The position numbers were made by a program, and so were the translations under genes. This document shows positions 1 through 64,000 of a stretch of 64,000 bases of DNA, piece after piece (positions within the stretch are counted from its first letter, which is position 1; every line of letters begins with the position of its first letter). Origin of the DNA: Haliotis rufescens (Eukaryota); contig NW_025964334.1 in NCBI RefSeq assembly GCF_023055435.1, positions 31,000,001 to 31,064,000 on the forward strand, in the 5' to 3' direction. A model generated the notes under the pieces. That model searched no databases, had not been told where the DNA came from, and saw only the letters and a list, made by a program, of their open reading frames with translations.

Positions 1-198
1 GTTGTGGGTTCGAATCCCGGTTCGCCCCGATTATGTTTCTAGCGTTGTCAGCACCATACCCGTGCTCGTGGGTTTCACCGAAGTGGTAAATGTCTGAGAC
101 CTGCATCACTTCGGGCTTTCCTCCCACATTAAGCTGCCACCCCGTGATATTCCTGTAATACTTTCAAAAGCGGCGTTAAACCCAACTCACTCGCTCAC
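1..198 (+). mobile_element. tRNA-headed SINE family A (cut by window edge)
   Basis: B-box GGTTCGAATCCC at the window start, body ...GAGACCTGCATCACTTCGGGCTTTCCTCCCACATTAAG..., tail GCGGCGTTAAACCCAAC(TCAC)n; more than 10 copies in the window. Confidence 0.85.
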
Positions 199-435
199 TA
201 GAAAAGTGGGGACGGGGTTTGTCGGATGCTGAAAAAAAAAATTGTCCTCCGGTTTGATCACCTATGTATATTGTTCACAGGCCAAGCTGGACGGCCCCAA
301 ACATGGCTGCCGCGCACAACGTCATGACCCTCGATTTTGAAAAAACTCCAAAGAGACCGAGATTTGGATTCATTCTATTCAGTTCTTTTCAAGTTATTCA
401 TAATCACTTTGTTGACCTGCTAACCAAAGCACCCA

Positions 436-539
436 ACGTCTGAGACCTGCATCCCTTCGGGCTTTCCTCCCACATTAAGTTGACACGCCGTGATATAACG
501 GAATACTGTTAAAAGCGGCGTTAACCCAACTCACTCACT
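436..539 (+). mobile_element. SINE family A, 3' fragment
   Basis: Same body and (ACTC)n tail as 1-198, 5'-truncated. Confidence 0.8.
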
Positions 540-2504
540 TATCCCTGACCTAACATCCTGGACTATCTGGTGTAGTACTAGTACTTACTCATTCTATTAG
601 TATAAACATCCTGGGCACATTCGCACCAAGGCTTCGTTTCGGACGTGTCTGCATTTTCTTATCACTAACTTAAATCAGGATTTCACTCGCTCATGAGAGT
701 AATCTGATCGGATGACTATATTAAGCGACGAATGTTTAGTCTTTCGAATCGGGCTCAAAACGAAGCTTTTGGGTGTCCAGACTGAAGATAAAATACACTG
801 GAATATCGAGGATGGGTCACCCAATAACGTGCCATTTAACGGGGAAAGGTAAATACACTAAACTACGGTTATAACGATAGGGACCACTAAATTTGTTTCG
901 TTATATAATTTAAGTTCGTTATGTGCACAATTACGGCATATATACAGCAAATGGACGGGACCAAAAACAGTTCGTTATAAGCCTGTTTTGATTACATTTA
1001 CCTTTATTTAAACCTTGTATCAGAAAAAAACCCATAACCCATGAGGGAAGATGTTCGTCTTTACCCGAACTCATTCAAAGCTGACAATTCTCGTTTTGAG
1101 ATGCGTACTTAAAAGAAGGTCGCAATGATAGAAATGAAAGAGGGACGACTTCGTTGTGTCAGTGACATCTTTTTTTTCTGAAACCCCCTTTGATGAGGCT
1201 TCGTCGGGTAAAACGACTGCTGCAGTTGCTCAGTCAGGTAAAACGTGTTTATCACATGTGTAGCCCAGACTAACAGAAGCCGTGACATCGTATAGCATCA
1301 AAGCACTTTTATGGCCGTCGATGAAGTAGGGTGGAAACACGTCCCATTACCTAGCAAAGACACGTGACACACATCCGAGGCCTTTTCGCATAAGCTTTAC
1401 CCTGATTGTCATCCCTCTAGATTGTGCGAGGTCATCTGAGTTTTTAGGCTCCTACAAGACGCCAGTTTGTTAACAGTGGAGATGCAATGCACTGAATAAT
1501 CGTATATAGATACTCTTTATCTTGTAATTACCAAGTGATTAAAGTGTTTTCTCCAGGTTCGATTAACATGGTTACAATGTGTGAAGCAAATTCTTTGTGT
1601 TCCGCGCTTCTATAAGGCCAGACTCCTGAAAGAGGCGTCCCACTCACATGTACTATGTCTTTTAAAAAATAAAACAAAAATAGAAAATAATAATAAAAGT
1701 TCACTTATATACTGACGTATTTCCTGTGCATCAGGAATAGAATAAATTGGGCAAGCTACACTCTGTCAGTATAAAACGACAAAGCCAGAGAATTACCAGT
1801 CTCGAGTATCCGCCGAAATATATTCCATTGCGCGGAATGGTAAAAATGGCGATGTAAATTATATCAATGGGTGACTGGAAATAGTGATGAAAAAGGCAAT
1901 ATTCACTTGGGTTTACGGCAAACATAGATTTTTTTTATACTGTGACCCATTCTGCTCTGAATCCACACGGTGTTTTTCGTAGCGTAATTTTTGCCATTGG
2001 TTGACGAATGCTCGACCTCATTTATGAGGTCATGGATCGACTCACTGAGGTTTTCACCTGGATAGGTTGTGAGGATATCCTCTTGTGATTGCTCACATAG
2101 TTGTGTGTCATGGCCAAACTCTAGAGGAGGTTGTAAATTCCTCCATATCGAAATACAACATAACACTTGAATAGTACGTCAGAAATAAACATACATTTCA
2201 TTATTTATAGGTGACCGATTTTTTTTTCTACTGGTGACCTTGTTTCGAATTCGCGTGACCTTCTTCACGTGTCATTATTGCAGGCAGCCGCTGATCTGAT
2301 TTGTTTTCAGTTTGTGCATATCTCCATAAATACATGTAAAACAACACTATGACTCATGTGATATTATTTCAACATATTTACACAAATGCAGAACTGAATT
2401 GCCAAATGACAAAAAACACCCCTACTTTTCCAAAAAAGGTTGAATCCGCGCATGCTTCCCCCCAGTTATTTACCACAGTGTGCGTACATGACTACGAGAG
2501 GGTT

Positions 2505-2708
2505 CGGGTTTCAATGGGTTCCCAAAACCCATTCTTGTCGTAAGAGGTGAAGGAATGGATCGACGATCAGGTTCACTGACTTAGTTGCGTGGAACATTAC
2601 TCATGATATCAATCACTGTTTTTTCTTGTCCAGATACCAATATTTACAGGCTGTCGTGATATAACCGCGTGGAATATTGCTGCGTGCGGCGTTAAAGAGC
2701 AAACAAAC
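2505..2708 (+). mobile_element. Retroposon family B, diverged copy
   Basis: CTTGTCGTAAGAGG...GGAATATTGCTGCGTGCGGCGTTAAA matches the full copy at 28886-29151. Confidence 0.7.
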
Positions 2709-4426
2709 TGTGCATAGATCTATAGAGACACTCTGTCGGACCGACCCTTGGTTGTGAGTGTTCAAGATTTTCAACAAGGATGTTAAATGTTTGCATGACC
2801 AGGTTAAGGATGGACCGTGGTCATGAATAAGGCTCTAATAATGACCGAGGTTCCAGCTGCATCAACTCGGCCTAGTTTGAAAGTCATGCGTGGAGGATCT
2901 AGAGGTCATGCCACCAAGGTCAGGTCACATGGGTTGGAATTTTTCAAGGGATATAATATGAGCAAAGTTCATAACACAAATTATTTTACTCTTAGAGACC
3001 GACAACTCATGGAAGTACCTTGTGAACTTTTGACAGCAATATACATGGCTAACATATAAATAATGCTGTGCACATCACAGGCAATGAGAGTTTATGGGAT
3101 TCTCTTAAAATTTATAGGATATGACATGAAAACTTTTAATGTTTGTATTAGATAGTCAATATGAAGGACAAAGCCATTATTTTACATGGCGCAGACAAGC
3201 TGATTCTCTCATTCGTCTTGCACCGGACTCAATAATTTAGACCTTATGATTTTGTATATCCATATTATGTATTATTTTCATTATATTTTTACATTGTGAC
3301 TCTAATGATTTTATGTCTCCCAGATCCTAGAAAATATAATTGAAAAAGGAGTCCATCTCAATTTTATAATTGATTGGGCAAGTCCAGATTAAGTTTGATA
3401 TAAAGCATTGTTCAGGGCTCCATTTGGTTATTTTTATTATTATGCAGATATATGTTTTAAAAATAGATAACTTTATTTATTGGACTATATGTTAGTCTAC
3501 ATTAAGGAGTGTAAACTGATAACAGCTCCCTTCATTGTTTCCGACCTTGTACGTTTTATTGCCGGCGCCTTGAACTGCTGGTTTGAACAGTTATTGCTCC
3601 AGTATAAATTCAACGACTATCTTCAAGTGGTTGATTTCTTCAGTAGTAAATCATACACGACTGTTCAAGTCAGAAAGAGTTTCCATAAACAGGTTAAGAG
3701 CCAGATAGCGAGTCAGTCACCTGGGCCCCACCCAAGCGTTCTAAAGCACATGATCGAAAAATAGTTAAAAATGGAATGGCAAAAACTTCCCTCCCGTTAC
3801 AATTTGTTCTGTTGATATTTTGTGTCAAATATTCGGTCGGCGAACCTATAACAATAATGACAATTGATGTAGAATAGCACCTCATGAAAATTAATTGTTT
3901 GATTGACAATATGTCAGATGAGTTGGACATTAATGTTTCATAAGAAAGCGTTAAATTTCTCGTTGCATCGTATGAGCCTGATTGAAGAGAGAACCCTTAT
4001 TGTTAAAAAAATGTATCTGTGCAACGTGAATGTGTAAGAGTCACCTCCCTTGATTTTTAGTATGGGAACGATAAACATAATAGCATGTGTTTACGGCCTT
4101 ATGAAAATTAGAGTTATTGCGTTGCACATACAGAGAGCTGCTGTTTGATCTCGGCTGTGTCAACAATGTCTGATTTATAACTGCAGCAGATACAAGGTGT
4201 GGTAGTTAGACTTTGCCCAATGGTCTTGTGCCAATTTCAAACCTTTGTCCAGATGGATATGTCGTCTGAGCGCCATGTTTGAGACCGAGACTGAGCTTCG
4301 ATGTAAACATGGTAACAATTGAATGGTACATAAAGATGTAGATAATGACATATTTGAGTTAGCAGATAAACAAAGTCATTATGAATAACTTGAAAAGAAC
4401 AGAATAGAATTTTCCAAGTATAGGTC

Positions 4427-4860
4427 TTTTTTTTTTTTTTTCAAAAACGAGGGTCATGACGTTATGTGCGGCAGCCATGTTTGAGGCCGTCCAGCTTGGC
4501 CTGTGTACAATATGCATAGGTGATCAAACCGGAGGACAATTTGTTTTTCAGCATCCGACAAACCCCGTCCCTACTTTTCTAGTGAGTGAGTGAGTTGGGT
4601 TTAACGCCGCTTTTAACAGTAGTACAGTAACATCACGGCGTGTCAGCTTAATGTGGGAGGAAAGCCCGAAGCGATGCAGGTCTCAGACGTTTACCACTTC
4701 GGTGAAACCCACGAGCACGGGTATGGTGCTGACAAACCTAGAAACATATTCGGAGCGAACCGGGATTCGAACCCAAAATCATAGGTTTCTGGCGCGCTCA
4801 AGGGACGCAACTCTGCACAGCGAATCGCAGCGCCTTAGACGACTGGGCCAACCGTGCACC
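4427..4860 (-). mobile_element. SINE family A full length plus ~150-bp 3' flank, an inverted copy of 1-345
   Basis: Reverse complement of 1-345, including non-SINE flank; A-box TGGCCCAGTCG and B-box GGTTCGAATCCC on the minus strand. Confidence 0.85.
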
Positions 4861-4924
4861 GAGCTGGGAACCGCCTTTAACCCGGAATTCCCTTTTGGTT
4901 GTACAATACAGTTAACAGTAAATG

Positions 4925-5131
4925 TTGTTGGTTGGTTTGTTGTTTAACGCCGCAATATTCGAGCTGTATGACGGCGGTATCACCACATCGAACCATGCAA
5001 TTGGTATACGATGACAGGCATCAACCAAGTCAGCGAGCCTGACCACCCGATCCCGTTACGACAAGCACAGTCGCTTTTTACGACAAGTATGGGTTTTAAT
5101 GAAGACCTATTATAACCCGGATCTTCAAGAG
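4925..5131 (-). mobile_element. Retroposon family B, internally deleted
   Basis: Head GAAGATCCGGGTTATAATAGGTCTTC and tail GCGGCGTTAAACAACAAAC on the minus strand. Confidence 0.8.
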
Positions 5132-5235
5132 TAAAAGTAAATATAAATCATATGAATAGCAAATGCAAACGACATGCTGAAAGATTAAACTTAAGACAGG
5201 GCGTTGTGGTAAAAGATCTTAGTATCGGTCAGTGA

Positions 5236-5440
5236 TGTGAGTTGCTATTTGAACAGTATTCCAGTTATATCACGGCGTGTCAGCTTAATCTGACAGGAAA
5301 CGGTATGGTGCTGACAAACCCAGAAACATAATAGGGATCGGGGCGAACCGGGATGTGAACCCACGCTCATAGGTTTCTGGTATGCTAAGGGGTCGCAACT
5401 CTGCGCAGCTACTTGCCCGACTGGGCCACCCGTACCTCCC
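5236..5440 (-). mobile_element. SINE family A, internally deleted
   Basis: Head and tail match family A. Confidence 0.75.
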
Positions 5441-5446
5441 AAGGCT

Positions 5447-6330
5447 TTAGATGACCACACCATGACACCGGATGCATGTGGGGGCGTGGTTGTAATTAGC
5501 ATTGTTGGGTGTCATTCTACATGCAAATGTGCAGACAAGCTGTCAGTGGCTAAGGGTTAGATGGCCACACCATGACACCGGATGCATGTGGGGGCGTGGT
5601 TGTAATTAGCATTGTTGGGTGTCTTTCTACATGCAAATGTGCAGACAAGCTGTCAGTGGCTAAGGATTAGATGACCACACCATGACACCGGATGCATGTG
5701 GGGGCGTGGTTGTAATTAGCATTGTTGGGTGTCTTTCTACATGCAAATGTGCAGACAAGCTGTCAGTGGCTAAGGATTAGATGACCACACCATGACACCG
5801 GATGCATGTGGAGGCGTGGTTGTAATTAGCATTGTTGGTTGTCATTCTACATGACAATGTGGAGACAAGCTGTCAGTGGCTAAGGGTTAGATGACCACAC
5901 CATGACACCGGATGCATGTGGGGGCGTGGTTGTAATTAGCATTGTTGGGTGTCTTTCTACATGCAAATGTGCAGACAAGCTGTCAGTGGCTAAGGGTTAG
6001 ATGACCACACCATGACACCGGATGCATGTGGGGGCGTGGTTGTAATTAGCATTGTTGGGTGTCTTTCTACATGCAAATGTGCAGACAAGCTGTCAGTGGC
6101 TAAGGATTAGATGACCACACCATGACACCGGATGCATGTGGGGGCGTGGTTGTAATTAGCATTGTTGGGTGTCTTTCTACATGCAAATGTGCAGACAAGC
6201 TGTCAGTGGCTAAGGGTTAGATGACCACACCATGACACCGGATGCATGTGGGGGGCATGGTTGTAATAAGCATTGTTGGGTGTCATTCTACATGCAAATG
6301 TGCAGACAAGCTGTCAGTGGCTAAGGGTTA
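5447..6330. repeat. Tandem array, 110-bp unit x 8
   Basis: ATG(A/G)CCACAC recurs at 5451, 5561, 5671, 5781, 5891, 6001, 6111 and 6221; copies nearly identical. Confidence 0.97.
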
Positions 6331-7252
6331 CAGTTTGTTTGACAGGCGAGCTATCATACATGACAAGGGTCATCAACCAGCATGTCAATGTGCCACCCCA
6401 CTACAATAAATGAATACACCAGCCACGTAACCGCCATGTTTCTTGTCACGTGACAGACGCCACCTTCAGGATGACTTTGACTTGTTGAAGTCTGCGCAAC
6501 AGCTGCATATGTAGGGACCTAATAAATCTCAGACAAACGACATGCTGTGACTATTCAAGCATGTGCCTCTATATATACCTATATATTCCGTATCTTCACA
6601 TAAATGATTGCTCGCCGGGGTAACGTGGCGCTGGAAAAAGTATCATATTACTGGCTTTACATTTTAACATAAGTACCGCTCTGAGTGAATTTGACAAAAT
6701 GTCGAATCGAACTTAAGAAATCTCTTTTCATGTTCACTTTTAGAAACTATTGAAAACTATGAAAATGAATACGTTTATTGTTGCGGTGAATCAGTACAAA
6801 GGTACGCTCCCTCAGGTAAATAGGTCAAAATACATGTATACACTCTTAAAATAAAGAACCGCACAGGTAGTATGTAGTTCATTGTACCTGACTACACAAA
6901 AATCCGGGATAATGTTGGTGGCCTGATATTCGACAAACGGTGCGTCAAAATGCAGCCATTGTCGATTTGCAAATTCTTCAACGGCATTATTTTCATACTT
7001 GTTCAAGGAGATGCAGAGCCGTGATTGCTGACTGGGGCGGTCACACGAGATACTGAGTTCAGCGCTATCTTGCGGCCTTATGTGACATGACAATGAACAG
7101 TTTTCAATGCCTTTTGTACAACTAAAACATGTGATTATTGAGCTTCAACATTTCATATTTGTATCAATGATATTAAAGTAAATATATCGACTTTATTAGG
7201 TACAATATGTTTACTGAAAATCTACCTGTGCGGGTGAAGAGTGTATACAAAT

Positions 7253-7500
7253 TGAGTGAGTTGTGAACAATACTTCAGTTGTATCAGGGCGTGTCAGCTT
7301 GATGTGAGAGGACAACCCAAAGTGATGCCGCCCTTGGACGTTTACCGCTTTGGTGAAACTCAAGAGCAGGGGAATCAAATGGGTATGGTGTTGACAAACT
7401 TAGATGATCTGGGGTAGAATTGGTCTTCAGCAACCCATGCTTGCTTTTAAAGGCGACTATGCTTGTCGTAAGCAGCGACTGACAGGATCGGGTTATTGGC
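7253..7500. mobile_element. Family A fragment (-) abutting a family B head (+)
   Basis: 7253-7400 matches the family A tail and body; 7403-7500 matches the family B head. Confidence 0.7.
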
Positions 7501-8599
7501 TCTTTTGATTTGCCGTGATCGATATTTCACAATAGAAGCAGCTGTGATACGTTATTTCTCAACTGTTCTATTGTTGTGAAGTTTGCCAATAAATTAAACG
7601 TCTTCTGTGAAATGTCTTTTATTTTTCGTGAACTGTTATTATTCGTTATCAGTTTCATATCGAAACTGGAAAATGTGGTAAATTTGGGAAACCATCAAGA
7701 AACGCCCGATCTGACAAGTTGTCACCAAGTACTATAGGAATATGAGGTGCAGCCCTAGTTTATACATGCAAAAACATAACCTTAAAAATGATATGCTTTA
7801 CGTCACAATCACATTTATAAGTAAGAATGGATCATTTCTTATCTCTATGAAATATGAATTATTTTAGACGATAGTTATGGTGAAACGGATGGAAACACTA
7901 CCTGTGATCTGTGAAAAAGGTGGTCTGAATGACCAGTTATTGGGCATAGGCATTCCCTACCCTCATTTAACAATGGAGTGAAGCGAATTTGCAATGATAG
8001 AAACTGATCAACATCAAATGAGTGAGAGAGATGTTACGCCGCTTTTGGCATTATCATCAAATAGTTCGCCGTTTGAGAATCTAACCCGCGGGTGTTCGGC
8101 GTGACGAAGCCTCGCTTTGATCACCTGGCTACACATCACCCCTACAGTATGTGAATGGGAGATTAATAGACCATGAGTACATAAGATGTATGGAGAGCGT
8201 TTTAAAAACATTAATTAAATACATGTATGTAAACATGTCATTGTACATCTGAAGTGTTAGCATTTAATAATAACAGTGATCAAGTGCTTACTAATGTATA
8301 TTTCTGGTCTAACGTCCGCTCATCCGAAATATGAACTACAAATGCCCTGCTACCCATCATGACCCTTGTTAGGATGAAAGAGGGGGTATTGTTTAACTCT
8401 TCTGTCCTAATTATTCAAGCGATGTCGAGAGGCCTGTAACTGATCGAGTCTGAGCAGGACAAATAGTGGGTAGTAACATGAACACCATCGTAACCACCCG
8501 GTCCGATTTAGGCAGCTCTTACGGCAAGCTTGCGGTACTGAGGACGGATGTTTACCCGGTGGACCTATTTTGACCCGGATAGGACCGTCTCGGGTTTCT

Positions 8600-8737
8600 A
8601 GTGAGTGAGTGAGTTGGGTTTAACGCCGCTTTTAAAAGTATTTAAGTTCTATCACGGCGAGGAAAGCCCGAAGTGATGCAGGTCTCAGACGTTTACTACT
8701 TCGGTGAAACCCACTAGCACGGGTATGGTGCTGACAA
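8600..8737 (-). mobile_element. SINE family A, 3' half
   Basis: (GTGA)n GTTGGGTTTAACGCCGC...GGTGCTGACAA. Confidence 0.8.
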
Positions 8738-8743
8738 GAGTTT

Positions 8744-9085
8744 CTAGTGGATAGAGCGTCTTCACGTAGAGCGAGGGTCGGTGGTTCGATACCCGGCCGC
8801 GTCATACCAATAGACGTTAACACATGTTACTTGTTGTTACCCTTCCTGGCGCTCGGCATGAAGGGGCTAAAACAGTGGCTGGTCGGTACGAAGTCAGTAT
8901 AATGTGTCTGAGTGTGGTATTCATGTTACACTGCGGCATGGTGTATCAGTGTGCTAGCATTATAAGACCGGCATCAGTCCAGAATTGTACAAGCAACCAC
9001 AAACACACACATGCATGCATGACGCAACATATACGAACAATTATCTTGAACGAGACCCCACCTACCCCTTTTCACCTCACCTCAC
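8744..9085 (+). mobile_element. tRNA-headed SINE family D (Meta-domain-like)
   Basis: CTAGTGGATAGAGCG...GGTTCGATACCCGG then GTCATACCAA...GGCATGAAGGGGCTAAAAC...; tail (CACCT)n; matches 52389-52753. Confidence 0.8.
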
Positions 9086-9579
9086 AATGGGGGTTAATTC
9101 TACTAAATCACAATACCGGTATATAATTATTAAATTCGATTAAGACACATCAATTACAAACACAAGTAACATCTCGGTCGTTTTTAATCGGCGTTATTTA
9201 CGACCAACACAAGGTAGCAATGTTTAGAATATGGTCAGTACGAAGAAGGTAGCTTGGATATCAAGGAAGCCATTGATTGTATTTATCGTGCATCCAATCG
9301 GGGTCGTTTTCAAGCAGGTAACCAATCCTTACATGTCAAACTGTATTCTTAATTGAGAATTTGTGACTCATTGATGATCCAAATGTCATAGTTCGTCAAA
9401 TGTGGACATATAAACATGTCCGTGTGATAGAGATGGGCGTTCGTTATTCCGAAAAATGAAAAAAGTAAGTTGCTGGTATTTGTATCCCCAAATGTCATTG
9501 CCCTGACATTGAAGATTCACGACTGACAACGGTCCAGAAAATATGGTTTAATTTCCAATTCGTGTCATATGACTTTAGT

Positions 9580-9738
9580 GAGTGAGTATGGTTTTACGCC
9601 GCTTTTAGGAATATTCCAGCAATATCACGTCGGGGGACACCATAAATGGGCTTCACACATTGTACCCATGTCAGGAATCGAACCCGGATCTTCGGCGTGA
9701 CGAGCGAACACTTTAACCACTAGGCTACCCGACCGCCC
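9580..9738 (-). mobile_element. Short tRNA(Asp-like)-headed SINE family C with 14-bp TSD
   Basis: Minus strand TAGCCTAGTGG (A-box), CTCGTCACGCC, GGTTCGATTCC (B-box), (ACTC)n tail; TSD CATATGACTTTAGT at 9566-9579 and 9739-9752. Confidence 0.9.
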
Positions 9739-10654
9739 CATATGACTTTAGTTTAAACCATTAAACTCGATGACTTATGTTGTAATGTCCCGCTATGTTG
9801 TCAACGATCAAGATAACAGCATACATATCGAACTCCAGAATGACTCACACAATGCCAACAGCTGCGCACCCATAAACGTCGCATGGTTCCCGTGTTACCC
9901 TGTGGAAACTCTCGTTATTCCCGCCATGTGCAAGGTGCGGTATTATCACCAACTGTTAATGTTGTTAACAGATGAATGTGCAAACATAATATAATACCAT
10001 CCTAACTCTTTAAAATGCCTGGTTTGAAATTAAGTACAAGGGATTGAAATAGTCAGATAAGCTTTCATGATTCACTTTTGAAGGAGTGATCTCATAGATG
10101 ACATATGGGAGGTGAGGTGAGCTGAAATGGGGTTTAACGTCGCGTTCATGATTTTGCACATATATAGCGACGTGGATGAGATATTGGACACCGCCATGGA
10201 GTAAAATTACCTAAGAACATTTCAGGGTACTTATAACGCCTTTAGGGTAATCAAATATTCATCTGTCATATAGAAGGAGTAGAGTGCAAGCGAAATGAAA
10301 GAAAAAATGAATTAAAACTACTTCAACGAAATACTGTTTTACAAAAAGGACACCGGGTGTTCGTGAAACGGATCAGCGTTTCAGTCCTACAGGGAGCACC
10401 CGTCATAGCTGAAGGTCAGGTCGGGGTGACCCAGTGGTCACGATTCAGTGGTCCTCGATAACAGTTATTCCAGAATGTTATTCTATCTCAAGTAATTTTG
10501 GGGATGACAATTTTTTTATGCTACATGGTGATTTACTTGCATAACAAAGTGAAAAGTTCTTTCGTTTGCGTATTTTTAAGGAATTTGAAGTGTTATACCC
10601 TTTAAAGCGTCTGAGGCGGATCAAGGTTTCGAAAAAGTGAGATGGTGGTGGTGT

Positions 10655-10675
10655 TGGTTGTTGTTGTTGTTGTTG

Positions 10676-10728
<53 letters not shown>
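10655..10728. repeat. (GTT)n(GT)n compound microsatellite
   Basis: Read directly from sequence. Confidence 0.95.
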
Positions 10729-10729
<1 letters not shown>

Positions 10730-12977
10730 TAAACACTGTTACAATTAGCAACATGTTTAAAGATCATTCACCTTTTAAAAGCGAATCAATAGAATACCAC
10801 AAACACAGAAACCTTATGGGTGGAATTCGGAATGCTTAAAATGTAGACTATTTTAAAATCTAAAATGACACAATGGCCTTGTGTGGTAACCATACCCCTG
10901 TTCAAAGCCCCTGGCGTTGCGAACATTGTTCTGGTCGTTGTTGAGGCGTCATGTCAACTATTAGACACTTACATCGGTTATTACAAGGCTTCTTCAGAAA
11001 GATGCTTGTTTGAACATTACGTCAAAACATATATATTTTACCGGGGAAAAAAAGGAAACCAAACGTAAAGTGAGTCATGTGTTTGACATCAAATGCATTA
11101 AAAAAATTACCAGAGTTAATATTATCGTAGTTACGTCAATACAAATTATTTATTTTGAGCGTGTCAGTTGTGAAGAAAGCTTGAAGTCATGCAGACCTTA
11201 GGTCGCGTTTTCAACTTTGGCGATTCCATGAGCACAGAGATGATGCTGATAAACACAGAAACGTGATCAGACGAAGTCACGATCATAGGTGTCTGGCACT
11301 TCAAAGGGACGCAACTCTGTAAGCTATTTGCGGCGTCTTACACGACGTGACCACCTGTGCCGCCTAATCGTTTCGTGTCATAAATCAGATATCCACCACA
11401 CCAATCCAAAAATGAATGAATGAATGAATGAATGCCCTTGAAATATAGCCTCAGTTTCAAACAAGACACTAGATTAAAAACGGACTGAAAAACTGTGCAG
11501 TTTAATCCTTCTCTATTGGTTAAATTATGTACGATTAAACGAGTCTCTTACATTATCTTCATGGCTTCAAATCTCTGTTCGTCGAAGCATCACTGATAAT
11601 GGAGGAATTTCAAATTCAAATAAAGGTTCAACCTACTCTCACTTCAAATCCAAAATTATTTTAGAAAACCATCTGAAAATTTTCCATTTAGTTTGGCAAT
11701 AAATTACTATGTTTTCAAATATCTTGCCTCAACCTGCATGCCTATTTCAAATGGGTTGATTGAGTAAAAACCAATATAGGACAGGGTATGTGTAAATTAT
11801 GTAACATGGATGAAAATCGGAGGTGAATTTTATTAATTGTTTAGAAGTAAATATTTCACAGACGAAAGAAAATTATAAATGTCAGAAGACTATTTAGGAC
11901 CAAAACAATTAAATTTTTTTATCACTATTTATTTGTATCAAATTGTCAGACATTTCAAAACTTTGTAAATTGTGAATTTACTTATAAAATATGTAAAATC
12001 TTCCGATTAATATTGTTTCCGACATCACACATTGTAAATATTGTCATTTGTACCTAATATGCTCAAGATTTCGGTCTGAGAGAAATAAATATTTATTGTC
12101 TTCTTTAATAACACGTAGAAGGTAGTATAAGGTGGTACTTTCTGAAACCAGCGAATCTAATCAATGAACGTGTTTTCGTTATAAGGAAGACTGATTAGAT
12201 CTACACCCGGAGTCGACAATCAGTTATGTATATGCCCTAAAACCATGCTGTACCTTAGCGGTTAGTCCTGCACCATGACTGTCGAAAATATTTATTATAT
12301 GAAAATAATAATCTAGAAACGCATACAAAAGCAAGTTTAGCAAGCTCAAGCTAGCTCTATTCCACATGAAATCGGCATAGGGATTTTTTTTATTTAGAGT
12401 CACGAAGGATACTGTGTAATATAAGATTTCATAGACAAAATGTTAGTCTACTTAGCGGTCATTGCTTGTCATGTGATACATGACCCATCATCGTGAATGA
12501 GACGTCGCCGCTTGAAATGGGCATAGTTGATGATTCAACAGTGACAGGTATTTTAATCAATGTCTTGATTGACGTGGAATTTGACATACTTGATTAACGA
12601 CATAATAACGAATGGTGATGTATCTTGCATTGACGTGTTGATGAATTGATATACGTCAAATTCAGTATAAATCTGAAGTGCCAAATGACCAATTTATTGA
12701 ACAAACCGAATCCAAAATGGAATACAAATTATTTTGGTCCGTCATTTCATGAGAGACTGAAGTTGTGTATTTTATGTTTGTATTCTATTAAAAAAGACAC
12801 ACAATGACTGTTTATGATTTTTTCTAAAGTACAGACTGTCTACACTACGTAGTTAGGTGCGAGGAAACTAAATCATACGTCTATTCTTTGAAAGCACTAC
12901 TGACAATTCCATGTATATAAACATGGCGTATTTCCTCTAAACGCATACGGTTATTTTTCACTTTTTAATGACCTGAC

Positions 12978-13024
12978 ACCCCCCCCCCCCCCACCCCCAC
13001 CCCCACCCCCACCCCCACCCCCCC
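12978..13024. repeat. poly-C/(CCCCCA)n tract, potential G-quadruplex on the minus strand
   Basis: Read directly; many G-runs on the minus strand. Confidence 0.85.
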
Positions 13025-14543
13025 TATCACCGATCCGCCTGTGTGTGATAATATATTTCAGCATATTAATATATAATATATATTATATTACTATATACTA
13101 TATAGTACTAAATATTTCAAGGCTTTGCGTATTTGTCCATGCTGTATGTGTCATCGAAAAAGACCCTTTATCCATCATGTTAAATATCTGTCCCATTTTA
13201 AATGCCTCTCGCACTATATACTTTGCCAGCCATGAACGATAAGCCTGCCAGAATATTAGTAGATATAATAACTGTCACCATATTTTTGTGTGTGTTTGTG
13301 TGTGTTTAACCCAAAGGCAAAGGTGACTATAATCATGATGTTTGTAATCATATGGCGATTACCCTACAAGTTCACACCGACAATACGTGACACTTTCGCG
13401 TCGAATATAATCGTATTTGCTTTTTATTAAGCGGAAGTAGGAACATATTTTCTTTTGTAAAGTTTAAAAAACACACCAAAATACAAAAATATTACAACAC
13501 ACACACACCCAAATATATATATTGCACAGATGTTCGAAAGGGTAAAAAGGGAGTGTTTACCTTATTTACCTTTTTTTCAAAATATAAATAGAATATCAAG
13601 CTATAAATTATATAACGTAATTTCCTATTGTATCCAATCATACATCATCTATATTTGTCTTAATTATATATCCGTCACTCCGGGGCCTCTCCATGAGAAA
13701 TATTAGGAGAAGAATTGGGTCACGTGTTTAGCCCCAGGCGTTCAGGGACGCTCTGCATTCTCATGGCTTGGTCGACTAAATGAATAATTACACATGTCAT
13801 ATACGCTGACCTTTTCAATCAATCACCTTTACCTAGAGTACCGGTTAATTCACTTTCGCGGCTTACGGCACGCACACGGGCAGGATAGAACAATATCAAA
13901 CTAACAAAGACATGGGCTTATTGGTAGTCATCAACTCATACATAAAGACTGCAAGATCTAAAATAACACGTGGCCTAAATACGACAAATTGGAAATTTCT
14001 TTCGGCACACGTCAGCAGTACACAGTGGATAAAACGTATCTCGCAAAAGAAAGAAAGACAAAAACATTATTTGAGTAAGCATTGAAGAGTGGCCTTTGTT
14101 TTTCTACGTCAAGCCAACACCCATACGCAGTTTATGAAATTACTGCTGGATGGTTTTAGCTTTTAATATATGTATGTTATGACTTCACTGTGACAGGTCG
14201 TTGTAACAGTCAATGTGATATTATCGGGACAGGTGACATGAACGCATTCATCGAAGCATCGTGTTGTATACATTAATTATGTATATGTATCTAAATATTT
14301 CAGACTAAGTATATATAATTAAATTTGTTTTTATCATACTCTCCATTGATTGGCTACTGACTTTGTAGGCATATCAAGTAATGTGCTTAAATTAAACAAT
14401 CACCTGATTCATGTCACGTCACAGTATGTATTCCTACACCCGGAATGTTTATCAATCTCGTCATTTTTGTCTGCTTTGATATATACAACTGTTTCTGGTT
14501 AAACTATTGTAGATAAAAAATGTTTTCGCTGACGAATTTAATC

Positions 14544-14705
14544 ATAAGGATTGACTGTGTTTTATTTTCGGTTCATTGAGGTATGAATCGAAAAACCGAT
14601 GTTCATACTTTTGTAAGAATCCGCTATGCGGATTTATATAGTTTGCACATCGGTTTTCCGATTCATACCTCAATGAACTGAAAAACAAACACAGTCAATC
14701 CTTAT
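14544..14705. mobile_element. ~160-bp fold-back (MITE-like) element
   Basis: Arms ATAAGGATTGACTGTG...AACCGATGT and ACATCGGTT...CACAGTCAATCCTTAT are near-perfect inverted repeats. Confidence 0.8.
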
Positions 14706-16829
14706 ATAACTTGATCGTGTTTAATATAAAATGTGTTTATTATAAGCATCCGTTTTCCTTCCTTGTAACGTTGGACACAAATGTTTCTTTTTCAAAATAA
14801 AACTTAGTCGTCCTTTCCGTTTGTATACAGAGAATTACGAGACCTTTCTGGGTACATTACCTGTAAGCCATTATTTAAAGGACTAAAACGATTCGTCGCT
14901 CGCATCCTCATTTAAGGGGACGTGAACCGAATTCGGTGTCGTCTTACTTTCTTATAATGTTTTTATCCATTTCCTGGGCCACTTAGCGAAGAAATCAAAC
15001 GTCCGTCAACATGGCCGTTGTTATACGCATACACACCGCAAACGCGCATGCATATATGCGTACATCGAAGTTTTCATTCAAATTGAAGCACACCATTGTT
15101 AACATGGTCACCGCTGAAATCCATGTAACCATGACAACCAGGTCGAATATTCCAAAGTAATATTAACTGTCTGTATGACATCGTGGAAAGAATTCAGTTC
15201 ATGTGCCTAACAGCCGGATTCGGTTAATTTACTGATGAAGCTAATTCAGTTGTATGATGCCACGCACGATCCTGTTGCGCTAGTTATCACATGCTCTGGA
15301 GGATTCTGTGACTCGGCATAGTTGATGCGAGTTGTGCAGAAGCGATTGTGTGTTTTTCCAGTTTTTCTTCTTTTGATTTATTTTAAAGGTGTTGCATTTA
15401 AATTTAAAGTCTCGAAACACTGACTTTTGATCATCCAACGAGAATGCTCTGCTCGTGCTGAGAAGGTTTGAAATATACAATGACCTGTGCGTGTCGCTGA
15501 CACATGCCTTCCGTGATGTCTTGCACGAGTTGTATTTAGTGCATGTGCTCAAAGGAAAAAGTTGTGTGTAGATATAGAAATGTATTAAAAATTGAAACGT
15601 AATCATAATTATGACAATGGCTGTCACAGATTGTCTTCTTACATGTGTATACAACAAACCGATGCCGTTTTCGTGGGCAAGATTACATTTCCCAATAATT
15701 TGTAAAAAAGAAAAATATTTTATAGGCAGAATAGTGTAATTAATAACTCCCCCTCTGTCTGTTTCTCCCTCCTTTCTTCTTTCACCTGCCCTCTCCCTCT
15801 CTACATCCCTCCGTCACTCCGTGCAGACATCATCGCCTTTGAAGTATTGACGGTAGGCAATATATCTCTCTCTCGCCATTTCTCCCTCCCTCTTTTTCGC
15901 CATGTCTCTCCCTCTCTCCCTCTCTCTCTCTCACTCTCTGTATGTTGGCTGCACAGAAATGCTACCACGTGTAGGTACGTCGTGAATGTACAACGTATTT
16001 CAAACAGGAACGAACACAATGCAATGCCCAAAACAGCAGACTTATCTTACAGCAGGGCTTGCAGTGGTGTGCCGGTGAATTTACCTTTCAAAGCCCACAG
16101 TGAGGTATTTAGACGTGTTTGTTATTTGCAACATGCTTGTAACATTTCCGTTCGTCTTAACGGTGACAGCGCGTGACGTTTAAAAGGATGTTTAGATTTT
16201 CCAAAAACGCGTGACGGAACAAGTACGCACAAACCTAGCATTAAAAACGGAAGCTCAAAACAGTTTTTACAACTATGTTATAGTGACATTATTTACATAT
16301 CCAGAAACATTAATGTTGTCGCTTATCTAATGCATTCACCCAAACGACGTGATTGATAAAATCGGATTATATTACGGATGTTGTTTAAAATGTCAAAGAT
16401 GTTTTTTGCCCCTCAAGTCTTGTACATTTACTGGCGAATTCAAATAAATATGTTTTGGGGGTGGGTTGGGTGTTAGGGGGTGGGCACACCTTCCACCACT
16501 ACACACCACGCCCTCAATCCCGTTCCGTTTTCCGGGATTTACCTCTGACTCATTATCGCACACCAGTCTCAAATGTTCATACAATTTCTGATATCATTTT
16601 TATCAATACCTCGACTTCAGTGGCTAATAAACAGTACATACTTAAACTCAAGGTTGTCCGTCCACATTCACTATCATAAGAGTCATTCAAGGCTAAAATA
16701 ACTGTCAAACTAGTAATTACCCTAAAAATCAGGCAAATCACAAATAAGGTTAGGACGAGACAATACAGTTTTACCTGAAATGGCTTATCGATTAACAGAT
16801 AACGTTTCGGATTATGAAATAAATCTTAC

Positions 16830-16908
16830 CTGAGTATCTAACGCCACACACACATAAACACAATAACAGCAAAGTCCATCTCGACACAGGGAATGTTTTG
16901 TTATCCAT
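16830..16908 (-). CDS. Putative first coding exon (signal peptide MDNKTFPVSRWTLLLLCLCVCGVRYS) of a gene continuing leftwards
   Basis: ATG at 16908, 26 codons with a hydrophobic core, then consensus donor CAG|GTAAGA in phase 1; no downstream exon recognised in the window. Confidence 0.6.
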
Positions 16909-16986
16909 TTCAAATACGCTGAGGTAAAAATTCAATGATCAATCGTGTCCATCAGTTGAACCAATGTTCACTGCGCAGCACACCTG

Positions 16987-16996
16987 GTCACGTGAC
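16987..16996. promoter_or_regulatory. Palindromic E-box GTCACGTGAC (CLEAR/USF type) ~80 bp upstream of the orphan exon ATG
   Basis: Exact 10-mer; it also occurs at 6445 and 42583, so function is uncertain. Confidence 0.3.
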
Positions 16997-17839
16997 GCCG
17001 CCAGATCGGGCGACAGTTTGATCCGGATTGCAGCAAACGCGAAAAATGTTGTGTCGACAGCTTGCTTTGTTTACCGGCGATGTTGACGCTCGGTACGTTA
17101 GCTTTAAGTTCAGATTGTGTGGTATGTCACAAACGGCTAGGCCTGATAATTTGTTTGAACGACATGATTTGATTTAGGCCGCCATACCCATCGTTACTAG
17201 TTAAGGAGGCGCAGATCAATCTTTGGAGAAAGCATCGTCATAAGTTGACGGGTTTGTATACGTAGAGTATACACATCTGTGAAGTATTGGTGATAGGCTG
17301 TCTCTATCTCGCCATTTCTCCCTCCCTCTTTTTCGCCCTGTCTCTCCTTCCCTTCGTCCTTCTGTCACTCTCCCTCTTTTTCTCCCTCCCTCTCTCCGCC
17401 CCGCCCATCTCTCTCTCTGTGCTCAGAATGTTATCCAGGTAGTAAATACGTCTAACATGTACGGAGTTTCTCAAAATAACTACAATGCAATGCTGTCATA
17501 GCGATACACCTCCAAACCTGCAAACACTACTTACAGAAATATCCTTGCAGATGTTTACAGCGAGGCTTGCTGTGAACTTACGTTTAAAAGCCCTGAGTTA
17601 ACATTTATTTTTAACTTATGTCGTACAATTGACATTTAGGACATATTTTTCACAGACCAGTATGTTTCCCGAATAGTTCTGTTTTATGTCATTATTCTGA
17701 AGCAATATATATTTTGGCGTGTTAAAATCAACTTCTCACATAAACATGTTCGACATTAGTTGGCGACATCGCACATGACAACCAGGAAAATAATTATTTT
17801 ACGAGAGCTTCATTCATTTCATATCTGTCCCGGAAGTGT

Positions 17840-18078
17840 TTTTTGTTTAATATTGCACTCAACAATATTCCAGCTATATAACGGAGGTCTGTAAATATTC
17901 GAGTCTGGGCCAGACAATCCGGTGATCGACATCATGAGCATCGATCCACGCAATTGGGATACGATGACATGCATCAACCAAGTCAGCGATCCCGTTAATC
18001 GCCTATTACGACAAGCATAGTCGCCTTTTACGGCAAGCATGGGCTGCTGAAGACCTATTCTACGCCAGATCTTCAGGG
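17840..18078 (-). mobile_element. Retroposon family B, near full length
   Basis: Reverse complement of the 28886-29151 type. Confidence 0.88.
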
Positions 18079-18174
18079 TTTTTGTCGCCTTGATAATAAA
18101 ATGAAATTACGCAGAGACAGAGATCTGCGCTAGATTCCATACACAAGAGTATGCTCAAGTAAATAGTATAATCT

Positions 18175-18368
18175 GAGGCGACTTAACTTGTCGTAAAAGA
18201 CGACTAACGGGATCGGGTGGTCAGGCTCGCTGACTTGGTTGATGCTGACCAATTGCGTGGATCGATGTTCATGAGGTCAGTCACTGGATTGTCTGGTCCA
18301 GACTCTATTATTTACAGACCGCTGTCGTATAGCTGGAATGTTGGAGTGAGGTGTTAAACAAACAACAA
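18175..18368 (+). mobile_element. Retroposon family B, 5'-truncated
   Basis: CTTGTCGTAAAAGACGACTAACGGGATCGGGTGGTCAGG...TTAAACAAACAAC. Confidence 0.85.
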
Positions 18369-18428
18369 ATACAAGCAAATACTTCTTCATAAGGCTTTTC
18401 TTTGCCTCCATGAAACTCGAGGCATGGG

Positions 18429-18580
18429 GACCGCCTCCGTGGTCTAGTGGATAGAGCGGAAGGTTGGGGGTTCGTTCCCCGGCCGCGTCATACCAGAAAA
18501 CGTTAAAAGATTGTACTTGTTGTTAACCTGTCTAGCGCTAGACATTAAGGGGCTAAAACAAGGACTGGTCGACTCGGATA
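18429..18580 (+). mobile_element. SINE family D, 5' half
   Basis: GACCGCCTCCGTGGTCTAGTGG...GCGTCATACCA. Confidence 0.8.
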
Positions 18581-18729
18581 TAAGATTCTCCTAAAAACAA
18601 TTCGGCACTGTAAGGAGCATGCGGGTTTGGCTAATGTGGTCTGAGGCCTGTATCACTTCACATCAAACTGACACGACGTAATATCACAGAAATACTCATC
18701 TGAGTCGTGCTATTCTCACTTGCTCCATG

Positions 18730-19193
18730 CCCCGTGAAGATTCGGGTGCTTGTAATGGGCGTAACAGGATCGGGCGGTCAGACTCTCTGATACGGTTGAT
18801 ACATGCCCTGGCGTCTAAGTCGCCGCAATTCGCTGTACAAAGTTGCGTCCCTTGAGTACACCAGAAACCTATTGTGTATTGTCGTGGGTTTGATTCCCGG
18901 TTCGCCAGATTATGTTTCTAGGTCTATCCGCACCACACCAATGCTCCTGTGTTTCATCAAAGTGGTAAACGTCTGAGACCTGCATCACTTAGGGCTTTAT
19001 TTCTCCCACATCAAGCTGACACGCCGTGATATAACTGGAATACTGTGCAAAGCGCCGTTAAACCCAACTCACTCATCCCAATGCGTAGATTAATAGTGAT
19101 GATGTCAATCACTGGATTGTCGGGTAGAGACTCGATTACTTACAGATCGCCTGCATGGAATTTTGCTGAGCGCGGCGTTAAACAACAAACAAA
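18730..19193 (+). mobile_element. Family B copy interrupted by a family A SINE (~18808-19076)
   Basis: B head CCCGTGAAGATTCGGG, then A body and tail, then the B 3' half resumes at CCCAATGCGTAGAT. Confidence 0.75.
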
Positions 19194-19332
19194 CACTCCA
19201 TTATTACAGGAACCTCCCCCTGAACCAGAATCCCCTGAACGTACCAGCCGCGTCACCTTCCTGTCACACCTGCCCGAGTGAGAATTACCTCCCCTTGGAT
19301 TGTTTACAGGTGACATCACGACCTCATTCAAA

Positions 19333-19387
19333 ATGGGGACGGAGTGGCTACTTGCGTTACTTTCGGCAATTCTCATCTTCAAAGAAG
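19333..19387 (+). CDS. Ly6/uPAR (three-finger, quiver/crooked-like) protein, coding exon 1 (signal peptide)
   Basis: AAAATGG start context; MGTEWLLALLSAILIFKE; donor AAG|GTAAAT in phase 1, matching exon 2. Confidence 0.8.
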
Positions 19388-20853
19388 GTAAATAATACAT
19401 AATATCATTTGTTTGGATAAATCTGAACGGTTTGCTTCTGTGCGAGTACACACCTGTCAGGTAAGTAAAAGGTATGCGACTGTCTTCCACATTCCGATCG
19501 TTACAACATGGCGGACATTTTACAACTCAATCCGGAAATGCTAAGGTGGAATTAAATCTTCACAGTCAGCCGCCAAAATGTGATATTTCATACACTAAAC
19601 ACATTTCCCGCGTACTAATTATTTCAGTTAATATTTTGAGCGCTGTTATATTGTGACAGGCTGTCTTTGACACATTTATGATGATGTCATGTTTGAGAGG
19701 ACCAAATTGAATTTGAATCATCAGAACTGTAACAGAATGTTTTATGATATTAAAACCATGGTTATATTCTTGAAAAATGATATAAGTAACATATTTGCGT
19801 ATATTTTGTCATATATCCTTTCCAACCGTGTGTTATCGTGGATGAAAAAACAAAAAACTTTTGTTCATGAACAAGAATATTCATCTTTTCTCGTTTTCAT
19901 TCATATGGATAAATGTCTTCTGGAGTAGGAATATCATATGCTATTGACAGTATACGTAATGTCGCATTGGATGCATATATATAGTTGCAATAGAAGGAAA
20001 CCGATTATCGGTTTGGAGTTCAGAAAGGGTCATGGCCAAAATTTCGCAAAGAGATTGGTGATTTAAAAACAACAAACATTCCTTACCAAAAAGCTTCTAA
20101 AGTAGCGTCACAGTAGTATCATTGAACTAAGAACTTCAGTGATTACACTTGACATGCTAGAGGTATGTTTTTGTCTGATTATTAATTAAACATCACACCT
20201 CTGTGAGCTAATTAATCTGTTCACTTCTGTGCTCACGACAGACGAAACAAAACTACTCAAAATCCACAACCTGTTGACTCCATAACGGATTAAGATTTAT
20301 TCATGCCATCGAGCATGGTAAAATGAAACAAAAATGTTTTTGTTTTTTTTAACAAGAAATAGTGTAAACAGTGGTAACAATGCAACTTTTAAAATCTTTA
20401 TGAACTTTCTCATCAGAAACAACCAGGGGAAAGACTTTCGCCCATATCCCCCCCCCCCCCCCCCTCACATTAGTTAATATAAATATTCATGCTTTGCTGC
20501 TCAATCCTTTTAATTCTTTATAGTTTTGAGGGGGGATACGGGCAGAAGTCTTACCCAACAAAGCACAGAGAGTTAAAACTTTATGAAGATGTGTAGCACC
20601 ATAACCATGATAACATGCCTTGGATTTGTTCATCACATGGAATTGAAAAATGTCTATTAATCGTGGAAATGTAAGTTGTCAAACTCAGTCATGGAATCAA
20701 AGGTCCACATTCCAGGCTGTACAGAGGAATTCCTGAGTGTACAGTATTGTATGCCATATATTCATGCACAATTTAAGGATGTACATTGTATCATGTTTGT
20801 GTCAAGTCTTTGGTTCTTGAACATCACAGATGAGCTTTGTGTTTGTATTGCAG

Positions 20854-20985
20854 GTGAAGGGTTGATGTGCCACCGCTGTTTCAGTGCCATGGGTGGTTGT
20901 GGTGATGAGGTGGTCTGGAGAATGTTCCCATGGAGGGATTGTGGGCCTTCCAACTTCTGTGTCAAAGTCATTGAGAAAGTACCAG
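20854..20985 (+). CDS. Ly6/uPAR protein, coding exon 2
   Basis: TTGCAG| acceptor; GEGLMCHRCFSAMGGCGDEV...DCGPSNFCVKVIEKVP; donor CAG|GTGAGT; 132 nt, phase 1-1. Confidence 0.92.
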
Positions 20986-21975
20986 GTGAGTTGTGATGGT
21001 GGTGATCGGTGAGGGAATCAGAAGGCCATATTGTGTATACAGTCTGGTACTCTGGTATTATGATACCATTGCATGACACCTGCGTATATGCCACAGAGGG
21101 GCTTCTGAGACACTTGGCTCTGATAATATGATTGAACAAAATTAACATGGTATAAAAGCTTACATGCTAAAACAAAACTTGACTATGGTTAGTTCACGCT
21201 CCTGATGAAGTTGATTGAAATCTCTCAATCAAAACATTCTTTTTTTGCTAACTCAAATTTTAGGATACTTTGGGATTGATCTAGACCTGGTCAGAGCTGG
21301 ATATTCATCCCAAAGTCTGCAACAATTGTCAGTAAAATTTCCTAAATGGGAATTAAAAAATTCTTATTTCATGTAGATAAAGTTATAACTACTGTGATGG
21401 CTTGGTCGAGGTATCTAGTATTCCACTGAAGAAGAGGCTTAATTTTCCATTTTTTTTTTAATGCAATGTTAAAAATAACAATAAATGTTTTTCCCAATTT
21501 GTTTGCCAAGGGCACTTAGTTTGGAATCTTAGATAAATCCCTGAGTAATCTAGCAGTCAATTATTAACCTGTTTACACAAAGACTCTGTTTTTACAATGT
21601 CTCGACCTTGGCTGGAACTTGGCTCCATAGTTCCCATTCAACATGCTTAACATATGAACACTGTCCCCAGGATTCCAGGCAGTTGATCAGAATAGATCCC
21701 CAGCAACCGGTGCTTGTAGTATGAGGTGACTTAATGAATTGGGTGGTCTGGATCAGTTGATAGCGTGTCAGTGTACACTGAACATGCTGAAGGTGTGGAT
21801 CGTTGCCCATGATATCTATCACTGGTTTGCCTGGTCTAGACTTGATTATTTGCAGGTCGCTGTCATATAGCTGACATATTGCATTAATAACATACATTAT
21901 TAACATTTCCAACAATTTGTATGGAAAATCATATGGCTGTCTGCTTTTGATTCAATCACCTTTCATCATTTTCAG

Positions 21976-22250
21976 GACAAGAGCCAAAATATATCCGGGA
22001 ATGTGAACACGAATTGATGAAGTCAACACGACATAGACTAAGGATGCCAAACTTGCGTCGCCATGGTTACTGTCTCCCAGCACGAAAAAACGACCCTTTC
22101 AACCCCCTGGATCTGACTAACAGCCAGATTACATACTGTTTCTGTAATGAGTACAATGGATGTAATGGAGCCTCAGACATCAAACTGAAATATGTCCCAG
22201 CTCTTGTCTTCACCTCGCTTGTAACACTGCTATTGTCACGGTTGTTCTAA
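21976..22250 (+). CDS. Ly6/uPAR protein, coding exon 3 (C-terminal CN motif and GPI-signal-like tail)
   Basis: TTTCAG| acceptor; ...YIREC...GYC...YCFCNEYNGCNGAS plus hydrophobic C-terminus; spliced product 153 aa with 10 Cys in the mature domain. Confidence 0.92.
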
Positions 22251-24696
22251 TAATCTTCTACCGTCCCCCAAAACATGGTGCCTACTTTTTATGTGATTTT
22301 TTTATATCGAGGATTCACATGTCTATGTTTCCTGAGAAAGAATAACATGAACAAACACACAGTAGTGTAAAGGATGGGGAATGCTGAGGGCCCTGTTTGG
22401 AGATATTCAAATGGCTGACGACTAGCCCTTATTTATTTCTTTCTTTCTTGTCCTCTGCTATGATCAAGATCATAACAATGGCTACAGGCTTGATTTTCAT
22501 GTTTCAAGACTGTGAGCAAATATGTGACCCAAGATTAATTTTTGAAACATGAGTTTTCTTGATCTTATTGTTAATCTTTGAAAAACAGCTTGGGTTAAGA
22601 CTCATGCTCAAATATTGGAAAAAAATATTTCTGGAAAAAAAATAATATCTACATTCAGCCGTTTTGACATATTTTATCATTACCTAAGCGATTTACAATT
22701 GGTCACATGAACACATCTGAATTTCATAATGATTTGTAAAAAAAATCCTCATTTCTTAAAATTATGAATATCCCAAGGACAAAAGAGGTTCCCTTCTAAG
22801 TTGTTGTTTCTGCATCATTGATGCTTTTGAACAGCGAACCTGAGCAAAATACCATCATTTTGTTCCATTCTAAATCATATATATGTTAATTGAGCTAATT
22901 TCAGTTTGACTCCTATATACGCATTTATCACTTTCTGAAAGGTTATAGTTTGATCCTTTCCTTAAGGACAGTTAATCTGTCAAAGAACCACTATGAACAC
23001 TTTTACAATATTGAGGTGACAGATCTTGAAAATCCATGAATAGTTTGTTAAATCAGCACATTCCAAACCTACTACAGCAATCCACGAAACCCATTACGAT
23101 AAAGAGAAAGATTTAAACTTGCCTTGTAAATAACAAGAACATATTTTATGTACTTTTTATACCCACTTTGTATATTTCCATGCTTGTAAATAGACACATT
23201 GTACTTCATTGTAATCATCACTCTGAGAATATGTAATATTTCAATGGTTTTTTTCAAGGACTCTTTTACTTATTTTAAGATTTAGAGGTATTATTTGACA
23301 AAATCAAATTTGTTGTTGATATATGAATGAATGCTTTCCACATCAGAAGTACCTGTTTCAAAACGCGTAGTTAATAGTATGATGACATTTTCAGTATTTC
23401 ATAACTTGTCTGTGGATTTTTTTTTTTAAACAAGAACATATTTCTTGTCAAATTGCATTTGACATTATTAATTGTATATGATGCTGCTGTAGTAATAATT
23501 GTTTTTGAATTTGTGTACTGAATTTTGATAAGGTCTACAGCCATGGCTATCATACGTTCTACATTTCAGTTTGTTTAGTTTATCTTCTACTTGTTCCTTA
23601 GTTGCCAACATAAAAGTGGAATAGCTGTATACATTCAATAGGTTGATGAAGACATTTACTTTTCATACCTTGGTTTAAGGATTTGACTTCAGGCAAAAAG
23701 TTGATATTAGTAACACTGACATGGGATTAGTTAATCTCCTCACACTGATATCCCATTCATGGTGCTATCTATAATATGTTACGGAGAGTGTAACGAAGGT
23801 GTCTTGCGCTGGGAAGCACCCTTGGGTGTTTGTGTGGGAAGGGAGGTAACTCTTTGAGTTTTGACAAAAAATATTTCTTTTTGACAATACTTCCATTAAA
23901 TCATTTCAAAATAACATTGTTATAAACAATAATAATCAACCACTATTTCAACACCGTTTCCGCAATTTTTCAAAAGAATCCTTAGACCAATTTTAAGTAT
24001 TTGAAAAAAAGCATTTGAAACTGTTGTGATGTGACACACAACGCATGAAACTATGAATTAAAGAACCATTAACAAAGTAACCTAAAGTTGGTACTGTAAC
24101 AATCACTACATTATAAATATGCTTTTTAATTTGTGAAATTGCATGTAAAGTATTTTTAATTTGTTATTTGCTGGGCTTGTACATGCTTGGCTTCATATGA
24201 ATTTCCTGACTAGTGCCAGTGTTGTGTATAACCATCTTATAAACAGACATATGCTGTAGCTACATAGGATGGACATGATTTTATGATTTGACATTTTACT
24301 TCTTGTAAAAAGCATCTCTTTTGTTTGAAATTTGTGAACATAATGCTGAAAGAGGATGTGTACCAGGTGTACAATAATGATTAAAACATTTTTTTGTATC
24401 CATGAATCATTGTAAAAAAATCATAGCAATAAATTTTTTAGTAAACAATATATTATTTCTTACGTGTGACTACCCTGTAGGGGCCTGGTTAAAGGGTCCA
24501 TGGAGGTCTGTTGCTGTACATAAGAAGTGACTAAACTGGCTTAGGTCAGGCTGTCGGTGTCATTGCTCCCCAATATCATGCTCAGTATATCAACGACTGG
24601 TTTGTCTGGCCCAAACTTGATCATGTATGGGGTCATTGTGATGTTACCAAAAGCAACGTTACACCCTTCATTCACCCATTTACTTGCGTGTGATAC

Positions 24697-25155
24697 AGAC
24701 TGCCTCTAGTGGATGGAGTGTCTGCCTGGAGATTGGAAGGTCGGTGGTTCGATCCTGAGGTGTGATAACAAAACACGTTCAAAGATGGTACTTGTTGTTT
24801 CCCTGCCTGGTACTTGGATCTAGGATCTAGGATCTTGCACACCCTAGTACATTCCTACAACTTAGATCTAGTGGATAGTGTTTCTGCCTGGAGAGCGAAA
24901 GGTCGAAGATTCAAACCTCGGCCATGTCATACCAAAAGATGGAACTTGTTGAGAAGGACTGGCTGGCTTGTAATGGGTTCCAACTGTAGTGTGCTATCTC
25001 TGTGGGCTAGCACTTTATAACTGGCATTAGTCTGGATTGGTACTAGCAGCCACACACATACATATGATTGCACATCACTATATAAGTCAAAACACACATT
25101 GCTATAAAAAAGTACAATAATCTTGAACACAAAATTAAACCCAATTTCACCTCAT
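24697..25155 (+). mobile_element. SINE family D, diverged, with duplicated head
   Basis: Two CTAGTGGA...GGAGA..GAAGGTCG..TTC heads at ~24706 and ~24868, then family D body and TTTCACCTCA tail. Confidence 0.7.
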
Positions 25156-25253
25156 TTGCAACAACATAGATTTCCTTGCATTATTCAACATGATAAAGTA
25201 AAACATCTGGATTTCTGAGGAGGATATTAGTAAAAGAGATAACTCCGTTAATA

Positions 25254-26584
25254 TACTCTGCAAAAAATGAAACGCAAAAGTGATTTTAGATGTATATTTT
25301 ATATATCATATAAATAATCAGCAGATGGTAATCGATTGTTCAACATTTGCACACATTCTCATTGACCCAGGTTCCATATGACACTCATGGAACAATAGAT
25401 TTTCAAGGTGAAAGTCATCTTTGCTCAATATCTTGTGTGGCCACCATTAGAGTACAAAACTGACTGGCATCGTTGTCCAATGGAAGCAATCGGATCCGAA
25501 TTGTGGCCTGGGGAATTTCACCCACTCTCCCTGCAGTGTTTGTGCCAACTGTCGATGGTTCTATGGTTGTTGCTGACGTGCTCGTTGATCCAGTGAATCC
25601 CATAATTTCTCAATTGGGTTTAAATCTGGAGAACTGGAGGACCATGGCAGGACATGGATGTTGTGATTCCTGTAAAATGCTGTTTTCAGTGTTGCCGTGT
25701 GAGGTTGGGCGTTGTTTTGTTGGAAATCTGTGAATCTGTGCCATTAAATTCCTTGAACTTGCACCAAGTATGTTCTACCACTGTAGGAGATGGCTGCCCA
25801 CATCATCACACTACCACCACCAAATCTGTCCACTTCCTGTATGCAGTTTTGGGCATAATGTTCCCCCGCAACGCCTGTAAACACGACGTCAACCACCCGC
25901 ACTGCGAAGCATAAAATGTGACTCATCACCAAGCTTGTCTCCATCGCAGTTGTGGCTATACTCTGTGACCTTGACATCATTGACGTTGCAGTCGTCAATG
26001 CAGCTCTATCAAAAGGACCCCTCGAACAGGTAGTCTAGCAAGAATACCTTCAGTGCATAAACGGTTCCTCACTGTCTGGGCTAATATCCAATACAATCCT
26101 CGAATCCTGGTATTGCCACAGTTGTAGAGGTGGCCGTGGTGGTTCTGTGACGTAGCCGTATGAATCTGTCCTGTGCTTGAGTATTGATACGTCTTCGACC
26201 GGACCTGGTGCAAAGATGATTCGCCTGTTTGCAGTCGGCCGATGGCCTTGTTGCGTTGGGCATCCACCGGTCGTGGCATGTTTTCGCTGTTCACTTTCTG
26301 TGAGATTGTGACGGCATGCAAATGAAACCCAACGTTTTCATAGTCCAACTACTGATGTTGCACGTGTATGTCATGTTGGTGTGTTTCGGTGCCAGGCTCT
26401 CACATGTGATGTTTCCATCTTTTCACCAATTTTCAGCAGTACCTCATATTTTTTTTCACACAAATCAATCCCAAACCATTCAGAAATGTAGACTTCATTT
26501 TTGGTTTTAAATTTGTATGGATATCGCAGAACACTATAAAAAAATTATGATTTTACTACTTTTGTGTTTCTTTTTTTGCAGAGA
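25254..26584 (-). mobile_element. Tc1/mariner DNA transposon, decayed (transposase pseudogene)
   Basis: TIRs CTCTGCAAAAAA(T/A)GAAAC(G/A)CAAAAG at both ends; frameshifted transposase motifs AIGRLQTG, RSGR..., QTVRNRL, GGGSVMMWAAIS and SPDLNPIE. Confidence 0.92.
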
Positions 26585-27149
26585 TCATGTTATGTAAACT
26601 TTTGAATCGATGACCACGTCTTTTCAAGCACGGTGCATTTGGGACAAATTGAACCCAAATGACCAGCAGTATTTTCTCATATTGACGTCATTCTATTGTT
26701 TGAACGCTCCATTACTTTTCAGGGGTATTGGGTATTTTTATACCAATTATTGAACGGTTTTTAAAAATACATCATTCTTAAAAAGCTGTTTCATGTGACT
26801 TCTAATTTGTATATCTATGTGATGCCCCAAGTATGTCAGCTCAACACAAGCTTATAATAAGTGATCAATAGCACTTTTCGTACCGCAGCAGAATTAATGT
26901 TTATGTGATGCCTGCATTCAATAAATAAATAATAATATGTGAAGACACTGGTACACAAGCTGAAAAGGCTATATTTGATCATTATGCGCAGCGTTGTCAT
27001 ACTACTGTTTTTCTCATCGGTCTTCGAACGCAAACAACTCAATATTGAGTTGTGGTGATTTATTGTTCGTAAATATACAAATATACAGCTTATCTGGATC
27101 TTTGATCTTAACTATTGAAACTTTTCAATGTTCCAGCAATATCATGGTG

Positions 27150-27500
27150 GAGGACCCCAGAATGGGTTTCACAAGAGGGGAATCGACCCCGGGCTTTCGA
27201 CGCTTTTACTAAGCTGTCAAATGTGTTGCCATTGGGGCATGGACAATTACGATCATTGGTAGTAATCAGCGACGTGCATGCACATGTGTGTGTGGCTGCT
27301 TGTACTAGTCCGAACTATGCCGATTTAAAGTGCTCGCCCACTAAGATACCATGCCGCAGTTTAACATGAATACCCTACTCAGGCACAGTATGCCGACTCC
27401 GAGCCGAACAGTACTTGTTTTAGCCCCTTAATGCAGAGCGCCAGGGAGGGTAATAACACGTACCATGTTTTAACGCACTACCACTAGGCCATTGAGGCGG
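27150..27500 (-). mobile_element. SINE family D, diverged
   Basis: Minus strand CCGCCTCAATGGCCTAGTGGTAG...GCATTAAGGGGCTAAAAC...GGCTCGGAGTCGG. Confidence 0.7.
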
Positions 27501-27607
27501 ACTCTGTGTGTAAACAATCAGTGGTTGATAGCACGAACAACACATTCCATCAGGACATATTCCATCCACTTTTCCTCAATGTCACCCACTGAATGTACCA
27601 CTCGACT

Positions 27608-28220
27608 CGTTAGTGAGTTGCGTTTTGTGCCGCTTTTAGAAACACTACAGCAACATCACAGCAGGGGCCACCAGAAATGGAATTAACATGTTGTACCCAT
27701 TTGAACAATCAAACTCGAGCCTTCGGCATCACCATCGAACACTTTCACCTCAAGAGAGTGAGTGAGTTGGGTTTAATGCCGCTTTTAACAGTATTCCAGG
27801 TATATGACGGCCTGTCAGCTTAATGTGGGATACCGCCTCCGTCGTCTAGTGGTAGAGCGTCCGCCCGGAGAGCGGAAGGTCCGGGGTTCGATCCCCGCGG
27901 CGTCATACCAAAAGACGTTATACGGTGGTATTTGTTGTTACCTTGTCTGGTACTCGGCATTAAGGAGTGGTTGGCTCGGACCCCATTTCACCTCACTTCA
28001 CTTATAATGTGGGAGGAAAGCCCAAGGTGATGCAGGTCTCAGACGTTTACCACTTCGGTGAAACCCACGAGCACGGGTAAGGTGCTGACAAACCCAGAAA
28101 CATAATCGGGGCGAATAGGTTTCTGGCGTGTCCAAGGGACGCAACTCTGCACAGCGAATCGCGGTGCCTTAGACGCCTGGGCCACCCTTGACCCCCTTTC
28201 ACCTCAAGGCTATCCCAATG
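27608..28220. mobile_element. Triple-nested SINEs: C(-) containing A(-) containing D(+)
   Basis: TSD CTTTCACCTCAAG at 27742-27754 and 28196-28208 around A; TSD TAATGTGGGA at 27821-27830 and 28005-28014 around D. Confidence 0.85.
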
Positions 28221-28455
28221 GACAAGAGAACATATGATCATGATGTTGTGTTTTGTCAACAGAATGAGATTTCATAAAGAGCCAGCAGAAGAATTTTCCA
28301 AACATTTTATTACAGACAATAATCAAACATTCGGGGAACAATTTCATGGGATATCCTTATTTGGCATGTGGAAGTTTGGTCAACAAAGATAGGATTGTCT
28401 TTCATCACTAACACAGGACATAAACATACCACACACAGATAGTAACTGGCTCCAT

Positions 28456-28720
28456 AGAAGCGATATTTGGCTAACTGTAGAAGAGATGTTTGGCTAGAAT
28501 TCTAGAAGTGATATTTGGCTATGATTCTGGAAGAGATGTTTGGCTACAACCGTAGAAGTGATGTGTGGCAACAACCATAGATGTGATGTTTGGCTACTAC
28601 CGTAGAAGTGATGTTTGGCTACAACTGTAAAAGTGATGTTTGGCTACAACCGTAGTAGTGATGTTTTGCTACTTAGAAGTGATGTTTTGCTACACCTGTA
28701 GAAGTAATGTTTGGCTGCAA
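28456..28720. repeat. Minisatellite, ~25-bp unit (TAGAAGTGATGTTTGGCTACAACCG) x ~11
   Basis: Read directly; degenerate copies. Confidence 0.88.
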
Positions 28721-28885
28721 ATCTAAGTAAAAGTATAACATGAACTATCAAAACCATGTTCATGAAACAATATGATTAAAAAATGTTGCAAAACATGTAA
28801 GATTAACAAAAGGAATATATGTATACAAAACATGACCCATAAAACACACCATGTAAACAAAATCTATCATTCTTTCATGCTCACA

Positions 28886-29151
28886 TGACCCGTGAAGATC
28901 CGTGGTAGAACTGGTCTTCAGCAACCCATGCTTGCCGTAAAAGGCGACTATGCTTGTCGCAAGAGGCGACTAACGGGATCGGGTGGTCAGGCTTGCTGAC
29001 TTGGATGATACATGTCACCGATCCCAATTGCGTAGATCGATGCTCATGATGTCAATCACTGGATTGTCTGGTCCTGACTCGATTATTTTACAGACCACCG
29101 TCATATAGCTGGAACATTGCTGAGTGCGGCATTAAACAACAAACAAACAAA
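28886..29151 (+). mobile_element. Retroposon family B full length (non-tRNA head, (CAAA)n tail) with 11-bp TSD
   Basis: TSD TCATGCTCACA at 28875-28885 and 29152-29162; no recognisable A/B boxes. Confidence 0.92.
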
Positions 29152-29999
29152 TCATGCTCACACAAGATGGTTACCAGCTCACATGGCATCTGAGTATTCT
29201 GGCACTGTAAACCGCCATGTATTTCTGGTTCCGGCAAAACTTACTTAAAAAATCATGATTTAAACTCAGAATACTCAAGAATCGGTCTTTCAGATTCCAA
29301 CACTTACAACATGTACAATTGATGTCAATCACCAATTTCATCTCTTTCTCTCTCTATAGGTACTGCATGGGACAATAGAGAAAAATTGCAAGACATCACT
29401 TTCAAACCCTGTTGGAATGGTCGAGGCATAGTATTTCTTATTTTTCCATTTATTTCAAACCTGGTAAAACTGATCACATAAAATTAGTTTATTTCTTTAT
29501 ATTTTATCACTGTTAGGAATACATGGGAGAATATTCTTTTTATGAACATCCGTACCTAACAACTGGCACTGAAATACATACATGTCAAATAAAAACCAGC
29601 CTGCTAGTCTGTGTCAAAAAACATAATTAAAGGGCTAAAAAATAGCCTCTAGTCCCATTTGCTAGTTCGCCTCAAAGAAAACCTGAGAGACAAAACTTGT
29701 TCACCCCCTCCGTTTATAATCAAAAGACATTATAAAATATCATTTCTATCAGTATCAATAGATACCAGGAAAATGTAAATCCAACACTTCTTTATTTTCT
29801 GATCTTTTTACATACATGTATCTCCATATCACATTTATCTGATTTTGATCAATGCCCAACGTAGTAGCAATAGCTTCTGAAGTGTTGGTACAAGAACACT
29901 GTACTCACTGTGTGCTCCTCCAATTGTTACGACGACTGAGTCATGTCCCATGATGCACAGAGGAAAAGGAAGCAGAGGGTTGTCAATTAACTGCTGCCA

Positions 30000-30194
30000 T
30001 AGAAGGGTTACAAAACCTGTCTTTGGAAAATCAATTCCGGTTTCTAAATTTCAATATGAGTTTGTCAATTTGTAAACAAAAGTAAATGCATTTTGTCAGA
30101 ATTCTGTTTTTTCCAGGTGCATATTAGAAGGGTTACAAAACCTATCTTTTGTAAATCAATTCCGTTTTCTAAATTTCAATATGAGTTTGTCAAT
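30000..30194. repeat. Local direct duplication (~70 bp, offset 125)
   Basis: TAGAAGGGTTACAAAACCT...ATGAGTTTGTCAAT occurs twice. Confidence 0.85.
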
Positions 30195-30229
30195 ATGAGG
30201 AGTCAGTCAGAATACCCTGTTTTAACGTT

Positions 30230-30395
30230 TTCGAGGTTGCATGATTAGAAAACACATTCCGACTGTCACTTTCATGATCTGGTAAGCAATGCTTTGATTG
30301 GTCGGATGAAAGGTCGTTCTGAAGTGACCCGTAATGGGACGTCCTCAGATCTTTGTTAAGCGGTAGCTAGATCTGAGATCTGAATTTAATGAGAT
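30230..30395. repeat. Dispersed repeat, also at ~34510-34675 and inverted at ~48888-49136
   Basis: GCATGATTAGAA...GATTGGTCGGATGAA...GTCCTCAGATCTTTG shared between copies. Confidence 0.8.
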
Positions 30396-30710
30396 TGAAC
30401 ATGCAGCAACACGAGGAAGACTAGAAGTATGTGAAAGTGAATGTTGTAGCTGGATCAAACAGGACAGTTGGTAAGACAGACAATGCACCACGCCATAAGC
30501 TCACTTGACGTTCAATCAGGTTAGCTTAGAATAAGAGCCATTTTCTTTAACAAATAAAAAAGGAACATGGATGAAAGAATTAAAAAAAAAACAGGACCAG
30601 TGTACTGGATTTCATGTTTTCATGATTAAACATCCTGACAAAATTTAAATTGTGGCAAACAGCTCATGTCTAGCCTCATTTATTTAGAGGATGCTGTCTG
30701 CAGGGTTCAC

Positions 30711-31038
30711 TCTAGGATTGTTCTGACATGGGCCCATTATGTGAAAATTTCAAATATTCCAGAGGTACACCCACACTTGCCCATACAGCACAATCTTAAA
30801 ATCCCCCATTGTATTTCAAAATGTGGGCCTTTTTTCAAATTTAGGGGCTAAAAGCACAAGGCCCCACCCTAGAATTTCTGACATGGGCCCTTTATGTGAA
30901 AATTTCATATATTCCAGAGGTACAACCACACTTGCCCATACTATGCATACAGCACAATGTTAAAATGCCCCATATATTTGAAAATATGGGCCTTTTTTCA
31001 AATTTAGGGGCTAAAAGCACAAGGCCCCACCCTAGAAT
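30711..31038. repeat. Tandem duplication of ~160 bp
   Basis: TTCTGACATGGGCCC...AAGGCCCCACCCTAGAATT occurs twice. Confidence 0.88.
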
Positions 31039-31284
31039 TACCCATGCACTGTCATATATCTGGAATACCAAGGAACTAAACAAACAAACAAACAAACAAA
31101 CATTATACATATAACTACAGCATTACTGCGAAACGTTTCTGCCCTATGAAACAGTTTATAGCCAATTATGTACAAAAAAAGGTCATTTTAGATTGCCTGA
31201 GAGATTCAATTACTTATTCATTGTTATCAATGAATATGGATCTTCTTTGGAGAAAACACAATGGTTTCACCTGAAATTAATCGA

Positions 31285-31556
31285 GTGAGTGAGTGAGTGA
31301 GTGAGTGAGTGAGTGAGTTGGGTTTAACGGCGCTTTTAACATTATTCCAGTTACATCACGGCGTGTCAGCTTAATGTGGGAGGAAAGCCCGAAGTGATGC
31401 AGGTCTCAGACGTTTACCACTTCTGTGAAACCCACGAGCACGGGTATGGTGCTGACAAACCTAGAAACATAATCGGGGCGAACCGGGATTCGAACCCACA
31501 ATCATAGGTTTCTGGCATGTCCAGAGACGCAACTCTGCACAGCGAATAACGGCGCC
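31285..31556 (-). mobile_element. SINE family A, slightly 5'-truncated, with 12-bp TSD
   Basis: TSD GAAATTAATCGA at 31273-31284 and 31557-31568; long (GTGA)n tail. Confidence 0.92.
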
Positions 31557-31854
31557 GAAATTAATCGAAATATAAGACATAGATAGAAAGGAAATTTTAC
31601 AAGAAATCCTTTTCAAAATAAAATTGAAACTTTGAGCTTTCCCAACCTGCAGAACATCATAAATAAAATCTCTTTCAACCTCAGTGGTTAATGTAATTTA
31701 AGTTAACTACAACTCTCTGGACTAGCTGACTATTTGCCATATCTAACTCTGTGTCTGTATAAACATGGTATAAAAGTAATAAATGCACACTTTCATCAAA
31801 TTTCAGAAAACTGGAATATTTGAACACTCACTTCATGACTAAACAGGTCAGGTG

Positions 31855-32218
31855 CAGGGATTTATCTAGGGTTCTAAATTAAGTGCCCTTGTCAGGCAAA
31901 TTGGGAAAAAGTGATCATTTGGGCAAATAGGGATTTATTTTATTGTTATATTTCTTTCTAATTCTGAGGTATTTCAACAATGTACTTTCATACTGTATTC
32001 AATGCAACAATGCAAATCTAAGCATTAAAAAGCCTCTTCCTCTTCATTGGTCCTGATAATTTCAGTGAAATACAATCAACCCTACAAAGCCATAAAATTA
32101 GTTTTACTGCATTAGCATGAACTGGGAAATGGTGAATGCTAATTTTGGAAATTTCACAGACATTTGCTGGAGATTTTGGGCCAATATTGGCCTCTGACTA
32201 GGAGTAGATAAATCCCTG
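31855..32218. mobile_element. MITE with CAGGGATTTATCTA terminal inverted repeats (hAT-like ends)
   Basis: 14-bp perfect TIR; a related inverted partial copy ends at ~21543. Confidence 0.7.
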
Positions 32219-32309
32219 CAGATGTCATGGATACTCCATCATGCTTGTACATGTTAAACAGAGCACAGAAATACAAAGCAGTGATAATCTTAAGAGAACT
32301 GTGAAGCTA

Positions 32310-33409
32310 TTAGAGTTTGTGTTCACTCAGAAAGTGTGCAGTAAAGTCATATTTGTCCTTCAACAGTTTTCCACAGATATTGCAACAGCGGCAGTCCATC
32401 TTGTCGTGCATGCTGCGATGAAGGTGGTACATTGCCGCATCCTGGAATATCACACAACAGAAGTCACAGCGGAATATATCATCCCGCGACATCATGTGAC
32501 GTATCAAATCTTCCGACGAGAAGTCCACCAGAGAGATCCGATTGTTTGTCCGAATCTGACTCTGAACATGACTAGAGTTGAAGCCCGAGGATAACCTTGA
32601 CCCATACGACCTTGACCCTAGATGTCGGGACGGGGAATGTCCAAGAAGGGACTGTCGCAATGCTTGTGTAGGAATTCCGATGTCAGAGCTGGAGTGATTA
32701 CTGTCGCTTGTGACACTCACGTTATCAGTATCGTCAGCACCTTTCACAATCTTATGTTCAGATGCGATTTCAACAGAGTCGTTCTGATCAGTTTTAGGGA
32801 TGATGCTGTATCTTTGGGATGATGGGAATACTGGCTGGTTGCCTCCATCCGACAGAGGACTTTTGGAGACAGGATGAAGAGGAATCTTACCTTCCAACCA
32901 CTTGTCTGATTGACTTGCGATGAGACTGTCTGTATCTGTCTCCAGATCTTCCACTTCTGTCTTGATCATCGTCTGAATATCAAGTTCAGGTTCCATCTTC
33001 CGTACAAATGCTGGTTTCCTTCTCCGCGTTGATGAGGGTAAGGGAGACAACTCTGTCTGATCCCCTCCATCCACAACCAAGTCCCGAACCAACTCAGGTT
33101 CTACCACTCCGGTGCCCATGGTCAGTTCTGTTGTTGACCATGTTCCACCCTCCTCCAACATGTGCTGTTGAATGTGTTGTTCAAGACGTTGTTTTCGGCA
33201 GAAGCCCATCTTGCAGATGTTACAGGAGTAGGGTTTTTCTCCTGTGTGTATGCGTTTGTGGCCATTGAGGTGAGATGACTGGGCGAAGCGTTTGTTGCAG
33301 ATGTGACAGGCATATGGTTTCTCACCTGTGTGAGTTCGTTTGTGGATGATCAGGTGAGCTCTCTGTGTGAATCGCTTATTGCACACATTGCAGCCATGAG
33401 GACGTTCAC
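32310..33409 (-). CDS. Ikaros/Hunchback-type C2H2 zinc-finger protein, last coding exon (fingers 2-4 plus C-terminal double finger)
   Basis: Acceptor TTCAG|GTGAA (TGERP linker); three C2H2 fingers with TGEKP linkers; C-terminal FRCDFCCVIFQDAAMYHLHRSMH...CNICGKLLKDKYDFTAHFLSEH. Confidence 0.93.
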
Positions 33410-33578
33410 CTGAAGATGATAACACACAACATTTATGACCCATGCTTATTATGCAGTGATTTAGTTTGCTGTAATGCTGTCATTAACGACATTCTAGCAC
33501 CTCTCATCATAAAGCGCCACTGCCGATATGGCTGTTCGAAAAAAGGGTACTCGATTAAACATTAACATAGAGGCCAAC

Positions 33579-33693
33579 CTGTGTGTGTGCGCTGATGTTC
33601 AAGGAGGCTGGCTGGGGAAGACAGGTGCTTGCCACAAGTAGTGCATCTCAGGCGGTCATTCCCTCCATCAATCTGTTCAGCCTTCAGTTCCAT
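33579..33693 (-). CDS. Same zinc-finger gene, upstream coding exon (finger 1)
   Basis: Acceptor TTTTTAG| at 33702; MELKAEQIDGGNDRLRCTTCGKHLSSPASLLEHQRTHT; donor CAG|GTTGG in phase 1, in frame with the next exon; total 404 aa if this ATG is the start. Confidence 0.88.
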
Positions 33694-36600
33694 GATTGAG
33701 TCTAAAAAAACCCAAAATACTTAAATGATTAATATTACAATTTGACTTATCTATCAAAATAAACACTTCGACATTTGTTCATGTGTGATTATAATCAGAA
33801 ACCGTAAAACAAATTATGGTCTCTGTAATGATTGATACATGGTTGTTGCAACCAGGTACATGTTGTCAAATTAGATGCCTTTATGATGAACATGATATTG
33901 CTAAATGTTTTATGCCATACCAACGCTCCTATATAGTGTAAGTAAACCACTAGCAAAAGTTAGATCTCGCCCAAAAATCATGATGTATTTTCAGAACTGA
34001 CAAACTGAGTAGAAATTCCATTTTCTTTCGTCACAACCACAATATTTGTATGATCTTGTAACCAACCTTAACCAGAAGACGATGTTGGTTTTCTTTCATC
34101 AAACTATGGTGCCGTTATTGTTAATACAATGACACAACAGTCGACATTCTATAACTTAATCGTATGCTCTCCATCTGAATCCCGGAAGTTGGGTCTTGCT
34201 ATCAAGGGGACGTCACTCTCATATTTTGTAAAGGTTCAATCTCCTCACAGCGATAGCCCTTCAGCGGAGCTCTCTTTACTGAAATATTCTCTTTTTCATA
34301 AATAGGTGTTTAGTATTGCTTGTTTGAATGAGTGAACCACTGTTTCTTATTGGATTTGAAAGGTTTTGTGCAAACGATATTTCTCATTGCTTCCAGGTGT
34401 GTTTTGTTAAAAGGGCACACATTTACATAATATATGATTGTCAGGTAAATATCTCCAGCACTCAGTCGAAAAACAAAACATCCGATTATGTGAAAACACA
34501 TACCGGTACTTTTCGAGGCTGCATGATTAGAAGTCACATGCCGACTGTCACTTTCATGATCTGGTAAGCGACGCTCTGATTGGTCGGATGAAAGTTTGTT
34601 CTGACGTGACCCCTAATGGGATGTCCTCAGATCTTTGTTTAGCGGAAGCGAGAACTAACTTCTGATTTTAATGAGAATGGGGTAAGAGTAGGTCCCCTGT
34701 GCTGGTCGTATGTAGCGACTGAATTGGTTAGTTGTCAAGCTATAGTTGACTTGGTTTTTGCGCATGTCATCGTATCCCAATTGCGTGTGTCAGTGCTCAT
34801 TATGTCAATCACTGAATTGTCTGAGTGTGGCATTAACATCAAACAAACATATTGCCACATGTATTCGTTTAACCATAACAACAACTGCCTAAAAAATTAG
34901 TCAGAACATTAAGTTAGGTTGTTGCGTACGTTCTCTCAAATGTTTTGGTCACTATAACCAATTCCGACAAACCAAAATCTGGATTCGGCCCTGAGAACAG
35001 TTAACCTATTGTGGAGAAAAAGGGGGAAGATGAAAGCACTTTTCCTTCGTGTGAGTCAAAACAAGACATACGTCGAAATAATGGTTCGTCAAGGGATCCT
35101 CCCTATAATTGACAGATGGCTGATGTAGAAATGAGTGAGTTTTCTCAGTTCGCTCCATTTCGAAAAGCATTTCAGTTATTTCACGGCATGTCAACATAAT
35201 GTAGGATAGCCGGAAATGAGGCAGGCCTTTATCAATCGGTGAAAGCACCGAACACTTTTATGGTACTGGCAAACCGAGAAAAATAATAGGGTCGAATCTG
35301 TATGGGATTCGAACCTATGACCATAGGTTTCTGGCTCACCAAAAGATTGAAATCTGAACATCGAACTGCAGCGCCTCAGACGACTGGGACGACAGTATCC
35401 CAGTAGGAGTGGGTGAGTGAGTACGAAGGCCCCATGTGACACCTGCAAATATACAGATGTTTGCCACTGACGGTACACACACACCTCTACGTTGGCGATC
35501 TTCTTTATGCACGTGAATATACGCATACACTTCCTTGATAATACCCTTGACACCAGTAATATCTCCCCGACTCTATCCGGGTAAGATTGCTCTTAATATA
35601 CCATTGCCAGCGAGGGAGATTCCCCTGAATAACCGGTGCCATAAATGTAATATCTCCAAAAGCTCCCTACACTTATCAGTGCTATTATTCTCTGTAAATA
35701 TCAATTATCTCGAGTTTGTTTACTTAATATAGGCGAAATATCACCAATCAACATTTTAACATAAACAGAACTTTAGTGAAATAAAAATAGAGTTAGAATT
35801 CGTTTTGATCTCTTTGATACTCGTAAATGACTGCATTCAGTTTACATGAGATCGAATAACGCTTACCAGTCCTGCTGGGAACAGACGTGATACCAAATTA
35901 AAACCTGGTAAATTCTTAAGATTTGACACTTTTAATTGTTAATTGTCCTCAAATTACGCCAGCAACTTCATTGTCCCGTTAAAAGCATTATTTTGGTTAA
36001 ATGAATTGTTTTTGCTAATGGAAACAATTTGGAGGACGGTTTCTCTTGACCATACGTTACATTCGTAAAAGTTATTTTTAATTATATTGTAATATTTTCA
36101 AATTAGTTATGACAGTGTGTCAACCTGGAAGAGATTTGTCCATATGTACATGCTTTCAGCCACTGGTTTGTCTGGTCTACATTTGTTTATTGACAGGCTG
36201 CGCTATAGCTGACAACCGTGATGTACCATCAACTTCAAACTGGCTCATACAGTTAATTTTATCCTGAATTGTGCTCCCACCCAGATAACAACAGACTTTG
36301 TGTGATGTGGTAGACATTTTAATAGCAGTGACAACAATCCAAGAACACAAAGTAAGTTCCATTGGTCTTAACATCAAATCAAAACATTCAATAGCATGTG
36401 AAATATATGTGTAAAATCACAGTTATATTTCGGTTGGAGATATGTTCTAATAACAAAAAATATATATGAATACATATTAACAACAAAAAAATGTCAGAAA
36501 TCCTGGAATGTCACAACACACATCTATTACACATTCAAACCACTCAATATTTTAAAAACTACATCATATTCACACACAAACTGAACAAAATGACAACAAT

Positions 36601-37268
36601 TAAAAATTGTCACTCATGGCAAGATCAAATCCTTTTAATGCCAGACCCGTTTATTTTTCTACCAATTTCTTGACATCTCATTGTAAGATATTAAAGAAAC
36701 AAACATTTGTGAAACAATACATTTTTAAACAGAACAGGGTATAATTAGAAGAGTTCAGTCGACTTAAAAAGTAATTCCTTCTGGGTTATTGAAAGTCATT
36801 CATTTAGACAATCTAGATCTTTTTGCAAAAATTAATCCATAAATCTAGATCTTTTCGATCAAATTATATTGAGTAATGTATTTGTGAAATAACTATTTAT
36901 GTTTTTCTGTTTCCCTTGAGCTGTCAGTTTTATCAATGACCTGGTCCACTTGCACAAAGCATTCTTAGTGTTTTGACTATCAAAAGTCTATGTTAAAGTA
37001 TGCGAGTTACAATTGTCGAACAACTGAGACTGTTTAGTGCAAATGGACCCTGATCACATTCTAACTTACTTTAACACAATTTGGAGCATAAAATCAGATT
37101 ATTGTTATTCTTATGTCAGATTGGTGAATAGTTTTTTCATAAAACATCTCTCTCATTATTCACAGCACTAATCTGGATGGCCGTAATACCCGTCGTCATG
37201 AAGATTAATTTGTTTTAACCCAGTATTTATATCACAGCATCTCAGCTTGATGTGGTTGAAAAGCCTGA

Positions 37269-37560
37269 GTGAGTGAGTGAGTGAGTGAGTGAGTTGGGCT
37301 TAACACCGCTTTTAACACTATTACAGTTATATCGCGGCGTGTCAGCTTGATGTGGGAGGAGAGACCGAAGTGATGCAGGTCTCAGACTTTTACCACTTCG
37401 GTGAAACCCATGAGCACGGGTAAGGTGCTGACAAACCTAGAAACATAATCAGGGCGAACCGGGATTCGAAACCTTAATCATAAGTTTCTGGTGCGCCCAA
37501 GGGACGCAACTCTGCACAGCGAATAACTGCGCCTTAGATGACTGGGCCACCTGTGCCCCC
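37269..37560 (-). mobile_element. SINE family A full length, inserted in an older family A copy
   Basis: TSD TGAAAAGCCTGA at 37257-37268 and 37561-37572; host copy spans ~37210-37655. Confidence 0.9.
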
Positions 37561-37906
37561 TGAAAAGCCTGAAGCGATGCAGGTCTTAAATGTTCATCAT
37601 GAAGTCCATGGGTATAGTGCTGACAAACCTAGAAACATACAGAGAGCGAACCAGTTTAACAAAACCACATTTGTTCATCATGTGCAACTATTCTGCAGGA
37701 AACAGCTGGAATGTGCTTCCCTAATATGATTTGTATGTTTACATTAAAAAGTCAGTTTATGATAGTGATATTATACATTATAGCTAAAATGAATAGAATT
37801 ATCATTAAACCGCCCGCATGTTATCAGAAATTATATCTAAAACGGACAGATGGTCGATATTGTTGTTTCTTTTTATTTGATAACAAATTCCATCCATTTT
37901 AGCTAT

Positions 37907-38050
37907 AATAATGGCAACGCTTTTTTTCAGGGCATTATCATTTGCAGAAGCCCTCTGACTTTTCAACTGCCCTCCTTCGTCGGGACGTTAATGGAAGACC
38001 TCGGGCTTCTGCAAATCATAATGCCCTGACAAATAGCGTTACCCTTATAT
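37907..38050. mobile_element. ~140-bp fold-back (MITE-like) element
   Basis: Arms ...AACGCT...TCAGGGCATTATCATTTGCAGAAGCCC and GGGCTTCTGCAAATCATAATGCCCTGA...AGCGTT. Confidence 0.78.
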
Positions 38051-39607
38051 TACAAGTCTTCTTTCCATACTCAAAAGATGAGGATATTTCTCCTATCTGA
38101 TTTGTTCGGTATTTTAGTGTAGTTTTCGTATTCTCAGTACTTAAATTCAATTACATTATGTATAATACTTAAATATCTTCAAATGTCCAGTTAAATAAGT
38201 GTTATTAATATTACCTCTCAAAAAGAGAAACGACCAAGATTCTAATATCCAAGTATGTGTTTATAAACACTGTTGGTATGTTGGTACGAATACCCACTGA
38301 TCTACATGAAAATTCTCATGGTGGTATTAATACTCTGCGATGTATATGACACTTATGGCTGTATTTGTACATGTACATGGGAAATAATAAATTTTTTTAC
38401 AAAAATTACATTACTTCTATACAAATTAGTTATGGATCAAAAGTCATCTATGTACTGTCACAATAGAGTATTTCATTTTCACAAGGTAAGACATTTTCTA
38501 GATATTCTACATACATATCTTGTTTTGTATTAATACATCATGTCATGATCTGAAGCTCAAACTTTGTCAAGGGGAACCTTAACATTATCACTGATTATTT
38601 GTACAGTAGTTGTATCCATTTTTGTATTTAAAAGAAACACAACAACCCTGGTATTTACTGTAACAGTACTGGATATCATAAATATTCTAATTATAACAAT
38701 TTCCATACCTATAGCTTACATCATCTGAAAATGATTTCAGGAAACATATTCAGGATACCAGCCTCTCTAAATCAAACGTGAGGTGTTTGCAAGTACTTGC
38801 AAAAACAGAAGCAGATCCTTCACTGGTATTTCCCTAAGTATTCTAAAGTCTTAAAATATCACCCTGTATTTGCAGTCCACAAACATTACTTCCACACCTT
38901 GACCTTAACCAAGACGACAATTACCAACTATTACCAAGTCTCAGGACTGTATAGGTATAAGTGTAACAGCAACAATGACCTTGGCCTTAGATGTAATTTG
39001 ATCAAAACCTTTTCACAAGCAGGGACCCATACTTGAGGTTTATACCAAGTTTAATGATACATGTACATGCATCAATACCACAAAAGTTTGAGCGAGAATT
39101 TTGGATTTCATTCCAGCAAAACCTTATGGGTCACAACATTATATTCTGTGAGTCTTTGGGTTTTGCCTGGAGACAGGATATGTTTTGGGTCATTGCTTCA
39201 AAACCTGTGCAATCTAATTTGTTTTTCACAACTCATTTCTTTCAGGATATCCAGCATGTCAGCAAACAATTTGTGGACAAACATTTTTTCTAGATTTATT
39301 CTGGAACTAATCTTTTTTTCCCCCAAAGGATTCCAGGGTTTTTTTCAAGATGAAATTATAAGCAGGATCCTGGGCTCTGATTTGTCCTGTCGTCAGAAAG
39401 TACCCCAGTGATCACTACCTCACTTCAGATGTATTAAATTATAAAAAGTTATGAGGATGTATTAAGTTATGATTATCAGTGGGCCAACACTGATAATCCT
39501 TTCACATTGGAAAGGAAACATTACATGTATTAGGAGGTATAGCCAGAGCTGTTAAAATAAAAACTCAAGGGTTAAAAATGGGGATTGGCCAATACCCTTA
39601 ACGATAA

Positions 39608-39762
39608 ACTGAGTGATTTTACGCCGCTTTTAGCAGTATTCCAGCAATATTATGAGAGGGGACACTGGAAATGGGCTTCACACATTTTACACATGTGGGG
39701 AATCAAACCCAGGTCTTTGGTGTGACGAGTGAATACTTAACCACTAGACTACCCCACCACCT
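39608..39762 (-). mobile_element. SINE family C
   Basis: Matches 9580-9738. Confidence 0.82.
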
Positions 39763-40365
39763 CATACTCTAAACAAACATTTGAAAGCAATTTGCATTGA
39801 CACCAGTTTACAATTACCAATAGAAATACACTGAATACCTGCATTTTCACAGTCCATTGCCTATAACTAGAAGAAATATCATAACAAACCTATAATAAAA
39901 CTCATAATACATACTTTTCAATTATGATTTGTTAAAAATATAGATATGAAAAATGTCAAAATGTGAACACTATGGATCAAAGTGCTCAGCTCGTGACAAG
40001 TTACTGAATTATCAAATTCACTTCTCTGTTTACAAAATTATCAAACACCTTGAATAATTACGTTTGATAAGTCTAGAAAGTAAATGCCATTGTATGCTTA
40101 TCTAGCATCAACAACTGCTGACAGGGAGGGAGGAGGAGGGTGGGTGGGAGATGCTTTGACTGATATGTCAGTTATCTCAAGTCATATCAGGGGGAAAGTA
40201 ATGCAGTTTACCACCATCACACCAAGGATCACAAATTGGTTGAATCAGGGAATGGAGGCTATGATCAGCCAATACTGGTACGACTAAGGGTCACAACTCT
40301 GCAAAACAAGCTGCATGAAAGCCAAACAAAAATATTATGGATTTTTAGCAAAGAAGTTTTCACTT

Positions 40366-40934
40366 TCATTTCAACTTATTAAATAAGTTTTTTTTATCAC
40401 AATCTAATCTTAGATGATGTAGCAGGGACTCAAAACATTGTTGTCTAGTTTTCTCGCTTTTCTTTAAATCATCTATCATAGCTGCAACAAAAGGGTCGTC
40501 TAAAGGAAAATGATCGTCCCTGCACTCTATATGGATCCCTGTCAAAACAGCCACACCTCTGCCAAATGTTGTTTTCACAATTGAAGCGGGAGCTCCTTCC
40601 ACTGATGAATATTTGGCTAGAATATCAAAATTTGGAACTAAGTCACTGGTATGCAAAGAGTTCTCTCCCCATGAGGGTGATCCCAAGTCTGTCTGATGGT
40701 CAATGGCTGCCCTGGGAATGGTTTCCAGTGTATGTCCAGAGAGTTGGTTTTCGAGGTGATCCTTCATGACGGCCTTGGCATGGTTGTATGGCTGAAAATG
40801 CCCCCCTCCGTTGAAGTAGGAATGAAATTTCACAACCTTTTGCAGATTTGAGTCCCAGAATTCTGTGGGCACTGCAACTGCACCTTGGAAGGAGTTGTAT
40901 TTGAAGTTTGGAAACACGGGACCTTCACAGAGAC
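40366..40934 (-). CDS. Stand-alone BPL_N (biotin-protein ligase N-terminal, class I GATase-like) protein, last exon
   Basis: Acceptor TTTTAG|GT; LCEGPVFPNFKYNS...YFNGGGHF...GRGVAVLTGIHIE; stop at 40366. Confidence 0.88.
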
Positions 40935-41759
40935 CTAAAAAGAGAGAGAATTATTTAAAGGGAGAGTGTTGCAATGGTTATGTACAACATGATGACAAAG
41001 TTTTGTTTATTTGTTGTTTAATGCTGCACTCGGCAATATTCCAGACATATGACGGTAGCCAGTACAAAATAGAATGACATGTAATAAAGAAGTTATCACG
41101 CATGTGTGTTTTGGGGTGCCAAATATCATCATTAGGAACAAACACGCCAAAGCTCCCTATATACAATGCTTATTCCTAATACAGGATATTTACCATCTCA
41201 AAAAAGCATGGCAAATGTAGCCTTCTAATTTCACCACTCGTTAACATTGTTGTCCACCTGTATCATGACTAGGAAACTCAAATGCGCTGTCTGCTGTATA
41301 TGTATGTAACCTACACCTTCTAAGTATATTACATGTCATGTCCCTTAATGTGAAAATATGTAACATCACATACTGACTTGAATAAAAAAATATCCAGTGG
41401 TTGATATTGTGAACAACGATCCATGTCGTCAGGGTAAGAGGACACACTATTAACCACGTCACCGAGCCTGACCACCCGATCCACCACTACGACCAGCAAT
41501 ATTGTGGGTACCCTTTAGAACCCAGAATCCCCACTGGGTGATCAAACAACTAAGGTTATATGCTGATTTGTTGAGTTAGTGAGTGCGTAATGATTACTTG
41601 TTTAGTGTTGCTTTTACCAATATTGCAGCCATATCCCAGCAGTCAGAAACTTGAATTCAGCTTCCAACAAACACTTCCCATGAACCACAGCATCAGTCAT
41701 AAAAGAACACTCACTCATTAATTGTGAATATTAAATATAATATACAAAAGTTCAAATAC

Positions 41760-41987
41760 CTGGGAAAAATTTCAGATGTCTTTCTCCACAAACATCTAAG
41801 GGTCCACCTTTGTCGAATTCAATAAAGTCACAGGCGAAGTAGCCCCCTGAACACAACCCGAGGTAGGACCCTCCTTGGAGGACATAGTTTCGGATAATCT
41901 GTATCCCACGATCCCCCAGTGCACGGATGAGACCAAGGTCATATCCTCCACCAACAGCAAGCAGTGCAGCGTCCTTGACCCAGTGAC
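41760..41987 (-). CDS. BPL_N protein, middle exon (not in the ORF track)
   Basis: 228 nt, phase 1-1; HWVKDAALLAVGGGYDLG...IRNYVLQGGSYLGLCSGGYFACDFIEF...GERHLKFFP. Confidence 0.92.
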
Positions 41988-42264
41988 CTGTCCAAGGTAA
42001 AGGACAAATTAAAAGTGGTGCAACTTGTTCAGTAAATTTCTTGTTTAAATACCCAAAGTATATATTTGATTCTCATAAATCACACTGTAAATGAGTGAAA
42101 TTAAGAATCAAGGTCAAGGGGTCCTGGTCATAACCATATAATGTCAAAGTTCAAAATGTCAAGTTTTGGGGGTCCCTAGATTCAAATACCATTGCATATA
42201 ACCTGAAAGACCCCAGGATCCGTCATAAATTGTCTTTATTTTCCACATTATTTGTGAGAAAAAA

Positions 42265-42447
42265 ATACAATTAACAGGATGATGTGTCAAACTGCATATT
42301 TACAAACGAACCTGTCCTTAATATGCAAAGAAGTTTAAATGAATTTTTTTAATGTGGGCATGCAAAATATATACAATTAACAGGAGAATGTGTCAAACTG
42401 GATTCTATAAACAAACCTGTCCTCAATATGCAAAGACGCTTAAATGA
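42265..42447. repeat. Local direct duplication (~78 bp, offset ~105)
   Basis: ATACAATTAACAGGA...TGTGTCAAACTG...AATATGCAAAGA occurs twice. Confidence 0.8.
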
Positions 42448-43910
42448 TAAGAAATGTCTTTGGTCACTGTTCATTTGTCATGGGTTAAAACATCCCATTA
42501 CCCAATGATCAGGACAAGCAAATTTTCTAACGCGGTTCGCATAAAACAGCTGTTCGATTAAACTGACTTTAGCTTGCGCTATGTCACGTGACTTCCACTG
42601 ACTCAGAAAAAGCGTGCTGCTTTTTGCTTTTAAGCAGGGTATAAGGGATTTATTCTGCCTCTCAGAAATCCATGTGTAGCCTGACGTGCTCGTGGCGGGG
42701 TATAAGATTTATTCCCCAGCTGAGAAATTTATTACCCTCAAAGACGGGATACACAGTATTTTATCAAGATCACATGGACCAATCAGATCTCATCATCATG
42801 ACATGGAAGTATGAATAGTAAGAGTTGTTGTCAATCGATCATTATATGTCAAAATCTTATTTTTCAAATAGCCAGACCAAAAGATGCCTTAATGTTGCAA
42901 ATGTTGATTGTTTTCTTCTAAAATAGTGACTCATCAAACTGTACCATATGTAAAAAACTAACCGGTAATATACCAAAATATTACACTTTTGATCAATGTT
43001 ATTTTAAATATATACAGTGTTTCACATAGTCAACAATAAATCATTGACGTGTGAACATCTGATCAATATTTTCAAACTATTTTAAAAGATCATTACACAC
43101 AATAATCTTAATGTATGTGTATAAAAAAAAATGCTAACATAATAACATGACAGGAAATACAAAGCTGTACATCACCCTGTATTATAATTTTTTATCGCAA
43201 AATAAAACTTTTCATTCAAAATGTCTCTTGTGAGAAATTGTTTTCCAAAATGAACATTGTGATATTCTGATAATCATGACACTTCTCCCAAAATGTATGA
43301 AAGAGTTCAACCTTTTAAGCAGCCATGAAGAAATGGGCTATCACTTGCATGGGTACATGTCATGTCATCAGTTTTTAATCACTTTTTTAAATGTAGAGTT
43401 TCGTTCAACAACAAACTCAATCAGGCAAGCGGTTTTATCATATTTATTGTCCTTGGGCAAATCAATTAAAAAATATGGACTCCCTGCACTGAAGCTCACT
43501 TGGATGTGTAGTTATTAGTCAACAGTTCCAAATGTGAACAACAGCTGCTGTCAACGCTGAATATCCTCACTACATTTCCTCAATGCTTAATACAGCGTAG
43601 TAATCAGTAACAAAGGAACATATTCATTTCCTGATTTTATGACACTTCAACCTCACCATATGGTAAACAAAGCATGTGTTTTAGTGTTGGCTATATAATA
43701 AAATAATTAAAAAAGACTGCAAATAGAAATAATTTCAAATTTAACACGTTTATTTATTAATAAAAGCAGCAAGGCTCTCTGTTATATCTTTCCAATGCCA
43801 TCAACTTGATAAACTAAACTGCTAATTATACATAGGTTGTATCATAGACCATACACTATTATGTTATGGCCCCTGGTTATATATACAAGGCTATCCATGA
43901 CGCAACTTAC

Positions 43911-44091
43911 CCTTGATGATGTCAGCAGGTTCAATATAAGCAACTGTGTATGTCTCCTTAACAGCCCCCTTCAGCGATGCAAACAGCTCCATGCGACACT
44001 TCTCTTCAGCCCCTTCCCCATGATACACGTACACCTTACGTTTAGACATCCTCAGCAGTTGCATCAGAGAAAGAAGCCCTAAATACACCAT
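43911..44091 (-). CDS. BPL_N protein, first coding exon (start at 44091 or 44049 uncertain)
   Basis: Acceptor TTTCAG| at 44115; MSKRKVYVYHGEGA...; donor AAGG|GTAAGT in phase 1. Confidence 0.82.
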
Positions 44092-46908
44092 CCACGCTCT
44101 CACAAAGCCACCACCTGAAAACCAATGTCAAAACCGTTAAAGAGAAATTCTATATCGACCCTGTTTGGGAGCACATGTGTGGAGCCCCACCACCATGTCT
44201 TCAGCATGGCTCGCGAGTCGTGCTTTGTAATTCTAGTTCAATAAATACGTTTGGACATTAATTGTTATTGCACAAACTCACATTTTGAAGTCGCGGTGGC
44301 ATATTTCGTTACACTACAGTATTATCGAATGGCAGGTGTTGAACATGATAAATGTTCATGGACTTCAGTGAGGCGATCACTCGTACGATTCGTGATTTTA
44401 TGAAATTGTGGATCAATCGTTGCTAAAACGACACAGGAATGTGTCACATATGCAGCATCGTCAATAGTAGTAGTAATGTTTACAAAAGTACCATTTTGGT
44501 ACAACATATTCTCCATGATTTACACATTAACATAATTTTATATATACTATTATTTCAACTTATAAAAATGTATTTTAATCGTTTTATGATTGGTTGAATA
44601 ATATATCTACAAACAGAATTAATACATATCATCAATGATCATGATGCGATACATTTGCCAGGAATAAATAAGTGCTCGTTCTATAACCTACGATAAACAA
44701 TCGGAATTATTCCCTCGAACATTCACCATTCAGCGGTCGAAAAGTTTTCACACGCCTCTTATCGTGGCGAAGATGTAAAAGCTTTACCCACATGCACACT
44801 TTAATTAACCATGTTGAGCAACTCATATCGGAAGTAGAGTAAATGAACAGAATATTAATATACCTTTCAGATCAATTTTTCATTTCAGCGCTCCCTGTTT
44901 TTTCCCCAGCTACTGAGTATTTGTCACAATTTATCAATGGCTATTGTTAGCTTTCTGTGGGTATTCAATATATATTGAACCCCACTGGTTCCAGTCTATT
45001 GAGTATATTTACACCAGTCATTAGATATTTGTATAAATAATTCTTTATAATGATTTTTTTTCTTAAAATGCTGTTTCAGGTTACTTCTAATTTGTATCTG
45101 TTCCTGTGCAGTCCCAAGCGTGTACTCACAACAGCGATACACATGTCTAATAACAAAGCGAGTTCACGTATGTGTGATGCCTGTATAATTCGATCAATAG
45201 ATAAAGATCGGAAAAGAAATACAAGCCCGCAAACATTGGGTGATAACTCAGTGTTGTCATACTATTGTTTAATTTTTTTTTATTTCCTGATTAGTTGTAC
45301 GCAAGCAACTCACAATTAACTGGGAATGTATTTTATACACATACACAACTTATCTGGAGCTCTGTCATTGTCAATGGCAAATCATGAATGTAAACGCCCA
45401 GCCCTGGATATTGTGCAATGAATGTTCGACAGCTTGATTCCGGAGAGCTTCTGAGACAGATGTGATGTCTTTTTAGGCAAGTGATTTTGCAAGAAATATG
45501 CCTGTTTATCCAGCAGTGAATGGGTAGCCAGTAGGATGAGATGGTTATGGGACTGTTAAAATTTAAAATATAAATATGCACATTATATTATCGTTATTAT
45601 ACAGACGAACATAACCCTGTGGTGACCTCCGACCTTTTGAAAATATAATACGGACCAATGACCAAAAGAAAACAAACAAAAATACCTTTTTCTAAATAAA
45701 ATAATACATGGAGTGTATTATCATGTCACATACCTCACCCCCACATCCACCCGTACCCCGCCATTTAGGAAATCCTGTATCCGTCTATGATAAGACCACG
45801 TCGTGTTACTGGAATATTGCTATCGGTGTAAAAACAAACTCACACAAACCTAGGGGGTGGGTGGGGAGGGATTGGTGGGAAATGGTGTGTGTGTGTGTGT
45901 GTGTGTGTGTGGCGATGATTAGATACTTCTTTCAGTTACAGCTGCAAAACCAGCATATACAGTCTGAAGCAAAACTATATTTTTCAAGGATTATCGGGGA
46001 AAACTTATTTCTTTCGATTAATCACAATATAATCGGCAGGAACTATAAACTTTCTGTAACAAAAGACACACTGATCGGAGTATCGGTTTAGCAGGTCCGG
46101 ACTAGCGCGGTTTCAGTGTATATGGTAGCCCCACACCCGTCAACATATTCTATTTCCCTCGGAAAAACGGTAAATTAGTACAACATTTTAATACTTACAG
46201 CTGCTACACGGAATAGTACTTTAAACACGACCTTGAAAATTAATGAATCAACATTAATGAATAGGTCCATTTCCGCACAAAAAGTCAGACTTTACAATTT
46301 CCCATGCCATGTGTTTAACATGTCGATGTCCAATTTCAGGTCACAGGTGTCTATCATTCACGTAAACATGACAATCTGAGTTGCAATGCGGTGTGAAATA
46401 GCACAGCTCGAACCCACGATGAAGTCATGGCCATCCGCTATTGTATGTAACAATCAAACTACCGCCTACATTGTTAAACAATGTTGAATGTGTTTGTGAC
46501 TAGCACACTGCTCTGGATAACATCCACTCGGTGAGATGCGGCATGGATAATTCAGTGCCTCACGGGGAAAATAGTTCCTGTAGAGATGTAACAATTGGAT
46601 TAAGACGGGTCTACCTACCGGCATTTCGTTTGCACTGGCAACTGTATCGAGAATATTGTTATGAGTTAGCATCACGGACAGAGCGAACCAACGTTTCAAT
46701 GTCAGAGCTTCGGCAATGATGAGGCTCTAAAAGGATGGGTCATGCCACCGAGAATCACAATTTCGAGCAACCATAAACATTCCATGTAGAATTTGGTGTG
46801 ATATCTAAACCCTCATGCATTAAATGCGCTTATCAAACCTTTTTTCTGTTTACCTTATACATATTCAGGAATATATTTCCTTGAGTGAAAAGTCAATTAA
46901 TAATCAAT

Positions 46909-47473
46909 ATGACGACAGGGGACTCTGATATTGGCTTGGCGAATGGAGTGATGACTACATCTCCAGATGAACCGTCTTCACAAAGTAAAGAACCGATGCA
47001 ACCCTTCACTCCTGAAGACGAGATAGAGTCTGAAACATGTCTGCTGCAAGATCACGAAGACAAAGACAAGAAGATCATCCACCTTGATGAAGCCCTATCA
47101 CAAATTAAGTTTGGACTCTTCCACATAAAGATGCTGATTCTCGCTGGCGGTGGATATTTCGCCGTTTGTTCTGAAATTCTGGTGTTTGTTTTCCTCAGTG
47201 AACCCGTGAAGAAGGAATGGAATCTCAATCACTATGACTTTGCCTGGCTTCCTTTCTTCAGTGGAGTGTGTGGTATTGTCGGAGGTTATGTTTTTGGCGT
47301 GCTGAGCGACAGGATTGGACGCCAGATTCCCTTCATCGTGTCAATATCAGTGTGTTGTGTGTTTGGGGTGGCATCGGCATTTGCTCCTTCCTACATCCTC
47401 CTGGTGATACTGCGATCCCTCGTCTCTGTCGGGACTGGGGGACTGGAGTCCGTGGACTTTGTCCTGCTGCTGG
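46909..47473 (+). CDS. SVOP/SV2-like MFS transporter, coding exon 1
   Basis: Acceptor at 46868; LDEALSQIKFGLFH, MFS motif A GVLSDRIGR; donor G|GTCAGT in phase 1. Confidence 0.92.
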
Positions 47474-47493
47474 GTCAGTATGTAATAGTTATA

Positions 47494-47733
47494 GTGAGTG
47501 AGTGAGTGAGTTGAACGCCGCTTTGAACAGTATATCACTTATGCCGCCGTGTTAGCTTAATAAAGGAAAGCGCAAATGATGCAGGTCTTAGCGATTTATC
47601 ACTTTGTTGAAAGCACCGGCACTGGTATTAGCTAATAGCTGAGGAACTTAGGTATCATAACCAAGGCCAATCTGGGATTCGAACCCACTAACATCGGATC
47701 CTGGCATGCCTGGGGGACGCAACTATGCACAGT
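47494..47733 (-). mobile_element. SINE family A, diverged
   Basis: (GTGA)n tail and GGGATTCGAACCC. Confidence 0.75.
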
Positions 47734-47736
47734 TAT

Positions 47737-47977
47737 GTTTTTTGTTTGTTTGGTGTTTAACGCCGCACTCCGCAATATTCCAGCTATATGACAACGGTCT
47801 GTAAATAATCGAGTTTGGATTAGATAATCCAGTGATCGATCGATCTACGCAATTGGGATATGATGACATGCTTCAACCAAGCCTTACCACCCGATCCCGT
47901 TAGCCCCGACAAGCATAGTCACCTTTTACGGCAAGCATGGGTTGCTGAAGACCTATTCTAACTCAGATCTTCACGGG
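47737..47977 (-). mobile_element. Retroposon family B
   Basis: Minus strand CCCGTGAAGATCTGAGTTAGAATAGGTCTTC...GCGGCGTTAAAC. Confidence 0.87.
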
Positions 47978-48281
47978 ATATGGCCAGACGCATTCTCCAT
48001 CTCTTTTGACTACACTAATCATTGACACGCACAATACGGCAGATCAGATCCGAATGTGTGAGGTCCTTCTTTGTGGCGTTAACTGCCGTGATATTGCTGA
48101 ATGTGCCGGGAAAGCACACTCTTGTAAAAGGTTATATTTTGAAACCATTATGTTTGTGGGACCAGTTTATCACAGCCACACATTGAGATACTTTTATAGT
48201 CTAGTTGTGGAGTTATAACTATATAAATGTGTATCTCAATCGTCCTGTGGGGACTGTGTGATTACAATGAATTTAATGTTA

Positions 48282-48424
48282 GCCGCTTTTAGCAATATTC
48301 CAGCAACATCACGGCAGGGGACACCATGAATTGGCTTCACACATTGGACCCATGTGGGGAATCGAACCCAGGGCTTCGGCGAGTGGAGCGAACGCTTTAT
48401 CCACAAGGCTACCAAATCGCCGCC
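48282..48424 (-). mobile_element. SINE family C
   Basis: Matches 9580-9738; explains the N-terminus of ORF 48354. Confidence 0.8.
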
Positions 48425-48492
48425 TGTGATTACAAATGATGGTAATCATATGCTTTTCTTCTGCTTTCATCTTTTCTTGTTTTTGATTGCAG

Positions 48493-48774
48493 AATTTCTT
48501 CCAAAACGAAACCGAGGCTCTTACATGGTGTTCATTACATTCTGTGGTGCTCTCGGTGCTGTGGCTGCGGGGGGTTTTGCGTGGCTCATCCTGCCTCGCT
48601 TTGGATGGAGGTGGTTTGTCGGCGCATGTGCAGTTCCGTCCATAATCGTGTTTATTCTGAGATTCATCGTGCGAACAGAATCACCACGTTATCTCATGAT
48701 AAGCGGCCAGAAGGAAAAAGCAATGAAGGTTCTTAAGAATATAGCAACACAAAATAAAACGGAATTACCCGAAG
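48493..48774 (+). CDS. SVOP/SV2-like MFS transporter, coding exon 2
   Basis: TTGCAG| acceptor; EFLPKRNRG...GWRW...TESPRYL; donor AAG|GTAAGG; 282 nt, phase 1-1. Confidence 0.93.
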
Positions 48775-48957
48775 GTAAGGCATGTGACATATCTCCATAT
48801 AATTGAAATAAACTCAGCCCTAATTTTCTTTATTTTCAAATACTAGTATCCTGAACAGTGTATCTGATTTGGAAACCACAAAACTAAACTCATTAAAGTC
48901 CTATCTTAGTGCTCGCTACCGCTACACTTTGACCTGAGGACATCTCATTACAGGTCA

Positions 48958-49039
48958 ATTGTGTATATATCAACTTGGTCTCGTCGCTATATGGCTGAAA
49001 TAATGCCGATGTGACGTTAAATTTTAACTCACTCACTCA
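48958..49039 (+). mobile_element. Heavily 5'-truncated retroposon tail with 14-bp TSD
   Basis: TSD CTCATTACAGGTCA at 48944-48957 and 49040-49053; tail GATGTGACGTTAAA...(ACTC)n. Confidence 0.85.
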
Positions 49040-49253
49040 CTCATTACAGGTCACGTCAGAACGATCATTCATCCAACCAATCACAGCGTCGTCCATCAGA
49101 TGCTAAAGCTAAAGTCCCAATGTGTTTTCTAATCATAGGTTAACACCAGGCAATAAATGAAATGGCACACAACCTTTTTCAGAGGCGTAAATAAGTATTG
49201 TCCACAGGAAGATAAAATAAAACAGATGCTCGGAGTGTTTCAAAAACTCGACG

Positions 49254-50111
49254 AGAAGAATTTTATTTATTTTGAACACTTCAATATCAATATTGTAATG
49301 AAATTCCGTTTTCTTTAGTGAAGAACGAGGTGTGGAAGTCTACGGAAGCGTAGTAGGGCCACGGTGATTTTTTTGTCAAAGTATCTCCTACGTAGAACTT
49401 ATTATCTCCTACGCAGGACTTAGTATCTTCTACGTAGGACTTAGTATCTCCTACGTAGGACTTAATCAATGAGGCTTGAATAGAACACACTATATATCAG
49501 TACTAAGTCCTACGGAGATACTAAGTCCTACGTAGGAGATATAAAGTCCTACGTAGGAGATACTAAGTCCTACGTAGGAGATATAAAGTCCTACGTAAGA
49601 GATAGTAAGTCCTACGTAGGAGATAGTAATTCCTACGTGGGAGACAGTAAGAAGAAGAATTTAATTTATTTTGAACACTTCAATCTCAATATTGTAATGA
49701 AATTCCGTTTTCTTTAGTGAAGAACGAGGTGTGGAAGTCTATGGAAGCGTAGTAGGGCCACGCTGAATTTTTTGTCTAAGTATCTCCTACGTAGAACTTA
49801 TTATCTCCTACGCAGGACTTAGTATCTCCTACGTATGACTTCCTATCTCCTACGTAGGACTTAATCAATGAGGCTTGAATAGAACACGCTATATATCAGT
49901 ACTAAGTCCTACGGAGATACTAAGTCCTACGTAGGAGATATAAAGTCCTACGTAGGAGATACTAAGTCCTACGTAGGAGATAGTAAGTCCTACGTAGGAG
50001 ATTGTAAGTCCTACGTGGGAGACAGTAAGTCCTACGTAGGAGAAACTCAGTCCTACGTAGAAGATACTTAGACAAAAAACAATTTCACCGTGGCCCCACT
50101 ACGCCTCCGTA
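49254..50111. mobile_element. TA-flanked MITE with inverted arrays of a 21-bp unit, partly tandem-duplicated (period 399)
   Basis: TIR CGGA(A/G)GCGTAGT(A/G)GGGCCACGGTGA at 49343 and 49742, and inverted ending at 50109; unit AGTATCTCCTACGTAGGACTT. Confidence 0.88.
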
Positions 50112-50125
50112 GAAGTCAGAGTAAT

Positions 50126-50169
50126 ATACCTACCTACCTACCTACCTACCTACCTACCTACCTACCTAC
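50126..50169. repeat. (TACC)n microsatellite
   Basis: Read directly from sequence. Confidence 0.95.
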
Positions 50170-50225
50170 ATGTATCCTTTGATATGTTGACGCTATTATG
50201 GTAAGACACATGGTGTTTGTTTCAG

Positions 50226-50899
50226 GTGAAATAATCTGCCCAGTTTCTACCGTTCGCGGAAGAATACAAGACCTTTTTTCTCCCGAGCTCCGCAGAAGAA
50301 CACTGTTCATGAGCCTCATCTGGTTCTTCCAGTCCACCGGCTACTGGGGAGTCACCATCTACCTCCCAGAATACATGAACTCGCTGGGGGTGAATTCCTA
50401 CATGAACATGTTCACTATCTTTATAGGTGAACTACCAGGAATTGCCCTTGCAATGATCGTCATAGAAAGACACATGCTCGGAAGGATCAACAGTCTTAAA
50501 TTCTTCTCGTTCTTTACCGGGGCGTCGCTTCTTGTCTTTGCTTTCGTTCCCTTAGAAAGTATCAAAGCCGCGCTTGTTATTGTATGTTATTTCTTCATGG
50601 TGCCTATATACTCGATACTGAATGCATTTACCCCAGAAATATATCCCACAGATGTGCGGAGCACTGCCATGGCTTGGGCTAACATCGTCATTGAAATCCC
50701 GGGCTTGATTACTCCTTTTATCGGCGCCATGTTATTGTCGTCTGATATTGTCTGGCTATATCCGGTCACGTGGACCGCTTGCTTCCTGCTTCAGTTCATC
50801 TTCTGCTTCTTTGTGGGTGTGGAAACTGCAGGGGAGGAGCTGAATGACAGAAAAACTTGTGGGAAGCAGCCAGACAGTCACGTGTCCAGCACAGTGTAG
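50226..50899 (+). CDS. SVOP/SV2-like MFS transporter, coding exon 3
   Basis: TTTCAG| acceptor; six hydrophobic segments, PEIYPTDVRSTA, VETAG; spliced product 506 aa. Confidence 0.93.
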
Positions 50900-51944
50900 G
50901 AGGAGTTTGTATGTGTATTTATTTGTATGTGTTGTCGTTTGCTGTGGGCATACGTGTGTCAACAATCAAATATTGCCTTGCAGTGTGAATGCAGATCTGA
51001 AGTCCCGTGATGACAGTGTGAATTCTGTATGATCTGGACAACCTATGTTCACGCGAAACCGTTCCGTGACAGTATAAAGTGCGCCTGTGCAGCAGGCTCA
51101 AATCAATCCCTTAAAGTTTCACTCTTTGAGCCAAGGTTCATTCAGCCGAGACTAAGGTATCTAACAGCTTGCATTGTGTAGAGGAACTGTAGCTACATCA
51201 CGCCAGCCTGCAATATATGCTGCGAACATGGAACCGTATAATGAACTCCTGTATTGTACCTGGAACCCTACCAAGACATCCTGCATTGCGTCTGGAACAC
51301 GAAACATCTGTATGTCTGCTAACAAGGTTTATGTCTGAAACCTGTTCTCTACAAACTGCCATGGAACCTTTACACACCAGTCTTCAGTGTGCGGCCATGG
51401 GGCCATGACATAAGTTTGGGACGCGTCCATGTATATACGGTTCTGGTTACAGTTATGACCAAACGGGACCATCAAATTCGTCAATCAGCACTCGGGTATT
51501 CATTTTAACCGCCTGTGAATAAAAACGAGAAGCACGAGGAGCAATTCAACTAGGGTATTGCTCCCCCGTTAGTACAGTATTTTGGATGCTGTGCACGCCG
51601 TGTCTGTCTTTGCGGAGCAGATGAAGATTTGTATCACTTGTAGGCTGAGCGCACATGAATGCAGTATGCTCGGATGCTTAAAGTTTTAGACACTGCAAAA
51701 GGGAGAGGTTGATATAGTGTGGATCTCAAGATTAAGGTACCTCAAGATATTTACATATCCAGGTTTGAGAAGTTGTGTCATATACCAGGATATCTTGGAA
51801 GTTTGTAACCGGTTGGATCAGTTTCGAATTCAAGGTTTTAGTGTTATCAGAATTGGTGCATTTTATCTCCATATATTTTATTGATAAGTTTTTCACGCTT
51901 GAATGAGTGCAGGACTGCAGATGTATATCATGTATACCTATTTT

Positions 51945-52135
51945 GTGGTAAGAGGCGACTAACGGGATCGGGTGGTCAGACTCGCTGACTTTGTTGACGC
52001 ATGTCATCGCATTCCAATTGCGTGGATCGATGCTCATGATGTCAGTCACTGGACTGTCTGGCCCAGACTCAATTATTTACAGACCGCCGTCATATAGCTG
52101 TAATATTGCTGAGTGCGGCTTTAAACAACAAACGA
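51945..52135 (+). mobile_element. Retroposon family B, 5'-truncated
   Basis: GTAAGAGGCGACTAACGGGATCGGG...TTAAACAACAAAC. Confidence 0.87.
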
Positions 52136-52388
52136 ACGAAGTTGTTGATGCATGACTGTGGAAAGAAACGCCACTGGTTGTACGAGAATAGTAACTGGTT
52201 GTGCCCACAGTCAACACAGGTGGCTGTGTTGTCATGGTGTCCAAAGTCAACACCAACGGACATCGGATGTATCTGTATAGATATTGACCACGTTGGAATT
52301 CACGATTTGCCCCATCTTGATTCTTGGTCTGTCAGCACAATTCTGTTGTTTGTTTGGTATTGACATGACAGAAATACTGTTCAAACGT

Positions 52389-52656
52389 AGACCGCCTCCG
52401 TGGACTAGTGGTAGAGCGTCTGCCCGGAGAGCGGAAGGCCCGGGGTTCGATCACCGGCCGCGTCATACCAAAAGACGTTAAAAGATGGTAATTATTATTA
52501 ACATGTCTGGTGCTCGGCATTAAGGGGCTAAGACAAGGACTGGTCGGCTCGGAGTCAGTATTCTGTGTCTGAGTGGGGTATTCATGTTAAACTGCGGCAT
52601 GGTATCTCAGTGGGCTAGCACTATAAATCGGCATCAGTCCGGACTAGTACAAGCAT

Positions 52657-52703
<47 letters not shown>

Positions 52704-52753
52704 ATATAAGAGCAATAATCTTGGACGCGACGTTAAACCCCATTTCACCTCAC
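52389..52753 (+). mobile_element. SINE family D full length (tRNA head, Meta-like body, internal (CA)n)
   Basis: A-box TGGACTAGTGG, B-box GGTTCGATCAC; TSD CTGTT(C/T)AAACGT at 52377-52388 and 52754-52765. Confidence 0.9.
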
Positions 52754-53167
52754 CTGTTTAAACGTCTTTAAACCATTTCACCCTCTTACGATGTCCACAG
52801 CTGTCTCTTTGACTGTCCCAGAGCGTTCTAATGTCCTAATGTCAATATAACATTGCACGTAGGTGTCCGATACATGGTTAGTACATACATGTGCTCACAG
52901 GGAGATACCGGACATTCAATGTTCAGAAAGCTTCTCTGGTTAGAGATCTTTGCAGCACGTCAAGTCAATTATTGGGAAAGATTTTTCATTGGTGTTTCTG
53001 GTAAGTACATATCGCGCTTTTATGTAAATGTATTGCAATGCATGTTTATTTACACAGATATATAGATTTATTTATGTATACACTCCAGGACATGTTTGTG
53101 TTTCTATATAGTTATATTCTTAGGTATAGAGGCAGCAGAGAGCGATAGAGAGATCCATCTTCCCGAG

Positions 53168-53169
<2 letters not shown>

Positions 53170-53211
<42 letters not shown>

Positions 53212-53350
53212 TTTTATGCCGGTTTTAATATTCCAACAATATAACGGCAGGGGCATCAGAAATGGGCTTCACACATTGCACCCATGTTGGGAATCGTACA
53301 CTGGCCGCGTGACGAACGAACGCTTGATCACCAGGCTACCCCACCGCTCC
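53170..53350 (-). mobile_element. SINE family C with adjacent (GA)n microsatellite
   Basis: GGGCTTCACACATTG...GTGACGAACGAACG matches family C. Confidence 0.78.
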
Positions 53351-53562
53351 TTACTCTAGGGAGCAAAGAACTGAATGGCCATCACTCACCATTATCATTC
53401 CTGAAGTAATCAAAATTACTTGACAATTGATAGATGCCGTTTATTTCATTCATTCGTTTTGCATTCTCTTATGGGCATTACTCGCCAGCGGCCCCCCCCC
53501 CCCCCCCCCAAATAACACCAGACCGCCATTTCATGCATGGCACTGGTCCCTGATCAAATATA

Positions 53563-53701
53563 TACTGCTCAAAAGAAGATAAAGAACATCCGCTTGTTAA
53601 ATATGACGTTATTTAATCCGTCATACCATGATAGATTAACTACAGTCAGGTATAGTCATATAGAAAAATCGGGTGTTCTTTAACTTCTTTTGTGGGGAAT
53701 A
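53563..53701. mobile_element. Short Tc1-like MITE
   Basis: Imperfect TIRs CAAAAGAAG(A/T)TAAAGAACA(T/C)CCG. Confidence 0.55.
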
Positions 53702-54013
53702 GTAGACTGTGACCAGTATACCAGAGCTTGTTTAAACCATGGCGTCATACACCAGTCCTCCTGGCCCCTACTTACATTAAGTCAAATGACCCCATTTTTT
53801 AATTTAATCGGGGTCAGAGTAGGCCCCAATACTCCAAGTTAATTGTAATTATAAAAGCTGACTGATTTAATAATGTGTGATCTAGTTGATTGTTTCATCT
53901 TGCCCGGACGGCGTAGATCGTTGACCATGCTTTCATATTTCATCTCAAAATATCAGTTTTTAATAGCCAGTATTGAACATGACCATTTACGGGATATGAA
54001 AACTATTGTATTG

Positions 54014-54209
54014 CTTAGGAAGAGAATTTATGGATGTCAACTTCTTTATTATGAGGAACACAACGTTTCGGAGTATATGCTTACTCCTTCATCAGGCGAA
54101 GGAGTAAGGAGTAAGCATGTACTCCGATACATTGTGTTCCTCATAATAAAGAAGTTGACATCTATAAATTCTCTTCCGTATGTGTATCACTTCTAAATGC
54201 CTTTCAGAG
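54014..54209. mobile_element. Penelope-like element remnant (inverted pLTR-type fragment) with 12-bp TSD
   Basis: TSD ACTATTGTATTG at 54002-54013 and 54210-54221; inverted arms 54018-54090 and ~54107-54177; hammerhead core followed by AATAAA. Confidence 0.8.
54059..54098 (-). ncRNA. Minimal type I hammerhead ribozyme motif
   Basis: Minus strand CGC-CTGATGA-A-GGAGT-AAGCATAT-ACTCC-GAAA-CGTT-GTG. Confidence 0.7.
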
Positions 54210-55448
54210 ACTATTGTATTGGTTGATATACACCTAGATTATACATTTGTACTTGGACTTTTATATATGACTGCATTTATCTTCGTGGCATTAATTCAAT
54301 TGCTAATCAAAAAGTCCCACATGATGATGTCTTTGTCACTCTTCTTGAGTCCGCATTCGTTGCTTGCATGCATCCTACTCGACTTGGTGGATCGTTGATC
54401 CTGGCTTTCATGTTTCATCTCAAAATAGCAAGGTACTAAATTATGTTTCCTTGGTTTCATGGGCACTTGCGCTTGTATGAATTGTTTGTGAAACACCCGG
54501 CTTTGTTTATTATTCGTTTCTTAGATAATGAATTAATGACTTTTCCTTACCCTATTACCTTACCACTGGGTGTTTTTGTTTGATCTGGATCTCTGTTGAT
54601 ATCAGTTACCCAGCTGAAGTTGGTGTTTGTATATGCAGCGAACATTCATAATTGTATAACTTGGCGTTAGCCTTTAAACTCACTAATCTTTCTTATTTTT
54701 GCACTGACAAGTTTTTAATAGCCAGTTCAGTATTGAACATGACCATTTACGCGATATGAAAACTATTGCATTGGTTGATAATACACCGAGATTATATACA
54801 TTTGTACCTGGACTTTTTCATACGATTGCATTAATAATGGTGGCATTATTTCAATCGCAAATCAAAATATCCCAGATTCTGATGTCTTTGTAATTCTTCT
54901 TGGAGTCCGCATTCGTTGCTTGCATGCCATCGTACTCGACGACGGTGATCGATGTTCGTGTTATCAACCACTGGTTTGACTGGTCCAGTTCTGACTTAAC
55001 ATAGTATCGCTGTTTTAACCCTAACATACAGCTGTTCCTTTCCTTTGGGGAAACTGAAAGTATGCTATCTGTTCAGCTGTCAGGAATATTTGCACAGGCC
55101 CTGAAATTGTGGATCCGGAATCTCGCGGTCCTGTTTCTGATATGTCAGTCAAGTCCATTTTAGTATTTGAAGTGAGGATTTCCATTCCGACTTACGATTA
55201 TGACAACGTTTAAGAACTAATAGTCCTCTGTTTGATGAACGTTTTCAGGCATCAAATTAATCAACAGAAACTCGCCGCATTCATATATATTCAAATTGTC
55301 ATTGATGTCAATTTCCCAGTACCGTGTTTCAATGTGTGCAGCACAGTAATGTTTTATTGTTATGGTAGTTGTTTGACTTTCATTTTATGCTTTGGCATAT
55401 GAATAAAACCGATTTCTCAATATTCAAGATATCAACACCAGTCCACAA

Positions 55449-55754
55449 GACCCGTGAATATCCGGGTTAGAATAGGTCTTCAGCAACTAACGGGATCGGG
55501 TGTTCAGGGCCGCTGACATGGTTGATGATGTCAATAATGATGTCAATCACTGGATTGTCTGGTCCAGACTCGATTATTTACAGACCGCCGTCATATAGCT
55601 GAAATCTCGCTGAGTGCGGCGTTAAACAACAAACAAAAGCAATTGCGTGGATCGATGCTCATGATATCAATCACTGGATTGTCTGGCCCAGCCTCGATTA
55701 CTTACAGACCGCCGTCATGTAGCTGGTATATTGCTGGGTGCGGCGTTAAACAAA
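55449..55754 (+). mobile_element. Retroposon family B with duplicated 3' half and 10-bp TSD
   Basis: TSD CAGTCCACAA at 55439-55448 and 55755-55764; starts GACCCGTGAA. Confidence 0.88.
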
Positions 55755-56039
55755 CAGTCCACAAATTCTGGGGTGAACTACAGTGCCTCCTGGTGACACT
55801 CTAACATAAGGGAACGCAGACCAGTTTATTATTTTATAGACCAATTGTTATTACGTTTTAGTTTGAATTAGTTTTATGTGAATTTTTAGTATGAATGTGA
55901 CCTATGGTGTGGGATCCGTATAACGGACAGATTTTCGAATAAATGACAGGAGTGTGGTGCTTTTTTGTGCATGCCGTGTATGTTTTAACTTGCTTAATAA
56001 AATGCTTGAAAAATAACTTTATTGATGTGATTAATAAAT

Positions 56040-56191
56040 CTGACTTGGTTGATGCATGTCATCATATCCCAATTGTGTGGATCGATGCTCATGATATCAA
56101 TCACCGGATTGTCTGGTCCAGACCCGATTATTAACAGACCGCCGTAATGTTGCTGAAATATTTTGAGTGCGGCGTTAAACAACAAACAAAC
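56040..56191 (+). mobile_element. Retroposon family B, 3' half
   Basis: CTGACTTGGTTGATGCATGTC...GGCGTTAAACAACAAAC. Confidence 0.85.
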
Positions 56192-56827
56192 AAGATCACT
56201 CTGTTTCCACATCATCAAAATATATATGCATATCTTCCCAAATCACACAACAGATATTTCGAATAATTTGTTTAAATAATGATATAGATATTTGTGTCAG
56301 AGAAAAAGAATGCTATCAAGATATGAAATCGGTATTGAAATGCATCTCGGTAGCGCCATGGATAATTACTGGAATATATTTTCCATGGCGCAAATTGTGA
56401 CGTCAACTTTGGGTATTAATTTTTAGAAATAACAGATAACTCGGTTAAGCTTTCTCTTTATTGGTGACAGAAAATGCCATTTGTAAATTGTAAATAAGTT
56501 AATATTCAAATATTTATTTATTCAAGTCTACAAGGTCAGTTTATCTAGAGAAGTAGCTCTTGAAAGCGTTAGGCTGTGCACAGGGTGTAGACCTTTTGAC
56601 CCAGAGTTGTGTTTACTCAGCCAAGGTCGACATCGTGCGCCTGGACCTGTCCAGAGGTGAAATGGTGAGATTCACTGGTGTACAGTAGCACATATGGAAT
56701 TTCAAAGAAATTCACAACATAATTACACGACACGGATTGTTCTACATGTTTCAACCATATACTCAGGGAGAAGTGATAACAGTTACTGTATTCTGACTAT
56801 GGTAACTGTAATCACTTCTCCCTGATT

Positions 56828-57020
56828 CCCGTAAAGGTCCAGGGTAGAACAGGTCTTCAGCAACACATGCTTACTGGTAAAAGGCGACTATGCTTGTCGT
56901 AAGAGGCGACTAACGGGATCGGGTGGTCAGGCTCGCTGACTTGGTTATTAAGAGTCATCGATCCCAATTGCGTGGATCGATGCTCATGTTGTCAATCACC
57001 GGATTGTCTGGTCCAGATTC
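56828..57020 (+). mobile_element. Retroposon family B, 5' two-thirds, followed by a short inverted piece
   Basis: CCCGTAAAGGTCCAGGGTAGAACAGGTCTTCAGC... Confidence 0.85.
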
Positions 57021-59111
57021 GTAAAAATCGACTCCGGTCCAGACATCATGCGCATCGAACTATGCAATTGGGATACCATGACACTTAACGATCGAGCTGA
57101 TTTTGAATCATATCTTTGCTAATGATATTACCATTTTACGGTTCGACCAACATTCGATTATTTACAGACCACCGTGACAAGTGGTAGTACTGCTGACTAG
57201 CGTAAAGTAGTGTGTACTTTAGTGTTACTAACCACCTCTTACGCACAAGGAACTTGACTCATGTATGTCTGAAATGAATACAGACAGATCTGTAATGTTT
57301 CAAGAACAGGTCAATGATGCTTGAGGATTTACACTCGGACAGATCTCGAAATACAATGTAAAAGAGAAACGATTACAGCCTGTGACATTTATTGCAACAA
57401 TTAACAAGAATAGTACAACATAAAACGGTAATTCCTAATTGCAATTTTTAGTGTCACACAAATGGACAGATAAATCCGTCGGTTGCTCAAATATGTTTTC
57501 ATACAAAGTCTCAATTATGCAATGCAATAAGAAATTTAAACACACGACTGAGGTGTTCACCGTGGAGGAAGGCAATAAAGACATCGTGTTACTGTTTCTG
57601 GTTTATATTTTATTTGTTCATGTGAAGGGTGCATTAATGTCCGGCAAGATTGTGACATTAGATGAACTTGCTGTCGTTTGAAATGTTGACAGTTTTGCAT
57701 TGTAGGATTGCCGCCTCCACCATCTCTAACCAAAGCGGTCATTTTACACTGTTCTTTACTGTATTCACTCACAGGTCGGCCAATGACAAAATATAAGATG
57801 CGGCAAAAAAGTACAAATGCTATTTAATATTCGAACTTGCACATCAAGATACCCATTAGAAGAAATCGTACATCAAGTTCGCACTATAATACCTAACTGC
57901 CTTCAGTGTCCGTTACGACACAACCAAGAACACGGAAAACGTCGAAAAGGATGTTATTCTTCCCGAGTGCGTTGTTGTCTCATAACGAAAACCTCCGGTA
58001 CTTTGGTCTGCGAAGTCGACGTATATTTCAGATAGTTGGTCTTTTGTGTGCAAAATCGTGAAATAGCACACATGCTTCTGTGTAATGCCACTAATGGATA
58101 CATCTTGCCGTGAGACACGGTGTCAGACCTTTACCACTCTGATGAAATTTACAAACACGGGTGTGGTGCTAGCAGACCAAGGATCGTGAACGACGGGAAT
58201 CTGGGATTCGAACCCATTACCACAACCATAATGCCACTGTGCAGTGCGGCGTCTTTGACAGTCACCATGACCCATTACATTTGGTGCTCAGAACAAACAG
58301 GTGTTCACAGCAACAGTGTACTACATCACTACGTGGCATGGATGGAATAGTAAGGGTGTGAGGAACAACAAACATGAACTTACAGTCTATATCGTCTTAT
58401 AAGTGTGGAATATGCAGACTTCATGAAGCCATACCGTGTAAGGCCATATTAACAAAAATATTGTTTCGCATCACTTTTTAAAAACCAAAATGGGTAGGTG
58501 GTCGAATTTTTGTTCAAGTTTTTTTGTGTATCTTAACCATTTTACAAAAACGCCCGTCCAGGGCTTTAAAACACCCCAATCTGTCGTATGAAAATCACGA
58601 ACGGCAATGCGGTCATCGGGGCGGGTTACATACAAAAGTCCAAATTCTGAATGGAAATTTACACTAAAAATGTGGAACCTGAACCGAGTAAAGCATGCCA
58701 AATTCTTTTTTAAAACTTTAGGGCAGGGCCCTACGTTTTTACTGTGGTATATGCCATGTGTCCATTTGTGTCAAATCTATTCAGTGTCAGCCTTCCCTTT
58801 TCATATTTTAAATAATTATCACTTTCCCATTCTCGCCTATTTTTAGATATGATCATAACAAGTGCATTAGTTCACTAATGTTGAAGGATGCTGTGTGACT
58901 GCGATGTCATCTAGTCAAACAATCTTTGTATCTTTAAATAGTGTACAAACAACAGAACGACGGACAGCTTCAAGACAACTTAAACAATACACCACACCAA
59001 AACGCCACGACCAATAGTGTCGCGAAGACAGGGTGACCGGTGCGGCAAAACAGACAGTGAACGAACCTAGTCATTAAAACAGGTTTAGAAAATAATCGGA
59101 ATGTCAACAGC

Positions 59112-62100
59112 CGTTCAAGGCTGTACTTGATGTGAGGGAGTCGTTCAGGCTGTACTGGGTGTGAGAGAGTAGTTCAGGCTGTACTGGGTGTGAGAGAGTC
59201 GTTCAGGCTGTACTGGGTGTGAGAGAGTAGTTCAGGCTGTACTGGATGTGAGAGAGTAGTTCAGGCTGTACTGGGTGTGAGAGAGTCGTTCAGGCTGTAC
59301 TGGATGTGAGGGAGTCGTTCAGGCTGTACTGGGTGTGAGGGAGTCGTTCAGGCTGTACTGGATGTGAGAGAGTCGTTCAGGCTGTACTGGATGTGAGGGA
59401 GTCGTTCAGGCTGTACTGGATGTGAGGGAGTCGTTCAGGCTGTACTGGGTGTGAGAGAGTCGTTCAGGCTGTACTGGATGTGAGGGAGTCGTTCAGGCTG
59501 TACTGGGTGTGAGGGAGTCGTTCAGCCTGTACTGGATGTGAGAGAGTCGTTCAGGCTGTACTGGATGTGAGGGAGTCGTTCAGGCTGTACTGGATGTGAG
59601 GGAGTCGCTCAGGCTGTACTGGATGTGAAGGAGTTCAGGCTGTACTGTGTGAGGGAGTCGTTCAGGCTGTACTGGGTGTGAGGGAGTCGTTCACGCTGTA
59701 CTGGATGTGAGGGAGTCGTTCAGGCTGTACTGGGTGTGAGGGAGTCGTTCAGGCTGTACTGGGTGTGAGGGAGTCGTTCAGGCTGTACTGGGTGTGAGGG
59801 AGTCGTTCAGGCTGTACTGGATGTGAGGGAGTCGTTCAGGCTGTACTGGATGTGAGAGAGTCGTTCAGGCTGTACTGGATGTGAGGGAGTCGTTCAGGCT
59901 GTACTGGGTGTGAGGGAGTAGTTCAGGCTGTACTGGATGTGAGAGAGTCGTTCAGGCTGTACTGGATGTGAGGGAGTCGTTCAGGCTGTACTGGATGTGA
60001 GGGAGTCGTTCAGGCTGTACTGGGTGTGAGGGAGTCGTTCAGGCTGTACTGGGTGTGAGGGAGTCGTTCAGGCTGTACTGGGTGTGAGGGAGTCGTTCAG
60101 GCTGTACTGGGTGTGAGGGAGTAGTTCAGGCTGTACTGGATGTGAGGGAGTCGTTCAGGCTGTACTGGATGTGAGGGAGTCGTTCAGGCTGTACTGGATG
60201 TGAGGGAGTAGTTCAGGCTGTACTGGGTGTGAGGGAGTCGTTCAGGCTGTACTGGGTGTGAGGGAGTCGTTCAGGCTGTACTGGATGTGAGGGAGTCGTT
60301 CAGGCTGTACTGGGTGTGAGGTAGTCGTTCAGGCTGTGCTGGGTGTGAGGGAGTCGTTCAGGCTGTACTGGATGTGAGGGAGTCGTTCAGGCTGTACTGT
60401 GTGAGGGAGTAGTTCAGGCTGTACTGGGTGTGAGAGAGTCGTTCAGGCTGTACTGGATGTGAGAGAGTCGTTCAGGCTGTACTGGATGTGAGAGAGTCGT
60501 TCAGGCTGTACTGGATGTGAGGGAGTCGTTCAGGCTGTACTGGATGTGAGGGAGTCGTTCAGGCTGTACTGGATGTGAAGGAGTTCAGGCTGTACTGTGT
60601 GAGGGAGTCGTTCAGGCTGTACTGGATGTGAGGGAGTCGTTCAGGCTGTACTGAATGTGAGGGAGTAGTTCAGGCTGTACTGGATGTGAGGGAGTCGTTC
60701 AGGCTGTACTGGATGTGAGGGAGTCGTTCAGGCTGTACTGGATGTGAAGGAGTTCAGGCTGTACTGTGTGAGGGAGTCGTTCAGGCTGTACTGTGTGAGG
60801 GAGTAGTTCAGGCTGTACTGGGTGTGAGAGAGTCGTTCAGGCTGTACTGGATGTGAGGGAGTCGTTCAGGCTGTACTGGATGTGAGGGAGTCGTTCAGCC
60901 TGTACTGGGTGTGAGGGAGTCGTTCAGGCTGTACTGTGTGAGGGAGTCGTTCAGGCTGTACTGGGTGTGAGGGAGTCGTTCAGGCTGTACTGGGTATTAG
61001 GGAGTCGTTCAGGCTGTACTGGATGTGAGGGAGTCGTTCAGGCTGTACTGGATGTGAGGGAGTCGTTCAGGCTGTACTGTGTGAGGGAGTCGTTCAGGCT
61101 GTACTGTGTGAGGGAGTCGTTCAGGCTGTACTGGGTGTGAGGGAGTCGTTCAGGCTGTACTGGGTATTAGGGAGTCGTTCAGGCTGTACTGGATGTGAGG
61201 GAGTCGTTCAGGCTGTACTGGGTGTGAGGGAGTCGTTCAGGCTGTACTGGGTATTAGAGAGTCGTTCAGGCTGTACTGGATGTGAGGGAGTCGTTCAGGC
61301 TGTACTGGATGTGAGGGAGTAGTTCAGGCTGTACTGGATGTGAGAGAGTCGTTCAGGCTGTACTGGATGTGAGGGAGTCGCTCAGGCTGTACTGGATGTG
61401 AGAGAGTCGTTCAGGCTGTACTGGATGTGAGGGAGTCGTTCAGGCTGTACTGGGTGTGAGAGAGTCGTTCAGGCTGTACTGGGTGTGAGAGAGTCGTTCA
61501 GGCTGTACTGGATGTGAGGGAGTCGTTCAGGCTGTACTGGATGTGAGAGAGTAGTTCAGGCTGTACTGGGTGTGAGAGAGTCGTTCAGGCTGTACTGGGT
61601 GTGAGAGAGTCGTTCAGGCTGTACTGGATGTGAGGGAGTCGTTCAGGCTGTACTGAATGTGAGGGAGTAGTTCAGGCTGTACTGAATGTGAGGGAGTCGT
61701 TCAGGCTGTACTGGATGTGAAGGAGTTCAGGCTGTACTGTGTGAGGGAGTCGTTCAGGCTGTACTGAATGTGAGGTAGTCGTTCAGGCTGTGCTGTGTGA
61801 GGGAGTCGTTCAGGCTGTACTGGGTGTGAGGTAGTCGTTCAGGCTGTGCTGGGTGTGAGGGAGTCGTTCAGGCTGTACTGGATGTGAGGGAGTCGTTCAG
61901 GCTGTACTGTGTGAGGGAGTCATTCAGGCTGTACTGGATGTGAAGGAGTTCAGGCTGTGCTGGGTGTGAGAGAGTCGTTCAGGCTGTACTGTGTGAGGGA
62001 GTCGTTCAGGCTGTACTGGATGTGAGGGAGTTCAGGCTGTACTGGATGTGAGGGAGTCGTTCAGCCTGTACTGGATGTGAGGGAGTCGTTCAGGCTGTAC

Positions 62101-63873
62101 TGGGTGTGAGAGAGTCGTTCAGGCTGTACTGGATGTGAGGGAGTCGTTCAGGCTGTACTGGGTGTGAGGGAGTCGTTCAGGCTGTACTGGGTGTGAGGGA
62201 GTCGTTCAGGCTGTACTGGATGTGAGGGAGTCGTTCAGGCTGTACTGGATGTGAGGGAGTCGTTCAGGCTGTACTGGGTGTGAGGGAGTCGTTCAGGCTG
62301 TACTGGATGTGAGGGAGTCGTTCAGGCTGTACTGGATGTGAGGGAGTCGTTCAGGCTGTACTGGATGTGAGGGAGTCGTTCAGGCTGTACTGGATGTGAG
62401 AGAGTAGTTCAGGCTGTACTGGGTGTGAGAGAGTCGTTCAGGCTGTACTGGATGTGAGAGAGTCGTTCAGGCTGTACTGGATGTGAGGGAGTCGTTCAGG
62501 CTGTACTGAATGTGAGGGAGTAGTTCAGGCTGTACTGGATGTGAGGGAGTAGTTCAGGCTGTACTGGGTGTGAGAGAGTCGTTCAGGCTGTACTGGATGT
62601 GAGGGAGTCGTTCAGGCTGTACTGAATGTGAGGGAGTAGTTCAGGCTGTACTGGATGTGAGGGAGTAGTTCAGGCTGTACTGGGTGTGAGAGAGTCGTTC
62701 AGGCTGTACTGGATGTGAGGGAGTCGTTCAGGCTGTACTGAATGTGAGGGAGTAGTTCAGGCTGTACTGGATGTGAGGGAGTAGTTCAGGCTGTACTGGA
62801 TGTGAGGGAGTCGTTCAGGCTGTACTGGATGTGAAGGAGTTCAGGCTGTACTGTGTGAGGGAGTCGTTCAGGCTGTACTGAATGTGAGGTAGTCGTTCAG
62901 GCTGTGCTGTGTGAGGGAGTCGTTCAGGCTGTACTGGGTGTTAGGTAGTCGTTCAGGCTGTGCTGGGTGTGAGGGAGTCGTTCAGGCTGTACTGGATGTG
63001 AGGGAGTCGTTCAGGCTGTACTGTGTGAGGGAGTCATTCAGGCTGTACTGGATGTGAAGGAGTTCAGGCTGTGCTGGGTGTGAGAGAGTCGTTCAGGCTG
63101 TACTGTGTGAGGGAGTCGTTCAGGCTGTACTGGATGTGAGGGAGTTCAGGCTGTACTGGATGTGAGGGAGTCGTTCAGCCTGTACTGGATGTGAGGGAGT
63201 CGTTCAGGCTGTACTGGATGTGAGGGAGTCGTTCAGGCTGTACTGGATGTGAGAGAGTCGTTCAGGCTGTACTGGATGTGAGGGAGTCGTTCAGGCTGTA
63301 CTGGGTGTGAGGGAGTCGTTCAGGCTGTACTGGGTGTGAGGGAGTCGTTCAGGCTGTACTGGATGTGAGGGAGTCGTTCAGGCTGTACTGGATGTGAGGG
63401 AGTCGTTCAGGCTGTACTGGGTGTGAGGGAGTCGTTCAGGCTGTACTGGATGTGAGGGAGTCGTTCAGGCTGTACTGGATGTGAGGGAGTCGTTCAGGCT
63501 GTACTGGATGTGAGGGAGTCGTTCAGGCTGTACTGGATGTGAGAGAGTCGTTCAGGCTGTACTGGATGTGAGGGAGTCGTTCAGGCTGTACTGGATGTGA
63601 GGGAGTCGTTCAGGCTGTACTGGATGTGAGAGAGTCGTTCAGTCTGTACTGGATGTGAGGGAGTCGTTCATGCTGTACTGGATGTGAGAGAGTCGTTCAG
63701 GCTGTACTGGGTGTGAGGGAGTCGTTCAGGCTGTACTGGATGTGAGGGAGTCGTTCAGGCTGTACTGGATGTGAGGGAGTCGTTCAGGCTGTACTGGATG
63801 TGAGGGAGTCGCTCAGGCTGTACTGTGTGAGGGAGTCGTTCAGGCTGTACTGGATGTGAGGGAGCTGTTCAGG
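59112..63873. repeat. Satellite/minisatellite, 29-bp unit GAGTCGTTCAGGCTGTACTGG(A/G)TGTGAG(G/A), roughly 160-165 copies
   Basis: Read directly; head-to-tail with no spacers; shorter deletion variants present. Confidence 0.98.
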
Positions 63874-64000
63874 GCTTGTTCCAGTTGCTGGATACGTGAC
63901 TCCTTCTACAAATAGCAAAATGAGTTTTCATGCATGAACAAAGTGATTTGAATGAGCGATTTGATATTACCGCCCCTCTGAAATGTATTTCAGTTATATC

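What the first reader, a model, noticed from the sequence alone, without database searches (positions are those of the whole stretch)
54002..54221. TSD-flanked Penelope-like insertion carrying a minimal hammerhead ribozyme, with an empty-site paralog 750 bp away
Seen: a 196-bp insert between 12-bp direct repeats (ACTATTGTATTG). The duplicated segment at ~54762-54773 has the uninterrupted site (ACTATTGCATTG), which defines the insertion exactly. The insert is a fold-back. Its minus arm reads CGC-CUGAUGA-A-GGAGU(AAGCAUAU)ACUCC-GAAA-CGUU-GUG...AAUAAA: intact core boxes, a 5-bp stem II, a palindromic ACGU stem III and a 3-bp stem I. The plus arm has lost CUGAUGA and has GATAC for GAAAC. Known: Penelope-like elements carry minimal type I hammerheads with palindromic stem III thought to act as dimers, and they often insert with inverted terminal fragments. 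An extra A after A9 is tolerated in a natural viroid hammerhead. Inference: a footprint of a recently active ribozyme-bearing retroelement family, with predicted cleavage after GUU at ~54062.
Basis: partly seen in the sequence, partly recalled or inferred. Interest (0 to 1): 0.7.

Follow-up and report, generated by a model that had tools for sequence, protein, structure and literature searches.

The report
Penelope stub ending at predicted promoter
This 200-base hairpin is a two-armed stub of a very common Penelope-type jumping gene with a predicted self-cutting RNA motif on one arm; it was likely copied from uncut RNA that began at the element's predicted promoter, and it is an ordinary, probably inactive insertion of a known kind.

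Summary
Observation confirmed: a 196-bp fold-back between 12-nt direct repeats, an empty paralog 760 bp away, and a minimal hammerhead on the minus arm. It is the 3' end (pLTR) of an endonuclease-bearing Penelope-like element. The genome holds 438 exact hammerhead cores, the motif follows RT and GIY-YIG coding fragments, and the long arm's tail encodes the ORF start. The layout is the family norm: 59 of 87 loci sampled without regard to their 5' ends are head-to-head, 49 of those have one short and one tailed end, and 36 have 8-14-nt duplications. The hammerhead covaries across sister families. Copies do not stop at the predicted cut (7 of 97, p=0.24); 38 of 97 stop 31-41 nt upstream, near a predicted TATA/initiator start, so templates were likely uncleaved. 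'Recently active' is not supported: no intact ORF was found, and the junctions also appear in runs under three other organism labels. The architecture and ribozyme are published, and this scan noted similar stubs in other genomes. New member of a known kind.

The parts
54002..54013 (+). Left target-site duplication (12 nt)
54014..54016 (+). Three filler bases between the duplication and the short end of the element
   Evidence: family short ends fall at 54017 in contig loose ends
54017..54100 (-). Short-ended pLTR arm (84 nt), from 39 nt upstream of the predicted cut (1 nt short of the predicted start site) to the short 3' end; no difference from the family majority in the 48 positions upstream of the anchor; G for the usual A in stem I
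54059..54098 (-). Minimal type I hammerhead: stem I CGC/GUG, CUGAUGA (54095-54089), extra A, 5-bp stem II, GAAA, palindromic ACGU, predicted cut between 54062 and 54061
   Evidence: cleavage not tested
54098..54112 (+). Head-to-head junction: GAA microhomology (54098-54100) and a 7-nt tandem duplication
   Evidence: sequence
54098..54212 (+). Long-ended pLTR arm, starting 29 nt upstream of the cut site (no CUGAUGA), with 6 substitutions in 54106-54212
54178..54212 (+). PLE tail (~33-35 nt), present on this arm only; holds the ORF start codon at 54197 and the first five codons (MPFRD; family MPFKD)
   Evidence: two-class 3' ends; family copies L261 and L287 run on as MPFKDLIRHQ(H/Y)GD, like the N-terminus of P0001
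54210..54221 (+). Right target-site duplication; its first 2-3 nt are also the element's end
54710..54950 (+). Paralogous segment with the empty site at 54762-54773

Best explanation
The insert is a head-to-head pair of 5'-truncated pLTR copies of an endonuclease-bearing Penelope-like retrotransposon, likely made in one event when both strands of a staggered cut primed reverse transcription on uncleaved pLTR RNA that probably began at the element's predicted promoter. Shown: family identity, link to RT and GIY-YIG coding DNA, one short plus one tailed end, 8-14-nt duplications, 5' ends piling 31-46 nt upstream of the cut site, and arms of one insertion usually sharing the same subfamily variant. 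Inferred: a short transcript starts at a TATA/initiator about 40 nt upstream of the cut site. The protein nicks both strands 9-12 nt apart. One 3' end starts at the short internal site and the other at the long (tail) site. The cDNAs run off at or near the RNA 5' end (about 85 and 115 nt long) and join by microhomology (GAA here), and repair fills the gaps. The hammerhead is a selected family feature, predicted to cut only as a dimer or with protein help, but in this copy it is a passenger that the fold-back would bury.
For: Family size: 438 exact 33-nt cores, control 0; 1473 exact 29-mers. Linkage: 19 of 30 endonuclease loci and 12 of 30 RT loci have the arm downstream in sense; RVT_1 E=1e-5; 21 homologs of 764-993 aa with RVT_1, 3 also with GIY-YIG PF01541. 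Two end classes: 60 short, 44 long, 12 other of 116 ends. Sample not chosen by 5' content: 59 of 87 loci head-to-head, 49 of 59 short+long, 36 of 59 with 8-14-nt repeats against 1 of 59 in a shifted control. 5' ends: 38 of 97 at +31..+41 (about 8 times the background hazard, p about 1e-16), 13 of 97 beyond +46, 73 of 97 cross the cut by 7 nt or more. TATATAT begins 28 nt before a TCATTC initiator-like motif, and two sister families keep a like spacing with different intervening sequence. Arms agree at a two-state site in 35 of 41 raw rows, and in 32 of 36 after dropping 5 rows. In vitro, an anole PLE nicks and extends both strands from two internal start sites that bound the tail and uses unprocessed RNA (PMC11167929).
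Against: No RNA data fix the start site. The pile-up could also reflect a microhomology hot spot (the imperfect palindrome around CUGAUGA) or RT stalling. Fifteen of 59 pairs have both arms ending before +31 and 7 have an arm beyond +48, so other templates or resection occur. Ten of 59 pairs are not short+long, and 23 of 59 show no duplication. Four of 36 pairs disagree at the two-state site, and two of the five rows I dropped were also discordant. A weak excess at the cut cannot be excluded: 10 of 118 arms lie within 2 nt, p=0.11, and one pair (L185) has both arms ending there. The sample covers only contig C1 and the start of C2 and only copies with an exact 29-mer. The D. virilis Penelope promoter was reported as TATA-less and internal (PMC2377424).
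Confidence: 0.62

Rival explanations
1. Same element, but the inverted arm arises by self-priming: one cDNA or an antisense RNA folds back at the palindrome near the hammerhead and copies itself.
For: Proposed for rotifer Penelopes with palindromes at the inverted junction (PMC3846280). Here the junction is a short hairpin (8-bp arms, 7-nt loop), and arms share variants.
Against: The loop belongs to the short-ended arm, which lacks the tail, so copying it could not give the tailed arm. 49 of 59 pairs have unequal ends, and either arm can be the longer at its 5' side (32 against 17).
Confidence: 0.15
2. Twin priming as above, but the 5' ends pile up because of a microhomology hot spot or RT stalling at the folded hammerhead, on longer read-through RNA, not at a transcription start.
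For: Ten of 100 ends sit at exactly +33, most of them where the partner arm supplies a TGA overlap; the region is an imperfect palindrome.
Against: Some copies with unrelated DNA directly upstream also end at +33..+46. Hazard returns to background beyond +46 (0.017 against 0.012). Several truncated sister-family copies end near their own initiator-like motif (sample biased to complete cores, not counted).
Confidence: 0.15
3. A self-standing, recently active ribozyme mini-element (retrozyme-like) whose unit is the hairpin and whose RNA ends are set by hammerhead cleavage.
For: The core covaries across families, a few short tandem arrays exist, and non-LTR retrozymes are reported as PLE derivatives (bioRxiv 10.64898/2026.07.22.740005).
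Against: Sizes run from 71 to 720 bp with varied junctions, so the hairpin is rebuilt at each insertion. No pile-up at the cut. The junctions are shared among organism labels.
Confidence: 0.05

Closest known systems
Endonuclease-positive Penelope-like elements with an inverted pLTR and a one-sided 30-40-bp tail (PMC3846280, PMC8557442; passages read)
   Same: Inverted 5'-truncated pLTR, tail at one end, 8-10-bp duplications, ORF start inside the pLTR or tail, TATA plus initiator-like motif in the pLTR.
   Different: Here nothing lies between the two arms. The stub (median 182 bp among 59 pairs) is the commonest form in the sample, and no intact ORF was found.
Minimal hammerheads (min-HHR) of metazoan PLE pLTRs (PMC4209133; parts 1-2 of 4 read)
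   Same: Type I core, nucleotide between 9 and 10.1, G10.1-C11.1 pair, palindromic 15.2-16.2 without loop 3, C3-G8 and U3-A8 variants, motifs close together on opposite strands.
   Different: Stem II is 5 bp and stem I 3 bp, shorter than the 7-8 and 4-5 bp given for Schistosoma. The family itself was not seen in the text read (supplements not seen).
Poseidon of Anolis carolinensis, PAc (PMC11167929; parts 1-2 of 4 read)
   Same: Two internal RT start sites bounding the tail, nicking and extension of both strands, uncleaved RNA as the main template.
   Different: In PAc the ORF starts at stem II of the hammerhead; here it starts about 60 nt past the cut site, inside the tail. The parts read do not describe 5' ends piling at a transcription start.

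Membership tests
Endonuclease-positive Penelope-like element | RT domain upstream of the pLTR, same strand | tested here: met
   L096 417-aa stretch: RVT_1 E=1e-5, below the gathering score; weak match to telomerase RT, E=0.046; arm downstream in 12 of 30 RT loci. L096 itself has no arm.
Endonuclease-positive Penelope-like element | C-terminal GIY-YIG endonuclease with CCHH motif | tested here: met
   The motifs are visible in translation. Pfam did not hit the family's own copies, but L070 aligns at E=1e-12 with the GIY-YIG region of P0015. The CCHH reading is by eye.
Endonuclease-positive Penelope-like element | pLTR = 3' UTR plus ORF start; optional 30-40-bp tail | tested here: met
   60 short and 44 long of 116 ends; the tail runs on into the ORF N-terminus in L261 and L287
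Endonuclease-positive Penelope-like element | Inverted 5'-truncated copy and short target duplication | tested here: met
   59 of 87 loci; duplications in 36 of 59, control 1 of 59
Penelope/Poseidon clade | Phylogenetic placement; no Zn-finger-like linker between RT and endonuclease | tested here: inconclusive
   The linker has no cysteine motif by eye; no tree was built
Minimal type I hammerhead | Core boxes, 9/10.1 bulge, G10.1-C11.1 pair, palindromic 15.2-16.2 | tested here: met
   G-C, G-C and GAAACGU were imposed by the search pattern
Minimal type I hammerhead | Covariation of stems and of the 3-8 core pair | tested here: met
   23 distinct rows, 89.9% of cells paired, 5 of 9 pairs changed on both sides (C3-G8/U3-A8, two stem II pairs, two stem I pairs); 0 of 500 shuffles reach the score, but 315 of 500 reach the pair count, and the rows come from about three families, so there are few independent events
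Minimal type I hammerhead | Self-cleavage as a dimer or with protein | not testable with these tools
   Needs a bench assay; genomic 5' ends show no significant excess at the cut
Non-LTR retrozyme | Tandem units, each with a complete hammerhead | tested here: not met
   This insert has one complete motif and an inverted partner

The most novel reading that the evidence does not exclude
The thousands of ~180-bp Penelope palindromes in this genome are twin-primed run-off copies of a short, uncleaved transcript from a TATA/initiator promoter in the pLTR. The stubs would then map the element's transcription start and both RT start sites in vivo, and show that the conserved hammerhead mostly does not cut the RNA used for insertion.
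Probability: 0.55. Interest if true: 0.5.

Novelty: new member of a known kind. Interest (0 to 1): 0.3.

Why it matters
The single insertion matters little: it is one of more than a thousand stubs and is probably inert. The family statistics bear on an open question, how Penelope-like elements build their inverted ends and what their hammerhead does. Here the insertions record two fixed 3' starts, a 5' boundary at a predicted promoter and no clear stop at the ribozyme cut. This fits the one in vitro system and gives a direct test by 5' RACE or a promoter shift.

Tried and rejected
Rfam scan: no hammerhead hit among 12 weak matches; the motif lacks a full stem III. One search covered the wrong stretch of L088 and was discarded. 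One search had one row on the wrong strand and was redone. The tail count was off by one base and was redone. Pfam did not recognise the family's own endonuclease pieces. Search for a full-length source: the N-terminal protein search returned mostly sister families, and 29 loci from the junction pattern gave at most about 20 codons of ORF start and no intact element; only top candidates are scored, so this does not show absence. Expression: no RNA holder listed; one small-RNA run laid 0 reads, which is no test; contig runs guessed as RNA were not used as evidence. Empty allele: no joint skipping the insert among the rows shown (tables cut); runs X11, X13 and X17 were uninformative. The joint 54013 to 54347 in three runs is best read as the paralog. 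Cleavage recorded in 5' ends: tested and not found. A splice acceptor near +45 as the cause of the 5' boundary: set aside because many copies read GG rather than AG there and only 3 of 97 ends lie at +42..+46. Literature searches returned no paper whose listing or read passages state twin priming for PLEs or 5' ends at the start site; subscription papers and supplements were not seen.

Full report
Observation. The sequence is as described. The 12-mer ACTATTGTATTG flanks 196 nt (54002-54013, 54210-54221), and a paralogous segment 760 bp away has the site once (54762-54773). Its flanks match at 57 of 59 and 145 of 171 columns. The insert folds back with 72-nt arms at 94% (z = -17.9). The hammerhead core pattern occurs once in the window against 0.03 by chance; Rfam does not detect it. 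The insert lies about 3 kb downstream of the last coding exon of an MFS transporter gene.

Family. The minus arm has 52 matches among 40 scored of 235 candidates. Exact counts are 438 for the 33-nt core and 1473 for a 29-mer downstream of the cut, controls 0. Walking upstream through longer copies led to an endonuclease ORF end. The arm lies downstream, in sense, in 19 of 30 loci picked by endonuclease DNA (one is the query's own, 4 are partial) and in 12 of 30 picked by RT DNA. A 417-aa open stretch in L096 hits RVT_1 at 1e-5. Its 21 homologs are 764-993-aa RT proteins, three with a GIY-YIG domain, and the named ones are from gastropods. The family's endonuclease aligns with such a GIY-YIG region at 1e-12. 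All ORF pieces seen carry stops, frameshifts or truncations.

Ends and polarity. Of 116 3' ends in non-redundant loci, 60 are short, 44 are long (about 33 nt further) and 12 lie elsewhere (16 redundant loci dropped). The extra piece is the published PLE tail (PMC8557442 and PMC3846280, passages). It holds the start codon: copies L261 and L287 run on as MPFKDLIRHQ(H/Y)GD, like the N-terminus of homolog P0001. In the window the minus arm has the short end (54017, after 3 filler bases) and the plus arm the long end (54211-54212). The first 2-3 nt of the right repeat are therefore shared with the element, and the duplication is 9-12 nt. The arms meet at a GAA microhomology followed by a 7-nt duplication; the plus arm begins past CUGAUGA.

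A sample not chosen by 5' content. I took the first 100 listed copies of the downstream 29-mer (contig C1 and the start of C2). Of 87 non-redundant loci (90 fetched, 3 dropped as overlaps or duplicates), 59 are head-to-head, 49 of those have one short and one long end, and 36 have an 8-14-nt duplication against 1 in a shifted control. Median size is 182 bp. At a two-state A/T site the arms agree in 35 of 41 raw rows; dropping 3 repeated rows and 2 non-adjacent pairings (both discordant) gives 32 of 36, p about 1.5e-6. This set includes loci from earlier searches. So the window's insert is the family's usual form, and both arms usually come from one subfamily.

Where copies begin. With 3 repeats dropped (n=97), 7 5' ends lie within 2 nt of the predicted cut (p=0.24), 73 cross it by 7 nt or more, 38 lie at +31..+41 (about 8 times background) and 13 pass +46. 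In the 118 arms of the pairs, 10 lie at the cut (p=0.11) and 48 at +31..+46. A TATATAT begins at +68 and an initiator-like TCATTC has its A at +40, a spacing of 28 (the initiator consensus is recalled). Two sister families show a TATATATA box and an initiator-like motif at about the same spacing with unrelated sequence between (by eye). A like TATA/initiator pair is described in a rotifer pLTR (PMC3846280), whereas the D. virilis promoter was reported TATA-less (PMC2377424, passages). The window's short arm reaches +39.

The ribozyme. A generic minimal-hammerhead pattern has 3936 matches, control 0. Across 23 distinct rows from about three families, 5 of 9 pairs change on both sides, including C3-G8 to U3-A8, so the fold is under selection at family level, though independent events are few. 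The extra base after A9, the palindromic stem III and low dimer-only activity are published traits (PMC4209133, parts 1-2 of 4). The window's stem I has G where 29 of 30 sampled copies have A, a G-U pair in place of A-U. In the whole insert stem II is predicted not to form. In the anole element the hammerhead cuts only with protein, its mutants still insert, both strands are nicked and extended, and two internal start sites bound the tail (PMC11167929, parts 1-2 of 4).

Age. The short arm matches the family majority over the 48 positions compared; the long arm has 6 substitutions in 107 nt. Contigs running from the flank into the insert occur in runs labelled organism A (X8), C (X16), E (X19) and F (X20). 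Only X19's left junction meets the tool's 31-letter rule; the right-junction contigs enter the insert by 27-30 letters. Of the other 4 runs laid, 3 were uninformative and 1 laid no reads. The labels may be close relatives or hybrids. The insertion is younger than the local duplication but is not shown to be recent or polymorphic.

Mechanism. Best supported: twin priming at a staggered cut on uncleaved pLTR RNA, with run-off at or near a promoter-defined 5' end and joining by microhomology (confidence about 0.6). The family statistics are shown; the promoter, the two-nick priming and the joining step are inferred. Rivals are self-priming, a microhomology or stalling hot spot, and an independent ribozyme mini-element.

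Novelty. The architecture and the motif are in print. My searches found no paper stating twin priming for PLEs or 5' ends at the start site; of bioRxiv 10.64898/2026.07.22.740005 I read part 1 of 5. Earlier notes of this scan propose twin priming in other genomes and gave me the leads for the 5'-end and arm-concordance tests. Two of them report stops at the cut, which this family does not show, and one reports stops at a promoter, which it does. Verdict: new member of a known kind, interest 0.3.

Noticed in passing
window 53561-53701: 47-nt inverted arms (79%) with TA at the outer ends; resembles a small Tc1/mariner-type MITE (label recalled, not tested).
   Followed up: no
window 52015-52128, 55516-55629, 55640-55753, 56070-56183 and 56961 onward: At least five copies of an abundant SINE-like repeat; the same repeat recurs in many fetched loci.
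   Followed up: no
window 56763-56825: 31-nt arms with a 1-nt loop, 87% complementary; only weak microRNA-precursor matches in Rfam, far below the gathering scores.
   Followed up: no
window 46885-50899 (+): Exons of an MFS/sugar-transporter-family gene ending about 3 kb upstream of the insert.
   Followed up: partly
L231-L260 and L121-L140: At least two further abundant PLE families in the genome with U3-A8 minimal hammerheads, the same tail-with-start-codon layout and similar TATA/initiator spacing; 3936 generic matches in all.
   Followed up: partly
G000 C1:5865725-5865923, C335:182541-183521, L173, L287: Short tandem arrays (units of about 83-123 bp, and about 495-bp blocks) of the hammerhead-bearing end, retrozyme-like in layout; L287 units carry about 20 codons of the ORF start.
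   Followed up: no
L003-L006, L024: One stub sits beside each copy of a tandemly amplified sulfatase-like gene (spacing 8-15 kb; label read from the translation), so it was copied with the segment.
   Followed up: no
window 53965: Runs of organisms A, C, E and F carry 5 extra bases here that the window lacks, where the paralog also has a 5-nt excess.
   Followed up: no
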